A stretch of 64,000 bases of DNA, from contig NC_043006.1 in the NCBI RefSeq assembly GCF_006345805.1, forward strand, positions 82,646,001 to 82,710,000, written 5' to 3'. The stretch's first letter is position 1; each line of letters begins with the position of its first letter. Of the stretch, positions 1 through 64,000 are shown piece by piece. The stretch is from Octopus sinensis. Lineage: Eukaryota. Made by a program: the position numbers and the translations under genes. Below the pieces are notes generated by a model. It was not told the origin of the DNA. It did no database searches and saw only the letters and a program-made list of their open reading frames with translations.

Positions 1-87
1 GTTTTATGGAAATCTTGCTGGTGGTCATTAAGGAGAAAGAAAGTGAGGGAGAGAGAGAAAGCTAAAATAATATCTTTCATCTTTTAC

Positions 88-482
88 TTTTTTCAGTCAT
101 TTGATGGCAGCCATGCTGTGGTACCGCTTTGAAGGGTTTTGGCCGAACAAATCGGCCCCAGGACTTATTTTATTCTATCGACCTCTTTTGCCGAATTGCT
201 AAGTTTCAGGAACGTAAACATACCAACATCAGTTATTAAGCGATGTGTGTGTGTGTGTGTGTGTGTGTTTGAACAACACAGACACAAAGGCGTGCACACA
301 AATAGATATATACGTATGCATATATACGACGGGCTTCTTTCAGTTTCCGTCAATCAAATCCACGTATAAGGCTTTGGTCGACCCGAGATTATGGTAGAAG
401 ACAACATGCCCAAGATGCCACACGGTGGGACTGAATACGAAACTATGTATTTGGGAAGGAAACTTCTTATTACACAGCTACT
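88..482 (-). mobile_element. OR-like tRNA-derived SINE
   Basis: Same layout as copies at about 26095-26473 and 31890-32200; tail resembles the LINE 3' end ggcggtgccccagcatggcc. Confidence 0.75.
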
Positions 483-1297
483 TACTTTTAATGGCTGGCA
501 TCACATATTAGAAATGAATACAATAAGTAATAGCTTGTAGGGTCAGTTGATACAATGAGTTGATAAGCTTCGATCAACTGTGGTTATTCCAAGCAGTTAG
601 TACACAAGCATGAACGACAACTCCGATAAGGTAGAATTATAGTTATTTTGTAACTTAAAGTTATGTCCCTTTACACCCACTAGAAAATTCATATGTTCTC
701 GGGGTCGACTTGACCGTCTTTCCAAGTGAAATGAAATAATACCTGTATAGAAATGAGATCATTTAGTGGGCTGTTTCCATATCCCAAATTATGCCTCTTT
801 TAAATATTACAGCATTTTTTCTTATAAGCAACTTAAATAGAAATGGAATAGTTATAGAAAAATACATGAAGAAAATAAGGACAAATATACGAAGAAAATT
901 AAACAAATCATTTGAAGTTATAATTTTCTAATATACTTAACCTTTTAGATATCATTCGATGGAGAAAAATAGATAAATAAAACTTGGAATCAATCAATAC
1001 ACGTCTTTATTTTAATATCTTACTTTTCAACGTAGTCATCACCTATTAACACACTTTAGTAGAGCCGGAAACCAAAATATTTACAAAAGCAACCGTAAAA
1101 TAATTTTAAATCGCATTAAAAAAAGAAAAAAATGTGAAGTGGAATAATGGAGATATAAATAACTCAAACTTGTTAGCAGTAAGTTAATAAATTATTCCCA
1201 CCTCTCTAATTTATCGGCAAAGATAAGCAGCCCATGCTGTTCGATAATTTATCGTAAACCAGCATTTGAATATTATTAGTAGTGACTTGCACTCGAA

Positions 1298-1387
1298 ATG
1301 ACTGAAAGTAGAAAAAAACTTTACATCCTGATAACAGGAGGCTTTTTGGCATATCTTATAATTTACTGGGCGTATTTCAAATCTTCG
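1298..1387 (+). CDS. Putative exon 1 of METTL24-like gene: short basic N-terminus plus hydrophobic signal anchor
   Basis: ATG at 1298 gives MTESRKKLYILITGGFLAYLIIYWAYFKSS, followed by donor GTACGT (phase 0), which matches the phase-0 acceptor at 19150. Confidence 0.65.
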
Positions 1388-1642
1388 GTACGTAAATTTA
1401 TATAAATAACCATTGTTCTGTCGCTATTTGCGATTTTTTTTCTTTTACTAGACTTACCGTGACATACTATTAACTCTTTATCACATATGTTACGTATGTA
1501 CACACCACACACATACGTACAAACATATGGTAATGTTGTCGATATACGTTACACAACCAATCACCCATAGAAAACGGAGGACACACACAATATAGAAACG
1601 ACATACTGTAATTCCGAAGGTTTTTGGAGTGTGTTTTCTTCT

Positions 1643-1645
<3 letters not shown>

Positions 1646-1722
<77 letters not shown>

Positions 1723-1917
1723 TGAAATATATATGTGTGTGTGTGTATATATATCTGTTTATATATATATATATATAATATATATATATTATATATATAT
1801 ATTATGCATATATTATGTATATATATGTATGTATATTATATATATTATATATGTATATATATATATATGTATATATATATATGTATATATAGTATATATA
1901 TATGTATATATATATAG

Positions 1918-1952
<35 letters not shown>

Positions 1953-2149
1953 TTATATATATATATATTATACATATATATGTATACTTATATATATGTA
2001 TATATATATGTATACATATATATACTTATATATATGTATATATATATGTATACATATATATATGTATATATATATATGTATATATATATATTATATGTAT
2101 ATATATATGTATACATATATATGTATACATATATATACATATATATATA

Positions 2150-2201
<52 letters not shown>

Positions 2202-2288
2202 CATATACATATTATATACATACATATACATATATATATAACATACATATATATATATATATACATACATATACATATATATATACAT

Positions 2289-2335
<47 letters not shown>

Positions 2336-2550
2336 CATATATATATATAATGGCGGTGCCCCGGCATGACCACCGCTCGTGAGCTGAAACTAGATAAAAT
2401 AAAATAAAAACATAAAATAAAAATATATATACATATATATATATAATATATATATATTATATATATATATATATAATATATATATTATATATCCATACGT
2501 ATATATATACATACGTACACACACACACACACACACACACATATATTATA
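1646..2550. repeat. Long degenerate (TA)n microsatellite with an embedded LINE 3'-end stub (about 2348-2420)
   Basis: Direct inspection; stub aatggcggtgccccggcatgacc...gctgaaactag matches 61660-61705. Confidence 0.9.
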
Positions 2551-2994
2551 TATAAAACTAGTTTTAAGTCTCTGACTGAAACCTATGTAGTACAATACTG
2601 AATAGTAAAGTATTAGCTAATATAACGTGGCAGTCCTTAATAGAGCTATGTTATTACTTTTTAACGCAAGGGAAACGTCTTTTCTAGCTGGTTTATAAGA
2701 GATTTAAAACTCATTTTTTTTCGCCTTACGAGATCAGCGTTGACAGTTGCTTCGATAAGTATATATATTGTGAATAAGGTTGGCTGGGTACTGTCTCTAG
2801 CCAGGCGGTTGTCCAGAACAAGAAGGGAAATTACCCAGAAACCATTGATCTACTGGTACCACCAACTGCTAGAAGGCAGTAGTAGGCCCCCTTATTTGCA
2901 ATATATCTCGGACATAAATCACGTGTCGATAAACGAAGTAACATTGTCCTATTCAGGACTGCCACGTTATGTTGGCTAATATATATAATATTAT

Positions 2995-3028
<34 letters not shown>

Positions 3029-3189
3029 ACATTTCTTTGCTCTTAATGAAAATTTAGATAAGTTAATTATCATATATAACACGTATGCATATGATACATA
3101 TATTATGCAAAAACACATTAAAATCCAAATCCCAAACCAAAGAAAACACAAACATAAGTGAAGACAGAAAAAAAAGAGAAAGAAAAGAA

Positions 3190-3640
3190 TAAAAAGAAAG
3201 AAGAAGGGATCACTTCAACACTAAGAGCTACAATTGGTACCTCACTACAATATTCAATGGAACCCTACTGATGCAAGCCAACATGCTCGCGGCATTATTG
3301 GGGCGATTCAGATGTAACAACCAAACACCCTCATAGGCATCACTCGACACCTTGGTAAGGCGAGCTGCCAACGCTGACGAGAACTTTACTGTTAGCGGTC
3401 CAGCCCCTCCAAACGCCTCAAGCACCACAGACCAGAAGAAATGGTTCACTGACAAGTCTCGATACGTAAGGATTTTATTCGGTTCAGCTACGAAAGTTGT
3501 GACGTTCCCATTTATTACAGCATCCAGGATGTAGAGGGGGCAAAGGATTCACAGACTGTGTTGTCCTAGATGAAGCACCTATTTCTTAACCAGGGACAAA
3601 AGGGTAGACCATCTGGTCTCTTCTAATCACTTCTGGATAA
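3190..3640 (-). mobile_element. Decayed non-LTR retrotransposon 3' fragment with restriction-like endonuclease (CRE/HERO-like)
   Basis: Minus-strand YRDLSVNHFFWSVVLEAFGGAGP...ALAARL...NAASML resembles the RLE C-terminal block (KY...F.PVAVET.G..G...RGNAA). Confidence 0.6.
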
Positions 3641-4362
3641 TACCTATCTCTTTACTACCCACAAGGGGCTAAACACAGAGAGGACAAACAAGGACAGACA
3701 AACGGATTAAGTCGATTATATCGACCCCAGTGCGTAACTGGTACTTTATTTATCGACCCCGAAAGGATGAAAGGCAAAGTCGACCTCGGCGGAATTTGAA
3801 CTCAGAACGTAGCGGCGAACGAAATACCACAAAGCATTTCGCCCGGCGTGCTAACGTTTCTGCCAGCTCCAGAACTGAGGAGATATTAACCCGAGCCAGG
3901 ACCCGCTTAATGATTAGGTTTAGCTCGGTATGACGAGTGAAACTACAAGCATTTATGTAGCAAGAAAACCACGAAGGCTAGTCTTTATAAAATATACTAC
4001 AAAACAGTAATTAAAGTAATTTTAATTAGCTTTAGTAAATCGTTGATCTGAAAATACTATTGGCTCTGAAAGTACTATTTACACTCTTCGTGTTCTAAGG
4101 TATGCTGTTTCATACAACAGAGTAAATTATATTTCTTTACTGCCCACAAGGGGCTAAATATAGAGGGGACAAACATGGACAGACAAAGGGATTAAGTCGA
4201 TTACATCGACCCCAGCGGGAAGCTGGTACTTTATTTATCGACCCCGAAAGGATGAACGGTAAAGTCGACCTCGGCGGAATTTGAACTCAGAACGTAACGA
4301 CAGACGAAATACGGCTAGGCATTTCGCCCGGCGTGTTAACGTTTCTGCCAGCTCGCCGCCTT
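3640..4362 (-). mobile_element. Two OK-like (Nin-domain) tRNA-derived SINE copies (about 3640-3869 and 4130-4362)
   Basis: Head ggcggcgagctggcagaaacgttagcacgccgggcg, central cctttcatcctttcggggtcgataaa...gtaccag and shared tail; repeated many times in the window. Confidence 0.85.
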
Positions 4363-4819
4363 TACAACAGATTAAATTATTCTGTTATTCAACCTTTGTG
4401 ATCACTGTTGTAGTAAAAAAAAAAAAAAATTAAAACTGGTTGAATGTAACATGTTTTTATGTGATTTACTCTGCCCCAGATGGCGTTGTCAAAAGTACAC
4501 GTCAGCAACTTTATCCACGCGCATAGATATTTATGTTTATTACAGAACAACACATGCGCACACGTGCACTTGTATTCTAGGAGGGATCAACTGCTTTCAA
4601 GCTCAGTTCCCCTGTGTGGTACTTTGACAAAGCCTCGAACCAAGTGAAGCTTTATGAGTGAATTTATTTAACAGAAATATTCGCTCGTTCGTTCATTCAT
4701 GACTTTGTACATACATACATACCTACATACATACATACATTCATACATACATACATACATACATACATACATACATACATACATACATACATACATACAT
4801 ACATACATACATACATACA

Positions 4820-5375
4820 TGGTGGCTGCCCCCTCGTTATCGAGTATGGCCATTGCACGAAGCTTAATCAATGTTGTTATCATGCAATGCCTGTGCAAGA
4901 AGATTTTTTTTAAAGTGAGGAAAGGCTGTGCACTGAGTCAATCCCACTCACTAAGCAACAGCAGCCATAATCCGAAAAGAAGAACAAGTTAACATCATCG
5001 GTAACCACTGAGCCGCAGGTTTTATGTCGGAGTTATCCCAGTTTCCTGAGTTACCTTCTCCTAGAAGGATGCCCTAACAAAGGCTAGGAGTCCTTCAGTC
5101 CCAATGGTTTAACCGCGCGATCGGGTATTCAGTTCGATTAATTCTATGTCCTCGCGCATGATACAGCCATAAGACATTTATTGGATGGCCGTTGACTCTC
5201 AAGAGTTCCTCCGCCCTTTGACGGGTTTTGTTTTTCATCCCGCAGGGTGTCCAATAAACACCCTCCTCACCAAGCAAGCTTGGTGGTGTTGCCGGTTTAG
5301 TCACCAACGACCCGACCATGCAACTGGTTGTACTGGGTTACATGTCACCAGTAGCACTCGAAAGTGACCTGATAT
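4820..5375 (-). mobile_element. Non-autonomous RTE-derived element ending in (ATGT)n
   Basis: 3' terminal about 45 nt (ttaagcttcgtgcaatggccatactcgataacgagggg(g)cagcca) essentially identical to the 3' end of the RTE LINE at 13507-13550. Confidence 0.75.
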
Positions 5376-5642
5376 ACTCATACATACATACATACATACA
5401 TACATACATACATACATACATACGTGTGTATATGTGTGTGTATATATATATATTCACACACACACATATACACACGCACACATTTCTTTTCTTTATCCTT
5501 TTTTTTTCATTCTCCCATTTAATCCTTTCTGTCACTTTCTTCCGGACATTTCATAATATTAAACCGTTAATCTCTATTCATTTTTTCTCTCTCCGTTTGT
5601 TTTCTCATTCTCTCCCCCCCCTCTCTCTCTTACCTCATAATC

Positions 5643-5678
5643 CTTTCTGTCAAAGAGCATAGGCTCGAAACGTAAAAG
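5643..5678 (+). ncRNA. Ultra-minimal hammerhead-like motif with variant core
   Basis: cttt-CUGUCAAA-gagc atag gctc-GAAA-cGUA-aaag; no real stem III; parallels 43411-43445. Confidence 0.45.
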
Positions 5679-5768
5679 TCTTTTCCATTCTTCACGAGCG
5701 TTAAATTAATACACATTCTTGTTTGTTGTTCCTGCACCTGTCTTTGTCTTTTGTTTTCGGTAGATTTG

Positions 5769-5841
<73 letters not shown>

Positions 5842-6391
5842 ATATATATATATATATATATATATATACCATATATATATCCATATATATATATAAATAC
5901 CATATTATATATATATATGTAAATACCATATGTATATATATATATATACCACCACATATATATAGGTAGTGGGTAGCGATTTTCTTCACTACTTCAGGGA
6001 GTAACGACCCTGCCTGACACAAGTCCCGGGCTCAGCTGGCTCCGGCTGACAGTACCCGGTATAGGACCCTATCCAGGGTTATGGAAAGGAGACGACCTTC
6101 AAAGAAATCCGGAGTGGAGCCCCGTAGGTGGTTTAGTGTTCGGCTTGAAACTCTTCCGGCAGCTCCTGCAACCAAGCTGGTGCCAAACGTAATGCTCTGC
6201 ACTCCTTTGGACTACGTCAGCAAGGTCGAGAGAGGAATCTTGACGATTGGGCTACCCAGGATTTTCTTACATCTAGTCCAGGCCTGCGCAAGACTGGAGA
6301 GGACATGAAATGTAAAAACCAGACTGGATTAGTTTATGCGTAACTCCATTGTTTCCCGAGACAAAAGGATGCCAACAACATATATATATGT

Positions 6392-8020
6392 TTTGTAGTT
6401 TCAGCTCAGAGCTCTGGACATTCTGATGCACACTGCTACACTCTTATTACTGAGAGCCTCCTCCAATATGTGGCACTTGGTGAAGAATAGAGTTTGATGT
6501 AGCTACCCTCATTTGCACCTCTTGCCGTGAGGTCGGTTCATCTGGGAGTCTCGACATGAAGAGGTCCAGCCTTGATTTAAAAACGCCTACATCTACCTTG
6601 TGCAGGGTCCCCAGGCTCTTTGGGAGAATATAAAAAAGCTGTAGGGCTTCTGTGCAGTAACTGGTCCTGAGGCGCGATGACATTGCTGAGATCTTTGGCA
6701 CTATGCAGTATCGACCAATTCTGGCATTGGTGTAGCTTTCAATGCCAAAATTTGGCGCAATTCCTTCCAGGATCTTCCAGATGTATATTACTGCACACCT
6801 CTTCCGTCTTCGCTCCAGGGAGTAGAGTCTTAGCTGTTTCAACCTTTCCCAGTATCTGAGCTGTTGGAAAGAGACGATCTTCTTTGTGAATCTTCTCTTG
6901 ATTGCTTCAAGGTCAGCTGTTAATCTCACACTGGTGGGTGACCATAGCTGTGAGCAGTAATCCAGGCGGCTGAGGACGAATGTCCGCCAGAGGACCATCA
7001 TGGTTTTCTTATCTTTGGTTCTGAATGTTCTTAGGATCCATCCAGCCAGTCGTCTGCATTTTGTCGCCATCCTAGTAATGTGCACTTGGAAAGAGGTATC
7101 ATCATTCATGTTGATGCCCAGATCCCTCACTGATTTAGGCACTGGGATTGTAAACTCATGTGGACCAGTGTACTCTGGGATTTTACTATTCAGTTTTGGA
7201 TGCTGGTAGCGCAGGGCTTGGAATTTTTCAGCTTTATACTGCATATCATTATCCTCAGCCCATCTGTAAATTGAGTCCAACTCTTGCAGATGTGCAATAT
7301 CGCTGGGGTTCTGCATTTTCTGCGAGACTTTCGTATCGTCTGCGTAGCTAGCAAGGGTGGCTATCCGGGTAGTTGAGGGCATATCTGAGAGGGCCACTAT
7401 GAAAAGCAGTGGTCCCAAGACAGTGCCCTGTTGAACACCGCTCACTATTTGTGTTTTCATTGAAGTGGCTCCATTGCCCACTACTGCCTGACTTCTATTT
7501 TTTACGAAGTCATGTATCCACTCTCCAAGTTTTCCAGCTATGCCAAGGTCACGCAGTTGGTGGCATATCATACCATGATCCACTTTGTCAAAAGCTTTTG
7601 CAAAATCAACGTATATTACGTTCACATTTGAGTCGTTGAGTAACTGCCTCAGCACCTAGTCATAATGTTGTAAGAGCTGGGTTAGGCAGCTCCTACCTGG
7701 TCGAAGTTATTTTCTTCAAGGAATGCGATTAGTTTCCCTCTGACTATCCGTTCCATGACTTTGCTGATGTGTGAAGTCAGAGAGATAGGCCTATAGTTTT
7801 TGGCATCTGCTCTGCTTCCCTCTTTATGGATTGGGCATATTATTCCCTCCTTCAGCTTGCTTGGCAATCTGCCATTTGCATAAAAGCCTTGGAAGAGAAT
7901 CTGGAGGGGTTCTACCAGGGCACACTTACCTGATTTGAGGAGGATTGCTGGGAAACCATCAGACCCAGTAGTTGAGTTTGCGTCCACCTCATCTATGGCT
8001 AGTAGTATATCTTCATTGTT
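6392..8020 (-). mobile_element. 5'-truncated CR1/L2-group LINE, reverse transcriptase pseudogene
   Basis: ORFs 7682-7987 and 6447-7655: NYRPISLTS, YVDFAKAFDKVDH, SGVQQGTVLGP, YADDT; close relative of 59700-61730. Confidence 0.93.
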
Positions 8021-8480
8021 TCATTGTTACTACTTACGTAATACTTACGTAAATGTCCGCAATTCATCAGTGTGATCGTCATAACAAAATATAATTTACA
8101 GAACTGTACACGAGACGTCCGCATAAGATTGAACATGCATATAGTTCTACCGATTACATTTAGGATTATATTTCAAAAGTCTTCGTTTTGGTGCGTCAAA
8201 ATACTGGAAATAATTCTGCAGAAGATAATTCTCTGCAGTGAATTTTGCCGGTTAGAGAACATGGTTATTTAAATTTAAAATTAAATAATAAGGGTGATAA
8301 ACTGAATATTAAGTTGATTAATATCAATCTAAAACCAGTGACCTAGCATATTGAAAAATCTGAAGATTCAGAAAAATTGCTGAATTTTCTTGAGAACAAT
8401 TTTTTCTTAGTGGTCAGAATATATGGGGTTTACATCTAGCATAATAGATGTCCACTTAGTGGACATCTATTATGTCCTCT

Positions 8481-8512
<32 letters not shown>

Positions 8513-8647
8513 TGTATGTATGTATGTATGTATGTATGTATGTATGTATGTATGGTATATATATATATATACACACCATATATATACATATATACCATAT
8601 ATATATATATATATATACATATATACATATATTCATATATATATATG

Positions 8648-8699
<52 letters not shown>

Positions 8700-8703
<4 letters not shown>

Positions 8704-9512
8704 CGGAGAAGTGGATACTCTGAAACTCCCATAACCTTCCTTCAGGTGAAACTCTCATGATATCCAGCAACATCAGACTTGGGAGTAATTCTGGACAATA
8801 ACATAAGCTGTGCTGCTCATATACACAACAACATTGACATGTCCCACAAAATGTGTTCCTGGTTTCTCAGAACTTTCCAGTCGAGAGATATCCACAAAAT
8901 TATCCTTTTTTTCTTCACTTTTACCCGATCCCACCTTGAATACTGTTGCCCACAGTCGTCTCCCCACACGAAACAATGTATCATGAAAGTTGAAACACCT
9001 CAAAGATAATTACAAAACATATAGCTGGCATGACAGGCCTTGACTATTGGTGTCGACTGGAAAAGCTCAAGTTTTATTCTCTCCAACGCTACCGTGAGCG
9101 CTACATCATCTGCATGATGTGGAAAATATTCCATTAGCATTGCCCAAATGATGTTGGCATCATCTTTAAGATACACCGAACACTTAGGCCCGTGCTATCC
9201 GCCCACCACATACATCACTCTGGCATCTCATAGCAACAATACGGCACCATTACTTCACCTCTACTGGCTCTGTTCTCTTTAACAATACACCAAAACACAT
9301 CAACGCAGAAACAGACCCCGTAAATTTCAAGAAGTCATTGGACAAGTTCCTTCAAGAAATCCTCCTACACCCGGATATGTCTCCGTAAGCAATAACTCTC
9401 AACTAGAGTGGGCCATGTCTGATTCCTGATTTAAATGACTTCACCAGGTGGTGTTATTAAGTTAGACTTGGCCTGGGCCAATACTGGCCGAAACCTATCA
9501 AAGTATCAAAGT
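8700..9512 (+). mobile_element. CR1/L2-group LINE 3' fragment
   Basis: DLGVILDNNIS...RSHLEYCCP...; related to the opposite-strand copy at 38680-39845. Confidence 0.85.
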
Positions 9513-9626
9513 AATGTATATATATATATATATATATAAAAGTAAATAAATGGTACAACGAAGTACCGATATTTACTGGAAAATAGCGATCGTAATAAAT
9601 ACGACGCTATTGTATAGCTTCACTGC

Positions 9627-9665
<39 letters not shown>

Positions 9666-10183
9666 TGTACCTCGGAAAAACTAATTTATGCCATTACCTG
9701 CTTAGGGTGCGGTAATCACCCTAAGCAGTGATTTAACAACATCGACACTCTGCACGCACGATGGTAACATGCTCAAGTAACAAAACATTATATAAAAAAA
9801 TGCACGTATGATACATAGCTTGGGAGCAGCGCTACGGATATGTCAACACAAATAAGCTCAAGATATGACTACCCTCACGCACTTCTCATGAGGAATTTCG
9901 GAAGGAACTTCGTGAGACCACTACAGGAACGCTTCCGACAGACTTAGAAAACCGGCTATAACAGTAATTCCATTACTTCCTAGCAATATCTGAAGAAGGA
10001 ACTTTTATATTCCGAAATATTATATTAGATTATGAATAATTAAACTATTTATAACAGTTATCATAGTACACTCAGCATTGTTGTGGCATTCTAGATATGT
10101 TACATTTCACAGACAATACACAATGCTTCCAGCGTACTACAATACCCTCTTACATACACACACACACACACACACAACACACA

Positions 10184-10235
<52 letters not shown>

Positions 10236-10274
10236 ACACACGTATACACACTCAAGACATATATGTAAAAATAA

Positions 10275-10505
10275 GGCGGCGAGCTGGCAGAAACGTTAGC
10301 ACGCCGGGCGAAATGCCTAGCCGTATTTCGTTTGTCGATACGTTTCGAGTTCAAATTCCGCCGAGGTCGACTTTGCCTTTCATCCTTTCGGGGTCGACTA
10401 ATTAAGTACCAGTTACGCACTGGGGTCGATGTAATCGACTTAATCCCTTTGTCTGTCATTGTTTGTCCCCTCTGTGTTTAGCTCCTTGTGGGTAGTAAAG
10501 AAATA
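10275..10505 (+). mobile_element. OK-like SINE, full length
   Basis: tRNA-like head, Nin-type core, tail ...tgtcccctctgtgtttagctccttgtgggtagtaaagaaata. Confidence 0.88.
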
Positions 10506-10777
10506 TATATGTAAAAATAGAGTGTGAGCTAAATAACAGAAGAGTAACGAGTAAGATGTAAAGGTATATGGCTTAGTGGTCAGAGCGTTGGATTCTAAAC
10601 ACTAAAATGAAATGTTCCCAAACAATTGACATAATATAAAAGCAATAATAAAATAACTCTGAAGAGAAGAGCGAATATATAGCACAAATGTGAGCACAAA
10701 CAAACATACAAAAATAACCCAGCTTCGATAACGGACAGAGTCAACGACTATTGAAAAGGTTGCAAGAAGCAACGAAC

Positions 10778-10874
10778 ATTATAGGAAAAATAAATAAGTA
10801 AATGAGTGGAAATCGAACTGGTGAGTGTGTTAATTAATAAGGCATTAAAACAGAATGGCTCTCCCCAGACACAA

Positions 10875-10930
<56 letters not shown>

Positions 10931-11026
10931 TTGTGTCTGGGAGAGCCATTCTGTTTTAATGCCTTATTAATTAACACACTCACCAGTTCGATTTCCACTC
11001 ATTTACTTATTTATTTTTCCTATAAT
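10778..11026. repeat. Near-perfect palindrome of about 250 bp centred on (AT)n
   Basis: 10778-10877 is the reverse complement of 10928-11026, and the spacer is self-complementary (AT)n. Confidence 0.92.
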
Positions 11027-11247
11027 TTAATTTTCCTATAATATATATATATATATATATGAATAAATAAATGGAGTTTAACGCAGGTGTAATCAAATAT
11101 TTTTACTTTCGACACATGTTTCGAAACTTCCACTGATACTATTCAAAAGAATAAATGGTATAAACAATGCAATCTTCTCCTGAGGAGAAGATTGCAAATA
11201 TTTATTTTTTCCGTGTTAATTGTTAACAAGGTAAAAATACACTCATT

Positions 11248-11297
<50 letters not shown>

Positions 11298-11614
11298 CAT
11301 TGTGTCTGGGAGAGCCATTCTGTTTTAATGCCTTATTAATTAACACACTCACCAGTTCGATTTCCACTCATTTACTTATTTATTTTTCCTATAATTTAAT
11401 TTTCCTATAATATATATATATATATATATATGAATAAATAAATGGAGTTTAACGCAGGTGTAATCAAATATTTTTACTTTCGACACATGTTTCGAAACTT
11501 CCACTGATACTATTCAAAAGAATAAATGGTATAAACAATGCAATCTTCTCCTGAGGAGAAGATTGCAAATATTATTTTTTCCGTGTTAATTGTTAACAAG
11601 GTAAAAATACACTC

Positions 11615-11617
<3 letters not shown>
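10928..11617. repeat. Tandem duplication with period about 369 bp
   Basis: 10928-11248 repeated nearly identically at 11297-11617. Confidence 0.92.
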
Positions 11618-11662
<45 letters not shown>

Positions 11663-11665
11663 TAT

Positions 11666-13549
11666 ATGGGCTAGTGAATCTGTACCTGAGGACTGGAGAG
11701 ATGCAGTAATGGTGGTCCTGTATAAGAGAAAGGGCAACAGGAATGATTGTGGTAATTATAGGGGAGTATCATTGCTGTCTGCTGTAGGAAAGGTTTTATG
11801 CAGGATACTTCTGGATCATCTGCTGAAATACATTGCAGATTGTGTTCTTCCAGAAAGTCAATCTGGATTTCGTGTGGGACGTGGCACTGCTGATATGATC
11901 TTTTCAGCTAGACAGCTTCAGGAAAAGTGTGTGAAACAGGGTCTGGATTTGTATCAGGTTTTTGTCGATCTGACAAAAGCCTTTGATACCATCAATAGAA
12001 AAGCATTGTGGAAAGTCCTCCAGAAACTTGGGTGTCCTGAAAAGTTCCTTGCTTTGGTTCGGTCTTTTCATGAAGGCATGTTAGGGGGAAAATGTCGGAG
12101 CCCATTTCAATACAAAATGGAGTGAAACAGAGGGATATTCTGGCACCGACCCTATTTTCCATATATTTCGCGAAGGTGTTCTGTATTGCATTCAGAAACT
12201 GCAGATACGGTGTTTACGTTCATTATCGAACTTCTGGCAGCATATTTAATATCAGGCGCCTTGCTGCAAAAACAAAGGTATTTACCTCTATCATAAGAGA
12301 CCTTTTGTATGCAGATGATTGTGAGCTAGTAGCACACACAGAGATTGATATGCAACACATTTTGAATGCATTCTCTGATGCTTGCACTGTCTTAGGATTG
12401 ACAGTCAATCTCAAGAAAACTGTTGTCATGCATCAACCTGACCCTGGTAAGCAGTATAGTGTACCAAATATCTATGTGTATGGTAAACGACTTGATGTAG
12501 TTGATCAGTTTGTCTACCTGGGAAGCACTATTAATAGATATGGCAATTTGGATAATGAAATTCCATATAGAATTAGGAAAGCAAGTGTTGCTTTCGGAAG
12601 GCTAGAAAAGCGCCTCTGAAGTCGGCGAGACATATGCAGAAAGACAAAGATAAAGGTGTACAAGGCATGTGTGCTCCCTTCTCTTCTCTATGCTTGCGAG
12701 ACGTGGGTCACATATCGATACCACCTTAAACAACATGAACGTTTCCATCAGATGTGCCTCAGATGGATCTATGGCATTAAGTGGAAGGACCGCATCAGTG
12801 ATCTTGAAATATCGGAAGGCTCTCGGTGTGAAAGTATAGAAGCTCTTGTGTTAAAGCAAACGCTCAGATGGAGTGGTCATCTGGTCAGGATGAAGGATTC
12901 AAGGATGCCAAAACAATTCTTTTATGGAGAGTTAGCTAAAGGAGAACGAACTCCACATAAACCAAAAAAGAGGTATAAGGACTTGCTGAAGGCTTCCTTA
13001 AGAGATGCTTGCATCTCTCCTGACACATGGGAAGGCATAGCTATTGATCGTAGCAGGTGGAGAAGGATTGTGCATGAGGGGACAACCACTTTGAGAAATC
13101 TCGAGTTGCACATGAGAAAGTAAGGAGGGATGTCAGGAAGGGCATCGCTGTTACACTTCCAGAAGGGAAGTGTCTTCCTTTCATGCTGACATGCAATGTC
13201 TGTGCAAGACCCTGCCTCAGTAAAGCTGGACTCAAGAGTCATCTTCGTAGTCATAAAACGAGACAGATGAGTGACAACCTGGCCACTGGTGGTGGTGTAA
13301 CACACCATACTAATCATATCTGCCAGGCATGTGGAAGAGAGTGTAATTCGGCAGGAGGAATTAAACGACATGCAAAGGTACATGAAGTCCAGTTACAACT
13401 ACAGTCGGCTATTACCAGTAAAGGTTTTAGTTGCCAATTTTGTACAAGACATTGTAGATCTTTGGCTGGGCTAATAAGTCACATTCGATCACAGCACCAG
13501 TAACAGTTAAGCTTCGTGCAATGGCCATACTCGATAACGAGGGGCAGCC

Positions 13550-13552
<3 letters not shown>
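11666..13552 (+). mobile_element. 5'-truncated RTE (BovB-like) LINE: RT plus three C-terminal C2H2 zinc fingers
   Basis: NYRGVSLLS, ESQSGFR, FVDLTKAFD, GVKQ, LLYADD, LRWSGHLVRM; CNVC..H..H, CQAC..H..H, CQFC..H...H; frameshifts and stops present. Confidence 0.93.
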
Positions 13553-13584
<32 letters not shown>

Positions 13585-13594
<10 letters not shown>

Positions 13595-14426
13595 TTAGAG
13601 ACAAAACCACTATTTAAAAAAAAACGTTCGATCAACATGTGCAAAGAATTATTTATTTTGCTTTTGAGTGTTTATGTATGTGTGAATGGGTGTGTGTGTG
13701 TGTGTGTGGGATTATTTGCGTAATTTATTTATCTGTATAGTTGTGGGTGTGAATGTATTGGTGTATATATCGAGTTCTGTATGTTTGTATATGTATGTGT
13801 GAGCGGGTATACGTATATTGTTTATGAATGTGGGTTGTATGTGTGTGTGAGAGAGTATGAATAAGTATTGTGTTGAAGTATTTGGCTATTTTATTTATTT
13901 ATCGTTGCCTAGACGTTTTTATGTGTATGTATAGGGATATATATATATAGGTGTGTGATTTAGTGTATGTATTTAGATATGGTTATATATAATTAGTTAT
14001 ATGTGTATGGGTGTATATATAGTTTATTTTTATTTTGTTTTATATTTAATTGTTGATAGGTTTATTTTAGTTTATATATTGTTTATATATTGATTATATA
14101 TGGATTATATATAGGTTATATATAGATTATATATTTATATACTTTAATTATTTTAAAATTATTATTTTTTATATTTTAAAATATTGATATTTTAGATTGG
14201 AAGTCCACCTGAAGATTGTCGATCAGGACAAGAAACAATTGTAGTGGCGGTTTTTTTAACTTTTTATTAAAATTTTATGTATTGATTAAGTCTTTCCTTG
14301 TTTGTTTTGCAAAATAATGGTTTTGTCTCTAATTAATATTATATAATATTTTACTATAAAATTGGATTTAATCCTAAATCTGATTTTTTCCCTGTAAATT
14401 TGGATTTATTCCCTAATATTTATTAT

Positions 14427-14428
<2 letters not shown>
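13585..14428 (+). mobile_element. Non-coding PLE-type element with a short inverted end and an HHR-bearing pseudo-LTR
   Basis: taattagagacaaaaccactattt at the left is inverted relative to 14312-14338; 14195-14428 matches 16950-17180. Confidence 0.7.
14205..14247 (+). ncRNA. Minimal type I hammerhead ribozyme
   Basis: ccac-CUGAAGA-ttgtc gatcag gacaa-GAAA-caattg-UA-gtgg; stem I 4 bp, stem II 5 bp, palindromic CAAUUG stem III, GUA triplet. Confidence 0.85.
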
Positions 14429-14458
<30 letters not shown>

Positions 14459-14460
14459 TA

Positions 14461-15592
14461 CTAGCAGAGACACCCGATGTTGCTCAGGATTAAAATGTTA
14501 TAGTTTGTATATAATATATTACAGTTATACTGAAACAAGTGATATGGGAATGTGCAGCATTGACAACAAAACATTTGTGCAGTAAATGATGGGCTAATTC
14601 GTCTAAGCCACATCCTATGCGTGTGTTTGGAGTATTTCAGGCCCTAATCTGTGGGGATTATGAGATTTTTGAACGCACCGAGAAGATGCCAGTGGATATA
14701 TTCTCTTTTGCAGCAGTCGGCACTGTGTCTAACACGACCTATCATCTGAAATATTGACACCTCCTTCGGGTTTGTTGTCCTACATCACTCATAAATTAAA
14801 TTTGGAGGAACTGTGGTTGTTCATTTGTGGGTAACAGGGAACCAATGAGGTGATAGATCTGCCCTTGATCTCTGAAGTCGTCATAAATTCAAGTTTTTTA
14901 ACTATCTTCTTAGATGCACCAAACGATGTCATTTGCAGAGTTGTATTGTCTGATATTGTTTAGATGGATATTGACTGGATAGAAATGCCTTCTATAAGAT
15001 CCACAAGAGGTTGAGAAGGAGCTGGTAGTGCTGGCAATGTTACCTGACCGCCTGAGCAGCACATATTTGTTTCATTTGAAAATTTTAAAGCTCTGCAGAT
15101 TAGACATTTTGTGTTTAGCACACCAATTTGGACAGAGTTATTATTTTTATAAGAATGGGATAGATCATATCTGAAAACAGCTTCAGGAGCCGTGAAGAAC
15201 GAATTGATACGTAGTCTGTTTCTGAGAGCTATTCTATTGGGCCTCCGTCTAATCATTAAAACATTGATTTATTGATCCAGCATTAAGTGCTGCAACATGC
15301 TTTTGCTGATCTTGACAAAATCTCATCTAGCTTTTCTCTACAGACTCTCGCCTTCGGTTTTCTACAATCCTCCTTGCTTTATACTTGTTTCTGGAGAGAT
15401 TACGTCTTTTCTTTGGTGACATATTTTTCCCAATATTGTAAACAAAAACAAATATCAACATAGAAAGAAATTATACATTAATCCCTATTTTTGTAAGCAG
15501 TTGTATCCGTAAAAATTTTATTTCAAGAGAGCAGAAATTGAAAGATAAACCGAGAAAGAAAGTGAAAGATGTATGTGCGTCTATATGAAATG

Positions 15593-15627
<35 letters not shown>

Positions 15628-15895
15628 TGTGTACATATATTGATTCATCCCAAAAATAATGCAGTTTTTTCAATTGGTATAGGCTGGCTGTCTGAGCAAC
15701 TGATTGTTTTAATGGCGGAACAAACAGGATTACAAAAATAGCGATTCTTACTTTGAAAATAACGATTTTGAAAATCGTTTTAGATTACGGAACGCCCATC
15801 TCTCTCATGTATCGTTGTTTAAAATTTCAGCGCGATTGGATGAACAATACTCGAGTTATAAACGCTCAAACAGACAGACAGACGGAACGGATTAT
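14461..15895 (-). mobile_element. Non-autonomous Helitron carrying a RepHel N-terminal fragment
   Basis: 3' hairpin plus CTAG at 14461; ORF 14960-15256 FRYD...VQIGVLNTKCLICRALKFSNETNMCCSGGQVTLP, followed by QMTSFGA, typical of Helitron RepHel. Confidence 0.82.
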
Positions 15896-16299
15896 ATATA
15901 TATATATATATATATAAATCAATAAATGGTGGTGTTGTGTTGATCGTACGTCGAGAAATGATAGGCAAGGAAGAATTATAAAAAGGCAGAATGCTAAATT
16001 GAAGGTACATTTTAATGAAAATGGGTGTATGGAAAATTTTGAAAAATTAACAAGATATATATATTAATTCAAACCGAATAATTGTCGCATAATATATTTA
16101 CAGATAAATTCCTCTATTTACATAATATTGAGGTCTCTTTTATTCCTTTGTTGTCTTACCATCACCATCAATATATATTATATATATATATATATATATA
16201 ATATATATATATTAATTAGAGACAAAACCACTATTTTGCAAAACAAACAAGGAAAGACTTAATCAATACATAAAATTTTAATAAAAAGTAAAAAAACCG

Positions 16300-16342
16300 C
16301 CACTACAATTGTTTCATGTCTTGAACGACAATCTTCAGGTGG
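16300..16342 (-). ncRNA. Minimal type I hammerhead ribozyme (inverted copy)
   Basis: Reverse complement of 16960-17002. Confidence 0.8.
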
Positions 16343-16959
16343 ATTTCCGATTGGGTTCAATTAATTCGAAAGTGGTGCTCCAGCATGGCTGCAGTCAAAT
16401 GACTGGTGGGGTTTCAAAGGTTTTATCTATGGTAAGTTATTCTCACACAATGAAACCCTTGATTCCGATGAGTCCGGCCACCAACTGGAAAAACTGTGTG
16501 GTCTCATATGTATCGTTCAGGTTTTGTCCCATCGAACCAAGCGTGTGTACATTATTGTACATGCGTCTGCAAAGTGATTTTTCTCTTTTATCGCTGGTTA
16601 GCTTGCAATCGCTGCGGTAATTATTAACTGGTAATTGAACGGTAAATGTGTATTTTTATACACTTTTCGCACCTCGTTGTTTTTGGTCGAGTTTCACCTC
16701 CAGCTGATGATATACCATCTTGCTTTCATGGTTGGCTTCGTGTTTTTTTGAAAAAAAACGCTTGGTTCGATGGGACAAAACCTGAACGATACATATGAGA
16801 CCACACAGTTTTTCCAGTTGGTGGCCGGACTCATCGGAATCAAGGGTTTCATTGTGTGAGAATAACTTACCATAGATAAAACCTTTGAAACCCCACCAGT
16901 CATTTGACTGCAGCCATGCTGGAGCACCACTTTCGAATTAATTGAACCCAATCGGAAAT

Positions 16960-17002
16960 CCACCTGAAGATTGTCGTTCAAGACATGAAACAATTGTAGT
17001 GG
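16960..17002 (+). ncRNA. Minimal type I hammerhead ribozyme
   Basis: ccac-CUGAAGA-ttgtc gttcaa gacat-GAAA-caattg-UA-gtgg. Confidence 0.82.
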
Positions 17003-17173
17003 CGGTTTTTTTACTTTTTATTAAAATTTTATGTATTGATTAAGTTTTTCCTTGTTTGTTTTGCAAAATAGTGGTTTTGTCTCTAATTAATATTATATAA
17101 TATTTTACTATAAAATTGGATTAATCCTAAATCTGATTTTTTCCCTGTAAATTTGGATGTATTCCCTAATATT

Positions 17174-17237
<64 letters not shown>

Positions 17238-17239
17238 AT

Positions 17240-17282
<43 letters not shown>

Positions 17283-17286
<4 letters not shown>

Positions 17287-17637
17287 ACAAAGGGTAAAAT
17301 TAATTAATTAAGAAGTAATCAATAATTTCACCAAGTAGAATTCGGCATGAAAAAGGACCATTTCACGGTAAACTTAAGTAATACTTTATAATTAGGGTTC
17401 AGCAAAGATTTGCTTCACCACATACCGAAGTTTAGAAATAGCAGTAAAAAAATCTTAGCTATTTCTTCTACTTAAAAACTTAGCTATTTCTTCTACTTTA
17501 AAAATTGGCAAAATGAACCAAAAGTAGAAGAAATAGCTAAATGAACTAAAGTAGAAGAAATAGCTAAGATCTTTTGGCTGCTATTCTAAACTTCAGTATG
17601 TGGTAGAGCAAATCTTTGCTGAACCCTAATTATAAAG

Positions 17638-17638
<1 letters not shown>
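17283..17638. repeat. Dispersed repeat with an internal inverted repeat of about 90 bp; relative at 38423-38620
   Basis: ttataattagggttcagcaaagatttgc... is inverted at ...gcaaatctttgctgaaccctaattataa. Confidence 0.75.
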
Positions 17639-17675
<37 letters not shown>

Positions 17676-17689
17676 ATATATATATACAT

Positions 17690-18912
17690 GAAATTCGTCA
17701 CAATACATTTCTACAATGCGGAAAATTTATTCATCAAAGTAAGTACCATTACAATTAATACATTTTTGCTAACGAGTTACAAGTTTGTTTATCCAGAGCT
17801 GATGAATTCCTTGAACGCACTTTCGGCATCGGTTTCATTTTTTAACTTCTCTCGCAGGAAACCATCAAGGTGCTTGAAAAAAGTGGTAGTCAGTAGGAGA
17901 AATGTCTGGTGAATAAGCTGGGTGGGAAAATATTCGTAGCCAAGTACCATCAACTTCTGGAGCATCATTAGTAAAATGTGTGGTCGAGCATTGTTGGAAT
18001 GATTGACCCTCTTCTGCTGACCAGTCTGGGACGGAGGAGTAGCAGATTTTAGTTAATTTTGCCAATTCATGGCAATATGTTTCTACAATAATGGTTTTTC
18101 CGGGTTTTAAGAAGTTATAGTGGATGAGTCCAGCAGTACACCACCAAACAGTCATCATAACCTTCTTTTCGGAGAACTCGGGTTTAGGGAAGGTTTTTGG
18201 TGCTTCATTTTGGCCCAACCATTGCGAAGAACGTTTTTTTTATTATTATAAGGAATCCACTTTTCATCGCAAGTTACAATACGGTCGAGAAATGGATTGG
18301 TCTGGTAACGGAGAAGAAGCGACAAGCAAATTCCATATCTGCGCCTTTTCTAATTTTCTTTCAAATCGTGTGCTACCCATTTGTCGAGCTTTTTTGATTT
18401 TCTGATCGCATGCAAATGGTTGCAGGAAGTTTTCTGGCTAACTTGAAGTACTTTTTCCAGTTCTCGAGTGGTTTTGCATGAATTTTTCTCAATGACGGTC
18501 TTTAATTGACCGTCATTGATGACTAATGGGCGTCCACTACGTTCACGATCTTCAAGGTTCAGGTCTCCATTGTAAAATCGTTTAAACCATTTTCGAGCTA
18601 ACCACTCACTTATCATTTCCTCACCAAACGCTTCGTTGTTATCGCGAGCAGTTTCAGCGGCTTTACGTTCTTTTTTGAAGTTGAATAGCAAAATTGCTCG
18701 AATATTGCGGTTCCACTTCAGAAGATTATAACATGAATATGTTGGTTCCATTTCAGAAGATTTTAACAACGGTGAAAAACAATATCAGTGTCAAATTATT
18801 GATGCATTTGAGTAAGTCTGTGTCCGTATTATCAGACAATTGCAAAACTCTGCAAAAATCCGGTACAAATTCTTTATGGTTCACAACGTTGCTTACTTTT
18901 TACTCAACCTGA
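17690..18912 (-). mobile_element. Decayed mariner (Tc1/mariner) DNA transposon
   Basis: HTH region ending WVAHDL (WVPHEL-like), KKVMMTVWW, HPAYSPDISPTDYHFF; 5' TIR-like tcaggttgagtaaaaagtaagcaacg next to TA at 18913. Confidence 0.92.
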
Positions 18913-19149
18913 TAGATAGATATATACGTGCGTGAGTGTTTATATATGTGTATGTATATACATATGTATATACGCATGAAGTACATCTAGTTATATAATT
19001 TTCATATTTTATATTTAGTCTGTTTTCTTGAAGATGTGATTCTCTTCATGTGAAGTAACAACTAGAAAGATCTCAAATCCTGAACCCTGAAAATACGCGA
19101 AACATTCTGTTATTTATCTCTATCTTCAATATTTTGTTTTCTTATTTAG

Positions 19150-19214
19150 ATTTTACCGTCCGAAGAAAATTTAGATGCAAAATCTGCATCAGATCTTGAA
19201 GAGATATACCACAG
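19150..19214 (+). CDS. Exon 2 of METTL24-like gene
   Basis: Pyrimidine-rich acceptor ...ttttcttatttAG, then ILPSEENLDAKSASDLEEIYH(R), then donor GTAATA (phase 2). Confidence 0.78.
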
Positions 19215-20276
19215 GTAATATTCTTTCATTCCTTTATCTTTTACACGTTCTTCGTTAAATATATTACAAGAAACCTTTCAATGGTAATCAGCTGGTTTTC
19301 ATGTGTTTTAAAACTAATGATATTGAGAACAACACGAACATCTTAAGACTCTTCTCTTATCTATTTGCTATTCCTGCAGTGCTTTAAATCATTGTTGGTT
19401 GTTCTGATTTCTAAGACTACCTTTGGTTCTTCTGCTTTTGAAGACTCTATGATTTCCAAAATTTAAACTTGCATAAATTTTTCTGATTTTGAAGTTTTCA
19501 TATATTCTATATTTCTTTATTTTTCTTAATTTTAAGGGCTTCGTAAATTTTCCTACTTTTAACACATGCATTTACTGCTCTTGTAAATTTTCGTCTCTTT
19601 GCTTGTACCTTCTCTATCACTACTATTACTCATTAATACATTATCATTGTATCCATGGCATTCCATTATATTTTGGGGGCATGCTGTCTTTAAATTTAAG
19701 ATTTGAAGTTTGGGATTTCTCCACTCGAAGGAAGTTTAGGAAATTGTGTGTAGAAGAATTTGTCTGCTTCATTGAGCAAGTCAAGTTATTATTCTGAAGC
19801 TCTTTTGTCAAAGGAAATGGAACATGGTAGATAAGTACGTGTGTTTCGCCACTATATTGAACCAAGCGAGTTTTGATTGTTAGGATCTGTGATTTTTTAC
19901 CCATTAGTTGCCCAGGACTTAACAACAGCATCAACAAGTATTTTTATGATCCAAGACTGGCTCCTCTATGTGACCGTTCAACTTGCAAGAAATAGCACCA
20001 AATTGTACCCCCAAAACACCTCACTGCCTTCAAAGGCAAAAGATGCACTGGATAATCTTGTCCGATATTTACTATTACTTAGGTTAGTCATGAATTCTGG
20101 GACTCATAAAGGCAGAGAGCTTAAACTGGTTTCAAAGGTTTGCAAATAAGTGAAAATACAACGGTGGTATACTGTCAATTTAACGTGACAGTAGGAAGCA
20201 TCGACGCCTCCTGATGGCTTCGACACATTTTTTCCTGTGTCCTTATATATTTACGAAGGGGAGACAAATACCCCCA

Positions 20277-20360
20277 GCAGCCAGGCCTGCATCTACAGAC
20301 ACGCATGTTTCAGGATCTTTCTCCATCATCGGTCTAGAGTAGCAGAAGCCCGCCAGCCGC
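20277..20360 (-). ncRNA. Type I hammerhead ribozyme, U4C variant, extended stem I
   Basis: Reverse complement of 23276-23359. Confidence 0.7.
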
Positions 20361-20689
20361 AGATGAAATCTTTATTACGATCATGCGATTTTACATAAAA
20401 TTGGACATTACAAGACAAACAATTACAGAGAATGTTATGAGAGTTCGAATGATACTTGAAAATTATAAAAATTTAATTATAATGTAACATGAACGAAAAC
20501 TTGGCTTACTTTTGCCTTTATAACGAGAACTTTAGTGCGTGTTATTTATTTATTTTTTTTTTTTAAGCAAAAAAAAATCATTAGACATTATAACATATGT
20601 AAAATGAAAAGGAATGGGAAGTGCCGGTTTCGAATTTTGAACCCGGCAGCCTATAAAGCCCAGCAACTAATTTTTCCTTTCTTCGATGA

Positions 20690-21493
20690 TTAAGCTGGGT
20701 TACTAACACCCACCTTTCTCATCACATCCTTCCAACGTTTCATATACTCTTTCTGTGGCAGGATCCTCTTCTCCAACCTCATCTTGCTCTTCAGATGATA
20801 TCTGAAGTATTTTAACAAACCGGGGTCATAGACAAAGGACCCTGTCACTAGACCTTCCATTCTGGTTCTCCACACACACTCTTTCAGTACTGCCACCGTA
20901 CAGTAAAAACAAGCCTTACCTTTCTTTGAGAGTCCAGTTGGCGGTATCATCTTTATCATAGATTCAGCCGACAGCTGTACTCGTCCCAGATGCGACAACA
21001 CGTGTTCAACGTAACTTATCAACCTTGACAGCTCCCGACATTGTACAAAAGTGTGTTGAATGGTTTCATCGTCCAACCCAGGTCTTGGACACGTCGGTGG
21101 CACTGACATTCCGTGCCTGGATAACTTATCGCGAACAGGTAATGCATTCCTATAGCACTGCCAGGTCAGGGATTTTTGGTAATTGTCCAAATACCCCGAC
21201 CTGAAAGTCTTCTTAAACAGGTTGGAGAGTTGGTTCTCATCGAACCCCAGAGCCCCTCCTAGGACGTTGTCATTTTTTGCCTCTACCAGCCCTCTATAGA
21301 ACATCGAGATGGTATTCCCGCTGCCGGCCTTGCCCACCTTGTGGATCAGCCAGAGTGCCTGTCGGCACTCCTTCTGCCATAAAGTCAGGTTACGTCTTTT
21401 AATGAAACCGGGTTTAAATCTCTCCATAGAGGCCTGTAGTTCACTCGCAGCCAGGCCTTTGCCTGCTGCTCCCGCATAAGTTTGGGCTTGCAT
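20690..21493 (-). CDS. Open 267-aa ORF fusing an ORF1-like N-terminus to an L1/Tx1 ORF2 C-terminal (zf-RVT-like) domain; no RT or endonuclease
   Basis: MQAQTYAGAAGK start; WQCYRNALPVRDKL...CPRP...ETIQHTFVQC...W..R; homologous to 40500-41290. Confidence 0.7.
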   Translation of the reverse strand: MQAQTYAGAAGKGLAASELQASMERFKPGFIKRRNLTLWQKECRQALWLIHKVGKAGSGNTISMFYRGLVEAKNDNVLGGALGFDENQLSNLFKKTFRSGYLDNYQKSLTWQCYRNALPVRDKLSRHGMSVPPTCPRPGLDDETIQHTFVQCRELSRLISYVEHVLSHLGRVQLSAESMIKMIPPTGLSKKGKACFYCTVAVLKECVWRTRMEGLVTGSFVYDPGLLKYFRYHLKSKMRLEKRILPQKEYMKRWKDVMRKVGVSNPA

Positions 21494-21784
21494 ACCCAAC
21501 AAAAACTCCAACAATTCACCGGGCCATAACAACTTCCAACAACAAAATCCAACTTCCAACCGCAATGCACAATAACCGTAATACAAAATAACCGACACAA
21601 ACACTGCCCGCCAGCCGCTGATGAATCTTTATTATAGGCACAATGGCCCGAATGAAGAGGGGACAAAAAGGATGGTATGACAATGAAATATTTATAATGA
21701 ATTAAATGGAATGGCTTACGAGCCCCCCAAAGCTCGCAGTTTCATTTACAATTACAATTGTGCTATCCGGGGCGTTCATCCGTA

Positions 21785-23092
21785 CTACAGTTGGAAGAAA
21801 TAGTTATCGAGAAGGAGAGTTTGAGGAAGTACTACGACAGCTTCAAGAAGGAAGGTGATTGTCTGAGGGTCACACCACCTGAAGACGAGGTGAAAGAAGC
21901 TGGGAAGAGAATTATAACGTACAGAACGTGGAGTGTGGTTTCGAAGAGAATAGAAGTAGCAGAGGTGGAAGAAATCGAGAAGTGTCTACAGGAAATTAAA
22001 GGAAAAACTACCTTCTACAATAGAGGTAGAAAATACGCGACAGTAGACGTTCGTTTTGAAAACGAAGACGAAGCGAAAAGAAACGCCACGACAGTATTGA
22101 AATCCGAAAAATGGGTGTTACTACCTAGCTATTGTGGAAAAAGAGCAGTGAGAATACGGATTAGTAAAATTTTACCGGAACTGGACACGGAAAGAATTGT
22201 AGCGGCAATAATATTCAACTGCAAAGAGAGCGTCGACATACTGAAGGTAGAAAAGTCGAAAGAAATAAATTGGTGGGGTTATGCGGTGCAGGCTTTGGTT
22301 CAAATAACCATGCCAGACCTGTATAACATCCCAGAGGAGTTGGTGTTCCCCGACGAGACACGTCTCAGAGTCGTGGTGGAGGGGAGACCCCCAGTGTGTT
22401 ACAAATGTAAAAGTAGAGGCCACATGAAGGATATGTATCCGCTAATAGAAGAACAAGAGAAAACGATAATACTGGAGGCTTTGACAGAGGAGTTACAAAA
22501 GGCGAATGTGGAATTGCAAGCGGAAGAGGAAATCGTGACTACAGATAATGTGGAAAGTGGTGACGAGTTGGTGAAGGAGAAAGAAAAGGAAAGAACAGAA
22601 GAAAAAGAGGATAGAAAGAGAACGCGGGTGGAATCACCACCCAAAGCACAAAAAAAGAAAAAAGCTAAAAAGAAGTCTACCGACGAGATAGAGGATCGAA
22701 CGCACGAAGAGAGAGATACAGAAACGAAAGTGAGTGAAGTTTCAATGTGGGAGGAAGAGAAAGAATGGGAAAGAAAAATGGAAGAACAACTGAAAATATG
22801 TAAGGAAGGATGAAGGCCAAAAGGAAGAAATCTCAAAGCTATAATGTTGTACAAAAAGGACAAAGAAATTGAGAAGAAATTAGCGAATATGAAAAATCTA
22901 ACTAGAGTAAAACTGAACCCGAAGATATTCGATGACCAAATAAAGGCGGCAATTGTAGAAAGAGAGACAGTAATGAAATTAATAAATGTGTATTCAAATA
23001 TAGCTGTAGGCGTAATGCAATACATTCGATATGACAGTTTGCCATGTGTTATAGAACAGGAGGATTACATTACGGATGAACGCCCCGGATAG
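21785..23092 (+). pseudogene. Tx1/L1-like ORF1 (RRM-like region, zinc knuckle, acidic/basic tail), 5'-truncated, one in-frame TGA at 22811
   Basis: RGRKYATVDVRF, RVVVEGRPPVCYKCKSRGHMKDMY (CCHC with last C changed to Y); ORFs 21758-22813 and 22844-23092 share a frame; followed directly by 3' UTR and AATAAA. Confidence 0.8.
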
Positions 23093-23275
23093 CACAATTG
23101 TAATTGTAAATGAAACTGCGAGCTTTGCGGGGCTTGTAAGCCATTCCATTTAATTCATTATAAATATTTCATTGTCATACCATCCTTTTTGTATTTTTGT
23201 TATATGTACCCCATGTCCTGTATTATTATGTCCCCTCTTCATTCGGGCCATTGTGCCTATAATAAAGATTCATCT

Positions 23276-23359
23276 GCGGCTGGCGGGCTTCTGCTACTCT
23301 AGACCGATGATGGAGAAAGATCCTGAAACATGCGTGTCTGTAGATGCAGGCCTGGCTGC
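23276..23359 (+). ncRNA. Type I hammerhead ribozyme, U4C variant, extended stem I
   Basis: tctaga-CCGAUGA-tgga gaaaga tcct-GAAA-catgcgtg-UC-tgtaga; stem I continues ctgc/gcag, gggc/gcct, gcggct/ggctgc; GUC triplet, predicted cut after 23338. Confidence 0.72.
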
Positions 23360-24288
23360 TGGGGGTATTTGTCTCCCCTTCGTAAATATATAAGGACACA
23401 GGAAAAAATGTGTCGAAACCATCAGGAGGCGTCGATGCTTCCTAGGGCTAAACAGCGGTGGTGTAATCCCCTGCTGTCACGTTAAATTGACAGTATACAA
23501 CCATTCTATCGCTCCACCACCGTACATATCTCTATGAGATATTTAGAAATTTAATATTTCTGAAAATACAACATTGTCTCTGAATGGGTTGTCAGTCTGC
23601 CATAGAGTTAACTTTCCAGATATTGTTGGAAATCATTTACAGCTGAGTGAACTGAAACAATGTCAAATAAAACGTTTTACTAAAGAACATAATGTACCAC
23701 CTGGTGTGGGTATCGAAGCCACAATCTTTAAATTGCGAATGCAACACTTTTGCCTTCACTGTAGTTCCCATATCCTATTTTGTCCCGATATAAAAGAAGT
23801 GCTACAGCAATTATTCTGCTCAATACTATAAATTTGCTTGTCAGTTGCTTGACCATAGCCAGTTGAGCATGTCCCTTAGTGGCTGACGATATGTGCATCT
23901 CTGATCGCGAGCAGAAGTAGTGGGGGAGCATCATAGTCATGTGTTGAGAGGAATTCTTTGGGGTTTGAATAATTCACCCCTGGAAACATGGGATTTTTTA
24001 CCATCATCCTTAAACAAACCTTATTCAGGGATCTTTTGAGTAGGATGGGCTACTCAACCTGAAGAAAATTCTAACTGGGTTCCACATGCAACGTTGTGCG
24101 CTATTTATCTTGACATGAGATCACTATGTCGTGCACATATGCTTGTAATGCATGTGCCTGGTGTACCCTTTTCAGACGGGTAGCCATGATGGGTATATTT
24201 GGCTTTGTATATTTGTATCTCTGTGTCACTTTGATGGCATGAAATGCTCTCTTACTCAATAATAATAATAATAATAATTATTATTATG

Positions 24289-25569
<1,281 letters not shown>

Positions 25570-25574
25570 TAATA

Positions 25575-26065
25575 ATTTCTGTGGAAATCACGGCCTACAA
25601 AAAGCAGAGACGTGGTATGAACAAACCCCAGAGGGAGTCACCGACAATAAATACTGCAAAATCCTGTGGGATGTAACGATCTAGTGCAATCACCTGACCA
25701 GACATAGGAAACCGGACATTGCTGTGGTGAATAAAAAAGAAAGAACATGTATGATTATCGACAACAAGATTAATGTGAAAGAAGAAGAAAAAAATAAACA
25801 ACTACGACGATTTAAATTGGGAAATATGAAGGTTGTGGTTAATTAAGAGAGTAGACGTGATACCAATAGTAATTGGTGCACTTGGAAGTATCGGCACTCA
25901 ACTAACAACATAGATGAAAAAGATTGGTGCAAGTGTGAAGGTAGAACACCTACAAAATCACTAGTGCTTGGAACTGCAAGAATTCTTCGCAGGGTTCTTG
26001 AAGCATGACCAGGAAACAAGTGTCACCTTAATCTGCTTGCTGTGGACACCTGGCACTTTCCATCA
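25575..26065 (+). mobile_element. Dong/R4-clade non-LTR 3' fragment (RLE domain)
   Basis: WYEQTPEGV...KILWD...RKPDIAVVNK...IPIVIGALG...LGTARILRRVL; adjacent to (TAA)n. Confidence 0.82.
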
Positions 26066-26094
26066 TACCCAGCAATATAAGCTTATTCTTTTAT

Positions 26095-26473
26095 TCTTTT
26101 ACTTGTTTCAGTCATTTGACTGCGGCTATGCTGGAGCACCGGCTTTAGTCCAACAAATCAACCCCAGGACTTATTCTTTGCAAGCATAGTACTTATTCTA
26201 TCGTCTTTTGCCAAAGTTACGGCGACGTTAACACACCAGCATCGGTTGTCAAGCGATGGTGGAGGGGACAAACAGAGACACACAAACACACACACACACA
26301 CATACACACACACATATATACACGATGGGCGTCTTTCAGTTTCCATCTACCAAATCCACTCACAAGGCTTTGGTCGGCCCGTGGCTATAGTAGAAGACTT
26401 TTGCCTAGTGGGACTGAACCCGAAACCATGTGGTTGGTAAGCAAGCTACTTACCACACAGCCACTCTTGCGCC
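26095..26473 (-). mobile_element. OR-like SINE
   Basis: tRNA-like head (gtggctgtgtggtaag...gggttcagtcccact) and LINE-like tail. Confidence 0.8.
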
Positions 26474-26573
26474 TACAGAATTCTTGCAGTTCCAAGCAAT
26501 GGTGATTTTGTAGGTGTTCTACCTTCACACTTACACCGATCTTTTTCAGCCATGTTGGCAGCTGTGAGTTTTC

Positions 26574-26615
<42 letters not shown>

Positions 26616-26939
26616 GTAATATTAAGTGCATATAAATAAAGACAAATTATTCACGGCTTGAATGCCTTTGAGCATTGCTCTGTTCATTCAGGATTAACCT
26701 GGCACAAGGAGAAACTGGTACATCTGGACTGAATGTTTAAACAGAGTAAGGGCAACCAAGGAGAAGGTTGTGGTGTTAAACTGGGTTTCTAACTCAGCCT
26801 AAGAACTACCCAATATTCATATGAATTAGTAACAGATAAATCAATATTTTTTATCAACTGGAATTATGCTGAATTTTTCGAAGAAGAAATTAAGTTCAAG
26901 ACACACTGATTACAATCCTAATTGGAGCTGTTTCATTTC

Positions 26940-27352
26940 TATTTCTTTACTACTCACTAAACACAGAGAGGACAAACAAGGACAGACAAACGGATTAGGT
27001 CGATTATATCAACCCCAGTGCGTAACTGGTACTTATTTAATCGACCCCAAAAGGATGAACGGCAAAGTCGACCTAGGCGGAATTTGAACTCAGAACGTAA
27101 CGGCAGACGAAATACCTATTTCTTTACTACCCACAAGGGGCTAAACACAGAGAGGACAAACAAGGACAGACAAGCGGATTGAGTCGATCATATCGACCCC
27201 AGTGCGTAACTGGTACTTATTTAATCGACCCACCCTGAAAGGATGAAAGGCAAAGTCAACCTCGGCGGAATTTGAACTGAGAATATAACGGCAAACGAAA
27301 TACCGCTAAGCATTTCGCCCGGCGTGCTAACGTTTCTGCCAGCTCGCCGCCT
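26940..27352 (-). mobile_element. Two tandem OK-like SINE copies
   Basis: Repeated core atcgaccccagtgcgtaactggtact...ggcggaatttgaact. Confidence 0.85.
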
Positions 27353-28103
27353 TTTCATTTCGTCTGCTTCGTTAAATATTCTTGAAACCTGAACATAAAA
27401 CAATCTCTACGCCTCAGCTTTACGAAGCGAACTCTGTTTTGTTTTTACCTTTCTTTTTTCTTTTTGTGCTATTTGGCATTAGGATGGGCATGCAGCTGTA
27501 CAAACCATGCCAAGGCAGCCATCGGAGCACGATACAGTCCTTGAATCCATTGGAACTTGTCAAACTACCCAACCTAAGCTAGAAAGGAAGAGGGTAAATT
27601 ATCTCAAATTGAGAACCTGGAAAAAATGCTTGTAACAGAGAAAATTCAATTTAAAGCACCTCAAGAATAGATGGTGGTATTGTTAAACCAATTCACCTAA
27701 GAACTCAAAATGCAAAGGTCCCTCATAAATCCCACTAAGCATCTCATCTAACACTTTGAAATTCTTCCAGTCTGTTATACAGGAATGGTGCTGTAATTTA
27801 TCAACCTTTAAAAAATGGAAAGCAAAATTGATTTTGGTATGACTTGATGTAAAAACACAATAGCCAGAACAAATTCCATGGTCTATGAGGAACTATTACA
27901 CAGTTTCCACTGCGATTCTCTGTCAGTCTGTTTAATGTTGTAGAGTAGAAGCAACAACCTTTCACAGAGTGAAGCAAATAATGCAGCTTTTCATTCCCAG
28001 TTGTAGTTGTTTCACTTCATGTCTCTTGTCAGCCTTTTATAATCATGTCCTTGTGTCCATGTAAAAGAAAAATCTATAATTTATTTGTTGAATATTACTT
28101 TAG

Positions 28104-28232
28104 ATTCATGAGCCAAATTCAGGTGAAGTGTAACAAAATAGCCCGCGTTGGTTCTCATGGAGACGGAGGATGGAATGTTTGTATGGATAATGGATATCAT
28201 CCTACGAAGCCTTGCTTGGTGTATGCATTTGG
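28104..28232 (+). CDS. Exon 3 of METTL24-like gene
   Basis: Acceptor ctttAG; (R)FMSQIQVKCNKIARVGSHGDGGWNVCMDNGYHPTKPCLVYAF(G); donor GTAAAT. RxGxxGDGGWxVC...CLVYxFG is the Methyltransf_22 signature. Confidence 0.92.
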
Positions 28233-28412
28233 GTAAATGAATTTCTACTGCCTTTATCAATGATTGAGATATTTTTATATTTTAAACTTTGTATATCTCT
28301 GAATGATTATAAGTATGTGTGTGTATATGTATGCATATGCATATATATTTATATATATACATGTGTGTGTATACATATATGTACTGTATATTTGTGTGTA
28401 CTTTATATATAT

Positions 28413-28444
<32 letters not shown>

Positions 28445-28460
28445 CATACATACGTGCATG

Positions 28461-28494
<34 letters not shown>

Positions 28495-28524
28495 TATGTA
28501 TGTATATATATATATATATGTATG

Positions 28525-28598
<74 letters not shown>

Positions 28599-28610
28599 CA
28601 TACGTGCATG

Positions 28611-28644
<34 letters not shown>

Positions 28645-28674
28645 TATGTATGTATATATATATATATATGTATG

Positions 28675-28725
<51 letters not shown>

Positions 28726-28727
<2 letters not shown>

Positions 28728-29825
28728 CATCATCATCATCATCATCATCATAATCATTTAACGTCTGTTTTCCATGCTGGCATGGGTTGGACGGTTTAAG
28801 AGAAACCTGGTAACCTGGGGGACTGCACCAAATTTAAATCTGACTTGGCATGGTTTCTACTGCTGGATGCCTTTCCTAATGTCAACCATTACAAGAGTGC
28901 AGTGGATGCTTACGTGCCACCGGCACGGATGCCAGCCATGAAACATCGGCATCGACTACGACTACGACTACGATCTCATTTGACTTGAGAGGTCTTCTCA
29001 ATCACGGTATATTGCCAAAAGTCTCAGCCACTTGTCACTCCCTCCGTGGAACCCAAAGTTAGAAGGGTGCTTTTTACGTACTAACGGCGCGGCTGCCACA
29101 TATGCGATACTGACATCGGAACGCGATTACGAATACATTTCGCCCGACGGGTCTTCTCAAGCACAGTATATCACCTAGCGTCTGCAGGTACTTTTTACAT
29201 GCCATTGACACGAGCACCTATTTCTTTATTACCCACAAGGGGATAAACACAGAGGACAAACAAGGACAGACAAACGGATTGTCGATAATATTATCGACCC
29301 CAGTGCGTAACTGGTACTTATCTAATCGACCCCGAAAGGAAGAAAAGCAAATTCGACCTCGGCGGAATTTGAACTCAGAACGTAACGGCCGACGAAATAC
29401 GCTACGCATTTCGCCGGCGCCCTAACGTTTCTGCCAGCTTGCCGCCTTTCACGAGTACCAGTTACACGACTCTGGCGTCAGCCACAACTGCGATTTCACT
29501 TGGCTCGACAAGTCTTCTCAAGCACAGTATATCGCCAAAGATCTCGATCACTTGTCATTGTCTCCATGAGGCCTCAATGTTCGAAAATCATGCTTCATTA
29601 CCTCGTCCCATGTCTTCCTGGGTGTACCTCTTTCACAAGTTCCCTCCAATATTGACACTTCACACAACTGTCCTCGTCCACACGTATTACATGACCATAC
29701 CAGCGCAGTCATCTCTCTTGCTCACCACACTGTGATACCTCTTATGCTCAATTTTTCTCTCAAGATTACTTACACTCTGTCGTACATGCACACTGACATT
29801 GCACATCCAGCGAAGCATACTAAAG
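28726..29825 (-). mobile_element. RTE-type 3' region with tandem 3' UTR repeats and (GAT)n tail, interrupted by an OK-like SINE (29220-29447)
   Basis: LRWYGHV-like coding remnant near 29680-29720; opposite-orientation relative at 36640-37205. Confidence 0.7.
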
Positions 29826-29839
29826 CCTTTTGATTCTAG

Positions 29840-30457
29840 ACCTTGTTGTGTCTGGGGAGAGTCATTCTATTTTGTACCTTATTATTTAACACACTCACCG
29901 GTTCTGTTTCCACTTAATTTACTAATTTATTTTTTTCAAAATTTTCGCTGCTTCCTGCAACCCTTTCAATAGTCGTTGATTCTGACCGTTCTCTGAGTTG
30001 CATTCTTTTTGTTTGTTTGTGCGCATGTGCGTGGGTCAGTGTGCGTGAGCATACACATAAGTATACATGTATGTATGAATGTATGTATGTATGTGTGTAT
30101 GTGTATACATGCATATATGTATGTATGTGTGTACGTTTGTATGTATGTATTCGGCATATTCATGTGTTTGTGTGTTCGTGTGTATGTGATTTTATGTGTG
30201 TGTGTGTATGTGTGTGTATGTGTGTGTATGTGTGTGTGTGTGTGTGTACCTCTGTCTCCTTGTGTGTGTATGTCTGAGTGTGCTACTTCACACAAGGGCA
30301 CATATGGAGACACACATCCAAACATAACAGACGCACGTACATAGTCACAAAACCCCATACTCAGACACACTCAGACATGCACACACATACGCACATGCAA
30401 ACACACAAACACATGAACATGCAGAATACATGCATACAAACGTACACACACACATAC

Positions 30458-30492
<35 letters not shown>

Positions 30493-30529
30493 TATATGCA
30501 TACACAAACACGCATACATACACACATGC

Positions 30530-30578
<49 letters not shown>

Positions 30579-30628
30579 TATGCATACTCACACATGCATA
30601 CATACACACATGCTTACATACATACATA

Positions 30629-30700
<72 letters not shown>

Positions 30701-31397
30701 CAACTTAGTTTGATTTGAAAACCCCACTAGAATGGGAGAAAGCGCTAATACATGATCTAAGTTATCTATATATATAAAACTGTAGTTGTGTGAGTGTCTG
30801 TCCCCTTCGATTTAGATTCCTAACTACTCCCACATTTTGCGATGCAGTTTAACCAAATTCGGGTATCTTATAGTCGTGATTCATATCGAGCCCGTCTGAG
30901 TATTAGCGCGCGTCTACGATGAGTCTACGATTTTAAAAATAATTTAACATAATTTTTATTCCATTTTAATGCATAATTTTTCGTGTGTCGATGGCGGCGG
31001 AGTTGGCGTCCATGGTCACACCTGCACCTGTTTGCTTCTCCCCCTTCTTCCCTCCCTCGTGAAGCTGTGGGGAAGGGAGTGTAAGGAAATCAACGGCGTA
31101 AAGCGTTGTCAAGGAGACCAGCATTCTTTTAGAACAACGACTTCATGGCTTGAAGACACCAAAACAGAAATGGCTAAGAAAGCCCGAATTGGCATCTATA
31201 AGGGAAGTAACTCTCTAAAAATGCTTATATAGTTATTTCCCTTACAAACCCGAGCAACGCCGGGCGATACTGCTAGTATGATATATTTAAAAAAATGTAA
31301 TATACAAATAAATATCTGTAAATATAAACCATCCGATTTTCTGAGTACCTCATTTCTTCTAATATATAATACCCGTACATCATCTCCAAACCTTCCA

Positions 31398-31445
<48 letters not shown>

Positions 31446-31485
31446 GTGTATATATATATATATATAATATATATATATATTATAT

Positions 31486-31517
<32 letters not shown>

Positions 31518-31532
31518 CATACATACATACAT

Positions 31533-31565
<33 letters not shown>

Positions 31566-31792
31566 TATATATATATGCATACATACACACATGCTTACAT
31601 AAATACATATGTGTATGCACACGCACACTGACCCACACACATGCGCGCACAAACAAACAAAAAGAACGCATCTCGGATAACAGAGTCAACGACAATTGAA
31701 AAAGTTGCAAGCCGCCACGAAAATTTTTAGTAAAAATAAAGAAATAAACGAGTGGAAACTGAATAGAGAATCAGTTTTCCCAGACACAACAA
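29840..31792. repeat. Diverged inverted repeat pair (about 29840-30060 / 31605-31792) of the family also at 10690-10880
   Basis: tgtgtctgggga...caatagtcgttgattctg...gtgggtcagtgtgcgtg matches its reverse complement. Confidence 0.7.
30765..31276 (+). mobile_element. Non-autonomous Helitron
   Basis: 5' TCTATATATATAAAA, 3' hairpin cccgagcaacgccggg followed by CTAG, inserted between A and T with no TSD. Confidence 0.85.
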
Positions 31793-31889
31793 AATATGCT
31801 TCAATACACGAACTCACATAAAGAATCTTGCAAACTAAATCCAAAAACGAAATGTATGTGTGTATATGTATGTACACTTTTACTCTTTT

Positions 31890-32200
31890 ACTCTTTTACT
31901 TGTTTCAGTCATTTGACTGCGGCCACGCTGGAGCACCGCCTTTGGTCGAGGAAATCGGCCCCCAGGACTTATTCTTTGTAAGCCTAGTACTTATTCTATC
32001 GGTCTCTTTTACCGAACCGCTAAGTTACGGCGACGTAAACACACCAACATCGGTTGTCAAGCACAGACACACAAACACACACTCATATATACGCATATAT
32101 ACGACGGGCTTCTTTCAGCCCAAGGTGCCACGCAATGGGACTGAACCCGGAACCATGTGGTTGGTAAGGAAGCTACTTACCACACAGCCACTCCTGTGCC
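31890..32200 (-). mobile_element. OR-like SINE
   Basis: Same family as 26095-26473. Confidence 0.8.
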
Positions 32201-32488
32201 TATATGTATGTATGCAAATTTTGTACATTAGATGTTCTTAGCCCTTAACCATTTCCAGGTAAGGTATTATTTCCTTATTCCCAGGCATTTTTACACAGAA
32301 GAATGAAAATAAAAGACACCGCATGTATGACAGTGATACTTGTTTACACCTATCATGCCAAGTCAAGAAAAAGTGACACATGCACACACACACACACACC
32401 ACACACACACACACACACACACCACACACACACACACACACAATACGCAAACATACATAAATATCATATACATATTGTCTTTCAACAG

Positions 32489-32563
32489 AATTGGTCTTGA
32501 CTCAAGTTTTGATGTTGAGATGGATGCATACTATGGATGTGAAGTACATTCTTTTGACCCATT
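32489..32563 (+). CDS. Exon 4 of METTL24-like gene
   Basis: Acceptor ttcaacAG; (G)IGLDSSFDVEMDAYYGCEVHSFDP(F); donor GTAAGT. SFD...GCEVHSFDP motif. Confidence 0.93.
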
Positions 32564-32606
32564 GTAAGTACTGGTTTCCTATAGCAACAACAGCAGCAGC
32601 AGCAGT

Positions 32607-32677
<71 letters not shown>

Positions 32678-33830
32678 CGTACTTATCTCTGTGCCATCTT
32701 AGTTGTGTTATATTTAGTTCAGTTTGTTGGGAGTTGCTTTTGTTTAAAGCCAGATCAGCCGCGATCAACTAGGCCTAGGCTTTCCAGTAATGACCATCCC
32801 ATCTTTTCTTATTTATATCTACGACTGCATTGTCTAATGTGTGGTCTTTGGTATCTGTATTTCTTAAGACTGTAGATCGATTTGTGGCAGATTTTACTGC
32901 TACATCTCTCGTTGAGGAAGCGCATAGAGGTTCCCTATGCCACTTTTCGCTCTCACAAGCTGCTAGAAATTAGAGCAAAAACTTCCTTTCATAGTTGAAA
33001 TTGTTGTGAAGTGTTATTATTCTCCTTTAATCTGGTCAACCAAGTTGGTTGTGGATATACTGGGGCACTGTTGTTTTATTAACGTTTGGAGTGATGAGAA
33101 GCCCATACACAGTTGTGCAACCTGCAAGACATAGCAGACAAGCTTTCCTCAAACCACACTCAACCATCTTAACAGAAATAAAAAACACATAGGTGATAAA
33201 TGTAGTTATATCACAGATAGTTCTAAAAATGGGAATGCCATATTTGGAATGTCTTTCTTTATAGATCTAATTGATTAAGACTGTTCAAGATGCTGAATAT
33301 ATTTCAGAAAACTGTGATGTAACATCGTTTTCTTTTCAGGTTTTGTTTCATTTACTGAACTACGACCATGCTGAAGCATTACCATTAAGGATGTTTTTAG
33401 GGGATTATATTGACCCCGGAACTTTGTATGCTAATTAATTTAAGGACCCTACAAAACAGAAGATGTAAATCTAATATTTATTGTAAGAGGATGATATTTC
33501 AATCACAACTAAATGCCACAAGACATTGCTATTTCAATTTACTAGTCATTACTCCTCACTGATATAAGCGTATTTTCTCTTTCAAATCACACTTGATTAT
33601 TTTTAAAAAGGAACTTACAAGATTATGTAGTTATATTTGAAATGTGCCGAGCCAAAAGAAGAAATTGTCACGGCTGGAAAGCCATTGATGATAGTTGTAT
33701 TCAATCATGGATGACTTAGAGCTCAACAAGAACAGAAGCAACTTGTTTATTAGCCAGAGTAATGTTCCTTACCCAAGAGTTCAATGCAATGATCTGTGTT
33801 ATTTGTTTTAGCTGTTGGTGTATGTATTTC

Positions 33831-34804
33831 GAGTGTGGGACAAAAACTTCACTAGGACAAATACCCCCTAGGACAAAACCCCCTGGGACAAAACCCCAGT
33901 AGTTAAAGTGTGAAAGCGGACAAAACACACCCCGGTTATATTTTCCGTGGCCACGCTGGGGTACCGCCTTGAAGAATTTTTAGTTGAACGTATCGACCCC
34001 AGAAATATTTTTTCTTTTTTACACGATGGGGCAGCACCATGAAAAATTTTTAGATGATTGTATCAAACCCAGAAATTTTTTAGGTGATTTTCAGTTAAAC
34101 CTAGACGGTCTCTCCACATACTAGAAATAACAATCACATTTCTTGAATTTCAAATTTCTTGAATTTCACGTAAAAAAAAAAAAAAAACGGAACTTGCGAT
34201 TGCAAAAAACTTTTATTTTCAAAAATTCCAATTTTTAAGCAAACAAAAATATATTCAATCAAAAATAAATAACCAGAATAGAATTACAGAACACAAGACT
34301 CTTTGCTACTCTATGCACATGTTGTCTGAATTCTAACAAATGTGAAGAAAGATAGAAACGATAACCAGTACGTTTGGACGACTAACTTTCGGCGCCGTAA
34401 TTCTCTTAGACTTTCAGCGGCCGGAGGAAGTTCAAAAGGTCAGTGCATTCTCATTTATCTCTAAGTGCAGAGAGAAAACAAAACACTTTAAATTTAAATT
34501 TAAAAATTCTTCAAGGTGGTACCATAGCATGGCCATAGTCTTGACTGAAACAAGTAAGAAAATAAAGAAATTCTGGGAACAATACAATCGACTAAAAATT
34601 CTTCAAAGCGGTGCCCCAGCATGGTCACAGTCTAATGACTGAAACAAGTAAAAAAGAGAAAGATGAAAAAAAAAAACCCCGAAAAATAACCCCAAAATAT
34701 AATCGAGTGGGTTTTGTCCGTTTTTGCACTTTAATTAACGGAGTTTTGTCCTAGAGGGTTTTGTCCAAGGGGGTTTTGTCCTAAGGGGGTTTTGCCCGGA
34801 TCCC
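33831..34804. mobile_element. Mutator-like MITE with inverted arrays of GGACAAAACCCC subterminal repeats
   Basis: Inverted ends of about 100 bp; 9-bp direct repeat atgtatttc at 33822-33830 and 34805-34813. Confidence 0.78.
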
Positions 34805-35002
34805 ATGTATTTCATAATTAGAAAAGCTAGCTCATGTCAATGTGCTAGAGCTGGAGTTCATGAAGTAGGTTACTTAGATTTAGTTTCATGTAATTATTTA
34901 ATTGTGAGATAAATTGTCATATAGGACAGGGCAACCAGTTCTGCAGAGAACTTTCTCTACGAAAATTTGGTATTCCCTATGCTGAATATGGGTTGGATGG
35001 AA

Positions 35003-35215
35003 GGCGGCGAGCTGGCAGAAACGTTAGCACACCAGGCGAAATGCTTACCGATATTTCGTCCGTCTTTACGTTGTGAGTTCAAATTCCGCCAAGGTCGACT
35101 TTTCCTTTCATCCTTTCGGGGTCGAGAAATTAAGTTCCAGTTGCGTACTGGGGTCGATCTAATCGACTGGCGCCCTCCCCAGAATTTCGGGGCCTTGTGC
35201 TTAGAGTAGAAAAGA
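35003..35215 (+). mobile_element. OK-like SINE variant
   Basis: Same head and core as 10275, different tail. Confidence 0.75.
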
Positions 35216-35889
35216 ATGTGGGTTGGATGGGTATCATCACCAATTGCGGTCTTTTATTTTACGGAGACCTGTGTTCTGAGATCAGACCTCTTCACTGCTT
35301 CTCAAGCTTCCTTGCTCTTTCTCTCCTACAGTTTCCTTACGCTTAAATTGTTTGATATGTTTTTGTCTATTATATGTGTGCAGGTATGGGTGAGGAGTTT
35401 GTATGCATTGGATTGAGTGTGTGACGCATATAAACGTAAATGGATAGCCAAGTGTTGAAGTTCTGAAAAGATGACTTTCCCATTACATATATGAAGGAAT
35501 GTAGTACAAAATTCCGTTTTTGGTCACTTTCTGCTTTTGATGATGATAAAAAAAAAAAGACCCCAACTAACCAGTCCCGGGTAGTAGGTTCAAAGAATTG
35601 TTAGAAACGTAGAGAAGATGTGGATGAGATGTTATGGTAAAGCCGTTAAGATGCAGGTTATTTGTTATCGCTGTTTCGACACTGACTTCTTTAACATGAA
35701 ATGTTACAACATTTCTTTCATTTTAATATTTATTTCAATTCTTAAGACCTTCAAATCTGATAGGAGAAAAAGAAGTTATTTTCAAACCCTTAAGGACTTG
35801 GTGGGGATGTTCACTCATTTGTTACCATATTTCTGTCCAAGTAAACTGATTTTTATTCAATTTTTCCCCATGTTTTGCTGTCTTCACAG

Positions 35890-36025
35890 TGTACCTGTAT
35901 CACAAATTCCATATCTTCTATCTTTGAATTACCATGCAATTGGAATAAGTGGCAAAACAGGTATTGTCAACGGCACCCAACTTATGACGCTTTTAGATAT
36001 CCGCAAGCACTTAAATCACACTAAG
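35890..36025 (+). CDS. Exon 5 of METTL24-like gene
   Basis: Acceptor tcttcacAG; (F)VPVSQIPYLLSLNYHAIGISGKTGIVNGTQLMTLLDIRKHLNHTK; donor GTGAGT (phase 0). Confidence 0.88.
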
Positions 36026-36043
36026 GTGAGTGTTCCTTCCATC

Positions 36044-36082
<39 letters not shown>

Positions 36083-36297
36083 TATATATATGTATGTATG
36101 TATGTATATGTATTTATATGTATTTATATAAATAAGGATAAGATCATTATTTAAATAACTATCAAATCAAGTGACAGCATGCGAACAAAAACCTTATAGG
36201 ATACAAATTATTATTAAAATTATGAAGTTTTAGAGTCAGATTTGGACTGCTATTTCAAGCATGGTGGTATCTCTTAGATACCCTTATTTATAATTTA

Positions 36298-36331
<34 letters not shown>

Positions 36332-36383
36332 TATATATGTGTATATATTAATATGATTATTGAGACAAAGTCAAATTATGGTC

Positions 36384-36449
36384 ATAGAGTTACCAATGGT
36401 TTCGTATCCACGAAAGCCGCAGACTTCTAGACAACTCGTCAGACTCTAT
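36384..36449 (-). ncRNA. Type I hammerhead ribozyme
   Basis: Minus strand: atagagt-CUGACGA-(long stem II)-GAAA-ccattg-GUA-actctat; perfect 7-bp stem I. Confidence 0.85.
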
Positions 36450-37431
36450 ATAAAGACAAAATTTAACTTTGTATCATGTGAACGTGAAGAAACGCTAGGA
36501 TAACGAGATTTAACGGTTAACGTATAAATGCGTTAATGAGGACGGTTTACCTCCCTTGGACAAAGGAATTAAAAACCTTTTCAGACCCGTAATAGTCTAA
36601 CCAGCTCTGTGAAGAAGTACCGATTCTTGACGGTTGAATGAATTTGTGGAAGAGGTAGATCCTGAGAGATATGGAACGAGGTGGTGAAGCATGATCTTCG
36701 AACGATGTGAGGCAATGACAAGTAACCGTGACATTTGACGATATACTGTGCTTGAGATGACCTGCTAAGCCAAGTGAGATCGTAGTCATGATGATATGCC
36801 GTGCTTGAGAAGACACGTCAGGCCAAGTGAAATCGTAGTTGTGGCCGGTGCCTGTGTCGCGTAACTGGCACCCGTGATGGTGGCACGTAAAGAGCACCCT
36901 TCAAACGTTCAGCCTCAAAGAGGCAGTGACAAGTGACCGAGACCTTTCACAACATACAGTGCTTGAGAAGACCTGTTAAGCCAAGTGAGATCGTAGTCAT
37001 GGCCAATGCTGGTTTAATGGCACCTGTACTGGTGACACATAAGAAGGACCCACTATACTCTCAGAGTGGTCGGCGTTATGAGTGGTAACAAGCTGTAGAA
37101 AGCATTCCAAATGAGATTGGAACCTGGTGCAGCTTACCAGTTTTCCGTGAAAACGTCCAACCTATGCCAGCATGAAAAACTGACGTTAAATGATGATGAT
37201 GATAATGATAGAGTATATAGTGTATATATTCTGAGACCACCTTCGGTCACGACACAGACCATGAGATTGCACCTAGGAAGTTACCTTCCAAGGTACAAAA
37301 CCGGGCAAGGTTGTTTATGGAAGACCAGCAGTCGCACATGCATACCGGCCTCCTCCTCTCCACGACACCAGAGTTATCCACAGGAAAGGCAACGGCCGAT
37401 ACAGCTTGGCACATGTGACGCATTTCTACTC

Positions 37432-37462
<31 letters not shown>

Positions 37463-37734
37463 ATCCTAAGCCAGTTGTCAAGTATCCCACGTGTAAGGAG
37501 TCGATGGTAGATGAGTCGAAACAATTGTAGTTGTTAATAATAAGCATCGTTGTATCTTCCATCTTCTGTCTCTCTCATTTTTCAAATACACACACTCACA
37601 TACGCACACATAAATATATGTATGTGTGTGTATGTTTATGTGGGTCTATATATGTTTATGTATGCATATATATATGTATATGTATGTATGTATATATATG
37701 TAAGAAATTAAAAAAGGAAAATACGTACACTTAC

Positions 37735-38320
37735 ATGGTTTTAATATAATTTTTAATATATCGGTCGGTTTTGCTATCGCTATTCATGATATAATGTTTA
37801 ATTTATATGAATATATATTTTTTCTTAAGAAGAAATTTGGTCCATGTTGTTTGTGATGAAATTCATGAGTGAATGACGTTACAAGTAGACAAATAAAGGG
37901 AGGTAATTGGTTGTTATTATTGTTATTGTTGTGTGTAAGGTTTTGGGTGGGGAATAAATATGTGTAAAGAAAAGAGACAGGTTAAAACAAAAGGGACCTT
38001 GTTTAGTAGGGGATTTATGTACAGTGATGTAATATGTAAAAATATAAAAGTTGGTTATGCGTGCATATTAAGACGTGTTTTGTATTTTTCAATGAAAAAA
38101 GTTTCTTTATTTAAGCGTTCTAGTTGAGAGCTTGCGTCTTTGCACTGGTAGAAAGGGAAGATTGTGAAATTTGGTTTGATGTTACCTGCACATTTTTCTA
38201 TGTGTTCACTAAGAGGAATTTGTCTGTATTGCAGAGTGATTCTCTTCCTCAAAGTGAAACTCGTTTGTCCAATGTACTGATGACTGAAACCCGAGCAGGT
38301 TATTACATAAATTAAGTTAT
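37735..38320 (-). mobile_element. Penelope-like element 3' fragment (GIY-YIG endonuclease)
   Basis: NLIYVITCSGFSHQYIGQTSFTLRKRITL...LSEHIEKC...RLNKETFFIEKYKTRLN. Confidence 0.8.
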
Positions 38321-38356
38321 TATATATATATATTAGGTTATTATATATATATTAGG

Positions 38357-38426
<70 letters not shown>

Positions 38427-38616
38427 ACAAAGGGTAAAATTAATTAATTAAAAAGTTATCAGTAATTTCACCAAGCAAATTTCGGCATGAAAAAGACCAT
38501 TTCATGGTAAGCTTAAGTAAGCCCCTTTTAAAGTAGAAGGAATAGCGAAGATTTTTTGACTGCTATTTCTAAACTTCTGTATGTGGTGAAGCAAATCGTT
38601 ACTGAACCCTATTTAT

Positions 38617-38679
<63 letters not shown>

Positions 38680-38682
<3 letters not shown>

Positions 38683-39845
38683 TAGATAAACTTAGATATG
38701 TTTCGATCACAGATTGGTCCAGGCCATGTCTAACTTAATAGCACCACTTGATAGGATTATTTGAATCCTGTTTAAGTCAAGTTTTGTTTATGGTCCATTC
38801 AAGTAGTGAGTTTTTGTTGGGTGAGTTGTATTCAATCATGGGTGGCTTATCTGGTATTCCTTGAAGGAATCTATCCAGACTCCGTTTAAAGTTGATGGGA
38901 TCCTTTTCCTCTTTGATCACTTTCGGGACAATGTTAAATAGGGCAGGGCCTGTTGAGGAAAAGAAATTATGTTGCAGTCTACATGTATGCTGTGATCTTG
39001 AATTGGGCAGGGGACGTATGGACCGTGGTCCCAGTCTTGGATGAACCTTGAAGCTAATGATCAGGTCATTTGGGCAAAGTTGGCGGTATATTCTCCACAT
39101 CGTACAAATGATATACTGCTCACGGTGACGCTGGAGAGAGTAGAGTTTCAAGGCTTTAAGGCGATCCCAATAATCGAGAGCAGCCACGCCTTCAATTCGT
39201 TTAGTGAGTGCCCTCTGGGGTGATTCAATCCTCGAGATGTTTTGTCTTGTATGGGGAGACCACAGTGGGCAGCAGTATTCGAGGTGTGGCCGTACAAAGG
39301 AGGAGAAAAGTGGTATGATGACACCTTGTTCTCTGAACCGGAAAGTTCTTAAGATCCAGGAACTCATCCTACGAGCTATATCGACCTTATTGTTGATGTG
39401 TGCACTCCAACTGAGATCGTCATCAACAATTACACCCAGGTCTCTGATATTGTTAGAGGCTGTGAGCGGTTCCCCTGAAGGAAGAGAGTATGGCTGTTTT
39501 AGTGAGGAATTTCTTTCAAAATGTATCAGCTCAAATTTTCCCTCGTTCAGTTGCATTTTGTTTCTGTCTGCCCATTGACTCACAGCATATAGATCAGACT
39601 GGAGTTGAGTTCGGTCTGCTTCTTCATTGACGACTTGCTGGAGCTTAGTGTCATCAGCAAATATTTTCATTTTGCAGTAATGTACGACACTGGAAAGGTC
39701 GTTTATTTAAATTATGAAGAGTAGCGGGCCCAAGACAGTCCCCTGGGGGACACCGCTGGTGAGTTTTGCTGGGCTTGAGTGGACTCCATCAACTACAACA
39801 TGTGTTCTATTAGCCAGGAAATACTTAATCCAGTGTAGAACTTTT
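38680..39845 (-). mobile_element. CR1/L2-group LINE 3' half
   Basis: SGVPQGTVLGP, IFADDTK, RDLGVIVD, VRPHLEYC. Confidence 0.93.
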
Positions 39846-39857
39846 CCACGGTTTTGG

Positions 39858-39907
<50 letters not shown>

Positions 39908-40279
39908 GTTCTCTCACTCTGCATCTTTCCTCCTGCATCTAGCAGCTCACCTGTGACGGACAAGCGTCCCGTCCAGGTGGGGAACCTTTACGTTAAGGAA
40001 ACCGGAAACCGGCCCTTATGAGGTAGGCATGGCCCGTGAAGGAACAAACAACAACAATATTTTTTGTATGTCGACTTGCCTAACTTGCTTGTCCTTGTAA
40101 TTACTCCTCTATCTGCTCAAGTTCAAATCTCTTGAGTAATGCAAAGTGTGTCCTATATATAGACTACTTGTCTCTAATCTATAAACTATTCATATATACT
40201 GAACTAAAAAAGAAGCGTCGCACTGTAAAAGATTATTTGTTTCACACATGATATTGAGATTATATGGATTTTATCACCT

Positions 40280-41510
40280 AACCCAGGCCTAGTCTGAGCG
40301 GTGGTTATCCCTGAAAGGGAGGGCAGAGCTCGCAAGTGTGTTTATCGCATCTGTGATCACTTACCACCTAACCGTCGTACCTTGCCCCGTGGCCAGCAAG
40401 TTGGAACGATGCTCTTTCGCTTTTTGGGGAAAGGCAGAGGGCCGCTTGTAAGGCGCTTAATCTGCTGCCAACACCAGCTAAAGGGTGGGCTAGAGATACC
40501 ATGGCTGTTAATGCACAGAGGCTGAGTCATCTTTGGCTCTACCTGGATGGTGAGCGGGTGTCGTCTCTGTTCGTCAAGCTGATACTTCTCCGATTCACTA
40601 GTTTCATTGAATCAGAGCCTTGGATCAAGCGTAGACCTAAGTTGGGAGCGTGGAAGGCCGAATATCTGCAGCCTCTCGCACGTCTCTCCCGGACGACTAA
40701 TGCCGGTGGCGAGATTTCCATTTCATCATTCTACAGAGGGTTAGTAGAGGCCAAGTATGACGATGGCCTGGGGAAACCCTTGGCTTCGACGATAGTCAGC
40801 TTGCGGGAAGTGGCTTTGGATAACTTCCAAAGATCACTGGCTTGGCAATGTTACCGAAGAACCTTACCAGTTCAAGATTAACTCGCAAGGAATGGCTCTT
40901 CGTGCCAGCCCACTTGCCCAAGATGCAGGCAGAGCAGTGAGACTGTTCTGCACGCTATTGTGCAGTGTCCGAAACTATCAGAGTTGTGGGTTTATGTTGT
41001 CACATTTGGGAGGAGTACAGCTGTGCTCCGAGTCAATTATAAAATTGTTGCACCGTCCTCTCTGAAAGGGGAAGGGAAGGTTCTGTTTTCTCACTGTAGT
41101 AGCAATTGTGGAAGAGGTCGTATGGATATCTCGCATGAAAGTAGTAGTGACAGGCGACTATATCTCCAGCCGGTGGTTGGTAAACTGTTTGTTTCCCAAC
41201 TGAAAAGGAAAATAAGGTTGGAGAGGAGTCGCCTACGACTAAGTATATACGAGAAAAGATGGATGAAAGTGGCATACTTGTTGAGAATGTATGTAGCTTC
41301 TAAAGAGAGGACAAAAGGATTATTTAATGGTTCAGTAGTAGAACGTGGTCTGTGGGGTCAGCCACGTCCACCACTTCATCATAATCATTCGTTGTCATCA
41401 TTTTTTCTCAGATTTTTGAAATTTTTAATGTTCATTAAAAACGGAACGAATCACTCCGACCCTTTGTATGTCCCTCCTGTGTGCAACCCTTGTGGTCAAT
41501 TAAAACCAAT
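40280..41510 (+). mobile_element. Tx1/L1-like element: ORF2 C-terminal remnant and 3' UTR
   Basis: FYRGLVEAKYDD...LDNFQRSLAWQCYRRTLPV...CPRC...ETVLHAIVQC; homologous to 20690-21493. Confidence 0.8.
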
Positions 41511-41522
41511 TCGTGCCCTCTC

Positions 41523-42475
41523 ACTTTTTCGAGTTTGGCTGGTTTTTGCGATAAAGTTCTGTTTATTGTAATTGTTGAATTTTTGTTGAACTGCTTTTGT
41601 TATCGTGTTGTTAAAACACTTTGTTTGTTCTGCGCTGTTGCAGACACGCTGACATCCCCCTCCCTCACTTGTTTGAAGGGGGAAATACTCAATTGTGTTT
41701 TGTTAAAAAAAAATCGATGGTGATATTACTGGACGTGAGTTCAACTGACGTCGATTCCTCTAAAGAGGAATTGTCTGTGTGTTAAAATTTTGGATAAAAT
41801 AATACAGAAGGAAAACAACGACAATATGATTGAAGCAAAAAAGTAAGCAATTTCGCAGCGATGACTAGCCTCACCAACGAATATCGAAAGGAATTAACTT
41901 GATAAATTTAAAGGTCTTCTTCATAAGGAGGAGCGCGATCGAATTGACTAATTACAACTTCTCGAAAAACGGTGATTTTTAAAATCCTCTCTATGAAAAA
42001 CAAAAGGCTCGACATGGTGACGAAAGAAGAGCTGAAAATTGTGTCTGAGGCCTATCTGGAAAGATATAGTATATCTTGCCAGGGGCAAACGTTTTGCGAT
42101 GGTGGAAGTGCAGTTCTCATCCGAAGATGTTGCCAGGCAACACTCTACGACCCCGCTGAAAACTAATGAAGTGGTCTTCCTACTTACATACCTGAGTATA
42201 CGTACTTCCAAGGTTAAGGAAGGAGGATATTCCATCAGAGGTCGACGTTGCCTGACTGGTGGCGGCAATCACCTTAGGTTTAGAGGAAAAAATAATCCTC
42301 CAAGCAACCAAAATCAAACAGCAGAACTGGCAGGAACAGAGATTAGAAATGCTAATCGAGGCTGCCCCTGCGGACTTCGAGGAGATTGTTGACACAATAC
42401 TGGTGGGTGAAGACACCAAGCTAAGAGTTATGGTGGAGGGTAGAAAGCCTTGTTGTTTTAAGTGCGGACATTCAT
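41523..42475 (+). mobile_element. Tx1/L1-like element 5' end with decayed ORF1
   Basis: YLARGKRFAMVEVQF...KLRVMVEGRKPCCFKCGH; homologous to 21785-23092. Confidence 0.75.
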
Positions 42476-42667
42476 ATTTTTGTGTGTGATGTTCTGGTCT
42501 GGTGCATTTTGCTCATCATTATACATTCCTTCGGTTTGGGTTTGTTGTCTTTCGTTGTTTACTTCGTTTTTGATGGATGTGTTAGTCTGTTTTCGTATTT
42601 TATAGTCCCAGTGATTGGGATATTACGTTTATATCGATTGGGACAGTCATATCAATGAGGAGGCATG

Positions 42668-42745
<78 letters not shown>

Positions 42746-42792
42746 TTTACTATTATTATTACTATTATTATTATTATTACTATTATTATTAC

Positions 42793-42849
<57 letters not shown>

Positions 42850-43135
42850 CATACACTCAACAGATTAGACTGTTGGAAAAGAAAAGAAACCTAACATCGG
42901 GCTACAACAAGTAGATTTAGATGCCAAGAACCTTCATAAGTACTTTAGCTGTCCCTAATAACACTGTTTTCCGCAGCTGTACTTCACTGGGTTTTATACC
43001 TATTTCCTTTATCCAGCTGTTCACATCTTTAGGGATAGTTCCCAATGCACCTATAACTACTGGGATAAATTTTACCCGCTCTTTCCATAGTCTTTGTAAT
43101 TCATTAGCTAGGTTCTGTTACTTTGCTATTCTGCC
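42668..43135 (-). mobile_element. Dong/R4 3' fragment ending in a long (TAA)n tract
   Basis: Minus strand: ELQRLWKERVKFIPVVIGALGTIPK...KTVLLGTAKVLMKVL; (TTA)n at 42668-42849. Confidence 0.8.
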
Positions 43136-43270
43136 TATACTTCACCTGGGACAGAGAAACGCACTGTATTAAAATAATCACATCAGATTGTTCATTTACA
43201 AAATCATGTAATAGAGATGTGAGTGTTATTTTCATTTTTGCGTAATTTAGACGACAATTTATTCACCGCA

Positions 43271-43315
<45 letters not shown>

Positions 43316-43410
43316 TAATCCATACAAGGAAGCACAAAAAACACAACAACGCGAGGACGTGGAACAAATATAGTATTATTGGACGCTCAGGTAAGAAGGA
43401 AAGAAGGAGG

Positions 43411-43445
43411 GTTTAACGTTTCGAGCGGAGCTCTTCGTCGGAAAC
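43411..43445 (-). ncRNA. Ultra-minimal hammerhead-like motif in an inverted pLTR-like segment
   Basis: Minus strand: gttt-CCGACGAA-gagc tcc gctc-GAAA-cGUU-aaac; AACGUU palindrome replaces stem III. Confidence 0.55.
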
Positions 43446-43519
43446 ATAGGAGAAGGAAAGATCCAGAGAAAGGAAGACAGAGGAAAAAAATCGCTAACGG
43501 TATACACGAGGTTACATTT

Positions 43520-46090
43520 TGAAAGCAAAAATTTGAAGCCCCAAATGTCGCCAGATCAATCCAGCCAAATCCGAGATCGGTTTGGCGAGCAAACACATAT
43601 TAAGAGATATCAATAACAGCATAAGAAGACCCACCAACCTTTCCCTGTAACGCAGCACCAGCGAAGTGACCGCATGGTTTAACACCTACAAGGGAAGAGG
43701 CAAAGCAAGGTTCACCCAATTTGTTATAGTCGATCTTTACCCGTCTATATCAAAAGGGCTACTGACCAAGGCGCTTTCTTTCACTAGGGGCTTCGCCAGC
43801 ATTAGCGACAGAGATGTAGAAATTATCAAGACAGTGCTGTTCAACAAAGGTTCGGCATGGGTCAAGCAATCCGACCCTACGGGCTCCTTTGACGTAGCTA
43901 TGGGAGTCCACGACGGCGCTGTTGTATGCGATCTCATCGGGTTGTGTATTCTAGATAACCTTAGGAAAAAGTTCCTCTCTTCCGCTTTTTGCATCTACAG
44001 AGATGGCGCCCTGGCCATCTCTTAGACAGCAAGCGGGCATACACTAGGCAGGATTAAAAAAGACACTTAATCAGTACGCTTGCCTTCTTGAGATTGAAGA
44101 TCAGCATAAAGACCAACTTCACGTTCAACTTGGGCGCCGGTACTTACAGGCCCTATCGCAAACCAAACGAGAAGCTAACGTACATCAACATTGCCTCCTG
44201 CCACCCACCCATCCTGTTCAAGAACCTCGTAGAGGGTGTTTAGTAAGAAGATTACGAGCCTTTCCTCCAACCAAGAGGCTTTCGATGCAGCGGCCCCGTA
44301 CTATAACGAGGCCCTCGTTGACAACGGATTTAGGGACCGCATCACCTACATGCCAAAACCCAACAGCCGCAGAAATACCATTTAGTTTGCTTCCTCACCA
44401 CTTCTCCCTTAACACAATAACGTCCGTAAGTAGACTATTCCTTAAGTTAGTAGACAAGCATTTCACTAGCTCTCATAGGTACGGGCTCATCTTCAACAGG
44501 CACAACGTTAGGGTCTCGTTTAGCTGTGCCCCCAGTAGTAAGAGTATTGTAGTTAGTGCCCCTAAGCCACAGGAAGAGGCAGGTTGTTCATGCAGGGACC
44601 GCAACAGTTGCTCGACAGGAGGCTTCTGCGAACCCAAAGGGGTCGTCTATCAAGCCGAAGTATTAGTGAACCCTGGCAATACCACCGGCAGAAGTAATAG
44701 CAGCCAATAGATATGAGAACAGAACCAACAACACCACCACCATCGCCGCAGTTGACAGCATTAACAACGTTAGCAACAGCAGCATCACAGACAGCATTGG
44801 CAGTCCTCCCGTTGGCAGCATCACTAACAACAACAACAGCAGCATCACCACCAACACCAACCTTACCAATAACTTCTCTGACGTCCACAGTAGCAGACCT
44901 GAAATCCCCTATAGAAGCAGCAACAGATCCAGTGCCAACGTCAGCCGTAACGGCAGTAGCAGCAGTAGCAGCAGCAGCAGCAGTGGCCCTAGCAGAAGCA
45001 CCGGCGTAACCACGACTAATGTCACCCCTAGCAACAGTGGCAGCTCCCCCACCATTCGTGAAGACCGCAATAATAACAACAATAACAGCAATATTAACAA
45101 CAACAGCGCCTTAACCGTAACCGGCAGTGGCGGTAGCATTGCTGACGCCACCACTACCTCTAAGAACGTCAACACCAGCAGAGCCAGCCAGCTGAAACAT
45201 TCCGTGAGGAATAGGAATTGGAAGGATAGCTATTTCCAAACAACAGCAGCAACAGCGACAACAGGTGGAACATCGACAACACGCGCAGTGGCGATAATAT
45301 TACCGTCGTCACCACCACATTCAGCGACGCTAACACCAGCAGCCCCAGCTCCAGTAACAACAATAACAGCAGCAACAGCAGGAGGCGAAATGCCCCAGTG
45401 GTTAGGGCAGCGGACACGCGGTCGGAGGATCGCAGTTTCGATTCCCAGACCGGGCGTTGTGTGTGTTTATTGAGCGAAAACACCTAAAAGCCCCACGAGG
45501 CTCCGGCAGGGGGTGGTGGCGACTCCTGTTGTACTCTTTCGCTCCAACTTTCTCTCACTCTTTCTTCCTGTTTCTTGTCCTCGACTTCCTACGCAACCGC
45601 TGAGCCTTGATGCGCATTCATCCATCCGTCGATGCTCTCGGTGTCGGGGGTTGACCTGCTTTCTCTTCTGCGGGTCTTACGAATAGCAAAGGACCACGTT
45701 TCGGACTTCTCCCACTAATGGGACGAAGACCGCTTCGCTCAACAAACAAGCAGCAACAACAGCAACAAGTGCAGCACCGACAACATGCGCCTACGGAAAT
45801 GCATTGAATGTACTGGGAATTCTCTCAAGCAGCGTATCTCCAGCCATAGGTCCTCCTTCAGAGTTCTGGAAAGGAGGTACGTAACATCGCTGGCCAATCA
45901 CGTCTGGCAACTAAGAGACAATGGGATCTCATGGTCGATCTCATGGAAATTACTAGAGACCCCAGGCCCCTACATCAACGGGACGAAGCGTTGCAAGTTA
46001 TGCATAGCTGAACGCGCGAGCATCCTAAAAGATTCACTCGAACCAGGGAGCACCCCTAACTCCAGAACGGGGGTTTTAATTGTGTATTGA
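43520..46090 (+). mobile_element. Decayed Penelope-like element (Naiad-like RT plus GIY-YIG)
   Basis: DLYPSIS, FDVAMGVHDGAVVCDLIG, IYRDG; CSCRDRNSCSTGGFC..GVVYQAEV; LKQRISSHRSSF..TSLANHVWQL..RCKLCIAE. Confidence 0.85.
45381..45749 (+). mobile_element. tRNA-derived SINE nested in the PLE
   Basis: A-box-like cccagtggttaggg and B-box-like gtttcgattcc; (AACA)n tail; flanked by gcagcaaca repeats. Confidence 0.8.
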
Positions 46091-47309
46091 TATATGAAGA
46101 TTGTTACAGAGTTGAATTGTGATCCTTTTCGTTAGGTCTTCCAGTCAAATGAAGGCTTGTGGCTTAGTGATTAGGGTAGACGTCTTACGCTCGATAGGTT
46201 GTGAGCTCGCTTTCTGGTGGCGTGTTGTGTCCGTGAGCAAGACGCTTTATATCATGTTTCTATAGTCCACTGATCAACGTTGTTTATGTTTATGTTTGGA
46301 ACATTAGTATGTACTCATTTATTAGTCCATTAACATTTCGAGAGCTTTTTGACCTCATCATCAAAATGAAATAATGGTAATTATAACGTTGTTCGCACAC
46401 TATGCAATAGGTTGCGAAAGATCATGGCGATACTGCTATAACTATATTTTAAAACATCTGTATTTAATTTCTCTATAAAATTGTAGTATCATCAACTAAT
46501 GATTGTTGTTTTCTATTTAGTATTATTTCTTGTACTGTATAATAATGTATTGTGGTGACCTCTCGATTAAAAAGGAGACGAGTAATCATGGAATGTTCAC
46601 CAATAACAAAACGCAAACCAAGATCCAAGGCGGAGCTTCATTACGTGTAAAATAAACCCTAAAATCTACCAGAACAATTGTATTGTATAAGTTTTATGTA
46701 TGGAGTTGATTATTTTATTTCTGATAGTAGTATTCCCATAATTCTTAGCAAATTACTGTCAAGGATGTGCATATATTATCCCTTTTATCCTTTCATTCTG
46801 TTTGAGAAAAGAAATAACGTACCTGTCTTCTGACGAGCAATCAACAAACTGGAACTCAGAAAGAATTATCATCGTTTCATTCTGATGATGAGGCTAACAA
46901 GAATGGAAAAGACTAATGGATTTAGCAACACTATTGTTCCAAACATAATTGTCTAGTAAAAGAAATAAAAAAGAAACGCCTTCATAAAAACACTTTTTCA
47001 TCCAATTCATTAATTTTTTCATCTTTTCATTCATTCTTTGTTTCTTTTTTCATTTTCATTTTGTTTTCCTCTTTCCTTTCTTCCTCATTGCATCTATTTC
47101 TGTATTTCTTTTTCCTTTCTATTTTTGTTTCTTTGTTTCTTTATTTGTTTGCTTGTTGGTTTGTTGGTTTGTTTGTTTGTTTCTTTCTTTCTTTCTTATC
47201 CACTGTCTTTATCTCTCCTTTTAGCCATCTTTGTATCATCTTAAATTTATTTTAACAGATCATGTTTAATTAACAGCTTCTTTAATTTACTTATATTTTC
47301 ATTCTTCAG

Positions 47310-47606
47310 AAGAACATATCTATCTTGAAAATGGATGTAGAAAACGATGAATGGAACTCCTTGATTAAGGCAATGTCTGATGGTGAACTAGATCACGTGA
47401 AACAGTTACTAGTTGAATTTCACTCATATTTTTCTGAAGCATCGAAGTGGAACGTTCACCGTAATGCTCTTAATGTTGTCAAGAAATTGATGGATCTTAA
47501 CTTCCGAATATTCTCGATAGAAAAGAATAATGCTTGCATTTATATAAGTGATAGAAATATTCTGTTGACCAAATGTTACAACGTTCATATGGTTAAAGTT
47601 AGTTAA
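47310..47606 (+). CDS. Last coding exon (6) of METTL24-like SAM-dependent methyltransferase
   Basis: Acceptor attcttcAG; KNISILKMDVENDEW...VKQLLVEFH...CYNVHMVKVS*. LKxDxE and QLLxEFH are FkbM/Methyltransf_22 motifs. Joined exons total 792 nt (263 aa). Confidence 0.92.
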   Translation, partial: KNISILKMDVENDEWNSLIKAMSDGELDHVKQLLVEFHSYFSEASKWNVHRNALNVVKKLMDLNFRIFSIEKNNACIYISDRNILLTKCYNVHMVKVS

Positions 47607-47662
47607 TATATATATATATATATATATATTAATCAAAATAAAAACATGATGCCAAGAATTCA

Positions 47663-47740
47663 GCGGTACATATCTTTCGGGCCTTTATTAGACGGATTTA
47701 TAACAATGCATAATGTGTGTCTATGGCCTTCTTCAGCCGC
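47663..47740 (-). ncRNA. Type I hammerhead ribozyme (inverted pLTR copy)
   Basis: Reverse complement of 50623-50700. Confidence 0.75.
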
Positions 47741-49265
47741 GCACAATTACTACTTCAAGGACATGTATTACATCATAAATTCTACGTTGGGGATGCAAAT
47801 CCTCTCAGTCGCGTACGACATAGTGGGGCACCAGCACAAAAATGAAGCGTCCATCTCGTCTTTCACTCAATGTAGAATGAGGGAGCTTGGATGTTGAGGT
47901 AATATAAATAAATAAATGAATAAATAAATATATAAATACACACAGACGTGAAAGAACCTGGTAATAAAAATAAATAGGGATAAAGATAGAGGGGCGAGAA
48001 TTAAGGACGAAAGATAAAAAAATATAAAAATATAAAAAGATAAAAAATAAAAAAATAAAAAATATAAATGTAGAAATATAAAAATATAAAAATATAAAGA
48101 AATATAAAAAAATATAAAAAAATATAAAGAAATATAAAAAAATATAAAAATATAACAGGATATAAAAAATATAAAAATATAAAAGAATATAAGGATAAGG
48201 GATATAAAGTGGTTACGAACTAACAAGGTGGTCAGAAAGATGACATATTCTGGTTGTAGAAGCCTAAGCGGTGGGTGTCATAAACCAACTGGAACGTCTG
48301 GTGAGTGTGTTAAACTGGGTACTCACCTCACATGAATATATTACGTTTTTAGCCCGACAATCTCCACCTACATAGGTTGCTCGACCTCCTGGAAATCCAG
48401 ATACTACAACCACGGTCCTCATTCAGGCATAGACACAAGGCTAGCAGCACCTCCCTATCTAAAAAAATTTGGAATTAAAATACAATAGCATAGGTTTCAA
48501 ACTCAGGTGGTCCATCATCGGATCAGCTGCACCTTATTTAAATAATAGAACAGGATGCCAGCTATGTTGTGTGGAACTCCTGAATATCTTGAAATTCAAG
48601 GAGAAACACAAACTAATTAATAAAAGATCTGAATTCAGGCCCTCTTTCAAATACTACAAAGCTTAGGCTATTATACCTACTTCCCCATGCAATATCCTCC
48701 CATCCAAGTACAACTTGTCAGCTCCAGCACATCCCGTTTTTTTTCCTATATATATATTTTGTCTCCTATATATATTTTTTTCCTATATATTTCTTTTCTA
48801 TATCTATCTTTTTCCTATATATATATTTTATTTCCCTATATCTATACCTTTTTCCATTTCTAGCTTTGATGTTGAGCGAACACCCCCGAACCCCGCTTCC
48901 CACCCTTTCACTTATGACTACTCCGTAATTTTCCCCTCCTCCCTGCCTCAGTTCCCCTCCCCGCCCCTGGGTGGTCACCTTTAACACACACCTGTACCTT
49001 TACCTTTGCAACCACCTTTTATTTTACCTTCATTTCATGTTAATCTTTACTCGATTACCTTTGTTTTATTTTATTTTTTTATTTCTAATTTTTAACTTTA
49101 TCCTTATTTTTACTTCTATTTTTACCCCTATTTTATCAATTTTTTTTCTCTATGTATGTCTATTTTTAGTTCTTTTTCCTTATATCCTTATCTATGTATT
49201 TGTATGTATATCTGTATATGTGTGTGAGTATGAATATGTATGTGTGTGTATGTGTATATATACAT

Positions 49266-49321
<56 letters not shown>

Positions 49322-49488
49322 GTGCGTACGTCTGTGTATATATATATGTATGTGTATATGCATATATAGACACACAGATATATGTATGTGCGTGTGGGTG
49401 TGTGTGTGTGTGGGTCCATGTGTATGTATATATGCGTGTGTGTATATATGTGTGTGTCTGTATATATATATACGTGTGTGTGTGTGTA

Positions 49489-49527
<39 letters not shown>

Positions 49528-50622
49528 TGTTATAATTTCTTACCGTCAGGTTTTTTACTTTCATGTCTACCTTTTGTGCCCATTATAATTCCGTATCTTG
49601 CCTGTGTGCGAGAATGGATCTACTTGTTTTACCTGTATCTGTGCATATGCATATATGCATATTTTTGTGTATATGCATAAGGATCTACTCCCCCATGTGT
49701 GTGGGTGTGGGCATGCATATTTTTGCCCATATGCATAGAGATTTACTTTGTCTTGTGAATGAGTGTGAGTGCGAGTGTGTCTGTATGTACGCATGTACGT
49801 ATATGTATATACGTACGTATGCGTGTCAGTTCGTGTACCCAACTATATGCGCCTTTTCCCGTTTGTATGTGTATATTTTTACACGAGAGTACGTATGTAT
49901 GCATGTATGTATGTGGATGTGTATGCGTGCGTATATGTATGCGTGTATATGTGTATATGTATCCATGCGTGTACGTATGTACATGTTGACCACTAGACAA
50001 TTTACGAGGAAATAGATAAGCGGTTTAACCACAAACCAGACAGCCCTAACCTACCATATACTGGGTACCCAGACGTTCCAGTTGGTTTATGACACCCACC
50101 GCTTAGGCTTCTACAACCAGAATATGTCATCTTTCTGACCACCTTGTTAGTTCGTAACCACTTTATATCCCTTATCCTTATATTCTTTTATATTTTTATA
50201 TTTTTATATCCTTTTATATTTTTATATTTTTATATTTTTATATTCTTTTATATTTTTATATTTCTTTATATTTTTATATTTTTATATTTCTACATTTATA
50301 TTTTTTATTTTTTTATTTTTTATCTTTTTATATTTTTATATTTTTTTATCTTTCGTCCTTAATTCTCGCCCCTCTGTATTTATCCCTATTTATTTTTATT
50401 ACCAGGTTCTTTCACGTCTGTGTGTATTTATATATTTATTTATTCATTTATATATTTATATTACCTCAACATCCAAGCTCCCTCATTCTACATTGAGTGA
50501 AAGACGAGATGGACGCTTCATTTTTGTGCTGGTGCCCCACTATGTCGTTCGCGACTGAGAGGATTTGCATCCCCAACGTAGAATTTATGATGTAATACAT
50601 GTCCTTGAAGTAGTAATTGTGC

Positions 50623-50700
50623 GCGGCTGAAGAAGGCCATAGACACACATTATGCATTGTTATAAATTCGTCTAATAAAGGCCCGAAAGATATGTACCGC
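50623..50700 (+). ncRNA. Type I hammerhead ribozyme with long stem II
   Basis: gcgg-CUGAAGA-aggcc atagac...gtcta ataa aggccc-GAAA-gatat-GUA-ccgc; stem III has a G.G mismatch. Confidence 0.75.
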
Positions 50701-50856
50701 TGAATTCTTGGCATCATGTTTTTATTTTGATTAATTTACTCCACCACCTACACCACTAAATGGTATATACAGGTGCTTACAATTATCAAGTACTCACGCT
50801 GAATTTATATATATATATATATATAATCAAATAAGTAACAGGATTTCAGGTATTAA

Positions 50857-50938
50857 TGCAATACGACCGTTTCAGGCGGTTCCATTTAATCGAACAATGC
50901 AGGCATTACATCAATTTAAATTGCCATCTTTAGTTGCA
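50857..50938 (-). ncRNA. Hammerhead motif with G5A core change (probably inactive)
   Basis: Minus strand: tgcaa-CUAAAGA-tggc...gcct-GAAA-cggtc-GUA-ttgca. Confidence 0.6.
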
Positions 50939-51024
50939 AAAAATGTGGATTTTCAACAGACAAGATATATTAATATAATTTTTCTCAAATATACCAGCAG
51001 AGCTACAGGATGAAAGAATTCACT

Positions 51025-51551
51025 ATTGTAGCTATTGTCACTATTGTAACAGAAATACGAGGTCTGATCAATAAGTATCCAGACTGTTGTCATAGTATCT
51101 AGCTAAAGTAGGCAGAGTAAAGCCGCTTGGCACAGACATTGAACGCAGCTGTGCAAAAACTTGTCGATATTGACAAACGTTCTGCACTATGTAGTGAAAG
51201 TAAGCTAGAACGTTAAATCGTTGTGCATATGTACAGCAGAATTCAAGATCGATCTGTGCCAAGCGGATTTACTCTACGTACTTTAGCTTTGTTACTATAG
51301 CAACATTCCAGATACTTATTCATCAGACCATGAACTCTGTTGTACATATGTACTACGATTTGACGTTCTAGCTTACTTTCACTACATAGTGCAGAACGTT
51401 TGTCAATATCGACAAGTTTTTGCACAGCTGCGTTCAATGTCTGTGCCAAGCGGCTTTACTCTGCCTACTTTAGCTCGATACTATGACAACAGCCTGGATA
51501 CTTATTGATCAGACCTCGTATTTCTGTTATAATAGTGACAATAGTTACAAT
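51025..51551. mobile_element. Mariner-derived MITE (51058-51330) plus an inverted duplicate of its left part and flank
   Basis: TIR (ta)cgaggtctgatcaataagtatcc seen three times; inversion extends about 33 bp beyond the TA. Confidence 0.8.
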
Positions 51552-52538
51552 TGCAGATTGTGAACAGCTGTACTGTTGCTTACAGACCGAACAGTCACAA
51601 ATTCATTGTCCTTCTGATGGTGAAAATAATAAGGCAATATTTTATGTATATGATGCTGAACAAATTTATAAGTGACTTCATCTGAAAAACACTGTTTTCT
51701 TCTTTTATTTTTCATATTTTGCATCTTTCAATCGTCGCACTGCGGTCATGCTAAGAGTACTTTCTTGTTGAGTATTGTCTAACAAATCAGTAACTGTACT
51801 TACTTGTTAAAAGTTTGGTACTTACTTTATCGTTCTCTTTTGATGAATTGCTAAGATAATGTACAAAAACTAATCGCCAAGTGGTGTGTGAAGGGGAACA
51901 AATATAAACGCACACACATATGTATGTACATTATATATATATATAAATATAAATATAAATATAAATATATATAATTAAGGAGGAGAGAAAACAAATTCAA
52001 AGGTCGATGTATATATTCATTCAATCCATATTAACGAAATTCTGCATGGTATAAATACATATATAGATGCATTCATCTGTATGATATATAAGATTTCATA
52101 GACATATAAAAATTTATAAACACATAAAAATTCATAGATATAAATATATTAAAATATAAGTCCATAAATGTACTTGCGAAGTCCGAATGTTCAAATTTCA
52201 ATCAATGAAGAGGATGATAAAGTGAATATAAAATGATTCATAAGAAATCTGGAACATGTATAAAATCTATGTATAAAGTCTTACGGCCGTTTCGAAAACA
52301 TATAGGATGCTATGGGCGAGCTAAATCCAACCATCGCAATACTTTATATATCTCTCATCATAGTTAATAGAATCATAAGGTTAAAGCTTTAGAAGAAATG
52401 GCGTTTTCTCTCCTCCTTAATTTTATATTCCTGAAGCTCTATCAGAGCGCTAATTGGTTGAGTTGTATAAAGTGGATATCTATATCACTTATTTCTTCAT
52501 TATATACATACATATATATATGTATGTAAGTATATATG

Positions 52539-52618
<80 letters not shown>

Positions 52619-52654
52619 ACTTACACGCACGCACACACACACACACACACACAT

Positions 52655-52703
<49 letters not shown>

Positions 52704-52789
52704 CATATTTATATAATGATGAACTTTATATAGTGCTCAGGTACACTACAACTCATCAGAAAAAGTATTCAAAACTGTATGAATCGTAC

Positions 52790-53420
52790 ATAGAATATGC
52801 ACAGTAAGTGAACACCGTGAGAGTCTTTTAGAAAAGAAAGGAAGAAGCAGAAACAGGGGTAAGGGGCGTCAGGTGTACTGTAAGCGAACTTCAAGAAGAA
52901 TAGAAGTTTTGAAGGACGTAGTGACTTGACAGCCGATAACAGATGGAGGTAATTTATTCCATGCTTCTACAATTGTGAGCGTAAAAAAATGTTTTTGAAA
53001 ATAATGGGTGCTGTGTTCTGTAAGCATGTCCACAAGTGTTAGACTTCTGGAATGCCAAACGTTGTTGGAAAGATAATGAATAATCTTGTAGGTATCTAGA
53101 AAGTCAGTTGCCCGATGTCGGAACTTTAATGTGTCCATGTTCACGGAAGCAAGATGTTCAGTGTACGGCAGATATTCGTCTGTTTGCACGTTTCTGAACA
53201 GTTTTCAGGAGACTTATGTGCCGAGCAAGATAAAAATTCTAAACTGGTGATGCAAACTCTAAATGTTGACGTACCATAGATATATGCAGCTTTAATTAGA
53301 TAGCTCTAGGGTGGCTGACATAGATCTTACTGAGTGATGCTGAGACACTCTCAGCTTTCTTGACTATCTTAGACGTAGTTTGTCCAATGCAGATTGTTGT
53401 TGACAATAGCACCCATCTCA
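52790..53420 (-). mobile_element. Old CR1-like LINE 3' fragment
   Basis: DFLDTYKII...KHFFTLTIVEAWNKLPPSVI...SFK. Confidence 0.75.
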
Positions 53421-53860
53421 CGTTCACTAACATACTTGTTAGGATTGGTACTGTTGAGGGAGCTTGTAAAAGCTGGGTTTTTTCTCTCGTATTACATGGT
53501 GATGCACTTGGAAATCCAATGCAGTTGGAAATCCAATGCTAGATTTAATTGGAGGAAAGATCTATAGTGTATAGGACCTATTTCTTTTATCTCAAGGTAC
53601 AATTTAATATAATTTGCATATTTCAACTCTGTAACATTCTTCAACTTGGCATATATATCCTTTTTCCAGTGACGAAAAGTCACTGATCTCGAAAAAGGGT
53701 AAATGTGGCTAAACAGATAGATAGGTACATAGGTAATACGGACAAACAAGCACACACACGCATACACACACGCACACATACAAACTCATGAAAGTTACTG
53801 GAAAAAGGATATATATATATATTCATTTGGAACCTCGTCACATCAACCACCGGTGATTGT

Positions 53861-53904
53861 CACACGCTGATGACGGGTCAATATCCAGAAACTCGGTCCG
53901 TGTG
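53861..53904 (+). ncRNA. Canonical minimal type I hammerhead ribozyme
   Basis: cacacg-CUGAUGA-cgggt caat atcca-GAAA-ctcg-GUC-cgtgtg; followed by a PLE RT-like remnant (FIIEG.KFIQQNNFFNFNENIYRK, about 53985-54056). Confidence 0.88.
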
Positions 53905-54410
53905 TATAACGTCAGGTTGCAGATGAGAAGGATGGCTTCCCATTGCAAATACTGATAGGGCACCACCCTTAAAGTTTAGCCACATTCATCATTGAGGGAC
54001 CAAAATTCATCCAACAGAATAACTTTTTTAACTTCAATGAGAACATTTACAGAAAAAAATCTGTAAGTTTATAAAGCTAGTAATTTTTAGTGGTGTGTTT
54101 GGGTAAACTGACCATTCATCACAATGATATAAAATTACAACCTTAATATATAATTCAACGAGTGGTCAAACTAAGAAGTTATTTATGACCACTACCATCT
54201 CATCCAAGACAACATCCTTTTCCAGCTCTATAGTATTTTATCTCTTTATCTCTTATTCTACTTTATCATTTTATTTCTTTTGTTAAATTATTCCAATTTT
54301 GGTCAATCTTATATGTGTATCTAACTATATTATACTTATTAGAGTTAAACAATATTTATTAAAAAATAAATAAAATAATGATTTTTCTTATAGACGAAAC
54401 TCCATTAACT

Positions 54411-54907
54411 AAATCTGATACTTAAAACATTAGGATCAGTTACATATAAATGTATCAGTTACATTGCTAAAGTTTTGTGCAGTATTAAATAAATTAACAC
54501 CCAACGAAATCTGATACTTAAAACATTAGGATCAGTTACATATAAATGTATCAGTTACATTGCTAAAGTTTTGTGCAGTATTAAATAAATTAACACCCAA
54601 CGAAATCTAACTATAAACATATACAGGAACACAAACACACAAAACTAACAAGAGTATAACTAGGTTAAAGTTATATATTTTTAAGCTAAAATATATCTGA
54701 TACTTAATGCATTATATCAATACATTTATTATGTCAAATATTTAAGATAAAAAAATGTATTTATCTGTGAAGATATATTGTAGCTTAAAAAAATATACCT
54801 TAAACCTAGTTATATTCTTGTTAGTTTTGTGTTTGTGTTCCTTTAGATGTTTATAGTTAGATTTCGTTAGTCGTTAATTTATTTAATACTGCACAAAACT
54901 TTAGCAA
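54411..54907. repeat. Tandem duplication of about 96 bp followed by an inverted repeat of about 130 bp (54560-54688 / 54781-54907)
   Basis: Direct inspection. Confidence 0.8.
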
Positions 54908-55218
54908 CAGTCAGTGATTATGTAATGCGGCTGTCGACAAAATCAGTAAGGTTCTCTTGCAGCTGGTGCTAAGGCAAGAACAGGCTTTCAAATCTATCGA
55001 CATTCATTGATCATTTGACTGCTGCCATACTGGAATCCCGCCTGTAACAGAATAAATCGACTTATTCTTTCAGAGTCTATAACTTATTCTATTGGTTGCT
55101 ATTGCGGAACCGCTAAGTTGAGGGGACATAAACACACAAACTTCGGTTGTCAAGCGAAGTGGAGCAAAAACACAAGCACACAAATATATATATGAACCTT
55201 GAAACATGTGGTTGGGAA

Positions 55219-55291
<73 letters not shown>

Positions 55292-55518
55292 GATATATAC
55301 ATATACATATATATATGCATGTATGTATATATATATGACTTGTTATGTTTATCGCAAGAGATTTTCTATAGAAATTCTAGCCACCACTGATTTGTTACGA
55401 AGTTTCGTAATGAAAACAACAATGCGGTCGTAGATTTTAAAAAATGGGAAATGTGTGTATAAGCTATATCTCTTGAGTTCCCAGCAAAAATTTTCATCTT
55501 CGATCTTACATATGTATG

Positions 55519-55576
<58 letters not shown>

Positions 55577-57021
55577 CAGGCTTCTTTCAATTTCTGCTAC
55601 GAAATCCATCACCAGTACACATGTCTAAGGTGCAACGCCGTGGAACTGAACCAAGAATCATATTGTTAGAAAGCAAACTTCATACAACACCCTGATAAGC
55701 TTATTTAAATAATAATCGATCGCGACAAATCCTGTCACTGTTTTACCTGTGTAAAAGCAGTCGTCTCCTTTTCGCTCATTGTTGAACAATACTTCCAGGG
55801 GAGAACAACACATCTACGCAGATGACTGTAAAACTATTTTAAATTTCAGAAAAATAAGACAAATATTTTAAGTGGAATAGTGGAGAATCTGAAAATATAT
55901 TTGTACTAATTTTATATATCAGAAAGTGTAAATTATTCACAAAACTGCATTTAGATCGTAAAATCCAGCAGACCGTATCAACGTTATAAATCTCAGTACT
56001 TGCCTGATCTTAAAATGTCTACATTTAGAAAAGACAGTTGTTTTAAAGTTTGTTTACTGATTGTAGCTGTCAGTTTTGTCTGTTTTGTCCTTTCAAAATT
56101 CCAGGTAAGTAAAACTTTGTAAATAGCCATTTTACCAACGTATTTGTGCGCTTTTCTATTTTTACTAAACTTACAGATATGTGTGTGCGTATACATAGCA
56201 ACACGCCTAATATTGAAAATCCATCCGTCTGTTTCTTTCTCTCTTTTTCCATTTCTTACAAAGGTCATCTAAAAAATGCAAAAGGACAAAACAAGAAAAA
56301 AAACCCAGATTTTTAAAACACGCACACCCATGTTCTCTCTCGTTCATCTTCCCCATCCCTCTATTTCATGGAATTCTGGCGCACACAATATGTACGTAAA
56401 AAACACAAATTTAGCGCATTAACATTATATATATATATATTATATATATATATTATATATATATATATATATACATATATATATACATATATATATATAT
56501 AGTATCATTGTTTTATGTAACGAATTAGACATAAAAGGGACGTGAAATTAAATACTAAAACAGAGAAGTTATCAATAACAATGATACTATATGTCACTGG
56601 CGTATGTTCATCCCTTCCTCTCTACCTTTCCCTCTCTCTTTCTACTTATCTGTCTCTGTCATACACTCAATCAAACACACAGACAAAAATTTCTCGGTTT
56701 ACTGCTATATTTATCTGACAACCGGCCCCTACCTATACATGTTTACACACATATACATACATAGACATAAATGCAGTTATATACACACACTCATACACAC
56801 ACATAAGCAATAAATCTTATTAACCAGAGCAAACACACCCGCATCCATATTCATACAGCATGCATAGTGTCCCCTTCCTATTTTCATAAATTCCTCTTCC
56901 AAACATTTTTGACCTCATTGCTTTCAACGGATTTTTAAAATCACTCATTATCACTGTGGTCAATATGTAGCAAGCCATAGAAAAGTTTTTTGTCCGTTTT
57001 GAGGCTGATTGATTTTCTTTG

Positions 57022-57104
57022 ACTTTCCTGATGAAAAGACGGCATAATGCACCTTATTCCTTCAGAATTAAGAATATGCACTCTTCGAAACATGTGTTGA
57101 AATT
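57022..57104 (+). ncRNA. Type I hammerhead ribozyme with long stem II
   Basis: actttc-CUGAUGA-aaga cg gcata...tatgc ac tcttc-GAAA-catgt-GUU-gaaatt. Confidence 0.7.
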
Positions 57105-57148
57105 AAAGGAATTGTGTTAAAATCCTCGTTCGACTCTATTCTTTTATT

Positions 57149-57224
<76 letters not shown>

Positions 57225-57226
<2 letters not shown>

Positions 57227-58200
57227 TGGTTAGGATTTTTTCGTTGGAGTGAATTCTTGGGGTGTTTAATTATGTTGTTTCTTCGTTGAAGGGTAAAGGG
57301 GGTCTCTTGTATATTTCTAGATGCTGGGTAGAAAAAATGATCACTCCTTACTCTAGGCTGGTTTCTTCTAGTGTTTCTAATAGAATGAGAAGTTCCTGTT
57401 ATTAGATAGAGAATGGCTTACTTCTAGGCGTTGGATTACTTTATTGTGTTTGTGTTCTTTTGGATTTTGATTGTTTGATCTAGGTGGATGTGTATTTATT
57501 TGTGTAGATGCATTTGTTGTAGATTTTTTATGAAGGGGTTATCTGAAGTGTATCTGAAGTGTAGTCTCTTTTGAATTGAGTTTCATAATTGAGGAAGAAG
57601 TTAATACTGTTTCCCCATCGTCGCAGGGAGTTTATTTCTTCCGTCTCACAGCTGTCTTTCCATAATTTTAAAATACTTCCAAAAGTTGTCCCTCAGCATG
57701 TTTGGTGAGTTCGGAGTGCATTTACTCATCGATCTTTTTGTATTTTTGTTCGTTACTCGAAGCTCTGAGTTTGATTAACTCAATTTCTATTTTAAATTTT
57801 TCTAATGCTAATTTCTCCCTAAGCTTTCTTTGCTGTTCTGGTTCTTCTGGGATTGGTTTAATTTGAAATTTGCGTGGTAGGATTAACGGTGTTGAGTTAC
57901 ACCATTTGTCGTAAGTTTCTGCTTTATTGTTATTTTTTATCATATTCCAAAAAGAAAATTTCCTTGTGTTGAGATTTTTAGACCAAATATGGTTAACCCG
58001 ACTTTTAATTAAATGTGTTGATGATTCTTTTTCAAAATAATTTGTCAAAAATGAATGCAGTGTCGTGCATAGTTTGTTCAAATTTTGACTAACTTGTTCA
58101 TTGTCTTCTTTGTTCCAATTCCGTTTCTTCTCGGGTACGGTAATTTAGTCCATCTATTTTGTTAGTTAGAATAACTAAATTTGAGTTAATTTCGTTCAAT
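57225..58200 (-). pseudogene. Decayed basic helical ORF, probably the 5' ORF of a retroelement
   Basis: ORF 57722-58081 (IWSKNLNTRKFSFWNM...LILPRKFQIK...) with broken continuation, bounded by microsatellites; family not identified. Confidence 0.4.
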
Positions 58201-58204
58201 TATT

Positions 58205-59700
<1,496 letters not shown>

Positions 59701-61732
59701 AAGTCCCGCCTGAAAATAAAACTGTTGGAAATTGAAAATTGTCTGCAACTCTCCCATGAGAAGGAAAGAGCAGACAAAGAAGCCTGGGCTATAGACAACA
59801 TAAAAACTAACCCCAGAGCTTTCTACAGGTATGCCAAAGAAACAGCTACGGTGCACTGTAGGATAGGGCCACTCCTTGAAAAGGATGGCACACTCACAGG
59901 AAAACCAATGAGGGTAAGTGAAATACTGAATGAACAATTCAAGAGTGTTTTCACTCCACCCCTTGAGCATTTCCAAATCAGCAATCCAACTGACTTTTTT
60001 ACCACTGCAGATATAGAATCAGGGGGCGGCGACGATAAATTACATCGATATAAAGGAAGACGATGTAATAAAGGCTATAGATGAAATGAAAACAGACTCA
60101 GCTATTGGCCCCGATGGATTCCCGGCAATCCTCCTAAAAGTATGTAAGAGAGTCCTAGCAAGACCACTGCAGTTCCTCTTTCAGAGCTTCCTTGCAGCTG
60201 GCAAACTTCCAAGAAAACTGAAGGAAGGTAAAATATGCCCTATTCATAAAGGAGGTAGCAGAGCGGAGGCCAAGAACTACAGACCTATCTCTCTGACCTC
60301 ACACATCAGCAAGGTCATGGAACGAATAGTCAGAAGGAAACTAATCACCTTCCTTGAAGAAAATGACTTGCAGCCTGACACCCAACATGGTTTCCGACCA
60401 GGAAGAAGCTGCTTAACTCAGCTCCTGCAGCACTATGACTGGGTGCTGAAACAACTGCTCAACCACTCAAATGTGGAAGTCATATATCTCGACTTCGCAA
60501 AGGCCTTCGATAAAGTCGATCATGAAATGATATGTCACAAACTGCGTGATCTTGGCATAGTTGGAAAACTAGGAGAATGGCTTCATGACTTTCTGAAGAA
60601 TAGAAGTCAGGTGGTAGCACGCAAATAGTGAGCGGTGTTCCGCAGGGCACTGTTTTGGGACCACTACTGTTCATAATGGCCCTCTCAGACATGCCCTCAG
60701 CCACGCAGAGAGCCACGATCACAAGTTATGCAGATGATACAAAAGTTTCACAGGCAATACAGAACCCTGAAGACACTAAGCACCTGCAATGTGAGCTGGA
60801 CGAAATATACAAGTGGGCTGAAAAGAATAGCATGCAGTTCAATGCTGAAAAGTTTCAAGCTTTATACTATCAGCATGCAAAACTGAATGCAATACACAAT
60901 GAATACACTGGACCCGGAGGGATTGCAATCCCAGAGGCACAATCAGTGCGTGACCTGGGTATTCACATGAGTGATGACGCGACCTTTCATGCACATGTTG
61001 CTAAACTGACAATGAAATGTAGACGGCTGGCTGGATGGATTCTTAGAACCTTTAGAACAAGAGAACAAGAAACCATGATGGTCCTCTGGAAGACACTTGT
61101 CCTAAGCCACTTTGACTATTGCTCTCAGCTATGGTCACCATCCAGTGTCAAGTTGATCACAGAACTTGAGGCGATCCAACGAAGCTACACGAAGAAGATA
61201 GCCTCTGTGCAGCATATGAGCTACTGGGAGAGACTCAAGAGATTAAAGCTCTATTCCATGGAGCGTAGGCGAGAAAGATATGCCATAATATATATCTGGA
61301 AGATCCTGGAAGGTCTTGTCCCAGACTTTGGCATCGAGAGTCACACAAATGCCAGAACCGGACGCCACTGCGTAGTACCAAGGACTCCAAATTTGCCATC
61401 AAGGTGTAGGACAAGATATTGTGATAGCCTGGGCTTCAGAGGCCCACGGCTCTTCAATATCCTCCCGAAGAACCTGAGGGACCTGCATGGTGTAGATGCG
61501 GATGTCTTTAAAGTAGGACTGGATCTCTTCCTGTCAGGTGTCCCGGATGAACCAACTTCACGGCAGGAGGTGCAGATGAGGGCAGCTGCATCGAACTCTC
61601 TCATGCATCAGATGGCGTTTGCTAAAAAGCATCCGTGAGGTAAAACCGTGTAGCAAACCAAATGGCGGTGCCCCAGCATGGCCACAGCTCATTAGCTGAA
61701 ACTGGAAAAATCAAAATCAAAATCAAAAATCA
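59701..61732 (+). mobile_element. 5'-truncated CR1/L2-group LINE with intact 3' end
   Basis: GPDGFP, NYRPISLTS, QHGFRPGRSC, YLDFAKAFD, SGVPQGTVLGP, YADDT; small deletion and frameshift near 60620; tail (AAAATC)n. Confidence 0.95.
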
Positions 61733-61870
61733 TGATGATTTCTTTTGAATGAAACAGTTCTAGTCCTGTAGAAGCTCCTTCTATATAATAAATTAACTTA
61801 CTCTGCTATGTATTGAGTACCCTATCTACTGTGGTTAACCCCGACTCAACCCGGGACCTACATATATATA

Positions 61871-61915
<45 letters not shown>

Positions 61916-61949
61916 ATATATATAACTGACAAAAAACCATTTTGAAAAA

Positions 61950-64000
61950 CTTCTTTATATTTTCACTGTTCAAGAACAGCAACAGCTAGAAAATCAACAG
62001 CCACAACAACAAGAACAACAGAATGAGCCACTCCTAGTTCCCAGCACAATAGCTGACCCTAACATCGGTCAAGCACAACAACAACAACAACAGCCACAGC
62101 AACAAGAACAACAACAGCCACTCCTCAACTCTAGCATACTAGATGATTCACTAAATGCCAGTATCTTTTCACCGCTCTCACGGCAACCACCACAATTATC
62201 ATCATCATCATCATCACCACCGCTGCCACCATCGTCTTCTATCACCAAAAATACCAACAAAAAAACAAATGAGAAACCACTGCTCTCTTCCCCCACATCA
62301 CCACCTCAATACTACTGCAGTAACAAAATCTTAAAGAAACATATGAAGCAGACTGCGCCCCCCACGTCACAAACAAGAAACCCCAAAATTTGCCGCTATT
62401 CACTGCGCCAGAGGCTCTGCACAAATAGTGACTGCATCTTCACGCATCTATCTGGCACTAGACGCACTACCGGCCAAGGCTAAAGCACGCATCCCACAAT
62501 AACATCAACACCACCAAATAGTAAATCGAAATTCAAAACACACACAACTCGGAGTCCCAAAATCTGCCGGTATTCCCAACGTGAGAGAATATGTCTGCTG
62601 AGTGACTGTCCCTTCACTCATCTTCCAGGGACCCGACGCACAAACAGAAACGGAACTTCAAGCCAACACACAAACCTGAATAAAAATAAAAATAAAAACA
62701 CACCATGCTGCAGTAATGCTGGTCCAGTCTTTTCAGGAAGACACAAAACCAACAACAACAAAAGTGGAAACTACAACCCTATCCAACAGTGCAACCACAC
62801 CTCCAGCCAAAAACTGCTCCCTAAGCAGGAAAATTCTTTTTTAGCCATGTTGAACATGGCAAAAGAGATACACAAAAATATTCTAGCCATCACTCAACAC
62901 CATCCTATGCTATTACCCCAGTGCACCAATTCCCCACCTTGCTGCCACTAACACACACAAAAAATCCAAGCCCCCTGCAACAGTCAAAACCAGCCACTAC
63001 ACTAACCTCCACATTTCTACTCAATGCACAAGGTGTCAGCCCTTCCATCAATGCACAAAAATAGAAGGTCCTATTCATTGAAGACTGGGTTGGTAACCAT
63101 CCACACCACATCCCTTTCTTCATTCTCACTGAGACCCACCTTGACAACTCCCACTTGGAAGCCGAAGTGAGAGTGAAGAATTTCACAACCATCCGCGCGG
63201 ATCGTATCGGCAGAAGGAAGGGTGGAACTGCCATTTTCCAGCATGATTCGTTTACGGCAGATGGAAATAGTATATTCTCCAACGGCTACTGTGAATCAGT
63301 CACCGTGCACAACAAAGCCAATGACCTGACAGTAATTGGGCTCTATAGGCCGCCCCAAACACCCATACTGTGCTTTAAAGAATGCCTCAACAGCATTAAG
63401 TGCTTTATTCAACAGTGCCATTCTAGCAACCTACTCATGATGGGAGACTTCAATCTACCCTGTGTTGACTGGACTACAAACTGTTTGAAACCAAGCACTC
63501 CCGCCTCAACCGCTGACAAAGAAGCAGCAGAGTCACTTTTCGACTTTACGAATGAGTTTTTCTTGTCCCAACTTGTCCTTGCACCAACAAGATATCAGAA
63601 CATTTTGGACCTAGTGTTTAGTAACCACACTAACACTATACATAATGTTACAGTGGAAAAAAACCTTCTTTCAGACCATGACATGGTTCTCTGTAACATG
63701 AAATTCCACCAGCCGAAAGCTAATCCTAGTGACCTCCCTCCAGCCCACCCATTTGACAACATGGATCTCCATAATGCCAACTGGGATGCAATCAGGAACG
63801 AGCTATCACATGTTGACTGGTCCTTTACACATACACACATCTCCACCAACCATAAAACATCTTGGCAGATCTTTGTAGACACCGTCACAGACATATGTGC
63901 AAAACACTCCCCACCAAGACCTGTGAACAAAAAGTGCAGAATCCCCCAAAACAGAAAAACCATTATCATAAAAATAAAAAGAACAAACAAAAAAATTAAC
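61950..64000 (+). mobile_element. 5' part of another LINE: low-complexity 5' region, then an apurinic-like endonuclease (from about 63005), running off the window
   Basis: LLNAQG, LTETHL, RADRIGRRKGGTAIF, GLYRPP, MGDFNLPCVDW, PTR..NILDLVFSN, SDH. Confidence 0.88.

Follow-up and report, generated by a model that had tools for sequence, protein, structure and literature searches.

Tx1-like LINEs insert preferentially just upstream of a hammerhead in a small mobile repeat of Octopus sinensis

Several LINEs are known to favor particular targets. Mutsu targets 5S rRNA and Dewa targets tRNA spacers, and R2, whose endonuclease is of the restriction-like type, encodes a 5' ribozyme itself. In the Tx1 clade, Keno (U2 snRNA), Kibi, and Koshi show target specificity with precise 3' junctions (PMC4494074 and PMC4640811, both in part). 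Other transposons also serve as Tx1 targets: Xenopus Tx1L inserts into Tx1D, crocodilian Tx1-Mar into Mariner-N4_AMi, Tx1-9_AMi into Harbinger, and Tx1-8_Crp and Tx1-4_AMi into LTR elements (PMC4494074, in part). The available part of that paper also includes unnamed "satellites" among Tx1 targets (Fig. 3), which might include ribozyme satellites, and describes co-transcription with the target and ribozyme processing for R2 in 28S rDNA. Targeting of other transposons by Tx1 elements is already known; a ribozyme-bearing repeat as the target is apparently new. A literature search, with subscription journals, Repbase Reports, and supplements (that of PMC4494074 lists Tx1 targets) outside its scope, found no LINE or Tx1 element with a hammerhead target.

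In the 64,000-nt stretch of Octopus sinensis DNA analyzed here (the window) and in related loci, Tx1-like LINEs insert preferentially just upstream of the hammerhead in a small mobile repeat. We consider it very probable that a guild of such elements inserts by TPRT into a hammerhead-bearing non-LTR retrozyme, with read-through as the likely mechanism; the guild comprises autonomous lineages with ORF1 and APE-RT-zfRVT as well as several ORF1-only families of 1.6 kb. Like the transposon-targeting Tx1 elements in the accessible text of PMC4494074, these are APE-RT LINEs with a non-absolute preference for a set position in another repeat; they stack in tandem, as the first-pass annotation had expected, their non-autonomous passengers have the same target, and U1 snRNA-derived 5' heads occur (here on L132). 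They differ in that the target is a hammerhead-bearing retrozyme-type RNA element that would retropose through RNA, carrying the insert, in that the same position is used across subfamilies 40–85% alike, and in that the passengers are ORF1-only. Keno, Mutsu, Dewa, Kibi, and Koshi likewise combine Tx1-clade specificity with precise 3' junctions but occupy conserved host genes or microsatellites, whereas the target here is a fast-evolving mobile repeat in which the register varies by ~20 nt. As in R2, the element would be co-transcribed with its target and a ribozyme may process the RNA, but here that ribozyme is part of the target, on the 3' side of the insert.

The first-pass annotation had described the locus as a plus-strand ORF1-only unit and a minus-strand unit fusing an ORF1 N-terminus to an ORF2 C-terminus, the latter bracketed by a duplicated 20-mer. 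The window contains the following features.

20151..20162, plus strand: composite end duplication TGAAAATACAAC, left copy, 12 bp; the window has no copies besides the two that bracket the composite
20163..20364, minus strand: inverted arm, a hammerhead monomer that runs from position 1 to ~241 but lacks 29 nt; its hammerhead occupies 20267–20365
20348..20364, minus strand: 3' target-site copy behind the autonomous element
20365..21437, minus strand: 3' 1070 nt of an autonomous Tx1-like element, 94–95% identical to L047 and L051
21434..21605, minus strand: 5' 172 nt of an ORF1-only element (5' UTR and first codons), inverted relative to the rest of that element
21606..21622, minus strand: 17-nt target duplication separating two ORF1-only copies in tandem; the same 5' junction occurs in L048
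21623..21784, minus strand: 3' end of the second ORF1-only copy, ~39 nt shorter than in the plus copy
21785..23271, plus strand: body of the ORF1-only (HAL1-like) element, with a 3' UTR ending in AATAAAGA-TTC
23272..23563, plus strand: hammerhead monomer positions 1–292, the first 17 nt being the 3' target copy
23561..23572, plus strand: composite end duplication, right copy
53790..53950, plus strand: empty type C target copy outside the composite, with a canonical CTGATGA core (covariance model E 4e-15)

As first reported, both 3' ends read AATAAAGA(T) followed by TTCATCTGCGGCTGGCGGGC, there is no alignment between the two 3' UTRs, and the 20-mers at 20348–20367 and 21606–21625 are 95% identical. 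However, these 20-mers derive from two different insertions rather than from one duplication around the minus unit. The real duplicated target is 17 nt long, ATCTGCGGCTGGCGGGC; because empty sites read GGGACAGAT/ATCTGC, the TTC is an element-side linker. The fused unit proved to be a chimera of two elements with no family of its own: its 172-nt part is contiguous with the rest of the ORF1-only element in all eight full-length ORF1-only copies compared (L043, L045, L046, L048 twice, L050, L052, and L053), and the 1070-nt and 172-nt pieces have the 6-nt CTACAG in common at their break. The autonomous piece holds the end of ORF2 with a zf-RVT domain (PF13966, E 5e-9), a 3' UTR, and AATAAA, with no poly(A); the ORF1 of the ORF1-only body has a weak CCHC knuckle and is interrupted by a stop at 22811–22813. 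The junction pattern exceeds chance, with 12 exact matches against 0 for its reversed control.

The locus is a rearranged composite that moved as one. The TGA of its end duplication also fits the repeat's own end, which makes the duplication 9–12 bp. The inverted arm ends (20163) at the 231–239 hot spot of empty copies, and the end of the plus-strand monomer (23563) coincides with the 289–294 hot spot. The end duplication, inverted arm, and end positions point to movement by Penelope/retrozyme-type machinery, as had been proposed from the first reading. The locus would then be a copy of a filled repeat, scrambled by inversion and template switching.

What was initially taken for a ~160-nt tail is part of a ~358-nt monomer, the full hammerhead repeat, which is independent of the LINEs. 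Its 358-nt period is seen in head-to-tail continuation in L048 and L011; copies are mostly single or partial. A non-coding unit of this length with a type I hammerhead, found in tandem, fits the 150–400 bp that define a non-LTR retrozyme. The search for empty sites returned 83 exact matches (control, 0) and a further 45 empty-type matches. Among the 30 loci examined, 19 are empty sites. Empty copies with a common upstream flank exist, as the first-pass annotation had anticipated, and the 5' flank of the filled L130 is matched by that of the window's empty copy. The probability that the hammerhead tail represents nothing more than a 3' UTR belonging to the elements is close to nil: both arms in the window do end in this tail, but the empty copies refute this idea, as do off-target insertions of these elements that lack the tail.

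Type I hammerheads, recognized at first reading, lie at 23271–23369 (core CCGATGA at 23304–23310) and 20267–20365, with self-cleavage predicted after 23338, and the long stem I indeed has the 20-mer as its outer 5' strand (z −2.43; 5 of 200 shuffles as stable). The core segments C3–A9, G12–A15, and U16–H17, three helices, and an open helix I are all present. This assignment comes from our own alignment and covariation, and our own covariance model was run on the window; Rfam searches found no hammerhead either in the window, at gathering and E-value thresholds, or in nine related loci, where just simple-repeat microRNA noise appeared, and the catalytic core did not form in MFE folds. Across the aligned subfamilies, 14 of 16 pairs are altered on both sides, and 92.6% of alignment cells are paired vs 24–50% in slid controls; the canonical CTGATGA core occurs in 15 of the 30 rows and a C3–G8 to U3–A8 swap in two. 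This pattern indicates that the fold is under selection across target subfamilies. The ribozyme of the window copy has variants predicted to weaken it. It carries U4C, a single mismatch in stem I, and, at the base of stem II, a U–U at 10.1–11.1. U4C reduces hammerhead activity in vitro (PMC3088659, in part), and a U–U at the base of helix II is also found in axolotl HHR_Amex2 (PMC7229834; bioRxiv 10.64898/2026.07.22.740005; both in part).

Animal non-LTR retrozymes, in the accessible portions of the latter two sources, resemble this repeat in their type I hammerhead, their unit of ~350–390 bp as in mussel, the lack of an ORF, and a proposed Penelope-dependent mobility, whereas the copies here are mostly dispersed, 5'-truncated, partial tandem, or inverted. 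Those portions mention no LINE inserts in animal retrozymes, and Tx1 does not occur in the preprint. The repeat also shows features of Penelope-like elements and their pLTRs (PMC8557442, in part): 3'-anchored, 5'-truncated insertions, partial tandems, inverted 5' copies, and a hammerhead in the terminal repeat. Among 29 empty loci, some of which overlap, 24 terminate at two hot spots, repeat positions 231–239 and 289–294, and 16 have an inverted partner. Unlike Penelope-like elements, this hammerhead family has no linked RT/GIY-YIG partner among the collected loci, which were searched by tblastn with four Penelope-like pieces. The repeat comprises at least four subfamilies with 40–85% mutual identity; the insertion site lies within a long (~55-bp) imperfect inverted repeat, and an AT-rich TATA-like box occurs 20–30 nt upstream of it in all subfamilies.

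Two Tx1-like types occupy the target: a 5.4–5.5-kb APE-RT-zfRVT element, full-length forms of which occur at the same site with target duplications, as predicted, and the 1.6-kb ORF1-only element. The autonomous ORF2 domains (PF03372, E 1e-11; PF00078, E 1e-31; PF13966, E 3e-10) were matched in pieces of different full-length copies, every copy seen being interrupted, and the ORF1 CCHC knuckle (PF00098) scored 20.3 and 19.3 bits, just below the 20.8 cut-off. The best named ORF2 match is Xenopus Tx1 ORF2 (245 bits), with human L1 ORF2p at 175 bits. In two RT trees, one built with 24 of 120 listed matches and the other with 54 matches, the element belongs neither to the L1-like clade (100/100; 557 bits between P0098 and human L1 ORF2p) nor to the Tx1L/Tetraodon clade (98/95), the base of the tree lacking resolution. 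ORF1-only copies are 1.60–1.68 kb long and have one ORF, their own 5' and 3' ends, and target duplications, as HAL1-type elements do. Like HAL1 (half-L1; PMC5753468, in part), they are non-autonomous and probably mobilized in trans; unlike HAL1, they are site-preferring and carry a Tx1-type ORF1 with a candidate CCHC knuckle (below cut-off); over 236 aa, this ORF1 has only 26% identity with that of the autonomous element. AATAAA stands at the very 3' end of every element family, and no poly(A) was seen at the junctions. Target duplications, 5' truncation, and a fixed 3' end, the hallmarks of TPRT, are all present.

Target preference was tallied on the best 40 of 314 and the best 40 of 276 candidates, samples biased toward window-like lineages, and 55 of the 80 3' ends are on target (ORF1-only, 32 of 42; autonomous, 23 of 38). 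The tally leaves out L104, which lacks a 3' end, and the window's own ends; L166 (tandem, with a different duplication) is left unclassified, and L159 counts as off target, its hammerhead regex match being flanked by sequence unrelated to the repeat family. In the window's families, one sequence type accounts for more than 20% of flanks, the yardstick used in the accessible text of PMC4494074. On-target insertions have the same orientation and use one homologous site, which lies within the long stem I, on its 5' arm and 15–36 nt ahead of the ribozyme core; the target duplications measure 14–21 bp. By our own arithmetic, the chance of an on-target hit is at most ~4 in 10,000 even at 100,000 repeat copies. 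Because ~30% of ends (24 of 80, with clear duplications at 9 of the 24) are off target, the targeting is a preference rather than strict specificity. The original proposal of site-specific insertion into one 20-mer therefore stands as regards preference and a fixed homologous position, but insertion is loose and the target is at least four diverged subfamilies rather than one sequence.

Could a few old chance insertions in the hammerhead repeat, amplified by its Penelope-type mobility, explain these counts without targeting? This appears very improbable and is largely refuted. Fourteen truncated on-target copies without an upstream duplication look like hitchhikers, the window composite has its own end duplication, and target labels cluster on both element trees (one L124 end was omitted from the element tree). 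However, at each locus the two copies of the duplication agree with the subfamily found there. Both-sided duplications with an empty upstream flank occur in 35 on-target copies, plus one tandem copy whose target is unclassified; 34 different 3' junction strings occur, and rare target variants are identical on both sides of the insert in L052, L158, and L173. Truncated and tandem copies have duplications of their own, and 5'-truncated copies keep both in L120, L168, and, twice, L118. No fewer than four target subfamilies hold insertions, and 28 filled type C junctions recovered from the target side (control, 0) fall into seven 3'-UTR clusters. Close element relatives occupy targets just 46–61% alike, and the target class switches 15 times on the ORF1-only tree (minimum 4). 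The first-pass annotation had named three observations that would speak against its own proposal, a tail never found without the elements, random insertion, and a duplication unique to this locus; none was made.

Some LINEs would nevertheless be carried along as the target repeat moves, and the 14 truncated copies imply that hitchhiking inflates the on-target counts. No convincing distal end duplication was found at these 14, so the case for hitchhiking consists of the window locus and structure. Terminon-like capture as the origin is ruled out by the duplication pairs, which show insertion.

Under the read-through mechanism that we favor, an element would be transcribed together with its host repeat, yielding RNA with a few target bases at both ends. 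A search for sequencing runs containing part of the stretch listed 20 entries from 7 studies and 4 organisms (shares 0.20–0.50), with no RNA run among them. The AATAAA at the extreme 3' end would put the RNA terminus within the target, an endonuclease of loose specificity would nick near (Y)ATC/AAC, the read-through 3' bases would pair with the nicked strand, and the 5' target bases would help complete full-length copies. Filled repeats would also be copied by the repeat's own Penelope-type machinery. Intact 5' ends occur in 32 of 36 on-target vs 2 of 9 off-target copies (Fisher test, p 2e-4; hand-compiled, with L166 in the on-target list). Extensions of the donor-type target at the 5' end, starting at ATC, were seen in three copies only (L053, L126, and L142), and the off-target sites of L107, L163, L135, and L128 resemble the donor's downstream target.

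Real but purely DNA-level targeting is possible, if on the unlikely side; here the endonuclease would read a short motif, the extruded ~55-bp inverted repeat, or a transcription-opened site behind the TATA-like box, and read-through would be incidental. Tx1 target choice has been ascribed mainly to the endonuclease (PMC4494074, in part), the site does lie in the long inverted repeat, and besides the box upstream in all subfamilies, off-target L114 is located ~26 nt behind TATAAAA. Nevertheless, most other off-target sites lack a TATA box by eye, and since the AT-rich box is base-paired in the RNA fold as well, its conservation need not reflect a promoter. The duplicated sequences differ strongly between subfamilies, with a register shift of up to ~20 nt, and the 3' linker differs in its bases from one donor target to another.

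The ribozyme marks the target and, as a predicted role, may trim the RNA. That targeting depends on it, with cleavage ~67 nt past the junction forming the 3' end of the LINE RNA, as the first-pass annotation had suggested, and ribozymes on both sides releasing a unit-length RNA that may circularize, seems unlikely to us. Selection on the fold, the intact core and inner stem I downstream of every on-target insertion, the ribozymes that flank the element on either side in L048, and the poly(A)-free junctions are consistent with such dependence. Among the insertions examined, however, none ends at the cleavage site and none shows a 67-nt transduction to an off-target site; the window subfamily combines the activity-lowering U4C with the U–U at the base of stem II, and AATAAA in every family offers an ordinary, simpler route to a 3' end. 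We regard with considerable doubt a wider reading in which the guild is a hyperparasite of a circular-RNA retrozyme, finding its site by RNA pairing or fold and borrowing the host promoter, while flanking hammerheads excise unit-length, possibly circular RNA, homologous to the target at its two ends and open to copying by either RT system. Site finding by RNA pairing or fold would, on those terms, explain how the guild tracked its host through 40–60% sequence change.

With preferential insertion at this site, a ribozyme-bearing RNA element joins the list of LINE targets. The insert marks a likely transcription start in animal retrozymes, for whose promoters we found no description, and retrozyme machinery would be able to transport coding cargo of kilobase length. 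The combination of four divergent targets, a number of element families, and copies both on and off target provides a natural series for separating the contributions of endonuclease specificity, RNA read-through pairing, and promoter capture. This bears on how APE-type LINEs gain or shift target preference and is of use for targeted insertion tools.

The preference of the Tx1-like elements for the hammerhead repeat is real and genome-wide. Each 3′ UTR was used as a separate query, and the sequence downstream of the best 40 of 314 and the best 40 of 276 candidates was inspected, leaving out the window's own ends. An end was scored as on target when a family hammerhead lay 19–36 nt after AATAAAGA, or when a duplication was followed by a tandem element or a damaged copy. 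Among these best candidates, 32 of 42 ORF1-only ends were on target and 10 off, as against 23 on target, 14 off and one unclassified for the 38 autonomous ends. A second, unrelated repeat holds both element types at roughly one position (L114 and L113); the L114 site lies about 26 nt behind TATAAAA, and this may be a secondary target at a transcription start. One off-target ORF1-only copy (L132/L235; G000:C9:36472521-36472539, minus strand) opens with 19 nt resembling the 5′ end of a U1 snRNA gene (18/19; Rfam RF00003 on 3/3 other loci), a head also reported for crocodilian Tx1-Mar.

The targeted repeat is an element independent of the LINEs. A tail query gave 1981 candidates in the genome, of which 40 were scored and 30 loci examined: 19 were empty, with a common upstream flank ending in GGGACAGAT, 10 carried an ORF1-only 3′ end and one an autonomous end. 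The exact empty-site pattern matched 83 times, compared with 0 for the control. The window holds its own empty-site control, a type C repeat with a canonical core (53790–53950, plus strand). The 358-nt period is of the unit size of mollusc retrozymes (PMC7229834). Across 29 empty loci, 3′ ends fell at monomer positions 231–239 in 18 and 289–294 in 6, 5′ ends varied, and 16 had an inverted partner, with some of these loci overlapping; the window arms stop at about 241 and 292. Such end positions, variable 5′ ends and inverted partners match the pattern of Penelope-type insertions (PMC8557442). No autonomous Penelope partner was found among the loci examined. Upstream of the composite, L053 carries a Penelope-like ORF whose end resembles GIY-YIG; behind it, by eye, comes a minimal hammerhead-like motif that belongs to a different family. 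This ORF is not the partner of the window's repeat. A remnant at 44048–44707 (plus strand), without a Pfam match and with relatives in L152, L100 and L167, is presumably Penelope-like.

The hammerhead itself was missed by an Rfam search. In an alignment of 30 copies across all subfamilies, picked from 48 regex matches plus the window copy, 92.6% of cells were paired, compared with 24–50% in slid controls, and both sides changed in 14 of 16 pairs. C3-G8 became U3-A8 in two copies, a covariation that retains activity according to PMC3088659, and the stem II base was unpaired in 20 of 30. The predicted hammerhead of the window's subfamily carries the weakening variants U4C and U-U. Two subfamily D loci (L116, L123) have a compensatory U3-A8 core and a very short stem III. 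Elsewhere in the window, a weak model match with a broken core (2792–2880, plus strand; E 0.0013) and a motif found by regex only (9982) are probably decayed copies or chance.

Full-length autonomous copies measure 5.36–5.58 kb and encode ORF1, APE, RT and zf-RVT. Among named proteins, the highest scores are with a Tetraodon pol-like protein (266 bits), followed by Xenopus Tx1 ORF2 (245 bits); human L1 ORF2p scores 175 bits. In RT trees, for which two of the window's four other-LINE RT remnants served as outgroups, the RT falls within neither L1 proper nor the Tx1L subclade, with the base unresolved, and the name "Tx1-like" is therefore used. Those four remnants (6447–7655, 11535–13123, 38777–39706 and 59317–61638) we take, by motif, to be CR1-like and RTE-like. 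A more distant Tx1-like ORF2 3′ remnant at 40372–41571 (plus strand; zf-RVT E 1e-4) shares 65% DNA identity with 20766–21191 over 438 nt, and no hammerhead was found behind it. The protein of the ORF1-only element shares 26% identity with its autonomous counterpart; judged by sequence, the element is a HAL1-type passenger, not a recent deletion product.

The window (G000:C10:82646001-82710000 of the 2.72-Gb genome) contains simple repeats and LINE remnants, and every motif named in the first-pass annotation was found in it. Its composite forms one region, 20163–23563, with a duplication at its ends:

20151–20162 and 23561–23572, composite end duplication, TGAAAATACAAC, a 12-mer with no other occurrence in the window

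Comparison with intact copies altered the anatomy of the locus. The minus-strand unit previously described as a fused ORF1-N/ORF2-C element divides into an ORF1-only 5′ end, since the 172 nt at 21434–21605 directly precede the 21785 sequence in 8 full-length ORF1-only copies, and a second part, 20365–21437, which is the 3′ end of a different, autonomous element. The order is inverted repeat arm, autonomous 3′ end, inverted 351-bp piece, ORF1-only body and second repeat arm; the inverted piece comprises one ORF1-only copy's 5′ end, a 17-nt duplication and another copy's 3′ end. Six nucleotides, CTACAG, are common to both sides of the inversion break, and twin priming, template switching or later inversion are candidate routes to the rearrangement. 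A second ORF1-only/autonomous chimera (L161) has different break points.

On-target copies arose by independent insertions and not by hitchhiking with the repeat alone. Duplications on both sides, mostly of 14–21 bp, flank 35 on-target copies and L166, with the empty flank or another element upstream; their 3′ junctions comprise 34 different strings. A few pairs are imperfect (L046, L116, L141, L156), a rare target variant on one side of an insert recurs on the other, and truncated copies have their own duplications (L120, L168 and the two stacked copies of L118). Four target subfamilies, 40–85% identical across 110 nt, are in use:

Subfamily A, ATCTGCAGCTGGCAG
Subfamily B, TCAACCAGCAGG
Subfamily C, ATCGAAAACCGGTG
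Subfamily D, AGCGACGC

Target labels change 15 times on the ORF1-only tree (minimum 4, shuffled mean 23.3) and 5 times on the autonomous tree (minimum 3). A target-side search gave 28 filled type C junctions in seven 3′-UTR clusters, three being neighbouring duplicates, and each cluster includes Tx1-like ORF1 or ORF2 remains; at least two of the 45 empty-type C matches are 5′ junctions of filled copies. Against independent targeting stand nine off-target copies with clean duplications and 14 truncated on-target copies that lack the upstream duplication. A search for distal duplications of these 14 demonstrated none, and their sequences are best read as copied together with the host repeat.

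Inserts share orientation, position and duplications; no poly(A) stands at the junction, and AATAAA lies no more than about 10 nt from it. Element RNA probably reads through into target bases. The 3′ junction holds 0–8 linker bases varying with lineage, and these recur at off-target sites resembling the donor's downstream target (L107, L163, L135, L128); in L114 a donor-type base is present in the 3′ duplication and not in the 5′ copy. The main rival is an endonuclease preference for sequence or structure, and hammerhead cleavage might, as first proposed, generate the LINE RNA 3′ end; the models are not exclusive. If transcripts begin in the upstream target, 5′ extensions are expected: L053 has its own duplication, then GG and a 15-nt stretch of another A-type variant beginning at ATC, and L126 and L142 carry similar extensions. 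An AT-rich box that also pairs in the RNA fold lies 20–30 nt upstream in all subfamilies. Intact 5′ ends, compiled by hand, number 32/36 on target versus 2/9 off target (p = 2e-4). A like dependence of Tx1-Mar passengers on flanking transcription was proposed by Kojima (PMC4494074), where Tx1 preference for other transposons is also already on record. In the open literature searched, which takes in neither Repbase Reports nor papers behind subscription, and not the satellite targets left unnamed in PMC4494074 Fig. 3, no hammerhead target of Tx1 appeared; a 2026 retrozyme preprint nowhere mentions Tx1, and the available part of an octopus repeat annotation (PMC13282606) gives L1-Tx1 families without ribozymes. 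At L048 (G000:C6:84704500-84714400), which comprises two duplicated units, an ORF1-only element is flanked on both sides by a complete hammerhead, and cleavage at both predicted hammerheads would free a unit-length RNA.
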